64,000 bases of DNA from positions 46,624,001 to 46,688,000 of the forward strand of contig OX597831.1 of the NCBI GenBank assembly GCA_951406725.2. The letters run 5' to 3'. Position 1 is the stretch's first letter; each line of letters starts with the position of its first letter. The DNA comes from Octopus vulgaris. Its lineage: Eukaryota. Below are positions 1 through 64,000 of this stretch, piece after piece. The position numbers were made by a program, and so were the translations under genes. The notes under the pieces are model-generated. The model searched no databases and was not told the DNA's origin. It worked only from the letters and a program-made list of their open reading frames with translations.

Positions 1-84
1 TAAGAGAAAGAGCCGGTTTCTAATCTAGATCTGAAGTTCCTTCATTGGAATTTCAACATCAACAACAGGGTATTTTATTTTATT

Positions 85-503
85 TTATTTCTTTACTGCC
101 AACAAGGGGCTACACACAGAGAGGAAAAACAAGGACAGACAAACGGATTAAGTCGATTATATCGACTCCAGTACATAACTGGTACTTTATTTAATCGACC
201 CCGAAAGGATGAAAGGCAAAGTCGACCTCGGTGGAATTTGAACTCAGAACGTAGTGGCAGACGAAATACCTATTTCTTTACTACCCACAAGGGGCTAAAC
301 ACAGAGCGGACAAACAAGGACAGACAAACGGATTAAGTCGATTACATAGCCCCCAGTGCATAACTGGTACTTACTTAATCGACCCCGAAAGGATGAAAGG
401 CAAAGTCGACCTCGGTGGAATTTGAACTCAGAATGTAGCGGCAGACGAAATACCGCTAAGCATTTCGCCCGGCACTCTAACGTTTCTGCCAGCTCGCCGC
501 CTT
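85..503 (-). mobile_element. SINE family 1 (tRNA-like head, B-box GTTCAAATTCC, central GCCTTTCATCCTTTCGGGGTCGAT domain), partially tandem-duplicated
   Basis: Reverse complement matches the copies at 30170-30755 and 45841-46070; the internal segment is repeated twice. Confidence 0.85.
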
Positions 504-544
504 ACAACATACATTCATGCAAAAATACAACGTAGTATTTTTTT

Positions 545-861
545 ATGAATGTATGTATATGTGCAGATGTGTATATTTTGTTTTCTATATGTATTCTCAT
601 GCATATACTTGCATATTTAGACAAGCTCATATATACTTAAATGATAACCTTCAGGAAAGTTTTACGGATTTTTATATTTCCAGAGATAGATTAGATCTGT
701 AGTTTTGAATCAGCTTTCTCCTTTCTGGTTTTCAGAAACCTAATTTTTCAAGATTGGTATTTAGGCAGTGTGTTACATATCCCAGGCACCCAATTATTAC
801 AGGTATAAACCTGAACTTGTAATCTGAACAGAGTAACTGCAGATTTCTCAATAGTTTAGCG
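545..861 (-). mobile_element. 3' fragment of RLE (R4-like) non-LTR retrotransposon, (CATA)n-associated family
   Basis: YAKLLRNLQLLCSDYKFRFIPVIIGCLGYVTHCLNTNLEKLGF is nearly identical to the C-terminus of ORF 37053-37712. Confidence 0.8.
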
Positions 862-937
862 TATGTATGTATGTATGTATGTATGTATGTATGTATGTAT
901 GTATGTATGTATGTATGTATGTATGTATGCGTGTTTG

Positions 938-974
<37 letters not shown>

Positions 975-3268
975 AGGTGTGTATGTATATGTGAATGTAT
1001 TTCTTGTGTTCATTCGGATGTTCTCTGTACTCCGATGTGTTTTCAATTTAGTTTGCCATACATGTCACCAGCAATCACATACACGACACATTACTACCAT
1101 AAAACCTTTCTCCATCAGCATAACACTAACGACAACAGTAGCAACAACAGCAATAACAACAGCTTTGATAGCAACAGCAATAATGTTATGACCATCAACA
1201 CAAACATTGCTAAAGATGTCATCGCTAATACTAACACCAGTCTACTAGCACCACAAACACGATCTTAGCCTGCACCCTTTACGTGCTAGAGATAGCAAGC
1301 AAATCTCTCTAAAATCACACCCAATTGTTTTACAAAAGGATAACATAGATAAAAAAAATATGCACTAGTCCTACATATCCTTAAAAACATGGTGATCAAG
1401 ACTGGAATATAGTTTATTAAAGCTCTGCGAGATCAAATTGGATTTGGAGCTAAATAACGATGCCAAGAACATCATCAATAGCATGGATAATGTAAGCACC
1501 GGACAACCACCAACGCTGCCAACATCATAAACACCACCAACATCACCAACACCCTCAATGTATATGTCTTCACCAGTATTGTTTACACTTTTGTATTACT
1601 AATGCCATCATTACGTAATGTGTCTTTCATTGACTCTTTGGTTTAGTGATATTATTGGTAAAACAAAGCCAACCAACCAATGACGGCTAATCTGTTGAGG
1701 ACAGATAACTTGTTATTATGGAAATTGTCCTAATACTATACCCGCCCCACGACTTTCTTGAAAAACAACACATTGGATAGTATAGTCTGAGGCACACAAT
1801 TCCAGAACGAGAAGAGGGAGGGAATGGGAAAGAGGGGATGAGGAGACAGTTTAGAAGATAAAATATGATAGAAAACGTCAGATAATTGATGACAGATGGA
1901 GAAGACATAAAGCAGATGATAGCTAAAGAGAGAAGATATATGACACACACACACGCAGAGGCACACATACACAGAAGCACACACACACATATAGAAGGAC
2001 GCACACATTGATGCACACACATACACACACAGAAGCACACACACATGCACACACACGGGACACACACATACATACGGACACATACAGAGAGGCACAAACG
2101 CGCGTGCGAAAATAGCAGAGACAGGTGACAAAAAAGAAAAGTTAGACAAGGAAATAACAGAAGTGATTAAAAAAAAAATAGAAGACATATGTCAGAAGAC
2201 AAGAGACAGACGAAGGGAGATGACAGAAGACAAAAGACAGACAAAGAGAAATGACAAAAGATAAAGCATAAAGAGAAAGGATAGAAGACAGTATTAAGAA
2301 AAAAAAATACAGAAGATGGTAGAAGACAAAAGGCAAATTAAAACAGATAACAGTAGACAGATTACAGACGAAAAAAGAAGACAGAAGGCGGACGACATAA
2401 GTCAGATGACAGAAGACAGATTGCAGAAGACAGAAAACAGTTGGCAAAAGAGAGAAAATAGAAAACAGATTGATTAAAAAAAATAACAGAAGAGATAAGA
2501 CAAAAAAAAAATGGCTGAAAGTAAAAGGCAAAAGTGAAAACAAGATGAAGCAGAGAAGTTTTCTATTTATAGAATGAGGATTCGTTGAGCGGAAGGATTA
2601 TGAATTTGTTTTCCTGGGGGTTATTGTCTTTCAGACACCGTTGGAGTAACTTGTTTTCATCCATCAACAAATTCTCTAAGAAGATAACGTTAGACTATGC
2701 AGAAAGGCCAATGACATGATAATTTCACGAGTGTAGACGTCTTTAACAATATTTGCATGATGATGATGATGATGATGATGAGGAGGAGGAGGAGAAGGAG
2801 GAGGAAGAGTGAACTAAAATGACAGCGATGGTGAAGAAAACGGCGCCGACGACGGAGACGACGAGGGCAACGACGACGATGGTGGCGATGACGACGAAGT
2901 CAACGATGGTGACGTTGCTGACGATTGATGGCGATGGCGATGACGAGGAGGTGAACTAATAAGAGGAAAAGGAAGACCATGGAAAGGAAGCTGTTAGTAC
3001 ACAATACGCGCTCATTTCGCATTCCATCCGGTCGACAGCGCAGTTGATAAACGAAAGATAGATGTAAAAGTTGTAATTTGAGGGAGATTTTGCTGCTCTT
3101 TTGAGTAAGGCGTGCGAGTCAATAGCAGCTCTAACCAGTAATATACTGTGAAGATGTTCATCGACAATACCATCTGCATAAAAAAACCCCAAAAGCTGTG
3201 TACGTGGATGAATGTTATATATATATATATAAATATGTATATATATGTGTATATATGTATATACATAC

Positions 3269-3299
<31 letters not shown>

Positions 3300-3307
3300 A
3301 AAATAAA

Positions 3308-3369
<62 letters not shown>

Positions 3370-3396
3370 AGAGAGAGAGAGAGAGAGAGAGAGATA

Positions 3397-3502
<106 letters not shown>

Positions 3503-4098
3503 TGATAGACACACACAGACACATAAATAATTGTGTTGTAATATAAGACTACCCATTGGAGCGAATCGTTGGAGGTTAAACATCAGAACGCTGTTAGATT
3601 TTCTCATTATATAGTAGCTTTTAAAGATACTAGAATGACCATATTTAGAACGTATTAAAAATATGTCCATTGTAATATCTGTAAAGCGTAAAAAGTCTAC
3701 CAAAATGGCAATAACCAGCTACTAAATAATGAGAAAACTTACTAATTCTCGTAGAGTTTTAATGTTTCACCTACCATGATACGTTCCGACGAGCAGTCTG
3801 TTCATTATCTTACCGCAGAATCTTATTTATACGTATATATTGGTATTTATTTGGATATTTACTTATATGTATGCTGGGCGATCTACTGACAATGATGTAA
3901 TCAGACACGGATTCCGAAAAAAGCTGGCAACAAATGTAATGAATATCTCTTCACTTCTTTTATTTCTCTTCTTTTAGTTAATTTAAATGCAATATCCGCC
4001 CTTGAGATTCTTTGGATTTTCAGAATGCCCACGCAAAAAAAAACATTGCTTTTCTTGATAGCTGTGCTCCAATTGAGCTTTGTTTGATTCTTCGCATC

Positions 4099-4169
<71 letters not shown>

Positions 4170-4380
4170 GTACATGCATGCATACATACACACACACGCA
4201 CACACATATATGTATATATATATATATATATATATAAGTCAGTAAATGGTGGGGTTGTGTTAACCGCACATGGAGAGATGATAGGAGAGGAAAAATTATA
4301 ATAAGGCAGAATGCTAAACTGAAAATAAATTTAAATAAAAATGGGTGTATGGAAAATTAAAAAAAGAAGAAAAAATAATA

Positions 4381-4421
4381 AATCAACCCGGTTTTTATTG
4401 CAAGGCAAATTTTCAAGATTT
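4381..4421 (-). ncRNA. Degenerate minimal hammerhead-like motif
   Basis: Minus strand reads aaatc-TTGAAAA-tttgc ctt gcaat-AAAAA-ccgg-GTT-gatt; GAAA is mutated to AAAA. Confidence 0.35.
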
Positions 4422-5371
4422 GGATGGGGAAAAGAAATTTTTTTTTAAATTGAGGAAGGGGAAAAAAGAAATTTCACAATGTTTTTTTTTCGAAAAAATA
4501 ATAATACATATGTACAAAAATTAATAAATAAGTAAACAAATACATTGTAGAATCTTTATGCTTTTAGAGTTCAATAATAGTCCTTGGAAAAACTTCTTTG
4601 GGGGATTAGGATGCATGTGCTTAAATGTAGTGTTTAGTTTAAAAGGGTTGGGTTCATGTGTGTCAAAACAAGAAATGGGGTAGGAGTTATCCAGTCCCTG
4701 TGAGTAAGGGGAGACAATTCTGTGGATTTTATGCTCTTTAATTGGAATGATAGATTTTTTTGTCAAACAGGATGCTTATATCAATTTTCCATTAAGTTAT
4801 ATTATATCAGTTTTCCATTAGGTAGATGCGGAAAATTCGAAAAGATACCCAGATGATTGTTTCACCATTTGACAAAATTCCGTGCAGCACGGAATTTTGT
4901 CTCAAAACCACGAAAATATTTTGACAAATTAAATTCAAATGTTGAAGTGAATCTAACGGATTTTGTGTGTTTCTTAAATGGCTTATAAACACCTTCCACG
5001 CTATAATAGATATTGTTTTTCACGAGAACATACTGAACATTTTTTGGGGGGCACGTTACACTCACGCACAGGCACACACATTACGTACACACGAATATAT
5101 ACATATATATATACTTGGAAAAGGAATCGTGGCGTTCGATCATATAATAATATAAATAATATATAAATATATGCATATATACATACATGGCCTGCTCGCT
5201 TAGCCAGCGGGGTGGCGTCATTCGAAGGCTAAAACAATGCGAACGCATTGTGACCAGCGATGTGTAACAACATCTGATGGTCTGGTCGGTCACGTGATCA
5301 CGTGATATATACATACATATATGTACATACCTACATATATATGTATATATACATGCACATATGAGTACAGG

Positions 5372-5432
<61 letters not shown>

Positions 5433-5747
5433 CTCTCTCTCTCTCTCTTTCTCTTTCTCTCTCACACATACATGCAGACACTCACGCACGCATACACACA
5501 TACACATGCACACACATATATAGTGAGTGAAAGAGAGAGAGGGGGTATGCATAGGTGTATTTCTTATTCTGCATATCAGCCTGTATATGTTTTTAGTGAG
5601 CTTTAAAAATATATTGTTCCCTGTTGTAGTCTCTTATTGACCTCTTTTTCTCCATCACTTTCTTCTTACAATTTCAATTCATTATTGGAATTCACCGTTC
5701 CTGTGTTTCTCTTTCTATTCGTAATCCACTTCTACTTTCTTAATCTA

Positions 5748-5800
<53 letters not shown>

Positions 5801-6429
5801 ATCTCTGTTCCACATTAATCTCTCGACTTATTAATTAAAAAAACAGACAAAATAATGAACACCAATGATTCTTTCACAAAACAATAGCGTAAGCAAAACT
5901 GCAATACATTTCGGTCATTGATCAAATCAAAAGATACGATTCACTGTCTTTGCATGTCATAACATGACAAACTGAACAAATCCTTGCTAATCGTGTCAAT
6001 CTTAATCCTTTTGGTTCCTCTTTTGTATGAGTTCTTATTTATTTGTTGAAACTCGACGGATTTTTTTTTTATGGAATATATATGTATTACTTTATATAAT
6101 GGTTATTCGTTCAGAGCCGTAGATAGAGTGACTTGGGAACTTACCATCTTCTTTCTCAATTCTACACAAAGCCTGTTTTACTTGATATAATACTAACGAC
6201 TCATGCTATTGCAGTTGGAGTTTCGCAGCGATTAAGTATACCCTATACAGTACCCATTTGTATATGTGTGAGTGCATGCCTACGTTTGAGTATGTGTTCG
6301 TACGCATGCGCAGAACCTGCAACAGAACCTGAAAGACTGCTTTAAGACGCATGGCGTATTTTATAAATATGCCTGTTCAAGTATCATAATAGCATGAAAC
6401 TATTAGTAGCTCTTCGACTGTGTACTTAA

Positions 6430-6499
<70 letters not shown>

Positions 6500-6727
6500 C
6501 TATATTTTTGTAGAGTACAAATTTATTATTCTTTTATAGAAATAGTATTGACAGTGACTTCGAAGTTACGGCCAGTGAAGAAAATCATCAGACTGTCTTT
6601 GGATCTGTTTGCTTGTATGTATGTATGTATGTATGTATGTATGTATGTATGTATGTATGTATGTATGTATGTATGCATGTATGTATGTACGTACGTACGT
6701 ACGTATGTATGTATATATGTATGTATG

Positions 6728-6761
<34 letters not shown>

Positions 6762-7114
6762 TGTATGTATGTATGTATGTATGTATGTATGTATGTATGT
6801 ATGTATGTATGTATGTATGTATATATGTATGTATGTATGTATGGCCTGGGTATCACATTGAGCTGCAACCGATGGTGAGGCTCCAGTTCTGGAGTTCTGG
6901 AGTTGTGAGGAGCGTAGAGTTATTCCTTAATTATCATTACCTCCAAGCCTGTTCTGTCTGAGAAGGTTAGTACCTGTCAGGGTCCCATCCATGAGTTAAA
7001 TAGATTTCCCAAGAGTAGAGGAAGCTCAAGGTATTTTTGACAAAGCCACGGGGAAGGTGGCTCTTCTTATAGAAAGACACTCTGACATAAAACTTGCAGT
7101 CAAAATAATACAAT

Positions 7115-7217
<103 letters not shown>

Positions 7218-7397
7218 ATATATATATATGTGTGTGTATATATATATAGCTTTAATAAAATTTAGATTCAGTTGAATATGGTACTTAAGTTAAAGGCACC
7301 AGAATTTAGTATGGTATTATCCATATAATTCAAAATGGGGTGATTACAATCAAAATAAGCAACAAGGACATCCACTGGATATCCATGTTGCTTATTT

Positions 7398-7434
<37 letters not shown>

Positions 7435-7445
7435 TATATTTATAT

Positions 7446-7985
7446 ATTATTTGTTTCCAAGTAAATTTATTCCATCTCTTTTTTGTCTATCTCCCTTTCG
7501 TGTTCTTCCTTTCTGTTTCCCTCCCACCCTTTCCCTACTGTTCTCCTCTTCCCTTCACTGCTCCCTCTCTCTCTCACTCTTCCTCCTTGACTCTCTCGTT
7601 GCTTCTAAAGACAAGATGTGATTCTACCTGTCTCTCCTCAAAGCTCGTTTTTCCAGCGCTCACCACTTCACATTGTCTTGGCTTAACAACCCTTACCGTT
7701 TGTTTTTACTGTTTTGTTCTCACTGTTCTGTTTTTACTACCACTTTCACCCTCCGTAAAAATTCCCAAATTTTATTTAATTTGCTTTGCAGGAAGAACTG
7801 TTTAAAGAAGTCGCGTCTTGTCGTTACATTCGAACGCGGAATAGATAAAACAGGGGACAACTGATGAAGGGAATGTTCTTTATTTTGCATGTCTCGTTTC
7901 TCATTCTGTCTACGATTTTTTATGTCCTGTACCCATATTTGCATGTATATATACATATATATTTAGGTATGTTCATATATGTATG
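7446..7985 (+). mobile_element. (TA)n-flanked non-coding repeat carrying hammerhead core pieces; same family as 36285-36930
   Basis: Aligns in reverse complement with 36285-36930; contains GGGGACAA-CTGATGA at 7853-7867. Confidence 0.65.
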
Positions 7986-8019
7986 CATACATACATACAT
8001 ACATACATATATATATATA

Positions 8020-8357
8020 CGTCCCCTGCCCAATTCAAGATCACAACATACATGTACACTGCAACATAATTTCTTTTCCTCAACAGGCCCTGCCCTATTT
8101 AACATTGTCCCGAGAGAGATCAAAGAGGAAAAGGATCCCATCAACTTTAAACAGAGTCTGGATAGATTCCTTCAAAGAATACCAGATAAGCCACCCATAA
8201 TTGGATACAACTCACCCAACAAGAACTCACTACTTGAACAAAACTTGATTAAACAAAACTTGACTTAAACAGGATTCGAATAATCCTATCAGGTGGTGCT
8301 ATTAAGTTAGACATGGCCTGGACCAATCTTTGGTCGAAACATATCTAAGTTTATCTA

Positions 8358-8362
<5 letters not shown>
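8020..8362 (+). mobile_element. CR1-clade LINE 3' end
   Basis: FSSTGPALFNIVPREIK...FKQSLDRFLQRIPDKP is a typical CR1/L2 ORF2 C-terminus; followed by a short tandem tail (ATCTAAGTTT)x2; flanked by (TA)n. Confidence 0.75.
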
Positions 8363-8403
<41 letters not shown>

Positions 8404-8546
8404 TTGATTAGAGGTTGTGTTAACTTCATGAAGGAATGGTTTCATCCAAGGAAATACTAGTTCAATACATAGTATTTTGGGAGAATTAATATCTTTAAAA
8501 TGATAGGTGTATATACAAAAACATACAGTTTATATTCGTATGAACG

Positions 8547-8909
8547 AAGAAGAAGAAGAAGAAAAATGGAGATTGCGAAGTTGATAATTATTTATTTTTA
8601 ACACCAATTTAATCATCATCCCTTACAGCTGTTTCAATTAATACTCAGAAAATATTAAGTAAATATTAAATTTATATGATCTGAACGTAATATCCCGTAT
8701 CATTTAGTCAGCTATAATTAATCCATAAACGCATATAAAACAGCCAAGGGTATATTTTCTCCCTCTGAAGATATTATGCCCAGGTCATATAAATTTAATA
8801 TTTACTTAAATTAACTGAGTTTTGATTGAAACAGCTACAAGGGATGATGATTAATTTACTGTTAATGATAAACAATATTAACTTCCCAATCTCCATTTTA
8901 CTTTTTCTT

Positions 8910-8912
<3 letters not shown>
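8547..8912. mobile_element. Fold-back PLE-type terminal-repeat fragment with hammerhead motif
   Basis: Inverted repeat of ~8547-8693 versus ~8771-8912. Plus strand: ccct-CTGAAGA (8765)...GAAA-cagcta-ca-aggga. The minus arm retains the intact GAAA-CAGCTG-TA-AGGGA (8619-8635). Confidence 0.65.
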
Positions 8913-8961
<49 letters not shown>

Positions 8962-9239
8962 ATTTGATTTGAAAACCCGACTGGAATGGGAGAAAGCGCT
9001 AATAATCCGAATGATATGATCTGAATGATATGATACATATATGTAAAAAATGTAATATATAAATAAATATCTATAAATATGAACCATCCGATCTGATTAC
9101 CTCATTTCTTCTAATATATATATATATATATACATACATACATACAATCATCTATAATCTATCTATCTATCTGTCAGTCAGTCAGACAGTGTATCTAATG
9201 TACCAATATTTATCAACTATGTATGTATTATGTTTCTCT

Positions 9240-9275
<36 letters not shown>

Positions 9276-9466
9276 ATATATATATATATACATATATATA
9301 TACATATATATATACATACATAGTTGATAGATAGACTGATAAATTGATAGATACGTGCATAGATAGATGGATGAATAGATAGAGAAATAGATGATTATAT
9401 GAGTATATATAGACAAATATATACATGTACACGCATATATTTATTGATATATACATATAACCATGT

Positions 9467-9511
<45 letters not shown>

Positions 9512-10184
9512 AATATATGTACGTACGTATATTGCTTTGTGGTGCAATTTAAAATACATTATGTAACGAGCCAAGACATTTTAATCAATTAACATCATAA
9601 CTACTCTGAAGAATGGAACAATTATCTTAATAACCAATTATGGTCAAGAATGATACAAGACACAACCTCAGAGTTTTGATTACGTAAAATTAATTAGATA
9701 ACCGAAGCATTTATTAGTGAGTCTGATCTATGACACCATAGCCCCAATACTAAAACTCACTCATCCTACTACATTGTTTAATTAATTTTAATCTAATTAA
9801 ATTATGGTGTATTTCTCCTCTCGATGTTTCTTGGGTAGATTTAGTTAGTAAAATTATGATACATTGTTTCTATTATAGGTGACTTTAAGTAATAAGAAGA
9901 TTCCCGTTTCACTCTTGAGGGTGGTGGGGTTGACTGATATTTCTATTGTCGCAGTTTTATTTAAAACTTACCAATAGCATTCTGACCATTCAAAGGCTCT
10001 AAACATATTAGTGTCTACTTGACAATACATTTTCATGCAGCAGATGCCCCTGGGTTTTATTTCTCTTATGTCAATCATATATACACATACACACAAATAC
10101 ACATAGAAATACGCACGCACGCACTCACGCACGCACGCACGCTTGCACACACACACACGCACACACACTCTCACCTATTATTAT

Positions 10185-10860
10185 TAGGGACTCTTGTTTG
10201 TCCCTCCTAAAGGTTACTATATCCGGCCTTTGGTGCCCTGTCTGTCTGGAAATCGAAGTCCAAGAGGAATTTTGCCTTCCCCTTTTCGTCCATTATCTTC
10301 TCCAGTGTAAGTTGGTACCAAGCACCCGTAACCTCATATCCATACTTACGGCATAGTAGCCAGTGGAGGTTTTGGGCCGCCTTGTTATGTCTACGCTTGT
10401 ACACTATCTACGCATGATTTTCACAAGCTAACAATGTGAGTCACTCTTTTGAACCCTCTTCCCACACATTCCATAGAGGTGCTTGCACTTGTTTGGTATA
10501 TATTCTTTTTCACTGAGTTGGTATTCAATGCCTGGACCTGGGCAGCGATGATTAGGTTTTTAGTATTCTTTTTTATGTCACCCTTGTTGAGCCAACTCCA
10601 GGATGCTCCCTGGTCTTTTAATTTGTTGGTTTTACGGTGGAACTGACCATGTAATTCCGTACGGAGTAGGGCTTCTTCTCTCTCGTTGGCTGTTCTTGAT
10701 CGAAATTCATGAGCATACTCAAGTCCATTTTTGTTGAATCCTTCTGCACTAGTAGTATAATGTAGCAGTTCTCGTTTGCTGTTCACCAAATATTCTGCCA
10801 CATTTCTTCTTTCAATGTTGTTGAACTCCCGTGCGCTAATCAGTCCACGTCCACCTTTAC
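10185..10860 (-). mobile_element. R4/Dong-like LINE fragment (post-RT region to RLE start), frameshifted
   Basis: GRGL, AAQVQALNTNSVKK, RHNKAAQNLHWLLCRKY and DFDFQTDR motifs; abuts (TAA)n. Confidence 0.75.
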
Positions 10861-10865
10861 ATATC

Positions 10866-10942
<77 letters not shown>

Positions 10943-10946
<4 letters not shown>

Positions 10947-11712
10947 TAGTTTTATTTTTATAGCGTGCTTTCACTTCACTACCGAGCACAGCTCTGTGTG
11001 CCTTGGGTATGTGCTGTGATTTGTTGTGATGCTCTGATGGTTATTGTATGGAAAGTGTTCTGCGTAGGATGTGTGCAGTGCCTAGTAGTGCAATTTTCTG
11101 TATGTTATATGTGTTTGTAAGTCCTGGTGTTTTTGTTATGTATTTGTCTGAATATTTTTTATCATGCCTAATGCACCTACTATGATAGGAATTGTTTCTG
11201 TTTTCAGATTCCACATTCTAGTTACCTCTATTTCCAGGTCTTTGTATTTTGAGAGTTTCTCCATTTCTTTTAGAGACACGTTGTCATCAGCCGGTATTGA
11301 TACAACAATTAGAAAGCATTTTTTTCTTCATGATCTCTGACAACTATATCTGGTCTGTTGGCCTTAATTTCTCTATCTGTGTGTATCGGCATATCCCAGA
11401 GTATGGTTGCTTTCTCGTTTTCTGTGACCTTTTCTGGTGTGTGCCTATACCATCTTTTTTCTGTTGTTATTCCATAATGTTGGCATAGCTTCCAATGTAT
11501 GTAGGTTCCAACTCTGTCATGTCTGTGAATATATTCCTTCTTAGCCAGGACTGGGCAGCTAGAGATAATATAATTTATTGTTTCTTGTCCATCTCCACAT
11601 ATTCGGCAGTTACTTGTTATATTTCTTTTTATTACATGTTTTTGGTAATTTCTGGTGGGGAGGCTTTGGTCTTGTGCTGCAATTAAAAATCCCTCTGTTT
11701 CTGCTTTGAGTC
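10943..11712 (-). mobile_element. R4/Dong-like LINE 3' end (Zn-knuckle region plus RLE endonuclease), 5'-truncated
   Basis: LKAETEGFLIAAQDQSLPTRNY, CRICGDGQETINYIISSC and LWDMPIHTDREIKANRPDIVV motifs; (TAA)n on both sides. Confidence 0.88.
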
Positions 11713-11788
<76 letters not shown>

Positions 11789-11791
11789 TTT

Positions 11792-11910
<119 letters not shown>

Positions 11911-12668
11911 ATAAAAGGATTCGTGACAGTTTGTCAAACGGATGATTATTTCCAATGGTTTTCCGAATTAAGTTCGGAAATTCAATTAAATATTTAAAAT
12001 CCTGCTGCATTTTCCAGACAGTTCTTCCTTTTCAATTTATCTGTTTACCTTTCTCCCAGCTCTCTGTTCAATCTATCACTGCTTTCGTTATAGACGTCGA
12101 AAAATTTCGCCACCTTAGAATTATAACATTCTTTTCTTGAGTGAATTCATCGTACATGTGATTAAACAAAGTTTTTCCTTCTTTCTTTTTCGCAAGACAT
12201 AAACCGCAGCATACCGAAGATTTGAGTGGTATATATTTATCTATAGCTTCACACATTGATATACTGACTAGTCACTCGATCTACTGTAAGTAGGAGCAAA
12301 AATCTGTTTCAAATCTCACTCTACCGTCTTAAGAAAGACTCTTAAATGTAACCTTGATTTTCTGAAAATAAAAAAAGACAATTTTATGATTGCTGGAAGG
12401 CCATTGACGTTAGATCTGCTCGACTACACTTAAGCTGAGGTTAAACAACAGCAAAAAAAAAAGCGCTCTCCTATTCACAGATGACCCTATCATTTCATTC
12501 TTCTTTTTCTGACGCTACTAAAACTGCCCATGTTTCTCTTGACCTCTATTCAAATTAGGTAGTTGAACATCACGTCTGCCTAAGAAAATATGGAACAGTT
12601 GTCACTACCCACTCCTCAACTCTACTGCACTTCAACTCCCCATGCGTTTCACCAGTTACTAGTCAACA

Positions 12669-12885
12669 TTGGCGACAAACTGGCAGAAACGTAAGCACAC
12701 CGGACAAAATGCTTGACAATATTTTGTCTGTTTTTATGTTCTAAGTTCAAATTCCGCCGAGGTCGACTTTACCTTTTCATCCTTTCGAAGTCGGTAAAAT
12801 AAATACCAGTTGAACACTGGAGTCAATGCAATCGACTTACTCCTACCCCAAAATTGTTGGTTTTGTGCCAAAGATTGAAACCAAT
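12669..12885 (+). mobile_element. SINE family 1, diverged
   Basis: GTTCAAATTCCGCCGAGGTCGACTTT...CATCCTTTCG matches the other copies. Confidence 0.75.
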
Positions 12886-13121
12886 ATTATTCTCACCCGC
12901 TTTTTTTCCAGCTGGCTTGGTCTTACGATGTTCAAGCGGAACTGAAACTTCATTTAACGCACTAGTCTCCGTGGTCTTGCTCATGTTAAGGGCACATGCT
13001 TCCCTAATAGAGAAACTTTAAACGATATTTAAGTTTGTGTTATATACATACATACATACATATATACATACACACACACAGACTTTAACGCACGCGCACA
13101 CACACACACACACACAATCAT

Positions 13122-13353
13122 ACCTATTTCTTTATTACCCACAAGGGGCTAAACACAGAGGGGACAAACAAGGACAGACATAGGTACTAAGTCGATTACA
13201 TCAACCCCAGTGCGTAACTAGTACTTAATTTATCGACCGCGAAAGGATGAAAGGCAAAGTCGACCTCGGCGGAATTTGAACTCACAACGTAACGGCAGTC
13301 GAAATACCGCTAAGCATTTCGCCCGGCGTGCTAACGTTTCTGCCAGCTCGCCG
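13122..13353 (-). mobile_element. SINE family 1, near full length
   Basis: Nearly identical to 46806-47040. Confidence 0.85.
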
Positions 13354-14295
13354 TTGCGGCGAAGTTGCCAGTTCCTCTTCGTCTCTGATTATTTCATTCT
13401 TCGTTTTTATTTCCTCCTTTATGTCGGTGCTTCTCTTGGCTGACAAAATCGATTTTCGTGTGGAACAATAATCTCACACAGGTCACATTTGACGGACGGT
13501 AGAAGCCTTTGCTGAAGTTGGTTGGTCTTTCATCGTCACCGTTTACTTTCTTCATTCCTTCGACGATGTCCTTCAAAATGTTCTATGCCAGTGTTGATGG
13601 TGTGATACGACGCTGTTCTGTTTTCTGCGCATTGCTCCCAGGATTTATGGTCATTGTCTGTGTCAATTGGTCTTTGGGAATCCTGTGTGATCTGTGGTTT
13701 AATTTCGTTGTAGAGGGCTTGATGTCGCAGTCCAGTACTCTTTATACGGTGGACATGGCATGACCATGCGAAGCGATGCTTGGTGGTGATAGCCTCAATA
13801 CTGTTGGTGTTGGCCCATTCAATTACTGCAAGGTTGTTGACATAGTCATCCTATTTCATGTTGATAAGATACCGCAGTTTTTGTAAATGAAATCTCTCCA
13901 GTTTTCGAACATCCCAGTGGTACAAGATTCACGTCTCACAACCATAGAATAAGGTGGAAACGACCACAGCTTATATACCGTGTGTTTAGTTTGTAGTTTC
14001 AGGTCCTTGTTTTCAAAGGCACACCAAAAGAGTTTTCCAAAAGCGACATGGGCAGCTCGGATCCTGTTCTCCATGTACCTTACTGCCATACACCAAGAAA
14101 TTCCTTGCAGGAATCTATCAAGAACTTCAAAAAGGCATATGATCACTTCGGTCTGACAATCAACATCCAGAAGACCAAAATACTTGCACAACTTGCTCCA
14201 AACACAATCCTTGCCAATTTCAACATCACTGTCTCCTATACACTCCAGGAACATGTTGACCAGTTTCCTTAACTCGGAAGCATCCTCTCTACACA
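13354..14295 (-). mobile_element. RTE-clade LINE 3' portion with inverted 5' segment (~14085-14295 on +)
   Basis: Minus: ENRIRAAHVAFGKL...DLKLQTK. Plus: SLQESIKNFKKAYDHFGLTINIQKTKILAQ...VDQFP*LGSILS. Both are RTE RT C-terminal motifs. Confidence 0.8.
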
Positions 14296-14315
14296 ATGGA
14301 AATAGACACCGAAAA

Positions 14316-14392
<77 letters not shown>

Positions 14393-14721
14393 TGTCTGTA
14401 TATATATGTATTCAGTGTTTAGTATTCAGATCTATATATCTTTTGTAAATTAACTAACAAACGTGACTAGAAATTTTCGCCAAACTTTTCACCGTGTGTA
14501 TTATAGGCGTATATACGTGTGTATATATGGTTTTGTTTATGTATCTGTACATTTTTGTTGGATTGTATGCTTGTATGTGTGAAGGCTGCGTGAATTAGAG
14601 GCGGCAGAGTGTCATCAACATTACACGCTTAGTCACACAATGCTATGAAGTAGAGAAATGCCAACGAACTTTCGTCAAGCCAATTCAGTGTACAAGTCCG
14701 AAGTAGGGTGCAATTAACGTA

Positions 14722-14752
<31 letters not shown>

Positions 14753-14878
14753 ACACACACATGCGCACTCATTATCACTCTCTCACACACAAACACGGAC
14801 ACATATAACCACTTATATGCATACAAACGCAAATGCACATAAAATAATCGTATGCATGCATACATACATACATACATA

Positions 14879-14979
<101 letters not shown>

Positions 14980-15139
14980 CATACATACGCTACGAGGGAC
15001 TAAGTCAAAACTACTGTAATAACCACATTGTACCGAATGCGAAGGAATGCAACTCTCGAAGCGATCTTCTTAAAAACAGACTCAGCTGCATATCATATGA
15101 TTTCGTAACTACTTGATAAATTCTTATAAAGATTTTATG

Positions 15140-15189
<50 letters not shown>

Positions 15190-15244
15190 CGGAGATGTAC
15201 TCGCATAGCAAGTAATTTGATCTGAGATCGTGTGCTGAAACGAA

Positions 15245-15386
15245 AACAATTGCAGCGTGGAAGGTGTTTATAAGCCATTTAAGAAACACACAAAAGCCGT
15301 TCGATTCACTTAAATGTTGAAGTGAATCGAACGGCTTTTGTGTGTTTCTTAAATGGCTTATAAACACCTTCCACGCTGCAATTGTT
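15245..15386. repeat. Perfect 67-bp inverted repeat with 8-nt spacer
   Basis: Arm 15245-15311 is the exact reverse complement of 15320-15386; a single diverged arm also occurs at ~4938-5002. Confidence 0.95.
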
Positions 15387-15400
15387 ATATATATATATAT

Positions 15401-15752
15401 ATTGGTAAAACGGTAAGATAACAAAAGAAAGAAAGAAAGAGACCTCAATATTATGTGAATAGAGGAAATTCATCTATAAAATAATATGTTACATTACTCG
15501 ATAGTCAAGATAAAACTCTGAGTTTCAGATGCCGAAGTGGGAATCCACAACGCCATCTCTTCGGTTATCTGGCTATTTGAAAACGCCATGAAAAAATACC
15601 GTTATTCAAAGGGAAATTACTGTGTTATAACTCTACTTGCCTGCGTACTTATACATCGCTATGTAAACGTACACATCTTCACTCGCATTTTTCGCGATGT
15701 ATAAGTACGCAGGCAAGCAGAGTTATAACACAGTAATTTCCCATTGTATAAC

Positions 15753-15753
<1 letters not shown>
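15401..15753 (-). mobile_element. PLE-type terminal-repeat cassette with HHR variant (15509-15569) and a 60-bp fold-back (15600-15659/15694-15753)
   Basis: Same family as 43575-43790 and 51480-51980; gataa-CCGAAGA-stem II-GAAA-ctcagag-TT-ttatc; (TA)n on both sides. Confidence 0.7.
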
Positions 15754-15812
<59 letters not shown>

Positions 15813-16034
15813 AATGTAGGATAAAATTTTTTCTAAAAATAAAAATTTTATCAATGGCCAGCTTATTAAAAAATACTTTTAAAGGTTAAATTTATAAACA
15901 ACTAAGTACTCCAAATACATCCAAAAGAGAATTTCTATTGTGGATCTATTTGGGGTACTTAGTTGTGCTCATGACTTAGTGTTTGCTTCTTTCATGGGTA
16001 TGAGTAAGTATCTCATTTATTTCTTTGCCACATT

Positions 16035-16087
16035 TATCACTGACGAAGGAAGGGTTCTTACGAACTAACCCTGAAATCGGTCCGATA
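16035..16087 (+). ncRNA. Minimal type I hammerhead ribozyme motif
   Basis: tatca-CTGACGA-agga-agggtt cttacgaact aaccct-GAAA-tcg-GTC-cgata, inside the (TA)n-flanked cassette 15811-16233. Confidence 0.65.
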
Positions 16088-16232
16088 TGGTAATAATGGA
16101 ATTTTTTAGAGATTTCTGTCGAACTGTTTTTGAGTAGCGTGCGTATTGTGAAAAATTATATGGTTATGGACAGAGTGTCTAATTTCGACATATTTGGCAT
16201 TAGAAATTTTTTCGTTTGCCCTTATTTATAAG

Positions 16233-16276
<44 letters not shown>

Positions 16277-16391
16277 GTGTACATAACCAAATAACCAAAT
16301 TCATAACCAAGTAAAATAACCATATAAAATAACAGTGATTAAGTAAACGTGTAATATCAAAGATTTATTTTACTACTACTACTACTACTAT

Positions 16392-16423
<32 letters not shown>

Positions 16424-16640
16424 AAAACAATCGAACAAAATGATTATATACAGTACTTGATTAATATTTTATTTTATCGATTTCTGAAAGGTAAATGAAA
16501 AAGTGAATTTTTTCATATGACACACCAGATACAAATTTTTAGAAAATTTCCACAGAGATGTAGTTTTTTTTTTTACTCTAATTACGAAAATCATTTGAAG
16601 GGAAATTAAAAATAAAAAGAATAGAAAAATGCTATTAACG

Positions 16641-17341
16641 CTTAAATATTGAAATATTTTGGTATTTCAGCCAATGAAATGCAACCATTCTCGACACGCA
16701 TATTGTCTCTAAAATTTTTTGTTTTGTTTTTTGGAGACCTTTGCCCCTCGTTATAGTTTGTTTTTGCTTTCGTTTTTGATTATTCGTTGTTTTGTCAGGA
16801 ATTAATAACAAAGTTGTTACATAATCATTAACGATGAAAAATAGTTAATGAATGATAAAAAAAAAACAAAAAAAAACAGAGAACAAATTATGAAAATGAA
16901 ACAAAGCAACAAAGAAGTTTTGAAAACTGAAATTTGGCGATGTATTGCAGCATTTTCTGAAAGAGGTCACAATATTTGTGTCTGTACCACCGTATAAACT
17001 CGCGGAGGTATGAGTCAATCATAAAACGATGAATACCACGGCACTATTTATCTGTAAAGTAGTTCCAATTACGTTCAACTAGTTGCGTGTGGATTCCATC
17101 TGCTGAGTTGACAAATTCGATGCCGTGTTTCACTGTTCTATACCGAAGAACATAGTCTCGCATCTCAAGAATATAGGAATAGGCTCGCCACAAGTCTCCA
17201 CATACAGTGGATCACGATAGAACCGACTCTGAGACGTATTCCTCCAAATTAATCGGTATTGCGACGTATTACAGCATGCATTGCCGAAAACCAGTGGTTC
17301 GCTTCTCATTGGCTGAAATTCCAAAATATTAAATCTTTAAG
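16641..17341 (-). mobile_element. Merlin (IS1016/ISXO2-like) DNA transposon deletion derivative with ~48-bp TIRs
   Basis: Minus frame ~17211-16927 reads STVCGDLWRAYSYIL...YRTVKHGIEFVNSADGIHTQLVERNWNYF...*CRGIHRFMIDSYLREF. Imperfect TIRs at 16641-16688 and 17294-17341. Confidence 0.8.
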
Positions 17342-17424
17342 GTTTCAGAGCTTTTTTATTATTAATTCCTCCAAAGTGCAAATGGTTTTCATAATCAGTC
17401 TGAAAAATTATACTCTTTATTATC

Positions 17425-17667
17425 TTATTCTATTACTTGTTTCAATCATTTGACCACGGTCATGCTGGAGCACCGCCTTGAAGAGTTTTAGTAAAACAAA
17501 TCGATCCCAGGACTTATTTTTTAAACCTAGTATTTATTCTATCGGTCTTTTGCCAAACTACTAAGTTACAGGAATTTAAAAACACCAACACCGGTTGTCA
17601 AGCGGTGATAGGGAGACAAACACAGACATAAAGACAAACACGCACACACACACACACACACACATAA

Positions 17668-17713
<46 letters not shown>

Positions 17714-17872
17714 GACGGGCTTCTTTCAGTTTCCCTCTATCAAATCTACTCACAAGGCTTTGGTCGGCCCGATGCTAGAGTAGAAAGCATTTGCCCAAGG
17801 TTCCACGCAGTGGGATTGAACCCGAAACTATGTGGTTAGGAAGCAACCTTACCACAAAGTCACGCCTGCCCC
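17425..17872 (-). mobile_element. SINE family 2 (tRNA-like head, CORE-like CCTTGGGCAA block, internal microsatellite)
   Basis: Matches the copies at 37850-38272 and 40985-41403. Confidence 0.8.
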
Positions 17873-18584
17873 TAATATATCTGTGTAGAAATTTTGGATC
17901 GAAAATATTCAGGAAAGTTGACTTTGGTGGGATTTGAACTCAGAAAAAAAAATTTAACACAACAGGGCTCTTTGTCCGTTTGGCTACCGATTCTGTTAAA
18001 TCATGACAAAATCATAATCATAATCACTATCATCTTCATCGTCACCATTACAAGCAACGCTGTCGCTATCACTACCGATACCATCACCAATATCTACATC
18101 ATCACCATTTGTAGCACTAGCAGCAGCAGCAGCAGCATGTCTACTAGATCATTAAGAGAACAGGAACTCGCCTTGTATCATGTGTGCAACAAAACAAATT
18201 TTAATCTTGCAATGTTTCGTTAGCTTACGGCAGCCAACCGATTCTGTCCAGTGATATCTACGTTATTATGTTACAGCGACTGATTGCACTCGCTGCGTGG
18301 GAATTGCCTCGATAATGAGCATAGCACAGCTTGATAAGGATTTTTGTTATTGACTAGGGGGCTTCCGAAGTAAATCAAATAGTACAAGAGGCAAACAAAA
18401 TTAAAATATAATAAATTAAAAATCAGTAGGGGTTTTATATAGAGTAAAGAGATCGATAACGCCAATAATACCGTTTCATACAGGGTTCAAATTTTAACAC
18501 AAAGCCAGCAATTTTTGGGGAGTGGCTAAGTCAATCACATTGATCCCTGCGCTAACGATTCTTCCAGCTCACTGGTTTAATATT

Positions 18585-18800
18585 GGTTTCAAATTTTTGG
18601 CACAAGGCCAGCAAGTTTGGGGGAAGGGGGTAGGTGGATTACATCGACCCCAGTGCTCAACTGGCACTTGTTTTATCGACTTCAAAATGATGAAAGGCAA
18701 AGTCGACCCCGGTAGAATTTGAACCCAGAACGTAAATTCGGAATGCCGTTAAGCATTGTTTTTTCTAGCGCGTTAACGATTCTGCCAGCTCACCGCCTTA
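18585..18800 (-). mobile_element. SINE family 1, diverged
   Basis: GATGAAAGGCAAAGTCGACC...GCCAGCTCACCGCC. Confidence 0.7.
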
Positions 18801-18957
18801 TAATACCGTTTCATATTAAAGAACGGGAATAAGAAAAACATAGACGCTATCAACACACATGTACACATGTGTGTGTGTGTATTTAAGTATGTATATTTTG
18901 TACGCGCCATTTAAGGCTTAAATTGCTACACTGCATTGGACGAATATATATACATAA

Positions 18958-18997
<40 letters not shown>

Positions 18998-19705
18998 ATA
19001 CATACATACATGGACGTTCTCATTCTCCTTCTTCAGTCATCTGGAAGTAAGGAGTCAACAGAGCATACACAGCTCCTTGTATGCGGCACAAATTAATAAT
19101 TGTATATAGAAAAATTGTGAAAAAATCGTTCATCCAGCAAAAGTGATTCCTAGAAGTCTGGAACGATTATAATATCAATAAGAATTTGCAAAAGCCTGTC
19201 GAACGGTAGTTAAGCATAAAAATATTTCGGTTGTACTTCCAATCATTTTATTTTTACAAACAAATTAGCGAGAAAGTTCAACAAGGATGAAAGCTATCAA
19301 GTTAAAGACTATAATTTACCCAAACAGTTATTCAAAAACAACAGCTAGGTATATGAAAATAAAACAACTGTACACCTCGAGTCTCCAGACAAAATAGTTG
19401 TGTCTGTAAGCCAACCACAAATCAAAAAGAGCTAAAAAATTAATTGGTTGCATATGGCTGTTCATCTGTTTCACAAAATAAACGATACGCTCAGAAAGAA
19501 ACCACTAAGTCAGATGGATAAAAAAATAATTCCCGGTATAACTGAGGAATATGTGTGCCTAAAATATAATTTTGTTCAACTTTACAAGTTCTTTATCGAT
19601 TTGCACTAGATCGAGTTCGCAAGCAATCGATAAACAGTTGGTTGGTACTTCGTAGATTTTTTCCCGTTTATTTCCCGTACTATATTATTACTTTGAATGA
19701 TGTGT

Positions 19706-19920
19706 TGGTTTCACATTTTGACACAAAACTAGCAAGTTCGGGGTACGGGTAAGTCGATTACATGGACCCCTGGGGTCAACTGGTGCTTATTTTATCCATT
19801 TCGAGAGGACGAAAGGTAAAGTCAGCCTCGGCAGATTTGAACTCGGAACGTAAAGACGGATGAAACGCCGCAAAGTATTTTTGTCCGGCGTGCCAACGAT
19901 TCTGCCTGCTCGCCGCCTTT
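19706..19920 (-). mobile_element. SINE family 1, diverged
   Basis: Similarity to the family 1 copies along its length. Confidence 0.7.
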
Positions 19921-20512
19921 TTCTTTTTTTTAATGATATATTAAGAGATTATACAAAGCCTCCATAAGAAGTTTTGCAGGAATAATCCAGATTGGCCTCC
20001 GCAGGTGGTTGCGCTGGTAATGGAAGAAAGTGATATTTTCCAAATAATGGATTCCTTTTCATGGAGAATTACAATTATCTCTTCTGAGTCCCCGACTTGC
20101 TGGTGCAGGATTGCCTGCAGGCGGCAAGATATTTGATCGGGGGCGATTGATAAGAGGTTTAGCGTCTCAATTTATGTAAGAGGTTCATTACCTCATTTGT
20201 GTGTTTTTTTTTTTGTTTTTTAAGTAAAAAGAAAAAAATGAAAAAAGAACAGTGTTCTCGAGGGGCTTCGATCGGCGGGTGTCGTTTTGCTCCTCTCATT
20301 AAAATCCTAATTTTGTTTATCATTTCATCTCATTAATGTAAATGTCCAGCCCGCAGCTTCCCTTCTATGTAATGCCCTTGTGGCAAATTATATGAATAAA
20401 AGACGTTTTGCAGGACAGAACACGACTTATTTCCGAAACAAGAAATTTGAGAGCTGCGAGGTATTTTTCTCCAGGGAGGTGTCTTTCAGTTACAAGCGCT
20501 TCGTTGGTCATT

Positions 20513-21530
20513 GGGTCCCGGACGTGAAATTTTTTTCCCACGAGAGTTCCGGACTCCAGTTATGAACTCATCTGCATACAGCCAATCAGAGCTCACCTTC
20601 ACTTTGTTGTCAAGAAAGCTCAACATAACGTTCGTGAATGTGCGAAAAAAAAAAACAACCAATCTCTTGGTAAAACACACTCTACCAAGCAAACTCAAGA
20701 CGAAATACAGTGTTGTAAGCCGACCGATCGCCAAGCTGTGCTTAATTTTAGGAGACAAGTAATTAGATAGATTTGTGTATATTACCTCAGAAACCTGGAC
20801 GTTATCAAAGAAGCTTGAGAGGCGGTTGGATGGAACCTACACTCGCCTCCTTATGAGAGCTCAAAATCTCTCGTGGAAGCGCCATCCAACCAAAATGCAA
20901 ATATATGGGAAACTACCACCTGTGTCATCTCTTGTGAAAGGTAGGAGAGTCCAGTTTGCTGGACATTGTTGTAGAGCTGAAAAAGAAGTAATTTCTACTC
21001 TTCTCCTCTAGAAGCCATCTACTCGCAATACTAGAGGGCGCACACTCTCCTACCCTGATGTAATCTCCAGGGATACAGGCATCCAGCAACAGGACCTCCG
21101 TAATGCTATGATGGACCGTGAAGTCTGGCATAACATAGTAAATTCCATTGTCTCGACCACGGTCGAACAATGATGATGATGATGTATATTACCTATTATC
21201 AGATTTCTTTGGCCCTCATATGGTGGATAGGAAAAATGTGGGTTGAGGGTGATGTACTAACCACCCTCTTCCCTTCCTGTTTTACAAAGTAAGCAACAAC
21301 ACAAATAATTATGCAGAGGTAGCCATGGTTGAAACAAGAACAAAAACGACAAGCGTTATTAAAAGAGGAAAGATGCATAATCATTCCTTACCCAAGTGAC
21401 TTTATCTTATCGTCCGTCACTTTATGCGCCCATAAACTAGTTTGATAGTTGAGCTCTGATTGGCTGTATGCAAATGAGTTCATAACTGGGGTCCGGAACT
21501 CTAGTGAAAAAATTTTTCGCGTCCCGGACC
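20513..21530. mobile_element. Non-autonomous TIR element (~80-bp inverted ends) interrupted by an RTE
   Basis: 20513-20595 is the reverse complement of ~21450-21530. Confidence 0.65.
20788..21182 (+). mobile_element. 5'-truncated RTE LINE with TSD TGTATATTACCT and (TGA)n tail
   Basis: SETWTLSKKLERRLDGTYTRLLMRAQNLSW...RRVQFAGHC; identical 12-mer at 20776-20787 and 21183-21194. Confidence 0.88.
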
Positions 21531-22378
21531 AGCGTACAAGCTGAAATCCCCTCTTAGAGCCCTCGACTATATACGCTCGATTCTTTGCTGTTAAAAAATT
21601 CAAATATACATTTGGTTTTCATTGACTATAACCACGACATTTCCTGGATATTCAACAGGAACGGTGTAGATATTTTTTATATAACAGTGTCTCTGTTTAA
21701 GTTAATTCCTCTAAGCTGATGGATATTATTTTATTTGTTTCCACAAAGGAATGATTCGGTGTAATTGCGAAATACTTGCTCTCTTTGATAGTGTGTGCGT
21801 GCGTGTATGTGTGTGTGTGTGTGTGTGTTTGATGTTATGCTATTGGTGTTTTTTGATGAAATTTAAAACCGAAAAATACATGATTCGATACTGAAGCAGA
21901 TATTACATCTTTTCTTAGATAGAAACACATAGGGATACACGGGGGTTGGAACTTCGGAGTGAGCCTATAACGGATTGCCAAGCAGCACATGTGTGCACGT
22001 TTTGTATGTGTGCGTACGCTTACTACCATCTGGACAGGGTGAGTCCGTAGAGAAAGTCTATATTTTAACTAGGAAAAGAAAAGATATTTCACGCTGTCAA
22101 AGCATTACCAATAGTCATTTAAGATACCCAACCAAAGGAGATACCCCAGTATTCTGGGGTATGAAAATAAATCGATTGGCTCAAGAAAGAAGCTGAGTGA
22201 TTGATGATGACCCCGGACAAATACCGGCAAAAAGAAGGGTTAATAGTAATGGTGGTGGTGGTTATAGTAGAAGTAGTGGTGGTGTTTGTAGTAGTAGTAT
22301 GGTGATAGTGGTAATAGTAGTGGTAGTGGTGGGGGTGGTAGTAGTAGTAATAGTAGTGGTGGTGGTGGTAGAAGTGGT

Positions 22379-22413
<35 letters not shown>

Positions 22414-23413
22414 TAGTAGTGATGGTGGTAGTGGTGGTGATAGTGGTAGTAATAGTGGTGGTGGTAGTAGTTATAGTTATGATGGTGGCAGTTGTAGTAG
22501 TAGTAGTGGTGGTGGTGGTGGTGGTGGTGGTGGTGGTGGTTGTAGTAATAGTAGTAGCAGCAGTAGTTGTGAAGAAACGATCATAGACTGGGTCACCTTA
22601 CCATTATTAGCCCCTGTGCGAATCAATTATCTGGGCCCTATAGTATTTACTTACTGACAGCAAGCCACAGCATTATATAATTCAAAATGTGGCCCCTAGA
22701 CCTCTGGTTCCCTGGGTAAGTGTCTAGTGAGCCCATTCCTTAAAACGACGCACATCATAGTAGTTAATGGCTGTTGTAAAAAGGCAGGTCGCCATCCTCG
22801 ACCAGTTGTAGTTGGATTTATAGTTAGATCTTGCTTCCATCACTTTAACACATTACCAGATTAGGTGAAGCTATAATTTGACAAGCAGTAAAAACGTGCG
22901 AATATAATGTAAAATCCATTTACCGAAAATTGGATTCCGAGGAAATAATTACCTTTTAATCTTGATTGGATAACTGCATTTTTTTTTTATTCTGTGAGAT
23001 GTAGTGGTGGAATTTGTGGTGGCGGTGGTGAAGTTGGTGGTGATGGTAGTAGTAGTGGTGGTGGTGACGGTTGTGGCGGGGAAGATGGTGGTGATGGAGG
23101 TGATGGAGTTGGTGGTTCGTGTCGTCTGTTTTTGTTGTGCTTTTATTTTACGTTTATTTTGATTTTCTTTAGCGTTTGTATACGTTGAGTGTTTATTCCC
23201 CACCCATTTTTTTTCTTTTCTATGGAAGCGAGGACGGGGTTAATGTCGAGCTGTTTGTTCATGATTCCAAAAATTTCCATTAATCTTGTTATTTAAGAGA
23301 CTCGCTTACACGAATATTCATGCACATGTATTTGCAAATATGTATGCGCACACACACGCTCAAAAGTCACACACACACGCTCAAAAGTCACACACACACA
23401 CACACAAACATGT

Positions 23414-23470
<57 letters not shown>

Positions 23471-23645
23471 CATACTTTCATCTGTTCATATGTACATGCA
23501 CACATATGCAAATGCAACATATTCTTCTCGCAATATATATATATATATATATGGTAATAATAACAGTTACCCTTGGATGGAATTTATAAACATTTTAATG
23601 CATCGCTACGTACGTTTCCACAAATCCTATGTCTCTTAAGATCAA

Positions 23646-23800
23646 AGTTCGTATTCCTGGGCTGCTTACAATATAGTCCGTATTATCTGTGGGCATCGTG
23701 TAGATCATATATCGCCAGAAGATATGAGTCCATTGAGATGGTCCACCCGATGCCTACGGATATTATGGACTACACTATAATCATCTCAGGAATATGGACT
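23646..23800 (+). other. Long imperfect hairpin (~155 nt) with G-U-compatible mismatches
   Basis: 23646-23661 pairs with 23785-23800, and 23674-23698 pairs with 23748-23772. Confidence 0.7.
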
Positions 23801-23956
23801 GGAATAGGAGCTTTATTTGCATATGCGAAACGTTTCCCATGAACAAATTATATATATATATATATATATATAACTTAAATCTTGAATATAATTTTAATAA
23901 ATAAGGGGACTTCATCCAAAACATTTTCATTATAGTACTATACACCATATTATAAT

Positions 23957-24040
23957 GACGTACATGTGTTTCCGCTACAGTGGTTATACACTGTTGCAAA
24001 TGTAACCTTGCAATATTGTCGGCACAGTTTCATGAGAGTC
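23957..24040 (-). ncRNA. Degenerate hammerhead-like motif
   Basis: gact-CTCATGA-...-GAAA-cacatg-TA-cgtc, lying downstream of a possible PLE ORF end on the same strand. Confidence 0.35.
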
Positions 24041-24523
24041 CGTCCATTTGGTCACCCTCGAAATGAACTGACTGGAGAAAGTCTTTGTTAGTTAATGTTC
24101 TGTGGGAGTTGAGGAGTGTTGTCATTTATAAGTATGTACTGCTGACCTCAACTTCACCCCAGTCACTGTCCGAAGTTGGGCTTGGTCTAAAATAGGTCTA
24201 GGCCGAGATTATTCTTTTGGTAAGACTCTTCGGTCATTTTAATGGTTGTGCGTATTACGTTTTGGATTTACAGTGTAACACTTGTATTGATGGGTGTATA
24301 TAGCTCCAAATTAACTTTTGGGATGTAGAAGTCTTCATGCTCTTTTTTATTATTAATATTAATATATAATCCAGACAATTTTTATCGTTCAGCGAAGAGT
24401 ACACACGTAAAAATTCAAGTAGTGACCAACAAGTAATTGTAGTCACAGACGTTAGAAACTGATCTGCTGTGATGATTCTAAAATACAACACATAAAAAAC
24501 CTAACGGTATTTCTTTTTTCTAC

Positions 24524-24607
24524 TCCTCTGAAGAGATTTTGCTTAATATAATGATTTTAATAATTGCTATTTAATCTTTTAGGCTTAATTGAAACAGCTG
24601 TAAGGGA
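24524..24607 (+). ncRNA. Minimal type I hammerhead ribozyme motif
   Basis: tcct-CTGAAGA-(AT-rich insert)-GAAA-CAGCTG-TA-aggga; palindromic helix III; same core as 8619-8844. Confidence 0.65.
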
Positions 24608-24841
24608 CTATGTTTGATTTTAGCAGATAACAATTTTTTAATAAATGCTTTATCCTCATTTTCTTACTTTCTTTTGAATGATTATAAACCATGATTTATA
24701 CATAAACCTATTGTTTTATGAATGCTATTATTCACAACAAATATTTGGTATTGAACCAGTAACTCATTGAATGATACAATCCCTTAATGACGATAATTTA
24801 ACCTCTGATTGAATATATATATATATATATATATAAAGAAG

Positions 24842-24893
<52 letters not shown>

Positions 24894-25110
24894 GGTGTAT
24901 GGCGTTGTGCTTCTCTTTGTCCCCCATCATCGCCTGAGAGCTGGTGGTGATTTGTTTATGTGCCCATAATCTAGCAGATCGGCAAAAGAGTTGGATAGAA
25001 AAAGTACCCGGCTTTAGAGAAAAAGGAAAAGGGTCGATCCGTTCGGCTAAATCCATTGAAGGTAGTGCCCCATCATAGCTGCAGTCCTGTGACTCAAACA
25101 AGTCAAAGAT

Positions 25111-25188
<78 letters not shown>

Positions 25189-25207
25189 ATATATATATAT
25201 ATATATA

Positions 25208-25490
25208 CAGTCAATATCCTCCCGAAGAACCTGAGAGACCTGCATGGGGTGGATGCAGATGTCTTTAAAATGGAACTGGATCTCTTCCTGTCAGGTGTCC
25301 CAGATGAACCAACTTCACGGCAGGAGGTGCAGATGAGGGCAGCTGCATCGAACTCTCTCATGCACCAAATGGCAGTTGCTAAAAAGCTTTCGTGAAGTAA
25401 AACCAAGTAGCAACACTAAATGGCGGTGCCCCAGCATGGCCACAGCTCATGAGCTGAAACTAGAATCAATCAATCAATCAATCAATCAGT
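25208..25490 (+). mobile_element. CR1-clade LINE 3' end, second family, (AATC)n tail
   Basis: NILPKNLRDLHGVDADVFKMELDLFLSGVPDEP motif. Confidence 0.75.
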
Positions 25491-25588
25491 CAATGCAAAC
25501 AAGAACATGCAAGAAAAAACAACAACGCCAGGACGTGGTACAAAGAGTGTGTTATTGGACACTCAGGAAAGGAAAGAAAAGAAAGAGG

Positions 25589-25623
25589 ATTTCACGTTTC
25601 GAGCGGAGCTCTTCATCAGAAAT
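25589..25623 (-). ncRNA. Minimal hammerhead motif with GUG at the cleavage site (likely inactive)
   Basis: attt-CTGATGA-a-GAGC tcc GCTC-GAAA-cg-TG-aaat; related to 47633-47670. Confidence 0.6.
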
Positions 25624-25695
25624 ATAGAAAAAGTCATATTCATTTATTCTTTTATTCCTTTACTTGTTTCAGTGAACGGCCATGATACTGGAGCA

Positions 25696-25740
<45 letters not shown>

Positions 25741-25743
<3 letters not shown>

Positions 25744-26602
25744 TTATCGCCATACTAATATGGCATTCTTATAAAAATAAGAATAAAGCTGACCGCTTAT
25801 TAGCTCCATGAGGCCATCGCCTTAAGTTAGCTATTTGATACACAAACTGTATCCATATAACTTTTGAACAAGGGAGGTCAGTCGCTCCACACTACTTGAC
25901 CGGCAGCTACAGACGCGTTTCGGGGTATTGCCCCTTTTCAATGCAGCGTAGCCAAACCAGTAGGTGTCGCTTCCGACAATCTCTGTTCAAAGGTTTTATT
26001 TACCTAGCTTCGGCCAAGTAGTGTGGAGCGACTGACCTCCCTTGTTCAAAGGTTATATGGATACAGTTTGTGTATCAAATAGCTAACTTAAGGCGATGGC
26101 CTCATGGAGCTAATAAGCGGTCAGCTTTATTCTTATTTTTATAAGAATGCCATATTAGTATGGCGATAACTAATATTTTCCGGGAACGCTGCCGTTGTTC
26201 TCTTTTAGAGAGACTTAGTAATTTTAATATTTCTATTATTGAAAACAAGTGGATGTATTCCACCGAAGCTAGGTAAATAAAACCTTTGAACAGAGATTGT
26301 CGGAAGCGACACCTACTGGTTTGGCTACGCTGCATTGAAAAGGGGCAATACCCCGAAACGCGTCTGTAGCTGCCGGCCAAGTAGTGTGGAGCGACTGACC
26401 TCCCTTGTTCAAAGGTTATATGGATACAGTTTGTGTATCAAATAGCTAACTTAAGGCGATGGCCTCATGGAGCTAATAAGCGGTGAGCTTTATTCTTATT
26501 TTTATAAGAATGCCATATTAGTATGGCGATAACTAATATTTTCCGGGAACGCTGCCGTTGTTCTCTTTTAGAGAGACTTAGTAATTTTAATATTTCTATT
26601 AT
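25741..26602 (+). mobile_element. Young non-autonomous HHR-bearing retroelement (retrozyme/PLE pLTR-like): 273-bp inverted copy plus ~1.6 tandem copies of a 363-bp unit
   Basis: 26011-26239 is repeated at 26374-26602 (period 363); 25741-26013 is the reverse complement of 26263-26535; (TA)n on both sides. Confidence 0.85.
26329..26370 (+). ncRNA. Minimal type I hammerhead ribozyme, U3-A8 core variant (second copy 25906-25947 on -)
   Basis: GCTGCA-TTGAAAA-GGGG caata CCCC-GAAA-CGCG-TC-TGTAGC. Confidence 0.75.
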
Positions 26603-26621
26603 ATATATATATATATATATG

Positions 26622-26780
26622 TAGACGCAGAAGAGGCTGCGTGGTAAGTATCTTGCTTACCAACCTGGTTCCTGGTTCAGACCCACTGCATGGCATCTTG
26701 GGCAAGTGTCTTCTACTATAGCCTCGTGTCGACCAAAGCCTTGTGAGTGGATTTGGTGGGCGGAAACCGAAAGAAACCCG

Positions 26781-26828
<48 letters not shown>

Positions 26829-27048
26829 GTTTGTGTGTCTATGTTTGTCCACCACCACCCAGCATCGCTTGATAACCGATGCTGGTTGTGTTTACATCCT
26901 CGGAACTTAGCGGTTCGGCAAAAGAGACCGACCGATAGAATAAGTACTAGGCTTACAAAGAATAAGTCCTGGGGGGTCGATTTCCTGGACTAAAGGCGGT
27001 GCTCCAGCATGGCCACAGTCAAATGACTGAAACAAGTAAAAGAATAAA
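26622..27048 (+). mobile_element. SINE family 2
   Basis: Head, CORE-like block, (TA)n and tail match the other copies. Confidence 0.8.
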
Positions 27049-27485
27049 GAGAGTAATGAATATTTCGCATTCAAAGGTTAAAAGTAGAAAACGATGACAT
27101 ACGTATAGACGTGTTGTTTACCTGTTTTGAAGCTGAAGCTTGTCAACACAACGGGAAAAAAAGAATCAAATAAATTTGCTGTTTTCTAGGTTTCCTTTCA
27201 ATACCTAATTATCTTTTTTTTTTTTTTATTATGGCAAGAAAAATATTTTTCAATCACTACCACACACATACACACACAAACACATGTACACCGCCTCATA
27301 TACGCATGTGAATGGTAGTTACAACTTGAATGAAGTATATACGTAGTGTGCTTATACGACACACAAAACAAACACACACACAGACATACACATATACACG
27401 CCAACCACACACACACACACACACACACACTTATATATATATATATATATATATGTACATATGTGTATATATATGTGTGTGTGTG

Positions 27486-27535
<50 letters not shown>

Positions 27536-27674
27536 ATGAGGAAATATTATTCCAAACTTACAGGGGAAAATTCAAATTTAGAAATACTAAATCAAATTTC
27601 ACAAAATATAATATGTATATATATATATATAAATTTTAAACAAACACCTTTTATCAATTCAATAATGAAAAATT

Positions 27675-27870
27675 AAATTATACCATTTAGAAAAATTACA
27701 TATTATAGAAAGATTAAATATAAGATAAATCATATAACACTGATTAAGTAATTTAGAAAATAATAAATAAAACGTATATATTTGGTAAATAATTTTCGAA
27801 TTACTTAATCAATGATTTATCTTATATTTAATCATTCTATAAGATGTAATTTTTCTAAATGGTATAGTTT
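27675..27870. repeat. AT-rich fold-back (~85-bp arms) between (TA)n tracts
   Basis: TATACCATTTAGAAAAATTACAT... is mirrored by ...ATGTAATTTTTCTAAATGGTATA. Confidence 0.85.
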
Positions 27871-28236
27871 ATATATATATATATATATAAATACACACAC
27901 ATATAAATATAATTTGTAGAACTTCATGCTTGCTCGATTTCGGTCGAGCGTTCTGCATCTAGTTCTGGAAATGGTGTTTTATAAGCGACAGACTACGCTG
28001 ACGATCTTGCAGATATCTGCGTGTTTGCATACGTAAATATTAACAAGTGAAACCAATGGTACGTAGGTAATCGTTTTTTCTTTCGTATATTTTTATTTGT
28101 CTTGCTCATTTTTACATTTTGGCGTTTTGCTGAGATTTTTCTTGAGAACACATTCTTCGTGGTAATGGCGATTTGACGTCTATGTTTAGCATATTAGGTG
28201 TCCACATTAGCGGTCATTCCTCTTAATTTTGTATAG

Positions 28237-28309
<73 letters not shown>

Positions 28310-28724
28310 TGCATACATGCATACATACAATTCGATAGATTACTCAAAAGTGAATATTTTAAGATTCGATTATAAACAAAAACCAACTCCCAGGTTTATG
28401 CCCGGTTTACTGTAACAATTGTACTAAAATCTGCTTTCACTGAACCTCCGCCGAGTCTCGATCTGCTAACTATAACAGTTAAATCTTCTTCAAATTACAC
28501 CTTAAAAACAATTAACTTATGGATGACATGGACATAGGATTAATATATATGAAACAAAAATAGGAGCATTAGTCAACGGTCAAGGCTGAAATGACATTTG
28601 TAATGTCTGCTGGATTAAAACTGACTTGAGGCTAAAAACCAGCAGTTAAACTGCTTATGCACAATGCTAGATTGACTTATTTGATCTATGAATAAAGTAA
28701 TTTCCGTTATAATATATATAAAAC

Positions 28725-28783
28725 ATAGATAGATAGGTAGATAGATAAATAGACAGACAGACAGACAGACAGTTAGATAGATT

Positions 28784-28833
<50 letters not shown>

Positions 28834-28838
28834 CAGAC

Positions 28839-28897
<59 letters not shown>

Positions 28898-28906
28898 GAG
28901 ATAGAG

Positions 28907-28955
<49 letters not shown>

Positions 28956-28956
28956 T

Positions 28957-29000
<44 letters not shown>

Positions 29001-29245
29001 ATAGAGAGACAAGTTGATAGATATAGAAATATATAGATAGACAGATAGATAGATAAATAAAGGAATAAATAGGCAGACAGATAGCAGACAGATAGAGAGA
29101 GAGGAGGGGAGATCATGAGAGAGAGACAGGCAAGCAGACAGATAGATCGATAGATAGATGGATAGAGACATAGATAGATACATCGATAGATAGATAAATA
29201 GATAGCTAGACAGACAGACATCATGCTAGCTAGCTAGATAGATAG
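28725..29245. repeat. (GATA)n/(GACA)n degenerate microsatellite
   Basis: Directly visible; similar tracts at 3397-3508, 45135-45347 and 56996-57345. Confidence 0.95.
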
Positions 29246-30169
29246 TCCGTGACCTAGCGGTTCGCTAAAAAGCCGTTAGAATAAGTACTAGACATAAATA
29301 GTAAGTACTGGGGTTTTGCTCGACAAAACCCTTGAAGGCGCTGTTCCAACATGGCCGCGGTCCAGTAACAAGGAGTATTGAGACCTAATTTCTATATTCA
29401 AGTATGACTGGGCAGGGAATGACGTTGCGGTGTTAACTGCGTAGCCTTTTGGTGAAATATTTTTGACAAAAGTAGAGGGAATAGGAAAGTGCACCTGTAA
29501 GTCCCTATGTCAATGGCATTCTCTCACGTTATGCTTCACAAGAATTCGTCTGCATCAACATTAGAATCTCACAGTGTTGAGATATTGATGTTACTTAATG
29601 TAACTATGTTTTTTCATGATGGCTAAATAAGACTAGTTTTAACTTAAAAGAACGCTAACATGAGAATTAAATCGCAATGCACTCTAAAAATCCTCGTTAT
29701 CGGCGTGCTTCTTCCTTTAGTGTCTGTTGTCATTTTCCTCTTTCTCGTTTTGAACAAGTCACATTCAGAGTGGTAATTTTCCACGCATCGATCGTCCACT
29801 GCTAAGCCTGATCCATTCAATACACACATTATTCGTAAAAAGAAAACCGGGAACAAATCCAGTATAACGCCATCACCACAAATCTTCAGCTTCCTTTAAC
29901 CTGGCAACCAACTAATATTAGAGGTTAAGATAAATTGGATGGACCAATTTGCATATTTAACTCTCCCGCGTCACTGAGACCGAACATTAATTAAATGTGT
30001 TAACAATGTTTCGTTTCGTTGCTATAATGTATGGAATTTTCAACCGACACTGTTTGACAACAAATGTAAACAATTCATCTGTAACATATGTGCATGCATG
30101 CAAGACAAATATTTACGTATTTACAGCAAGACAAATCCTAGCAAAACTCATTACTATACAAACATATTC

Positions 30170-30755
30170 TAAGGCGGCGAGCTGGCAGAATCTTTAGCAC
30201 GCCGGGCAAAATGCTTCGCGGTATTTCGTCTGCCTCTACGTTCTGAGTTCAAATTCCGCCGAGGTCGACTTTGCCTTTCATCCTTTCGGGGTCGATTAAA
30301 TAAGTACCAGTTACGCACTGGGGTCGATGTAATCGACTTAATCCATTTGTCTGTCCTTGTTTGTCCTTTCTGTGTTTAACCCCTTGTGGGTAGTAAAGAA
30401 ATAGGTATTTCGTCTGCCGCTACGTTCTGAGTTCAAACTCCGCTGATGTCAACTTTGCCTTTCATCGTTTTGGGGTCGATAAATTAAGTATCAGTTACGC
30501 ACTGGGGTCGATATAATCGACTTAATCCGTTTGTCTGTCCTTGTTTGTCCTTTCTGATGTGTAGCCCCTTGTGGGTGGTAAAGAAATAGGTATTTTGTCT
30601 GCCGCTACGTTCTGAGTTCAAACTCCGCTGAAGTCAACTTTGCCTTTCATCGTTTCGGGGTCGATAAATTAAGTACCAGTTACGCACTAGGGTCGATATA
30701 ATCAACTGGTTTCCTTCCCCGCAAAATTTCGGGCCTCATGCCAAGTGTAGAAAAG
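30170..30755 (+). mobile_element. SINE family 1 with internal ~185-bp segment present three times
   Basis: GGTATTT(C/T)GTCTGCC...GTTCAAA recurs at ~30220, ~30405 and ~30590. Confidence 0.85.
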
Positions 30756-30845
30756 TATATACATATATTCAGATATCCAAAAACTTTAAAATTTCTACAT
30801 ACCATCATTTTATCACATCTATTACTCCTATACTACACCCAGTAT

Positions 30846-31070
30846 TGATTTCAAATTTCAGCACAAGGCTAACAACATTGGGTGGGGTGGGGGCGGTAAA
30901 TCACTCACATTGATCCCCCAGGGATCAGCCGGTACTTATTTTTATCGACCCTGAAAGGATGAATGGCAAAGTCGACCTCGGCTGAATTTGGCCTCAAAAC
31001 GTGAAGGCAGACGAAATGCCGCAAAGCATTTCGCCCGGCGTGCTAACGAGCCTGCCAGCTCGTCGCCTTG
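30846..31070 (-). mobile_element. SINE family 1, diverged
   Basis: Similarity to the family 1 copies. Confidence 0.75.
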
Positions 31071-31865
31071 AACAACCCACTCATTATTATAAATACAATG
31101 ATTCCAACTGTGTTTTTAGACTCAGCAACAAACCATAAATAATTGACTTCTGTAAATAAAGTATACTACAAACACAGAGAGACACAGACACACAGACACA
31201 GGCACACACACCTACACACATACTCACACACACACACACACACGCACACCCACGCACATGCATAACCACGCAACAATACTTCCTGGAACTTTTCCTTTGA
31301 GATCATAACCTCCAGTCTTCTAAATATAGTACAAATTTACACTCACACACATACACGCACGCACACACATACACACAGACACACACACACGCAAACGCAC
31401 ACGCACACACACAGACACACACACAAACACATACCAGCACACATACACAGTTTCAGCAAAATACCTTCACACCTTAATAGGCTTGACCTTCAGTTCTATA
31501 ACTAATTCTCACGGCCTTTCGATCTCTTTAGCAAATATACTTAGGTGTCATTTCCTGCTGTCTTCCTTTTACACACCCCTCCACACATCTACAAATACAC
31601 TGACCACACCTTCAAGAAGCGGTTTTTTAGCTTGAGTTTTTAAAAAAAATCTTTTAGAAGTCATTTTTATTTCGGTACACACCCCACCAACACGCACGCG
31701 TCAATCTGGTACTCTACACTATTTAAATCAAATGGTTAAAACCAAGTCACCTAAAAGTAAACAAAACTCTTCCAGCTCGGTTTGAAAAACTCCTTAATCT
31801 CCTTCGTATCATCACTGAACAACTATATGACATCTGCTTTTCAATAGTTTATCACTTCGAAGACA

Positions 31866-32245
31866 GCGATTAGCAGAATCGTTAGCACGCCGGGCGAAAT
31901 GCTTTGCGGTATTTCGTCTGCCGCTACGTTCTGAGTTCAAATTCCGCCAAGGTCCACTTTGCCTTTCATCCTTTCGGGGTCGATAAATTAAGTACCAGTT
32001 ACGCACTGGGGTCGATGTAATCGACTTAATACCTATGTCTGTCCTTGTTTGTCCCCTCTGTGTTTAGCCCCTTGTGGGTAATAAAGAAATAGGTATTTCG
32101 TCGGTCTTTTCCGTCGACGTCGACCTTGCTTTTCATCCCTTCGGGGTAGATAAACTATGTACCAGTTAAGTACTGGGTCGATGCAATCGATTTAACCCCC
32201 ACCCCTCAAACTTCCTGGCATTGTGCTAAAATTTGAAATTAATAT
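31866..32245 (+). mobile_element. SINE family 1 followed by a partial second unit
   Basis: Similarity to the family 1 copies. Confidence 0.8.
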
Positions 32246-32261
32246 TCTATCAGGTCTATCA

Positions 32262-32434
32262 TAGGCGTAGGAGTGGCTATGTGGTAAGTAGCTTGCTTAC
32301 CAACCACATGGTTCCGGGTTCAGTCCCACTGCGTGGCACCATGAGCAAGTGTTTTCTACTATAGCCTCGGGCCGACCAAAGCCTTGTGAGTGGATTTGGT
32401 GGACGGAAACTGAAAGAAGTCTGTCGTATATATG

Positions 32435-32521
<87 letters not shown>

Positions 32522-32632
32522 GTGTGTGTTTGTGTGTTTGTCCATCCAATATCGCTTGACAACCGATGCTGGTGTGTTTGCGTCCCCGTAACTTAGCGGT
32601 TCGGCAAAGAGACCGATAGAATAAGTACTAGG
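32262..32632 (+). mobile_element. SINE family 2, 3'-truncated
   Basis: GGCGTAGGAGTGGCT...GGTTCAGTCCC head. Confidence 0.8.
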
Positions 32633-33125
32633 TTCCTGTGTCCTTGGTTCCTGTGTCGCAGTGAACCAGCCTGATGACACAATGGATAAACATTAAAATA
32701 ACGTCTATAATAGACAAGTATTTCTCTTCCCGTCTAAAAACGTGACACTTTTGATAGTTCTAACGTAACTAAATACGTAATTGCTACCACTGTTGTATTC
32801 TTGAAACTTTCCATAATGAATTAGATAATTAATTAATCGTTTATTTTGCTTCATATTTAATAATTGGATTCTATTTGTTTGTAAGCCGTTGTTGTTTGTT
32901 TGTTTGTTTAGAAACCCATTCACCATTACTCATTTACACAAGGACATGTTAACGGATATATATATATTGTTGTCATACAATATATTCAAATATACACGGT
33001 CTCTAATCTGCATACGCCCTCTTACTTACGTATATCTGCATACCACCCAATGCACATACCTTTTCTATAATTTACGAGTATATAAATAGATATGTTAGAT
33101 ACATACACATACATACATACATACA

Positions 33126-33159
<34 letters not shown>

Positions 33160-33526
33160 CTTATAAAAACAAGTACTTACATACACATTCACACATACTT
33201 GCGTGTTTATAGACATATCTATATATGTGTGTATACATACGATCATGAGGTTGTGAGTTCGATTCTCGGACTGGGTTGCGTGTTGTGTTCTTGAGCAAGA
33301 CACTTTATTTCACGTTGCTTCTGTCAACTCAGCTGTTCAAATCAGTTGTGACATCACTGGCACCAAGCTGTATCGGCCCCTTTGCCTTTCCCTTGGATAA
33401 CATCGGTGGTTGGTATGCCTGGGCGACTGCTGGCCTTCCGTAAACAACCTTGCCCGGAATTGTGCTTCGGAGGGTAACTTTCTAGCTGTAATCCCATGGT
33501 CATTCTTGACCGTAGGAGGTCTCCTA

Positions 33527-33590
<64 letters not shown>

Positions 33591-33899
33591 AGTATGTATG
33601 TATGTATGTATGTATGCATATATATATATATGCCTGTATATAAATATGTCTGTGTGTGTATGTGCGCGTACACACACACACACCCACACATATATATAGA
33701 TAGACAGACAGACAGATAGATAGATAATAGATAGATAGGTAGATAGATAAGGCCAACTCATAGTAAGGCAACCGGAATTACCAGAGCGTCAGTGTCATGT
33801 TCATCAATGCTGCCCCTGGAAGCGAACTAGCATATCATTTTAGGAAAACCTTACATATGATGAATCTACGAATTAAAGTAGTAGAAAGGCTAGGAACCA

Positions 33900-34200
33900 T
33901 CATAAAATCTCTGATCTGTAGAACATATCCATTTGAAAGAACTACCCTGTACCTATAGGAACTGTTATATGTATAGAGTAAGCCCACAATTAAACTATAA
34001 AACTAGGAATGTAGTCAATGATATAAGGTATACAGAGGAACGGTGTGGAAACAGGACAACGACGTACATTGAAGAGACAGCACGTAGCATAACTGAATGG
34101 ATAACTGAACACTGGCAATACATGTCTCAAGCGTTGGTGAAGATAATGATCCACATTAACTTCTAAAGAGGACTTTAAAAAACATGTAAAGCATAAAAAC
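33900..34200 (+). pseudogene. Decayed GIY-YIG endonuclease of a Penelope-like element
   Basis: NYKTRNVVNDIRYTEERCG...TYIEETARSITEWITEH fits the CxTxNVVYxIxC..C..YIGETxRxLxxRxxEH pattern. Confidence 0.7.
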
Positions 34201-34301
34201 TTACACATCTTACTATGTAGTGTGTACAGTACCAACTACGACAATTCAGATAGTCTAAAGGTCTTTTAAAATCTTATTAAAGATAGCACAGGGAAGACTG
34301 A

Positions 34302-34342
<41 letters not shown>

Positions 34343-34369
34343 ACACACACACGTGTATGTGTGTAGAGG

Positions 34370-34812
34370 CAGTGCTGGATTAACCCATTAAGCAAAATAA
34401 GCACGTGCTTGGAGCATGAAGGGACGGGAGCACCACATAAATGAAAATGGTTTATGGCACGAAAGAAATCATTTTAAACTTGCTAAAATAATCTTCGTAA
34501 TGTCTTATCTCTACTAAGTATAGAAGCAGAAGTTTTGCATAGAATTAATTCTAACGATACCATCGAACACTTTGCAATAAAAAAAAACAGAAAACATTTC
34601 AAATATAAACGAAGTGGAAATATAAAAATACAAACATTATTTTCCATCTTTCTGTGAATTTTGTTTCATTTTGAAAATAGAATTTATTTTATGGTTTATC
34701 ATCATTTACATTTTGAATTATCTTTGTTTACATTTTGAACTATTTCCATATACTTGAGGGCATCTAAACCTTTTAAGTGCTTAGGGCCTCTATGGGTCTT
34801 AATCCGGCCCTG
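34370..34812. mobile_element. hAT-type MITE (443 bp)
   Basis: TIRs CAGTGCTGGATTAA / TTAATCCGGCCCTG; 8-bp TSD TGTAGAGG (34362-34369) / TATAGAGG (34813-34820). Confidence 0.8.
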
Positions 34813-34814
34813 TA

Positions 34815-34914
34815 TAGAGGCAATTATGCGGATAAGCAATTAGACACATCAAATATATTTAATATATCTGATATATTTAATGTGTCTAATTGTTTATCCG
34901 CATAACTGCCTCTA
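34815..34914. repeat. 44-bp-arm inverted repeat
   Basis: 34815-34858 versus 34871-34914, 3 mismatches. Confidence 0.9.
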
Positions 34915-35056
34915 TTCCGGCTCAACGTGATTCTTCTCATAGCCTCTCTTCACCTTGTAAACTCGATCCCCTGTAAAGACATCGGAGTCCAAGTTTGAAT
35001 CTTTTGAGCATTACTAAATGTCGTCTATACCGAGAATTTCTGAGTCTCATCTGTAG

Positions 35057-35093
<37 letters not shown>

Positions 35094-35346
35094 ATACTGA
35101 CTATTTTTTAGCTAAAGCTATGGTGGTTTTGAATCTGTCTTGGTGTTTCCAACTGAAGGCTAAAGAGCCAGAAATGTACGTCTGGGATTCCGCTAGAGGG
35201 AAGCATTGACCAGATATGGTGTTTTTACACCTTTTACCACTGTAACATCACTGAATTTGTGCTTACAAGTTAAAATATGTCACAAACATATTTTAACGAA
35301 CCTAAAGTTCATTTATTCTTTATCACTCTTTGGCGCTAATGCTGCC

Positions 35347-35420
<74 letters not shown>

Positions 35421-35473
35421 GTATGTATATATATGTTTATATATATATATATATGTGTGTGTGTATGTGTGTG

Positions 35474-35540
<67 letters not shown>

Positions 35541-36035
35541 GTGTGTGTGTGTGCAGACATATAAAAATACACTAGAGACTTGTGTAGTCGTTCTAATAAT
35601 GGAACAATCAGATACACATCTGTGATGATGACTATTTGCTGTTTGTTGTTACCTTCGGGTTATAACTTTTTTTATTGCAAATACAGTGCAATTTTCAAAG
35701 CAGGAGAATATCAAATCACTAAACTTTTGGAGCATAAAGATGTGATCATTGTGTATTTACTTTAGTACCACCACGTTCTTGTTTCTGTCTATTTATTCCC
35801 TTCCCTGTCACCAAGACAGGGAAGGAATGAAGTTGATTTTTCGCTTACTGCATCCTCTGCAAGATGATGCGGATTGAGGGCCTGAAGCTCAATCAACAGA
35901 AGTTCTCGTAATATTTGATTTTACTAGAATAATCTCTAATTGAGACAGAGAAACGACTTTCTCGTGAACATTGGCTAACATTTGACTAAATTTCTTGTTT
36001 TACGGGGAGATATGGGTGAGATAAGCGTCTTAAGA

Positions 36036-36091
<56 letters not shown>

Positions 36092-36189
36092 TCTAGAGAA
36101 TATTCTTTGTAGTTTGATCGTTGGTGATCTATTTCTAGCATACGGCCGACTACCTAACGGTCTTGCCCTTTGAATACACACACATATAC

Positions 36190-36264
<75 letters not shown>

Positions 36265-36284
36265 ATATATAAATATATGCATAT

Positions 36285-36930
36285 ATACATATATATATGT
36301 ACATACCTACATATATATGTATATATACATGCATATATGGGTAGAGGACATAAAAAAATCGTAGACAAAATGAGAAGCGAGAACAAAAAAAAACAAAAAC
36401 ATAGAAAACGAACTTTTGTTCGAACAACGAAAGAAACAATCAGAGAAACGAGACACGCAACATAAAGAATATTCACTTCATCAGTTGTCCCCTGTTTTAT
36501 GTACTCCGTGTTTCGAAGGTAGGGACAAGACGTGACTTCTTTAAAACAGTCCTTCCCGCAAAGCAAATTAAATGAAATTTGAGAATTTTTGCAGAGAGTG
36601 AAAGTGGTAACAAAAACAGGACAGTGAGAACAAAACAGTAGAAATAAACGGAGAGGATGTTAAGCCAAGACGATTTGAAGTGGTGAACGATGGAAAAACG
36701 AGCATTGAGAAGAGACAGGTAAAAGCATGTCTTGTCTTAGGAAGGAAGTGGAAGAAAGAAAGATGGATGGCCGTTGGTCACGTGTGAGCAACGGGAGAAT
36801 CAAGGGGGAAGAGTGAGAGAGAGAGGGGAACGGTGAAAGGGAGAAGAAAAGAATAGGGAAAGTGTGGGAGAGAAAAACAGAAAGGAAGAACTAGACAGGG
36901 AGATAGAAAAAGTAGAGATAGAATAAGAGG
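36285..36930 (-). mobile_element. (TA)n-flanked non-coding repeat with hammerhead core pieces (family of 7446-7985)
   Basis: Reverse-complement similarity to 7446-7985; CTGATGA at 36484-36478. Confidence 0.65.
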
Positions 36931-36937
36931 GCGCATC

Positions 36938-36990
<53 letters not shown>

Positions 36991-37035
36991 TGTATGTATG
37001 TATGTATGTATTTATGTATGTATGTATGTATGTAT

Positions 37036-37745
37036 GTGCAGATTTGTATGTTTTATGTATGTATTCTCATACATATAGTTACATATCTACATATGTTCAT
37101 ATATATTAAAATGATAAACTTCTGGAAAGTTTTACAGATTTTTAGAGTTCTAGTGATGGACTTGATCTGTAGTCTTCGAATTAGCTTTCTCCTTTTTGGT
37201 TTTGAGAAGCCTAATTTCTCAAGATTGGTATTTATGCAGTGTGTTACGTATCCCAGGGCGCCAATAACTACAGGCATAAACCTGAACTTGTATTCTGGAT
37301 AGAGTAACTGCAGATTTCTCAATAGTTCAGCATGAGTGTTCTCTTTTTCACTCATCCTCAGCTTTATGTTAACATCCGCTGGGCAGCTAATTTCCACAAC
37401 TGCGCACAGTTTCTTTTCTCTATACGAAAACATTATATCAGGTCTGTTGTGCTTACATTTTATTGAGGTCTTCCCTGGTACATTCCACCGGTATTCTTTT
37501 TCATTTTGAGTGGCTATGGCTTCTACCATATTGTGGGTTTTCATTTCTTTGTCCTCGGGATTATCCTTCCGATGGATTTCATTATAGAGTGTCCTAGCTA
37601 CAACGCCATGTCTTATCGGTAGATAGCACTGTGATGACATTTTCGGACAACTGCTTATGATGTGGGTGATATCTTCAGTGTGAACTCCGCAAAAATCTGC
37701 ATTGGTAATCACATTTTACGGCTTTTCCCGTATCTCTATCCCTTT
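37036..37745 (-). mobile_element. RLE (R4-like) LINE 3' end: zinc knuckle plus PD-(D/E)xK-type endonuclease
   Basis: ORF 37053-37712: FCGVHTEDITHIISSC, HNRPDIMF, VVEISCPAD, PVVIGALG; (GTAT)n on both sides. Confidence 0.85.
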
Positions 37746-37800
37746 TGTGCATGTATGTATGTATGTATGTATTATGTATGTATGTACGTATGCATGCATT

Positions 37801-37849
<49 letters not shown>

Positions 37850-37851
<2 letters not shown>

Positions 37852-38272
37852 CTCTTTTTCTCTCTTTTTTTACTCTTTTTACTTGTTTCAGTCATTTGAC
37901 TGCGGCCATGCTGGAGCACCGCCTTTAGTCGAGCAAATCGACCCCGGGACTTATTCTTTGTAAACCCAGTACTTATTCTATCGGTCTCTTTTGCCGAACC
38001 GCTAAGTGACAGGGACGTAAACACACCAGCATCGGTTGTCAAGCAATGCTAGGGGAACAAACACAGACACACAAACATATTCACACACACTTATATATAT
38101 ATATACATATATACGACAGGCTTCTTTCAGTTTCCGTCTACCAAATCCACTCACAAGGCATTGGTCGGCCCGAGGCTATAGCAGAAGACACTTGCCCAAG
38201 ATGCCACGCAGTGGGACTGAACCCGGAACCATGTGGTTGGTTAGCAAGCTACTTACCAAACAGCCACTCCTG
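37850..38272 (-). mobile_element. SINE family 2, full length
   Basis: Nearly identical to 40985-41403. Confidence 0.85.
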
Positions 38273-38273
38273 C

Positions 38274-38341
<68 letters not shown>

Positions 38342-38345
38342 CGTG

Positions 38346-38385
<40 letters not shown>

Positions 38386-38406
38386 TGTGTGTGTGTGTAT
38401 GTGTGT

Positions 38407-38734
38407 GGAGGCGCAATGGCTCAGTGTTTAGGGTAGCAGACCGGGCGTTGTGAGTGTTTATTGAGTGAAAACACGTATAGTTCCACGAGACTCCAGCAGG
38501 GGGTGGTGGCGAACCCTGCTGTACTCTTTCACCAACATTTTCTCTCACTCTTTCTTCCTGTTTCTGTTGTACCTGTATTTCAAAGGTCCAGTCTTGTCAC
38601 ACTCTGTGTCACGCTGAATCTCCCCAGGAACTACGTGTCTGTGGAGTGCTCAGCCACTTGTACGTTAATTTCACGAGCAGGCTGTTTCGTTGATCGGACC
38701 AACTGGAACCTTCGACGTCGTAACCGACGGAGTG

Positions 38735-38737
<3 letters not shown>
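38407..38737 (+). mobile_element. Additional SINE family with tRNA-like head and (CA)n tail
   Basis: GGAGGCGCAATGGCTCAGTGTTTAGG A-box-like start; ends in (CA)n. Confidence 0.55.
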
Positions 38738-38773
<36 letters not shown>

Positions 38774-38925
38774 TATATACATACATACATACATATATAT
38801 AAATATATCTATAAATAAATATATATATGTAAATATATATATACATATATATACACATATATATATATATGTATGTATATATATATAAATAAATAGATAA
38901 ATAAATATATATATATATGAGTTAA

Positions 38926-39137
38926 CTCATTAAGACCCAGAGTACTTAAATTGCTGAATATTACTTTAAAATTTTTACAGATGTTTGAAAATATGTTAAA
39001 ATGAAAAAAAGATATTAAAACTCCTTTAGAAATGGAAATACTCGGTGTCCTATAAATAGGACACTGAGATAATGTGATATAGCTTATTTGATGTTCTCAT
39101 TTGGTGTCCTATTTATCGGACAGTGGAACTTAATGGG
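38926..39137. mobile_element. piggyBac-type MITE (212 bp)
   Basis: TTAA|CTCATTAAG ... CTTAATGGG|TTAA; subterminal palindrome GTGTCCTATAAATAGGACAC and a second variant copy. Confidence 0.7.
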
Positions 39138-39997
39138 TTAATTAAAGTAAGAGGGAGATTCAGGGAGGACCATGGATCTTTAGACTTCTACAGATCTTTA
39201 GACATCTACAGATATTGATCCGGTTCATTAGGCGTAAATTTGTATAGGATTTCGACTTCATTTTTGATTTTTGGTAAAAAGCTAAATTTATAAACGAGGT
39301 TATGTCTTTATTAACTAAAGTTAACTTGAAAAATGCACACATGTCAACTTACATAACAACAAAAGACATAAAGACATATAAAATAAGTGAGCGTGTGTGT
39401 GTGTGATATTTATTTAAATTGCAAACATTGGGTATTTTCCCTCTAAATAGACTGAATGAAGAAGAATAATTTATTCATTAATGGCCTAAATTTTAAGCTG
39501 ATAACAAATCTTGGAAAATCCCCAAACAAAAGAAATACTCGACGTTATCTCTTTGATTAAACCATGAAGAAACAAAACATGCCTACCAATCTAATATAAT
39601 AAAGTGCACGCGCCAATAATGGCGTTCGTACGTGGTTGACTGGCCTACTAGAAATATCAGTTAAATTTCCCTCATATAACTCTGCCATCTTTTGTTTTAA
39701 ACTTAACCGTACCGCTTGGAGCTTGAATGTTTTAGCAAATTCACTCTAAATTAAAGATAATAAAATACACGCTCCAATGATAACACCACTACGTTGTCAC
39801 TTGTCATGATGAAAATAGCAGTTAAATCGCTTTCAAATAACATTCTACCATCTTTGTCTATGGTAGCTTTAATCTCGCCACTTAGCACTTGAGGTAGCTA
39901 ATCCATTTTATTTCTAGCATTCGGCTGAGGTTTCCAGTTTCAAGAAAACTTTTCTTCTGTTTCCAGTCCCAGAGACTTTCTCCTATGACTGAGATAT

Positions 39998-40198
39998 TAG
40001 TTTCAAATTTTGGCACAAGGCCAGAAGGTTTGGGGGAAGGAGCTAGCCAATTTCATTGACTCCAGTGCTCAACTGGTACTTATTCGATCGACTCCGAAAG
40101 AATGAAAGGCAAAGTCAACCCCGGCAACATTTGAACCCAAAAGGTAAAAACAGGCAAAATGCCAATAAGCAGTAACGATTCTACCCGCTTACCGCCTT
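39998..40198 (-). mobile_element. SINE family 1, diverged
   Basis: Similarity to the family 1 copies. Confidence 0.7.
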
Positions 40199-40984
40199 TC
40201 CCATGACTAAGATATTGCAAAACAATTGACTTAAGACGCATTATGTCTGAAAAAAAAAACTAAGCGAAGATGGTGATAGCTGGAACGCTTTTGATCATTT
40301 AGCATTGCCTCTTTCACAGATGACCTAGGGCTAAATAGCAAGACTTTAAACAATATACCACACCAGAGCTAATTAAGTGTTTTCGCTGTCACGTCTGGCT
40401 AATTGAGAGGTTATCAAAGATTCTCTGTGAATTGCTCTGAACTAGCACAACCAGCAATTAAACTTGTTAAAACTAATCTGCAAACAAAACAAAAAAACTT
40501 TCCATTAGCTCCAGTTGTCAGTAAGTACGTCAGGCTTGAAATTTTTCCCCCACTACACCATTAACTCATGTATATCATTGCTTATCTCTCAAAAACTGTC
40601 ATTTATATTATTCTCACACCATCTGAATGTTACTTAGTATAAAAGAACAAAAGAAAGCTATAAAAATCAAATCAAACGTCGAGAAATTTAGTTAACAGGC
40701 AATTCAGAATATTTTGTGTTGTCTCACTAGTAGGACGTGAAAATAACAATGTAGTTAAGAAATTTGCACTCGCTACTATGTCATCCTGAATTCAGCTCCA
40801 ATGCGCTGCATCTTATGCAAATTATCTTCTACCATAGCCTCGAATTCACTAGTATCATATGAAAGGAATTTGATAATTGAAAACTGTGCGGAAGTCGTCG
40901 TACATACATACGTACATACGTACGTACGTACGTACGTACATACATACATGTATTTATATACATGTATGTATGTATGTATATGTA

Positions 40985-41199
40985 TCTCTTTTCTCTTTTA
41001 CTTGTTTCAGTCATTTGACTGCGGCCATGCTGGAGCACCGCCTTTAATCGAGCAAATCGACCCCGGGACTTATTCTTTGTAAGCCTAGTACTTATTCTAT
41101 CGGTCTCTTTTGCCGAACCGCTAAGTTACGGGGGCGTAAACACACCAGCATCGGTTGTCAAGCAATGCTAGGGGGACAAACACAGACACACAAACATAT

Positions 41200-41246
<47 letters not shown>

Positions 41247-41403
41247 ACAGGCTTCTTTCAGTTTCCGTCTACCAAATCCACTCACAAGGCTTCGGTCAGC
41301 CCGAGGCTATAGCAGAAGACACTTGCCCAAGATGCCACGCAGTGGGACTGAAGCCGGAACCATGCGGTTGGTAAGCAAGCTACTTACCACACAGCCACTC
41401 CTG
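40985..41403 (-). mobile_element. SINE family 2, full length
   Basis: Nearly identical to 37850-38272. Confidence 0.85.
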
Positions 41404-41926
41404 TGCCTGTGTATATGTATGCTCTCTTTTTCTTTTTGATTTTAGAGTAAATTTTGCCAGGCCACCTACTTTGTTAATTACAGAATGCAAATTATCATTT
41501 GCAGTATCTTATGAGCAGGGAAATACAATGTGCATGCGCGTGTGTGCACGCACATCTGTATCTTTCACTTATACATCAGCGAAGGATACATTCACCAAGT
41601 TTTGATGTATATGGGCGAGAAAGCGAAAACCAGGAGCTTTACAAACGAAAACCTTTGAAATTATTCTGCACTCGTAATTCTCAGAGACATTGCACTCGTA
41701 ATCCTCAGAGTACATTGAAAACATTCAAATCTTTTCGTTGTTGTCGTTTGACATACTGCACTGTCAGATAATGTCTAGCTTCAATGGCATCTTAACAATT
41801 TGGAGCAAGTAACTGGATAGATTTTTTACTGGCAGAACAACACTGATCGCCTAATCACTTCTGTTGGTTATCTGTAAATTGCGATCCAAAATAGTGTTTA
41901 CATGATATTATCATTATTATTATTAT

Positions 41927-42142
41927 GAAGGCAATGAGCTGGCAGAATGCTTAGCACGCCGGATAACATGCTTTACTGCATTTGGTCCGTCTTTACGTTC
42001 TGAGTTCAAATTCCACAGTGATTGACTTTGTTTTTCATCCTTTTGGGATAGATCAAATAAGTACCATTTGAGTACAGGGGTCGATGTAATCGACTTAGCC
42101 TCTTCCAAAATTGCTAGCATTGTGCCAAAATTTGAAATCAAT
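41927..42142 (+). mobile_element. SINE family 1, diverged
   Basis: AAGGCAATGAGCTGGCAGAA...GTTCAAATTCC. Confidence 0.75.
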
Positions 42143-42286
42143 ACTATTATTATCATCATATCGTCTTTAGAACCCAAAGAATGAATTATAATCAATGATC
42201 AAAAGTCATTCGGGATTCTTTCTTCAGGTCAATTTTCGTGCCAACGATTCAGTCAGCTAACCGCCTTAATATTAATAATAATATGA

Positions 42287-42337
<51 letters not shown>

Positions 42338-42338
<1 letters not shown>

Positions 42339-42645
42339 TTAATTTTTGGCATCTTAAAGCAAGAACTTTTCCTGTTATTGTAGGTGCCCTAGCTATGATA
42401 ATAAAAGGGGTATCAGAAATAGCTAGATGAGATCCCAAAAGATTGTGCTGACAAGTACTGCCCACATCCTTAGGAAAACCCTATTCATTTAAATGTATGT
42501 GTTGCATTACATAAAGATATTTCGCTAATTACCCTCCCTAAGCCTTCAGTCATACTGTAACATCTTTTATTCTTTACTCGCCCCGGGAGACTGGGTGTGT
42601 CTCGGCAAGTGATTGTAACAAACATGCAGATTAAAAGTAAAATAA
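42338..42645 (+). mobile_element. R4/Dong-like LINE extreme 3' end
   Basis: FWHLKARTFPVIVGALAMIIKG...QKIVLTSTAHILRKTL; between (TAA)n and (CAA/TAA)n. Confidence 0.7.
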
Positions 42646-42848
42646 CAACAACAACAACAATAATAATATGGGTCCCACCTGCAAAATGATCCGCTGTTTA
42701 TATTGATGCAAGGTCACCGTGTTGTGCACATAGGGTTGTGATGCATGTGACTGGTATACCCTTATCAGACGGGTAGTAATGATGCGTATATTGGGCTTCG
42801 TATATTTGTACCCATGTCACTTTGATGGCATGCACTGCTCCCTCACTC

Positions 42849-42898
<50 letters not shown>

Positions 42899-43232
42899 GT
42901 TATATGAATGTATTTCTGTACTGTTCTCCCTACTTTCTCTCCCCAAACTTTCAACTACATCTAAACAGCTCTTAAGCTTCGCTTGCCCTAGAGTGCTGAA
43001 TGAGACACGACAAGATAATATGATATCAGCCACGCAGGTTGAAAGCAAAATGATAAAATTTGAAGAAATAGCAAAAGAAGAGGAAGAAGAAGAACAACAA
43101 CAATAAAAAATTCTACCACTGCAACCAAAACAAACAAAAAATAAAAAACAAGAGTAAGAGCAAGAAAACATCAAGAACAAGATCAAAAGGCTGCTTCTGC
43201 TGCTGCTGCTGCAACTACTACTACTGATGATA

Positions 43233-43271
<39 letters not shown>

Positions 43272-43433
43272 GTGATGATTGTGATGATAACGATGGTGAT
43301 GATAACGATGGTGATGGTGATAATGATGATGATGACGATGGTGGTTATGGTGGTTAGCCTCTTCCCCAAAATTGGTAGCTTTTATATATATATATTTATA
43401 TATATATATAATACACACACGCACACACACATA

Positions 43434-43505
<72 letters not shown>

Positions 43506-43607
43506 TGTATATATATATATATATATATTACTATATATATATATAAAATTTATATATATAATTTATATATCTATAAATGTAAAAGGTGACAATTATTCGG
43601 TAGCCAC

Positions 43608-43668
43608 GATAAAACTCCGAGTTTCAGATGCCGAGGTGGAAATCTACGCCGCCATCTCTTCAGTTATC
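43608..43668 (-). ncRNA. Minimal type I hammerhead ribozyme, intact core
   Basis: GATAA-CTGAAGA-GATG...CATC-t-GAAA-ctc g gag-TT-TTATC; enclosed by the inverted repeat 43575-43606/43690-43721. Confidence 0.72.
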
Positions 43669-43929
43669 CGGCCATCGGAAAAAATGCTATGGCTACCGAA
43701 TAATTGTCACATATTACATTTACAGACAAATTCCTCTATTTACATAATATCGAGGTCTCTTTCATTCTTGTGTTGTCTTACCATTTTTATCAATATAATT
43801 TATGTATATGATGATGATGACAACGACGTCTATAGATAAATGTCACTCAGAACAAACGGAGAATTTATGGGAAAGAGAACGAAAGTATACATAGTCGTAT
43901 AAGAAAACGTAATAAATTCGTGCAAAACG

Positions 43930-44180
43930 AGTATAAATACAGGCATACAAGAGAACTGGAGAATTTTTGGAATCTAAAAGTGACAGCTACTCCTGTGCTA
44001 ATTGGTTCACAAATCACGATATCCAAACTGTTATCAAAGAGACAGAAGAATATCGCAATTGAGACATATTGTAGACCTACCGAAACGTGCCATCCTATTC
44101 CTGCAAGAATTCTAAGAAAGACGAGTTAGATATGAGAAACCTTGTCACAACTTCTCAGGATAACAAATGTAACATTTGAA
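43930..44180 (+). mobile_element. Diverged R4/Dong-like LINE 3' end
   Basis: KYRHTRELENFWNLKVTATPVLIGS...ARILRK followed by (TAA)n. Confidence 0.55.
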
Positions 44181-44191
44181 TAATAATAATG

Positions 44192-44317
<126 letters not shown>

Positions 44318-44659
44318 TTTTCTCCCTTTAATATTTTAGTAGCTGTTGCCTGGTTGACATGACAACCAAAGCAAAATTCAAAATGCTGGTAGGTATTCTT
44401 CGCGATAATTGATTGAAGTGAAATTAATTTGTCTTATGAAACATGTTTGCGTGACATAATCACACAGAAAATACCATCCAATTTCTGAAAAAAAGACGTA
44501 GTTAATCCAAATGCCAACGGTGAAAATGAAGAAAAAAATATATATAAAGTCGAAAACAGATACTACTACTACTACTACTACAACTACTGATGATGATGAG
44601 GATGATGATAATAATAATAATAATAATAGTAATAGTAATAATAATGATGATGATAATAA

Positions 44660-44754
<95 letters not shown>

Positions 44755-45135
44755 CCACCATAGATGTAAGAGAGTAGGGATTTGCGAAAGTAGGAAGTTT
44801 TAGTTTGTCTGGCTGATCTAATTTTAGCATCTGAGCCACAATCGATTATCAGACTTGTAAGAAAAAGCAGCCAATTCTGTTAGTACCAGAGTTATCTATT
44901 GCTAAAAATATATTCACCATTAAGCTAAATATCCGGCTACGAATCATTGCTTAAGTTCCCTCTACATATTTGCTTGCACAACGAATGTGTATTGTCGTTG
45001 TTTGCTGAAAAATCCAGTTTAGAAAATTACGTTATAAGGAATCTACATCAGCAGTTCTCAATATTTGCATTCGAAACTTCGCCATTCTTTCAATTTTTTT
45101 CTTTCTTTCTCTCCCCCGCCCCCGATATCTCTCAG

Positions 45136-45244
<109 letters not shown>

Positions 45245-45251
45245 TACAGGC

Positions 45252-45347
<96 letters not shown>

Positions 45348-45565
45348 CGGTCGATAGCTTGTCCGACATGCTGCATGTAAAAGAGAAGGTATTTGCAAAA
45401 GCGAAAAGCTTTTGTTAGTCTAGCTGATCTAATTTTATCACAAAGAAAGAAATGAATGTATGTATGTATGTATATATATATGGAGTTAGTCCAAACATGA
45501 AAACACAAAGAGAAAACAACAACACGAGGACGTGGAACAAGTTGAGTGTTATGCATACACATATC

Positions 45566-46070
45566 TCTTTACTCTTTACTCTTTACTATTTTACTCTTTT
45601 ACTTGTTTCAGTCATTTGACTGTGGCCATGCTGGAGAACCGCCTTTACTCGAGCAAATCGACCCCAGGACTTATTCTCTGTAAGCCTAGTACTTATTCTA
45701 TCGGTCTCTTTTGCCGAACCGCTAAGTTACGGGGACGTAAACACACCAGCATCGGTTGTCAAGCGATGTTGGTGGAACAAATACAGACGCAGAAACACAT
45801 ACATACAGGCATACATACATATATACATATATATATACAAAAGGCGGCTAGCTGGCTGACACGTTAGCACGCTGGGCGAAATGCGTAGCCGTATTTCGTC
45901 TGCCGTTACGTTCTGAGTTCAAATTCCGCCGAGGTCGACTTTGCCTTTCATCCTTTCGGGGTCGATAAATTAAGTACCAGTTACGCACTGGGGTCGATGT
46001 AGTCGACTTAATCCATTTGTCTGTACTTGTTTGCCCCCTCTGTGTTTAGCTCCTTGTAGGTAGTAAATAA
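45566..46070. mobile_element. SINE family 2 tail (-, 45566-45840) abutting SINE family 1 (+, 45841-46070)
   Basis: Direct similarity to both families. Confidence 0.8.
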
Positions 46071-46538
46071 ATATATATATATACAACTTATAAACAAGGG
46101 CAAAAGAAAATTATTTCCATGCCAATATGCTGACAACAAACTTTTAAATTGTCAATTTCCACATATTATATACTCACTACAGAAATACGTTGTACTGAAA
46201 TCGGGAAGCTAGTCAACAGAATTTTTTTTAAAAGTTCGTTATTTCTATTTGGAATCAATTTCAGAATTAATCTCAGATTTTTTCCTCTTCATTAGGAAAT
46301 ACGATAAGAAATAAATGAAATACTTACATGCGCCCATGGAAAAAAAAGCCGAAGCAAAAGTCATGAGTACATATAAGCACCCCAGTTATTTCTAAATATA
46401 AAATCCTTTGGCTAGCCTCAGTACACGTGATGTGTGAACTGTTCTCCACTACTGCTTATAGTGGTTACCAGTCCCTATAGTGAATAGTAATAAATCTACT
46501 ACTAATATAGGATGTAATATAGCATGTAAGTGTATATA

Positions 46539-46578
<40 letters not shown>

Positions 46579-46607
46579 CATACACACACACACACACACA
46601 CGGACAC

Positions 46608-46720
<113 letters not shown>

Positions 46721-46734
46721 ATATTCTGTAAAGT

Positions 46735-47153
46735 CTTACGTTCTGAGTTCAAATTATGTCGGGATCGACTGTGCCTTTCATCTACTCGAGGTCGATACAA
46801 TAAGTACCTATTTCTTTATTACCCACAAGGGGCTAAACACAGAGGGGACAAACAAGGACATACATAGATATTAAGTCGATTACATCGACCCCAGTGCGTA
46901 ACTGGTACTTAATTTATCGATCCCGAAAGGATGAAAGGCAAAGTCGACCTCGGCGGAATTCGAACTCACAACGTAACGCAGACGAAATACCGCTAAGCAT
47001 TTCGCCCGGCGTGCTAACGTTTCTGCCAGCTCGCCGCCTTCAAATACAATAAGTACCAATAAGTATTTCGATACAATAAGTACCAATTGAATACTGGGGC
47101 CGATGCAATCGACTTAACACCTCTCACTGGCCTTGTGCCAAAAATTGAAACCA
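46735..47153. mobile_element. Nested SINE family 1: young minus copy (46806-47040) inside an old plus copy
   Basis: Duplicated target TACAATAAGTACC on both sides of the inner copy. Confidence 0.75.
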
Positions 47154-47632
47154 GTATAACAAACATGTATACGAGCTCACATTAGAAGGATATGCATGTA
47201 AACATATAGCCAGACCGTAATGCTAAAGAGTAAACACTTCAATGAGATTGAATCTATCAACGGTATTATAAATGTAATTTTAATGAAGTGTATATAATAA
47301 TAATAAAAGTAAAATGATATATGCGACAGAAGCAATCAGAGGTATATATAAATTTGTTTCATAGTTTAAACTTACAGCACCAAGTCGAAACGGACATAAT
47401 CCGAAGAATGTCAAGTGGTTAAATAAATGTATTAATATAGTAACCTCTCAAATCTCCTGGTTTTTAAGATTTATACACACGCACACATGTATATGTATAT
47501 ATAACGGGAAGCTTTATGAAAATAGACAAAAGACGAAGGCAGGTTTACGGAAATAAACAAAAGACGAAGGCAGGTGGAATACAAACAAACAATTGTATTA
47601 GTATAGCGCTCAGGAAATATAAATAAAACAAG

Positions 47633-47670
47633 TCTTTAACGTTTCGAGCTTACGCTCTTCAACAGAAAGA
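47633..47670 (-). ncRNA. Minimal type I hammerhead motif (A6U variant, GUAA tetraloop)
   Basis: TCTTT-CTGTTGA-a-GAGC gtaa GCTC-GAAA-cg-TT-AAAGA. Confidence 0.65.
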
Positions 47671-47905
47671 TACATAGAGAAAAAAAACGCAGAAAGAAGG
47701 AGAGAAAACAAATGCGTGCAGAGGCTAGCGAATCAACATGGCATTCTGATTTCGGCCAGAAGTCAAAGATCAAAGTATGAAATGAATGTAAAAAAAGGGA
47801 TAATATATGAGAAAATAAAAATAAAACGAACGGGACAGTTTATGCGAACAAGTTCAAGGTTGAGAGTTCAAGGTTAGAAATGTATAGACGTCGTGGTATA
47901 TTTTT

Positions 47906-48015
<110 letters not shown>

Positions 48016-50128
48016 TATTTATTTATATATATATACACACACACCTACATGTGTGTATGCATGTGTGTGTGCGTGTGTGTGTGTGTGTGTGTATGCACAA
48101 TTACGTTACATCCATGCATTCATGAATATGATTGAATTGTTACAGCATCAGACAAATACTTTAAGGTATTTCTTCAAAGTCTTTACGTTTTGAAGAAGGT
48201 GTGTAATTCACCTAACATTTCAGAGTTCAGTAAACATCCAGTCGATAACCATGCATTCGCTCAACACGTTGTAATGACTGGGGTAAAGGTTTTCCTACAA
48301 CGTACGATTATCCCCAATGGTATAGAATCTAATGTGCAGAGTTTTGAGTTGACAGATTTCAGCGGATCATCACCTTCATCTTTCGAGATAGCTTCGAAGT
48401 CAGGTATGGGACAAGAACTCGTTTGTATACTCATTTTCACGGCAGTTATAAGGATTTACGGATGAAATCAATTTTTAGCTTAAACTATTTCCCGAATGAA
48501 ATTGCATATGAAGGTATAATTACTGAATCCCGTATATATAGGATACATTTAATAGAATTCTCAACTAAATAATTGGATACATTCCCCACAGTGAAACTGT
48601 GAAATATCTACAAATAGCTTATTTCGTTGGATAACAAAGTATTTTCTATCATCAAAATTCTGAGACAGAGGCCAGTACGATTCTAGTACATGCTTTATCA
48701 GTGGCCCGGGAACACATAATAATTAGGCTTTCCTTGGTTTCCGTCTAGCGAATTCTCTCATGTTGTTTTGGTCATCGCGAGGCTATAATAGAAGACAGTG
48801 GCCCAAGTTGCCACTCAATGCGACTGAACTTTGCACCATGTGGTTCGGGATTAAACTTCTTACTTCACAGCCACACCTGGAGTATATATGTAGTAGGTTT
48901 TACCATATAGTTAGCGCACGCACTTTGCGATTCTAAATCCTCATTCTATGTTAGCTCAAACATAAATTGCCCAGATCGTTACCGGATATATATATATATG
49001 TGTGTGGCCAACTTCAATCGCCACTAATAAATCTTACGCTGTCACCATTTATAATATTTTATCATTTATAATATTTTATTATTTCGTATAATGTTTTACC
49101 ATCTCGTATCTTAACGGGCGCACCGCTACGAACACACTGTTATTGCTAGATAGAGTTCAAAATCTCAGAGAAAATAAACCATAGAAATAAGAATAGAATG
49201 CTTTTGTTTATGGACGTATGCTTGATTCTGTCCCAATTGACAATAAAGAACAGCAATATTTACAAACACCAAATTTCCCTCCTTAATACCGATAAATATA
49301 ATAACAAATCATATACAACTACAAAAGCACGAATATAATCAAATTTTTCCTCTCATTTTAATACTGGAGAGTCGAAATAGCAGCCACTATTTTCTAATAT
49401 TCCTCACTAAATTTCTTTATAGTAATAATTTTGCAGTCTCAAATATAAAATTACTCAGGGAAAGACGTGACGAAATTTTTGGTGCCGTTTTCGTAATTAG
49501 AGTTTATTTGGGTTAACTAAACCCTTCCACATCCTCTTCTCTCTAGGCTTCCATTACATCAATCCCAGTGCTCAACTGGTATTTATTTTATCGTTCCTGA
49601 AAGGATGAAAGGCAGAGTCAACATCGGCGGCATTTGAGCAGAGAATGTGAAGACGGAGAAATTGTCACTAAGCATTTTGCCAGGCGCTGTAAGATGGAGA
49701 TAAATATTCAATAGTGATCATCGATATTAAACTACCGAAGTAGCAGAAACAAAACTCTCTGCAGATTGAGCAGTAAGTTCAAGAATATAGTTTATATGAC
49801 GTAAATTGCTGAAGACATTGATTATGAAAAAACATATCCTAAAGTGTCAATGTTTGATATCTTATGAACACAGAAGTCACCTGTAATTATATGATCAATT
49901 TTTACGTCAGTTCATCTTTTCAAGTAATCGCCGAATTTATTTGGAAATTAATAGGAATTGTAGACAGATAAGGGAGCACTATGGATAAAGGTGGTTTGAC
50001 AGTAAACTTAGTAATAATTTGTTCAAATGAATTGTAATGTAGCACGTTAATTATGGTATATTCAAAAATATTGCAAAAGATAATATTCACACGTCGCGCA
50101 TGCGCACGCACACACGCACATACACACA

Positions 50129-50203
<75 letters not shown>

Positions 50204-51221
50204 AGGCAGTCATCAGTAGAAGATTTATATTTCCAAATATGGTAAAAACTACTCGCTACAATCTCTTCAAATGATAAAATAAAACTAATCCGTTTTCAGG
50301 TACCAGTAAGACTGGACAAAATCATGTTCATGTGGCAATTCAACACTGAACCTAGCAGTTTCGTCGTTCATACATCCCCAAAGAATATATTTGAGTCGAC
50401 TGCAGAAGTTACTCTGAAACGTAGAACTTGGATTACTTTTAGGTACAGAAACGGTTCCGCTGTATCAAGCCTACCGTTAAAGTTACTCTTAAACATAGAT
50501 CCTGGATTACTTTAGGCACAGAAAGAGACATAACGGTTCCGCTGTGTCAACCCTACAGTTAATGTATTTCCTTTTACTACAATTAATTTACATTGATCTT
50601 CAGTATGCAGAGTTTCAATGCGCTCCCGAAATCTCCTAAGTTCTGCTCAACCCAATCTGCCTCTACTTGATTTATAAATGTACTCGGTTATTTCTAAAAC
50701 CTAAAAAGTTTTGGATTTTCCACTACATTTTACTTTTTTTTTTTTTTGTATTTATTCACACATTAATTGTTATGGGCTGACATCTCACCTCCGCTTTCTC
50801 GGTCAATGCGAAAACGGTTCGATGTTTGTGGATTTAACATCACACTTTACCGTGAAACAAAATGTCGTTCAAAATTGTATGAGCTAACATTTCATCCTCT
50901 GATATGACACTTATAATATTCTTGTCTACTTCTCTTCGCATTAATCTAATTGTAATATCATACGAGGTGATTGCTCATTAATAATTGCTGTAAATGAATC
51001 AATATCAGCAGATTCGCGATTGATAATACTATTTAGTGTAAATATTACGCGTTGTAAATCTCGTTGGAAGCCGGACCGAAGGTCAACGTGTAATCTTTCT
51101 AGTAACTCTGCAAATAAGTCAGATAAGCTGTTCTGTGTGGGAAAAAACTTTCAGTGATATATTTTCTTAACGGTCTATCTATCACACATACAAAGTTACA
51201 CACGCGCGCACGAATATGTAT

Positions 51222-51976
51222 ACTCTTTACTCTCTTTTACTCTTTTACTTGTTTCAGTCATTTGACTGCGGTCGTGCTGGAGCACCGCCTTTAGTCAAGC
51301 AAATCGACCCAAGGACTTATTCTTTGTAAGCCTAGTACTTATTCTATCGGTCTCTTTTGCCGAACCGCTAAGTTACGGGGACGTAAACACACCAGCATCG
51401 GTTGTCAAGCGATGTTGGGGGAACAAACACAGACACTCAAATATATACACACATATATATATATACATATATATCTATACAATAATATGTTACATTACTC
51501 GATAGTCAAGACAAAACTCTGAGTTTCAGATGCCGAAGTGGAAATCCACAACACCATCTCTTCGGTTATCTGGCTATTTGAAAACGCTATGAAAAAATAC
51601 CGTTATATAAAGGGAAATTACTGTGTTATAACTCTGCTTGCCTGCGTACTTATACATCGCTCGCATTTTTCGTCATAAAAATTATATAAAAATACATAAA
51701 AAATATATAAAAATATATAAAAATATATAAAATCTTCTTGGGACATAACATAGAAAGCATGTTCTATCTGTTTTCTTTAGGGGACCAAAAACGTAACAGA
51801 AATTTAGTCACATATGGGCATGATCCGAAAAGTTCTGTCCTTGTGTTTAGACATGTAGTAGGGTCTAAGCTGCTTTTCCAGATAAGCCATCTCTCCATGT
51901 CGCATAGACCGCACCTTCCTCTATTTACATAATATTGAGGTCTCTTTCTTTCTTTTGTTATCTTACCGTTTTACCA

Positions 51977-52007
<31 letters not shown>

Positions 52008-52143
52008 TACGACCAAATCAACTCACAAGGCTTTAGTCGGCCCGAGGCTATAGTAGAAGACACTTGCCCAAGGTGCCACGCAGTGGGACTGAATCCAGAA
52101 CCATGTGTTTGGTAAGCAATCTACTTACCACACAGCCACTCTT
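51222..52143 (-). mobile_element. SINE family 2 whose (TA)n is interrupted by a PLE fragment
   Basis: Tail at 51222-51450, head at 52010-52143. Confidence 0.75.
51480..51980 (-). mobile_element. Penelope-like element 3' end: ORF C-terminus, HHR (51510-51570) and inverted terminal piece
   Basis: Minus ~51915-51775 reads GRCGLCDMERWLIWKSSLDPTTCLNTRTELFGSCPYVTKFLL (CxLCxxE..I..LNxRxEL..C). The HHR lies downstream on the same strand. 51916-51980 is the inverted element end. Confidence 0.72.
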
Positions 52144-52169
52144 GTATGTGTGTCATTATTTAGTTTTAT

Positions 52170-52600
52170 TTCAAAACTTTTTACCTATAGAGATCTAACC
52201 TAGAGCCAAAGCTCTCCTTAATTGGAATTTCAACATCAACAGGGTATTTCTGTATGTATGTATGTATGTATGTATGTATGTATGTATGTATGTATGTATG
52301 TATGCATGCATGCATGTCTGTATGTATGTATGTATGTATGTATGTATGTATGTATGTATGTATGTATATGTGCAGATTTGTATATTTTGTTTATGTATGC
52401 ATTCTCATGCATATACTTGCAAATTTAGACATGCTCGAATATGCTTAAGTGATAAACTTCTGAAAAGTTTTACAGATTTTTGCAGTTCTGGTGCTATTAG
52501 ATCTGTAATCTTCGAATCAGCTTTCTCCATTCTGGTTTTGAGTAAAATTAATTTCTCAAGATAGGTATTTAGGCAAAGTGTTACATATCCCAATGCCCCA
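52170..52600 (-). mobile_element. RLE (R4-like) LINE 3' end, (CATA)n family, diverged
   Basis: LGYVTLCLNTYLEKL; the adjoining sequence matches 1-75 and 545-790. Confidence 0.7.
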
Positions 52601-53176
52601 ACATCAGCAAATTCACGACTGATAACACTATTTAATGTATGTATGTATGTATGTATGTATGCTAAATATTTTGCATAATATTTTCCTTATTCTATCCATA
52701 TCATGTCCGTTTTTATTGTGTACTACTCTCAGGGCATCGTTCCAATATAAACCTATGTTAGCTTCTTTTATTTATATTTTAAGGGCATCTAGGATATAAA
52801 GCCGAACAAGATGAGCTATCTCTGCACTGTCATACCTCCCCATTGTTACGTCAAATAACTCGTCTCCATTCTTTTTTACCCAGTAGGAATTATCATGAAA
52901 GAATATGACTCCCTTGTGTTCATAATTATGGCTCTATCTGTATTTGTTATAGTGACATATATTTTGCTAAATTCAAGTGACTTCTGAAGCAAGCTCTTGG
53001 AGAACGAGTGGTAGAACCCTACGATATCAAATTGTATGAATTTGCATTTGCGTTTATCTTTTATTTTCTTGAACCATTCAATAATTGCACTACTGCATAT
53101 CAACTGGGTAAGATTTTAGTGAGCTCTGATATGTCGTAGAATATTATCAAATATAGTTTTACTAATACGTAATTCC

Positions 53177-53406
53177 TACTCTTTACTCTTTTAATTGTTT
53201 CAGTCATTTGACCGTTGCCGTGCTGAAGCACCGCCTATAGTCGAGCAAATCGACCCCAGGACTTATTCTTTGTAAGCATAGTACTTATTCTATCGGTCTC
53301 TTTTGCCGAACTACTAAGTTACGGGGGCGTAAACACACCAGCATCGGTTGTCAAGCGATGTTGGGGGGACAAACACAGACACACAAGCATATACACACAC
53401 ACGTAC

Positions 53407-53447
<41 letters not shown>

Positions 53448-53691
53448 AAACATTATTGGTGAATTGAAGAAATGGAGCTGAACGCAGATTGAACAGAAAT
53501 CATTTTATTTCATTCTACACGTGTTTCGAAAGGCACAAATTACCAAAATCCGATTGAATAATGGGACCATATTGTGTCTTTCTCTTCAGGAAGAAAATAG
53601 GAAATCCGTTGGAAAAACAAAAACAGAACAGAGGCGGAGCAAAAACAAATCGAACTATGCTCATAAGAGCCCATGGCGAAACTGTTTATCA

Positions 53692-53744
<53 letters not shown>

Positions 53745-54020
53745 AATACGACGGGCTTCTTTCAGTTTCCGCCTACCAAATCCACTTACAAGGCTTTGGT
53801 CGGCCCGAGGCTATAGTGGAAGACACTTGCCCAAGGCGCCACGCAACATCGCTTGACAACTGATGCTGATGTGTTTACGTCCCCGTAACTTAGCGGTTCG
53901 GCAAAAGAGACCGATAGAATAAGTGCTAGGCTTACAAAGAATAAGTCCTGGGGTCGATTTGCTCGACTGAACCATGTGGTTGGTAAGCAAGCTACTTACC
54001 ACACAGCCATTCCTACGCCT
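53177..54020 (-). mobile_element. SINE family 2 inserted in the PLE RT, itself containing an HHR cassette and an inverted SINE segment
   Basis: Tail 53177-53400; head 53745-54020; inverted piece 53844-53968. Confidence 0.75.
53508..53596 (-). ncRNA. Minimal type I hammerhead ribozyme, intact core, long helix II
   Basis: tttcttc-CTGAAGA-GAAAGACACAA...TTGTGCCTTTC-GAAA-CACGTG-TA-gaatgaaa; the cassette 53448-53693 sits between (TA)n tracts. Confidence 0.75.
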
Positions 54021-54890
54021 ATTTCACTATTTCTAGAATTTATGGATCCACAGCTAGGATTTTGTGTGAAATTGTTTTGATGGCCTTTCAGAGTTATAAA
54101 AGGATTTCGTGGGATAAGCTTTTCTACTTTGTCTTCTATTTTGAACTTTGTGGCTAGATGCTTTGCTTCTATATTAATTGAATTATAAGTGGTGGGGTTT
54201 GTCCTCTTGTCTGTTTTAGTTATGTTTTCGGTTATTCGTTTGCTATGTGTTTGGTTATTTACCCCGTAAATATTTTTTGTTTTATTTACTTTAATAAACA
54301 GGTTCATTGATGTTTTGAAAGGTTCGATATACGTCTGTAATATGTGTTGGAACTTGTTGGAATTTTAGTTGAATTTTGCATTTCTAACTAACTTTATCAG
54401 ATCGTTTTAGAAAATGGTTTAAGAAAATAAGAAGACGGCTTAAGAAAATAAGAGATAAACCCAAATACAAATTTATACAATTTGATACACCAAATGCAAA
54501 TTTATAAACCTAAATGCAAATTTATACAATTTGATATCGTAGAGTTCTACCCCTTGATTTCAAAAAGATAGCTTCAGAAAGCACTTGAATTTAGCAAAAC
54601 ATGTCACTATAACAAATACAGATAGAGCCATAATTATGAACGCAAGGAAGTCATTACTCTTTCATGATAATTTCTACTGGGTAAAAAAGAATTAATACAA
54701 GTTATTTGACGTAGCAATGGGGAGCTATGACAGTGCTGAGATAGCTCACCTTGTTCGGCATTATATCCTAGATGTCCTTAAAAAAGAAATAAAAGTATCT
54801 AACATAGGTTTATATTGGAATGATGCCCCGAGAGTAGTACACTATAGAAACGGACATGATATGCTGCGATTTATGCATTAGTGGTATATG

Positions 54891-54955
54891 GATTCATCGC
54901 TGCATATTAATATGCAACAATATGCAGCTGGTGCGAATGAAACACGTGTCGGACT
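54891..54955 (+). ncRNA. 3' half of a hammerhead motif
   Basis: attc...gctgcatatt...aatatgcagc...gaat-GAAA-CACGTG-TC-ggac; CUGANGA is missing; directly follows the PLE RT. Confidence 0.45.
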
Positions 54956-55048
54956 ATTATTAACTAACTGGAAATAAACACAGTTTGAATGTTCAAATTC
55001 TTCTATCTTCTCATTCTCCTTAAATATATATATATACACAAACAAACA

Positions 55049-55115
<67 letters not shown>

Positions 55116-55295
55116 GCGATAGGCACAATTCCCCACCACCAGCACAACCACCAAATTCACTGAGAAGGCATTCGTTGTATCGGGGCCATAGTAGATAAGA
55201 CTTGGCCAACATATTGCGTTATGGGACAGAAGACGCCGACATTGCGTGACTGCGCAGCGAGTTTCTTAATCACAGTCATGCTCTCTACACACAGA

Positions 55296-56650
<1,355 letters not shown>

Positions 56651-56718
56651 AAATTATATATATATATACATACATACACACGCACACCTATACATACATA
56701 CATACATACATACATACA

Positions 56719-56788
<70 letters not shown>

Positions 56789-56791
<3 letters not shown>

Positions 56792-56994
56792 GAGGGATGC
56801 TGAAAAGTTCCTGAAAATAGGGGAGGATCAGTTAATTATGATTTTATTCAATGTATTACCCTCTCGGATTCACACACTTATTGCAGCGGTTCTTCAGTTT
56901 TTCTAAACCCTCTAAAAGAAATCGGATGTTTGGGCCTCCAAACAGTATCTTTCGCGATACTCTTAAAACCAGGAACTTTTCATCACCTCTCGTG
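56789..56994. mobile_element. mariner-derived MITE
   Basis: TIRs CACGAGGGATGCTGAAAAGTTCCTG / CAGGAACTTTTCATCACCTCTCGTG; the minus strand retains the transposase end [17 protein letters not shown]. Confidence 0.75.
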
Positions 56995-56996
56995 TA

Positions 56997-57076
<80 letters not shown>

Positions 57077-57091
57077 CTATCTATCTATCCA

Positions 57092-57167
<76 letters not shown>

Positions 57168-57187
57168 CATATCTACCTATCCATCCA

Positions 57188-57236
<49 letters not shown>

Positions 57237-57272
57237 GTCTGTCTATCTGTCTGTCTATCGGTCTGTCTGTCG

Positions 57273-57312
<40 letters not shown>

Positions 57313-58359
57313 GTCTATCTATCTGTCTGTCTGTCTGTCTATCTATATTGCATTTAAACTGGATTTAATTTTCATGAACTTTATAATTATCAATAATTAA
57401 TAATGGGTCTTTTTTTAAGTACCTCTTTACATTTATGCAGTTCGATATAATAGTGATTTATCCGTCAATAACTAAATCTCGTCTTTAAAATACTTCACAA
57501 ATCGGTGAATGTCTCACTCCAATTAGATATGGACATTAATATTAATGTAATTTCACGGTAGTTTCTTCTAGGTTAAACGTAGTTGCTAGAAATTGTTTGA
57601 TGTATTCATGTGATCGGAAGATATAACTGAGGAATATGATTTTACACTTTAAAGTTACTTTAGTGGAGATTCGGCTAACTTTAATCAGTTCTTTTTTCTC
57701 CTGATGATGGGTATTAATTTGGTGAAGTGTGAATGGTAATAAAATCAAAGCTGCTTGGACGTAGTTCATCAATATATTTAAAGAGTTATAGCTAAACATC
57801 ACAGTAGATGATCTTTTCATAAACAATTTCTCAGATATAACTCTTGATTCAGCTACTGTTAAATTCTGTTCTTATAGTAATGTTTATATGAACTTGCAGT
57901 ATATTAATATTCATTCTAACCATCCATAAATAATTATTTAAAATATTTGTTAGCTCATATTAGACACATCCTCTGGCGATAAATCTTTTAACCGTGCCAT
58001 TTATTACTACAATGAGATTAAAAGACAGAGGCTTTTACTAAGATACTTTAATATTCATAAACATTAATATTATAAATTGCAACAATAATATTCATAAACG
58101 CAAAATAGGAAATGAATTATTTTATTATATAATCCTCTAGATAGGTTAAATGTCCTTTCAGAAGTTAACAAGTTTTACCTAAACAGTATGAATATGCGTT
58201 TTTTGTAGATCATCCGTGTAAGATATTTAATAAGAGAAGCGTTTAAGTAAGCTATAGTTACACAAAGAATTTGCTGTCTACATCATTAGAGTGACCATAA
58301 AAAACACTGGTTCGATATATTCTGCTAGCGCTCTAGACAAGTTTTAACATCAAGTCCTC

Positions 58360-59500
58360 AGAGTTTTTCAGGTAGGCGTCTTGGCCAATTGTAGCAATCT
58401 TCATTGTTAATGGCAGTTGTAAAAGTCTACTGCATCCCACTTTTCTTAGCAGATAAAGTCGTTCTATATTTGCCTTAGGGTGGTGCATTTGATAAAGGTA
58501 GCTTGCACACATTTATCGAGGCCAAATTGCATCCTGATGTCATCACTGAATTGTTTAACAATCGCTAGTAAACCCTTGCGTTGTTGGTCATTTTTTGCAA
58601 ATAGCTTTAAATCATCCATGTAAATGAGATGATTTATATTTTTATCAAACATTTTATAACCGTACTGTGCATCATTGAACAATTTTGAGAGAGGTATTAA
58701 GGCTAGATAAAAGAGTATTGGTGATAGTGAGTCACACTGGAAAATGCCACATGAAATCTTTACATCTCCAGCATTTAGGGATTCATTGTCACTGTTCAAA
58801 GTCAGTGTGTTTCTCCATGATCGCATACTTACAGACAAAATGTTTCGCAGAGTAGGAACTATTTTATACATTTCCAGACATTTCTGAATCCAGCTATGTG
58901 GTAGGCTATCAAAAGCTTTCTTATAGTCTATCCAGGCTATTGACAAGTTTTTGAGTCGTTTGTGACTATCTTCTTAGATCTTATTGATGAGTAGCTGATC
59001 TTTACAACCATAAGATACACGTTTACATCATTTTTGCTCATTAGGGAATATGCTACATTCTATTAAAAAAACTATAGGTATATTCAGTCAGGACAGATGT
59101 TAGCGTTTCATACATTGTTATTAAACAGGTTATGGGTCGATAATTTTTTGGTTCATTTGTTTCTTCCCTTTTTGGAAGTAGGAATGTTAAACCATTAACT
59201 AGCCAAGAGGGCATCATACTAGGATGTTGCAAAATATCGTTGTAAAGTTTTGTTAGTGGTTCGTGGCTCTCTGGGAAGGCGTTCAACCAGAAGTTAGGAA
59301 TTTTATCCTTTCCTGGAGACTTCCATTTGCTTGACCTCCTTCTACCTTGACACCCTCCCACTTTTGCTCCTCTAAGGAGTCTAAGTCTGTAGATATTCTA
59401 TCAATCCAAGGGGCCTTTTCGTTGTTTGTTTTTTCTTCTGCTCAAATTTTATTCCAAAATTCCTGCACTTCTTCTTTTGATGGGACAGACTTTACTGTAA
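58360..59500 (-). mobile_element. R4/Dong-like LINE reverse transcriptase fragment
   Basis: WKSPGKDKIPNFWL, NYRPITCL, AWIDYKKAFDSLPHSWI, GIFQCDSLSP, HLIYMDDLKL and FGLDKC motifs. Confidence 0.92.
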
Positions 59501-59501
59501 C

Positions 59502-59534
<33 letters not shown>

Positions 59535-61060
59535 TAATTTTAATTTGCATGTTTGTTACAGTTATTTGCTGAGGCACACCCAGTGTTCTAGGGCGAGTGG
59601 AGGATAAGAGATGTTACAGAATGACTAAAAGCTTGGGGAGGGGAAGTGGAAGGGGCTGTAGCGGAATATATTCATATAATACAACACAGACATTTAAATT
59701 TATAGGGTTTTCTAAGGTTATGGGCAGTACTTGTAAGCACAGTCTTTTGGATTTATTTGAGACATGGTTCTCCTGGGATCTTATCTAGATGTTTCTGACA
59801 TCCTTTTTCTTATCATACCCAGGGCACCTACAATAACAGAACAGTTCTCGCTTTAAGATCCCACATCTTTTGTATTTCAGTTTCCAGGTCCTTATATTTA
59901 CTTAATTTGTCAAATTCCTTTACAGGTACATTTCTACCAGTGGGAACGATTACTCTTATTAGTCTATAAGTATTTTCTTCTCTGTCTTTATAAATTATGT
60001 CTGGTCGATCAACCTGGATCGTTCTGTCAGTGTTGACTAGAAAATCTCAGAGGATAGTGACATTTTTACCTTCATCGACTGGCTCGGGATGATGTTCATA
60101 CCAGTAAGCAGGAATGCTGGTTTTGTAGTGTTTACATATTTTGCAATGTAAATACCGTCCTGCCCTATCATGGGGATTTTTGCATTCGTTTGGTGTCAGC
60201 ACAAGATATCCCGAGACCCGATGGTCTATTGTTTCATCAAATGTGTCGCAGAATCTGCATTTAGGGTCAGAACCATTTTGAAGAACGTTAGCATGGTAGT
60301 TTTTAGCAACAGAGCTTTGATCTTGTGCCGCCAATATGAAACATTCAATCTCTGCTTTCAGCCCTGAACTTCTCAGCCACTGAGTCTACATCAGCGTTTC
60401 AACTTCGAAATATATATTGTCCATGCAGAGGCCTCTGGCTCCACTGCTCCTCTATTTGTTTTTTTTGTTTTTTTTGCTACTTTCGTGTTTGTACACAAGC
60501 CGCAGAATCCAGTCCTAGATAAATATCTGGTCATTGCTATTGCGGAGATTTATAGTACAGTTCTACCTTCATCATTTCTCTTCCCTCGTTACTTCTAGGT
60601 GGGTATAAACGATCAACGTCTGGTTGTGGGTAGTGAATGTTCTTAGATGTTAATAGTTTTCTTGCTTTTCTCTATGGGCATTGGAGCGCTGTAAGGTTCT
60701 AGTTAACGATGTTAAAAATATATTGGACTACTGGATGTGTCAGGGTGTTAATAGCTACGATGTGATCTTTGAAGTTATGCTCAGTTTTTAGTATGAGTCT
60801 TATTCTCCTGTAATACTCCTTCCTTATTCTTTCATTCATAGTAGCATGTTGCATACATCTTCTTCGTTTATCCCCAAATATCTATAACTTTCTTGTGGGT
60901 CAAGCTCTTTGATGGTAACGTCGGTATCTCATTTAATGGAATTTGTTATTCTGAGCTTCACTCTTACAAAAGTTGCTTTAGCACACTTATCAAGGCCAAA
61001 ATCCATCCCGATCTTATTGCTGAACTCTTTAGCAGTTGTTAGCAACCCTAACAAACAGCT
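59535..61060 (-). mobile_element. R4/Dong-like LINE 3' half (RT end, Zn knuckle, RLE) with deletions
   Basis: MDFGLDKCAK; AAQDQS..NY; CRFCDTFDETIDH; RLE region; (TAA)n at both ends. Confidence 0.85.
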
Positions 61061-61434
61061 TCATATTATTATTATTATAATCATAAAAATAATAACTATT
61101 ATTACTGTTGTTGTTGTTGCTGTTGTTGTTCTTATTGATCTTCTTCTTCTTCTTCTTCTTCTTCTTCTTCTTCTTCTTCTTCTTCTTCTTCTTCTTCCTC
61201 TTCCTCTTCTTCTTCTTCTTTTTCTTCTTCCCCTCCTCCTCTTCCTCCTCCTCCTTCTCCTTGTTTTATGCTGGTCGATAGATTTCGATCAGTTACCTTA
61301 CAAATCTGTAAGAAGTAATAACTCTATATTACAGCGTAAGGATGTTTGGCGATTATTGATTTCTTACGATAAAACCAGATGTTATGACTTCCGTTTCCTC
61401 AGGGACGTCTCTCCCCATCATTTTCTCTCTCCCA

Positions 61435-61476
<42 letters not shown>

Positions 61477-61609
61477 CCTACCTACTTACCTACCTACCTA
61501 CATACCTATCTATCTATCTATCTATTTATCTTTCTATCTATCTATCTGCGTCTGTGTGTGTATGTATGTATGTATGTATGCATGTATGTATGTAATGAGC
61601 GATTCAATG

Positions 61610-62520
61610 TCATCCCAGTTGATTGACCTGGACATAGGAAGCTCTACAATCTACAAAGTTAACAATCACAGCCGGCATATTATTTCTGCTTGCAACTGCC
61701 CTCTAGAACAGGAAAGTAACTCCAGATATGAAAGTACCTCGACCATGAAAGTAACTCCAGATATGAAAGTAACTTGACCATGAAAGTAACTCCAGATATG
61801 AAAGTACCTTGATCATGAAAGTAACTCCAGATATGAAAGTACCTTGACCATGAAAGTAACTCAAGATATGAAAGTATCTTGACCATGAAAGTAACTCCAG
61901 ATATGAAAGTACCTCGACCATGAAAGTAACTCCAGATATGAAAGTAACTTGACCATGAAAGTAACTCCAGATATGAAAGTACCTTGACCATGAAAGTAAC
62001 TCCAGATATGAAAGTACCTCGACCATGAAAGTAACTCCAGATATGAAAGTAACTTGACCATGAAAGTAACTCCAGATATGAAAGTAACTTGACCATGAAA
62101 GTAACTCCAGATATGAAAGTACCTTGACCATGAAAGTAACTCCAGATATGAAAGTACCTCGACCATGAAAGTAACTCCAGATATGAAAGTACCTCGACCA
62201 TGAAAGTAACTCCAGATATGAAAGTACTTCGACCATGAAAGTAACTCCAGATTTGAAAGTACCTCGACCATGAAAGTAACTCTAGATATGAAAGTACCTC
62301 GACCATGAAAGTAACTCCAGATTTGAAAGTACCTCGACCATCTTCTCACAGCTACAAATTCTGCCTTCCCCTACCGGATCCAAAATACCAACCGCGCTTT
62401 TCATTAGCTTAACCACCTCTTTTCTTCATGCTCCCTCAACTCCTTTTCCCAATGGACAACGCGTCTCTGTATACAGGTCTCCTCCAAAATAGAGTCTTCT
62501 TGCTCTCAAATACTGTTTCA
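61610..62520 (+). pseudogene. Decayed Penelope-like RT split by a minisatellite
   Basis: KVNNHSRHIISACNCPLE before the array; KYLDHLL...IQNTNRAF...LLFPMDNASLYTG after it. Confidence 0.7.
61712..62340. repeat. 35-bp minisatellite, ~18 copies (TGAAAGTAACTCCAGATA + TGAAAGTACCTCGACCA)
   Basis: Directly visible tandem array with 18+17 subunit structure. Confidence 0.97.
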
Positions 62521-62704
62521 TTTTGCTCAGTTCACTCAGCCGAAATGAGTAACCACACGATGAAATGATGCTCTGTTCAGAGCGAATTTGGCCTGCCTGT
62601 CTAGCCAGTGAGGTGGCATCATTTGAAAGCTACAACAATGCGAGGAAGTGTATTGTGACGAGCAGTGTATAACAACATTCGATTCTTTGGTCATCGATAC
62701 AGTG

Positions 62705-63056
62705 ATATATGTGTATGTTCATGTATGCATGTATGCATACATATATGCATACACACACACACATATATATATATATACATATATATATACGTATATGTAT
62801 ATACATATGCACATACAAGCATACATATATATATATATATGTATGTTTAAATACATGTATGTACATATATATATATACACGCATACATATATACATGTAT
62901 GTATATATATGTTTATGTATATATATGTATATATATATACATACATATATGTATACATACATGTATGTGTACATATATATACATATGCATATATATATAT
63001 ATTTATATTTAAATATATACATATACATACGTTAATATGTGTTTATATATGTATAC

Positions 63057-63098
<42 letters not shown>

Positions 63099-63571
63099 AT
63101 ACATGCATACATACATACATACATGCATACATACATGTATGTATGTATGTATGTATGTATATGTGTATGAAAGAAAGAGAGATAGACAGAGAGAGGAAGG
63201 ACCGAGTACTGTAGTGAGGCTGATTATGATTTTCAATGATATGGCTAGAGGAAAGGCTGTAAGATAGAAACCAAACTTCACGATAAGCGAATACGTAGCG
63301 GTAGTGGAGATGCAAAGGATAGGATTATAAGCATGATAAATCGATGAAGCTTTATGACTTCAATTTAGGTTCCTGCCAATCGATTGTTTCCTCTACATTT
63401 CAAAGCTGCTTACCGAAATACATTTGTTAATAGTGAGAAAGTCAATTAGGGTCAACGATTCCTGTTTTTGTGTGCAGGTATGTGTTGTTGTACGTTTATT
63501 TCTATGTATGTATGTATGCATATATATGTGTATGTATGCATGCATATATGTGTGTATGTATGCATGCATGC

Positions 63572-63602
<31 letters not shown>

Positions 63603-64000
63603 TGTATGCAGGCATATATGTGTGTATGTATGCATGCATGCATGTATGTATTATGTATGTATGTATATACGTATGTATGTATATATGCATGTATGTATGT
63701 ACTCATGTATGTGTGTATGTATGTATGCATGTGTGTATGTATGTACGCATGTATGTATGTATGTATGTACGCATGTATGTGTGTATGTATGTATGTATGT
63801 ATGTATGTGTGTATGTATGTATGTATGTATGTACGCATGTATGTGTGTATGTATGCATGTATGTTTGTATGTATGTATGTACGCATATATATATGTATGT
63901 ATGCATGCATATATTTGTGTATGTATGTATGCGTGTATGTATGTATGTATGCATATATGTGCGTATGTATGTATGTATGCATGTATGTATGTATGCATAT
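62705..64000. repeat. Degenerate (TA)n/(GTAT)n/(GCAT)n low-complexity tracts (62705-63165 and 63480-64000)
   Basis: Directly visible. Confidence 0.95.

Follow-up and report, generated by a model that had tools for sequence, protein, structure and literature searches.

The hammerhead ribozyme is described in terms of three blocks, S, G and C, which in the main text of Eckert et al. 2023 (PMC10085705) are assumed to be unbroken, giving six possible orders. Three of these (CGS, GSC and SCG) are the circular permutations known as types I, II and III. Of the remaining orders, type SGC (HRIMA-1 and its variants) was validated, all sequences coming from metatranscriptomes, and type CSG was previously represented by two metagenomic sequences only. 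Among retroelements, Penelope-like elements (PLEs) carry minimal type-I hammerheads with the order C, G, S, which dimerise via a palindromic helix III (sections used here of Cervera and De la Pena 2014, PMC4209133), and non-LTR retrozymes, which are non-coding, tandem-forming, ribozyme-bearing and related to PLEs, are defined by type-I hammerheads in the parts of the preprint cited here (bioRxiv 10.64898/2026.07.22.740005). For the Naiads, an abundant clade of PLEs, the sections consulted of Craig et al. 2021 (PMC8557442) report no canonical hammerhead; 10 consensus sequences are flagged as 'core' and 8 as 'half core', and the absence is taken there as a sign that the ribozyme is dispensable.

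We analysed 64,000 nucleotides of the Octopus vulgaris genome (contig OX597831.1, positions 46,624,001 to 46,688,000; hereafter the window), in which two similar segments had been suggested to form a pseudoknotted or intermolecular hammerhead that is not circularly permuted. Our results support that suggestion, for which type SGC is the tested precedent as a class (main text of PMC10085705), and we conclude that the motif is a real, conserved RNA structure and, we predict, a new form of hammerhead. The non-circular hammerhead of the original prediction therefore stands, while its helix II register does not, and a fourth helix and the retroelement context of the two copies had been missed. We think it fairly probable that this predicted ribozyme, with its backbone open between A9 and G10.1, cuts retroelement RNA after GUC, probably when two copies dock. 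A full-text literature search, covering few subscription journals and the main text only of Eckert et al. 2023, returned no description of this split form or of permuted hammerheads in Naiads.

The repeat family and its copies in the window

Both motif copies lie where they had been placed, at 7811-7876 on the forward strand and 36470-36535 on the reverse strand, and they are 78% identical to each other over about 485 nt. The damage described for each of them is also present (Table 1). The pattern CGTC-N12-16-GAA-N20-30-CTGATGA matches the window only at these two copies, against 0.02 matches expected and with at least two matches in 0 of 100 shuffles, a surprise that is overstated because the pattern was derived from these same copies. 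An Rfam scan had no hammerhead among the best 150 of its 327 matches.

Table 1 Coordinates of the repeat copies and of their motif elements in the window.
Feature	Position	Strand	Remarks
Copy 1 of the non-coding Penelope-like repeat	7467..8007	+	5'-truncated, between TA-rich repeats; blastn against natural copies L003 and L007 and against copy 2
Copy 1, strand a (upstream 5' strand of helix II, positions 10.1-10.5)	7792..7796	+	Damaged, 3/5 pairs
Copy 1, strand b (5' strand of fourth helix)	7798..7804	+	One T short
Copy 1, internal loop between fourth helix and helix III, 5' side	7805..7811	+	GAA, which we take to be loop-E-like
Copy 1, helix III 5' strand and GUC	7812..7817	+	Predicted cut 7817/7818, from family covariation and the 5'-end pile-up in family copies
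Copy 1, helix I strand d	7818..7824	+	
Copy 1, block G	7827..7838	+	Strand a' 7827-7831; GAAA minus one A; helix III 3' strand 7834-7838
Copy 1, internal loop 3' side and strand b'	7839..7853	+	Loop side AGUA in the family; b' at 7846-7853
Copy 1, helix I strand d' and CUGAUGA	7854..7867	+	Motif ends at A9
Copy 2 of the repeat	36270..36956	-	
Copy 2, strands a (36555-36551) and b (36549-36542)	36542..36555	-	Intact: helix II 5/5, fourth helix 8/8 pairs
Copy 2, helix III 5' strand, GUC, d, a', GAAA, helix III 3' strand	36507..36534	-	Predicted cut 36529/36528; helix III 3/5 pairs (CpG-type decay)
Copy 2, strands b' and d' and CUGAUGA	36478..36499	-	Helix I 7/7 pairs

The family had been thought to consist of these two copies; instead it is dispersed, with 4,122 first-look candidates across the genome searched (2.8 Gb in 227 contigs). 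A pattern for the intact core returned 119 matches with helix III fixed (control 0) and 1,609 with helix III free (control 1), and an exact 65-letter pattern was found in 0 places. The repeat unit measures about 650-890 nt, and tandem copies are spaced by about 760-890 nt. Two subfamilies are older, A (that of the window copies) and B, and two are more uniform, C and D; an exact 25-mer of the uniform ones had 1,089 matches.

The 5' ends of family copies vary, and most copies stop within about 300 nt past the motif; they show 5' truncation, partial tandems, inversions and TA-repeat targets, and often carry a short tail beyond the 3' end which repeats the start of the unit. In the sections of Craig et al. 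2021 (PMC8557442) used here, 5' truncation, tandems, inversions, the tail and (TA)n targets are PLE traits, and the window family shows the traits listed for a non-autonomous PLE. Naiads share all of them, and several of their consensus sequences have the same RNA arrangement in the 3' part, but the window family, in loci with 1.5 kb flanks, showed no protein gene: these loci yielded no linked open reading frame for a protein, no frame with an N-terminal GIY-YIG and a C-terminal reverse transcriptase, and no autonomous partner. A Pfam search with three decayed frames of one copy of the Naiad-type family described below (L161) gave no match. As no protein frame is tied to the window family, it is taken as non-autonomous, and its carrier would be a non-autonomous PLE moved by the protein of a Naiad-type or other PLE. 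The four properties listed above for non-LTR retrozymes apply to it as well, but its units carry the non-circular form and not a type-I hammerhead.

Beside one family copy, a Neptune-like element has left a decayed frame for a C-terminal GIY-YIG and a cysteine linker (L105:2260-2900, reverse strand), which was set aside as an autonomous partner because it looks like a separate neighbouring insertion. Near the unit start, L003, L106 and L118 read AAGTAAG, similar to a 5' splice site, and Penelope elements contain an intron close to the 5' end. Copy 1 reads TTTGCAG ahead of strand a, but a 3' splice site there is discounted in subfamilies A and B, most copies of which read GCGG; in subfamilies C and D, whose copies have GCAG immediately before strand a, such a site may exist. 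At L106:1462-1578, contig depth in one sequencing run (X10), whose label as RNA is a guess, was about 9,600 on the motif and about 200 alongside.

Core letters and helices of the motif

Covariation was assessed from 132 distinct copies, of which 94, many of them picked by patterns that fix core letters, retain all three core elements of the hammerhead (CUGAnGA, GAAA and NUH); these 94, with GTC, GAAA and CTGAnGA, were used and the other 38 dropped as damaged. The 16.1-15.1 pair is TA in 94/94 copies. The proposed order NUH, GAAA, CUGAUGA, that is blocks S, G, C, holds across the family and corresponds to none of the three circular permutations. A conventional GAAA-helix III farther downstream, named beforehand as a sign against the proposal, was not seen in the family copies displayed. 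Helix I, between GUC and CUGAUGA, pairs across the family and covaries at three positions (TA 59/CG 33, TA 50/CG 34 and CG 77/TA 7; n = 94), and so does helix III at two (CG 61/TA 20 and GC 63/AT 18; n = 94), although the helix III count was partly fixed by the search patterns.

Helix II as first drawn (ACATTC/GAATGT) joins the two-copy family as the part of the observation that fell, the copies, the order and helices I and III being retained. It is peculiar to the letters of copy 1 (the family has mostly CCTTC) and would require three additional bases following A9; the only pairing that the nucleotides past CUGAnGA offer the strand before GAAA is unvarying G.U. The partner of the pre-GAAA strand is GAAGG, about 26 nt upstream of the cut and about 20 nt upstream of the position at which the motif had been taken to start. 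With this strand, 81-84 of 87 copies are paired at each of the 5 positions (7 further copies lacked full alignment to the upstream strand), and the closing pair G10.1-C11.1 is GC in 80 of the 87. Position 4 reads GC in 61 copies, CG in 15, CC in 2 and GG in 0 (1 if L149, dropped by the 5' filter, is counted), so that a pre-GAAA strand CGTTC faces an upstream strand GAACG. The CG pairing was predicted from 3 copies; 13 further copies were then fetched by the 3' strand alone, and it was found in 11 of the 12 that had G at the tested position on the 3' side. The bases after CUGAnGA are unmoved by this change (AGGG in 14/17). Duplex energies are -4.9 to -5.7 kcal/mol with the upstream partner and -0.2 to -3.1 kcal/mol with the downstream one, and no downstream register was accepted as the main pairing, all of them being weaker and without covariation.

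Because the helix II partner lies upstream of the cut site, the backbone would be open between A9 and G10.1. We know of no tested hammerhead with a break at this point. As a counter-point, a G two bases after A9 could pair with C11.1 in 81/94 copies of the window family and in 49/50 of the Naiad-type family, and an extra base at the A9/G10.1 junction is known from viroid and Penelope hammerheads (in the sections used of PMC4209133 and PMC3705267).

The fourth helix has its 5' strand directly after strand a and its partner just before helix I strand d', and the order of the whole motif is a, b, helix III 5' strand, GUC, d, a', GAAA, helix III 3' strand, b', d', CUGAnGA. In 18 hand-picked copies b/b' is 97.8% paired and changes on both sides (UA in 6, CG in 11), and taken together helices II, III and the fourth reach 98.1% pairing, compared with 40-48% when the partners are slid, with two-sided change in each. 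All four helices show compensatory changes between subfamilies, which are a handful of subfamily events linked by descent and not independent events. The fourth helix and helix III make up one rod with a purine-rich internal loop. The isolated b to b' segment folds as this rod in 5/5 natural copies; the whole motif did so in only 4/8, with z-scores of -0.9 to +1.1, minimum-energy folding being uninformative for a knotted fold.

With type SGC, as described in the main text of Eckert et al. 2023 (PMC10085705), the motif shares the order S, G, C, the short linker between helices I and II, all core letters, and a fourth helix that links helices I and II at their far sides, although its 5' strand here lies upstream. 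It differs in three respects: block C (helix I strand, CUGAnGA and helix II strand), unbroken by definition in type SGC, is split at A9/G10.1; strand a of helix II and strand b of the fourth helix stand upstream of the cut; and both strands of the fourth helix run on into helix III. No helix II strand of the SGC kind, within 1-2 nt after CUGAnGA, was found apart from a possible weak G.U register. Joining A9 to G10.1 yields the SGC strand cycle, and the motif is therefore a circular permutation of a non-circular class, opened within the core; type CSG is a permutation of the same cycle, but one opened between blocks. The motif would thus break the assumption of uninterruptible blocks and would put non-circular hammerheads in animal genomes at high copy.

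Naiad elements and the 5' ends of copies

A second family in the octopus genome, which matches the 3' end of published octopus Naiads, had 356 matches (control 0). Among 50 copies with full spacing it shows the four helices in other letters, 36-50 of 50 being paired per position, and G10.1-C11.1 is paired in 42/50; the downstream alternative for helix II fails at its third pair (0/50). The joint between helix III and the fourth helix (L121-L140, L302-L371) has a 3-base bulge, tandem G.A and U.U (TGA in 37/50; AATGAT in 38/50 and AGTGAT in 5/50), a pattern resembling a kink-turn.

We read other animals by eye in the consensus file of one paper (PMC8557442, File S5), covering 60/81 places with CGAAAC, 58/62 with CTGATGA and 30/43 with CTGAAGA, together with parts 12, 15 and 19; such a reading would miss motifs split across line ends or with other core letters. 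The same order with other letters occurs in the octopus Naiads, in Naiad_Amil, Naiad_Aacu and Naiad_Anas (Acropora), and in Naiad_Bfor, Naiad_Plae and Naiad_EuTe, and the hosts with this arrangement in the Naiad 3' part are octopus, coral, comb jelly, acanthocephalan and clam shrimp. In the clear cases helix II has 6 bp, its strand lies 1-2 nt before the fourth helix and its first pair is G-C; strand a of the Naiad forms always starts with a G facing the C before GAAA, and the bases past CUGAUGA are not conserved. In the coral and comb-jelly forms the fourth helix is long and its joints are flexible, in Naiad_EuTe a 1-base bulge separates a helix III of 10 bp from a fourth helix of 5 bp, Naiad_Bfor has a helix I of only 2 bp with an insert, and part 25 holds an imperfect case of the same order. 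By the same reading, the 3' ends of five nematode Naiads (Nbra 1-3, Hcon and Hpol; parts 14-15) are of type CSG with four helices. Several Naiads, such as the bivalve ones, Ppla and Dcar, show no motif in the portions of File S5 covered. Part 16 contains a cut site, a helix I strand, a local hairpin that may be helix II, GAAA, the helix I partner and CUGAAGA.

Where Craig et al. saw no canonical hammerhead and inferred dispensability, several Naiads appear, in the portions of the file covered, to carry permuted hammerheads. It is nearly as likely as not that a core split at A9/G10.1 and active only on loop-to-base docking is the ancestral Naiad ribozyme in at least five animal phyla; if true, this would, with the nematode CSG forms, overturn the view of Naiads as a clade without hammerheads.

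For a census of 5' ends, copies were picked by an anchor downstream of the motif, and ends were counted in 26-nt windows after and before the predicted cut. Subfamily A had 21 ends after and 2 before the cut (n = 70, p = 3e-5), subfamilies C and D had 19 and 2 (n = 70, p = 1e-4), and the Naiad-type family, with 6 and 10 (n = 70), had no pile-up, which is thus present in two of three samples. A sample anchored on GAAA, which shares some copies with that of C and D, reproduces this edge: of its 70 ends, about 20 fall at +3 to +11 and 4 at -2 to -41. One copy begins exactly on the first base past the predicted cut. The ends are spread over 0 to +25 and not concentrated at the cut, and stalling of the reverse transcriptase or microhomology could be another source of this spread. 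The edge itself would be explained by a template whose 5' end is the predicted cut; a Poseidon element is known to prime reverse transcription internally (PMC11167929). Contigs from four sequencing runs had no pile-up of ends and no informative joints. The predicted ribozyme of the window family was likely active in the family's past, and the pile-up would offer a genomic read-out of cleavage for PLEs. In L166, L218/L233, L379 and L412, inverted 5' segments turn or end a few bases past the predicted cut.

Proposed mechanism and alternatives

To the observed letters, order, covariation and pile-up of 5' ends, the reading that we favour adds a rod fold and docking, which we infer. Each copy would form a rod of roughly 20 bp (fourth helix, internal loop and helix III), its loop carrying the cut site, d, a' and GAA, and its two tails being a and d'-CUGAnGA. 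If the known hammerhead shape is taken as the starting point, in which helix II stacks on helix III and helix I lies alongside helix II, the fourth helix would have to join the top of helices I and II, yet both of its strands fix it to the bottom of helix III. Since a straight rod cannot return its own tails to its own loop, the tails would come from a second copy, in a tandem transcript or on another molecule, with the loop of one copy docking on the base of the other. With straight rods, as expected for subfamilies C and D and for Naiad_EuTe, one molecule could not close, but two antiparallel copies could. A requirement for two copies would tie cutting to tandem transcripts, as proposed for ordinary Penelope hammerheads, and the 3' cleavage product would become the template for reverse transcription, giving short insertions that start just past the cut. 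The likeness to the Penelope type-I hammerheads extends to retroelement class, terminal-repeat position, proposed two-copy action and G10.1-C11.1 (sections used of PMC4209133), but in the window family each copy closes its own helix III, and the helices formed between copies would be I and II. If two docked copies are indeed required, such a hammerhead could also be put to use as an RNA logic part.

The same split core and four helices could instead work within one molecule, the rod bending at its internal loop so that the fourth helix lies alongside helices III and II, which we consider unlikely but deserving of weight. The kink-turn-like pattern of the Naiad-type family would suit such a bend, whereas subfamilies C and D carry a symmetric 5x5 purine-rich loop, a kind of internal loop that is usually straight, and the 1-base bulge of Naiad_EuTe (read by eye) should be unable to make a U-turn. 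In its favour, the nematode CSG forms, again by eye, have long fourth helices with 0-1-nt linkers and short ones with 12-16-nt linkers, and SGC RNAs, some without a linker at the same place, cleaved in vitro (main text of PMC10085705). On geometric grounds we hold docking to be distinctly more probable than a monomer for the window family; in octopus Naiads, with their kink-turn-like joint, and in the coral and comb-jelly forms, with their flexible ones, a single molecule may be able to fold.

We find it improbable that the motif is an ordinary type SGC, in which helix II would form with the bases after CUGAnGA (one extra base, G.U) and the upstream strand would act as an off-switch. With one base skipped, the first three positions do pair in 85, 93 and 89 of 94 copies, and Penelope hammerheads usually have an unpaired base between 9 and 10.1 (sections used of PMC4209133); these pairs, however, are mostly G.U and never covary, the fourth position is paired in 41/94, the downstream duplex is the weaker one by the energies given above, and the coral, comb-jelly, acanthocephalan and clam-shrimp forms, by eye, have no G at that place. 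Slightly more improbable still is a structure derived from a hammerhead that does not cut and is retained as a signal for protein binding or for pausing of the reverse transcriptase. The scatter of 5' ends over 25 nt could reflect stalls, the Naiad-type family lacks the pile-up, and the hammerhead of a Poseidon element needed protein in order to cut, while insertion in vitro went ahead without the ribozyme (PMC11167929), but CUGAnGA, GAAA, NUH and the A-U and G-C pairs are kept across families with no helix letters in common, and the number of 5' ends drops at the predicted cut. Fortuitous pairing in a repeat that evolves neutrally, as the unremarkable folding energies and the descent shared by the subfamily changes might suggest, is scarcely credible when four helices covary in the family and are found again, in other letters, among unrelated Naiad families.

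Three other features lie in the window. At about 25590-25625 on the reverse strand, another repeat family carries an ordinary minimal Penelope-type hammerhead core in the usual order, with CUGAUGA, one extra A, a 4-bp helix II and GAAAC. A stop-free piece of a non-LTR reverse transcriptase, 169 residues long and with YMDD, lies at about 58467-58973 on the reverse strand, and a tandem array of a 35-nt unit, the units being about 95% alike, occupies 61598-62457.
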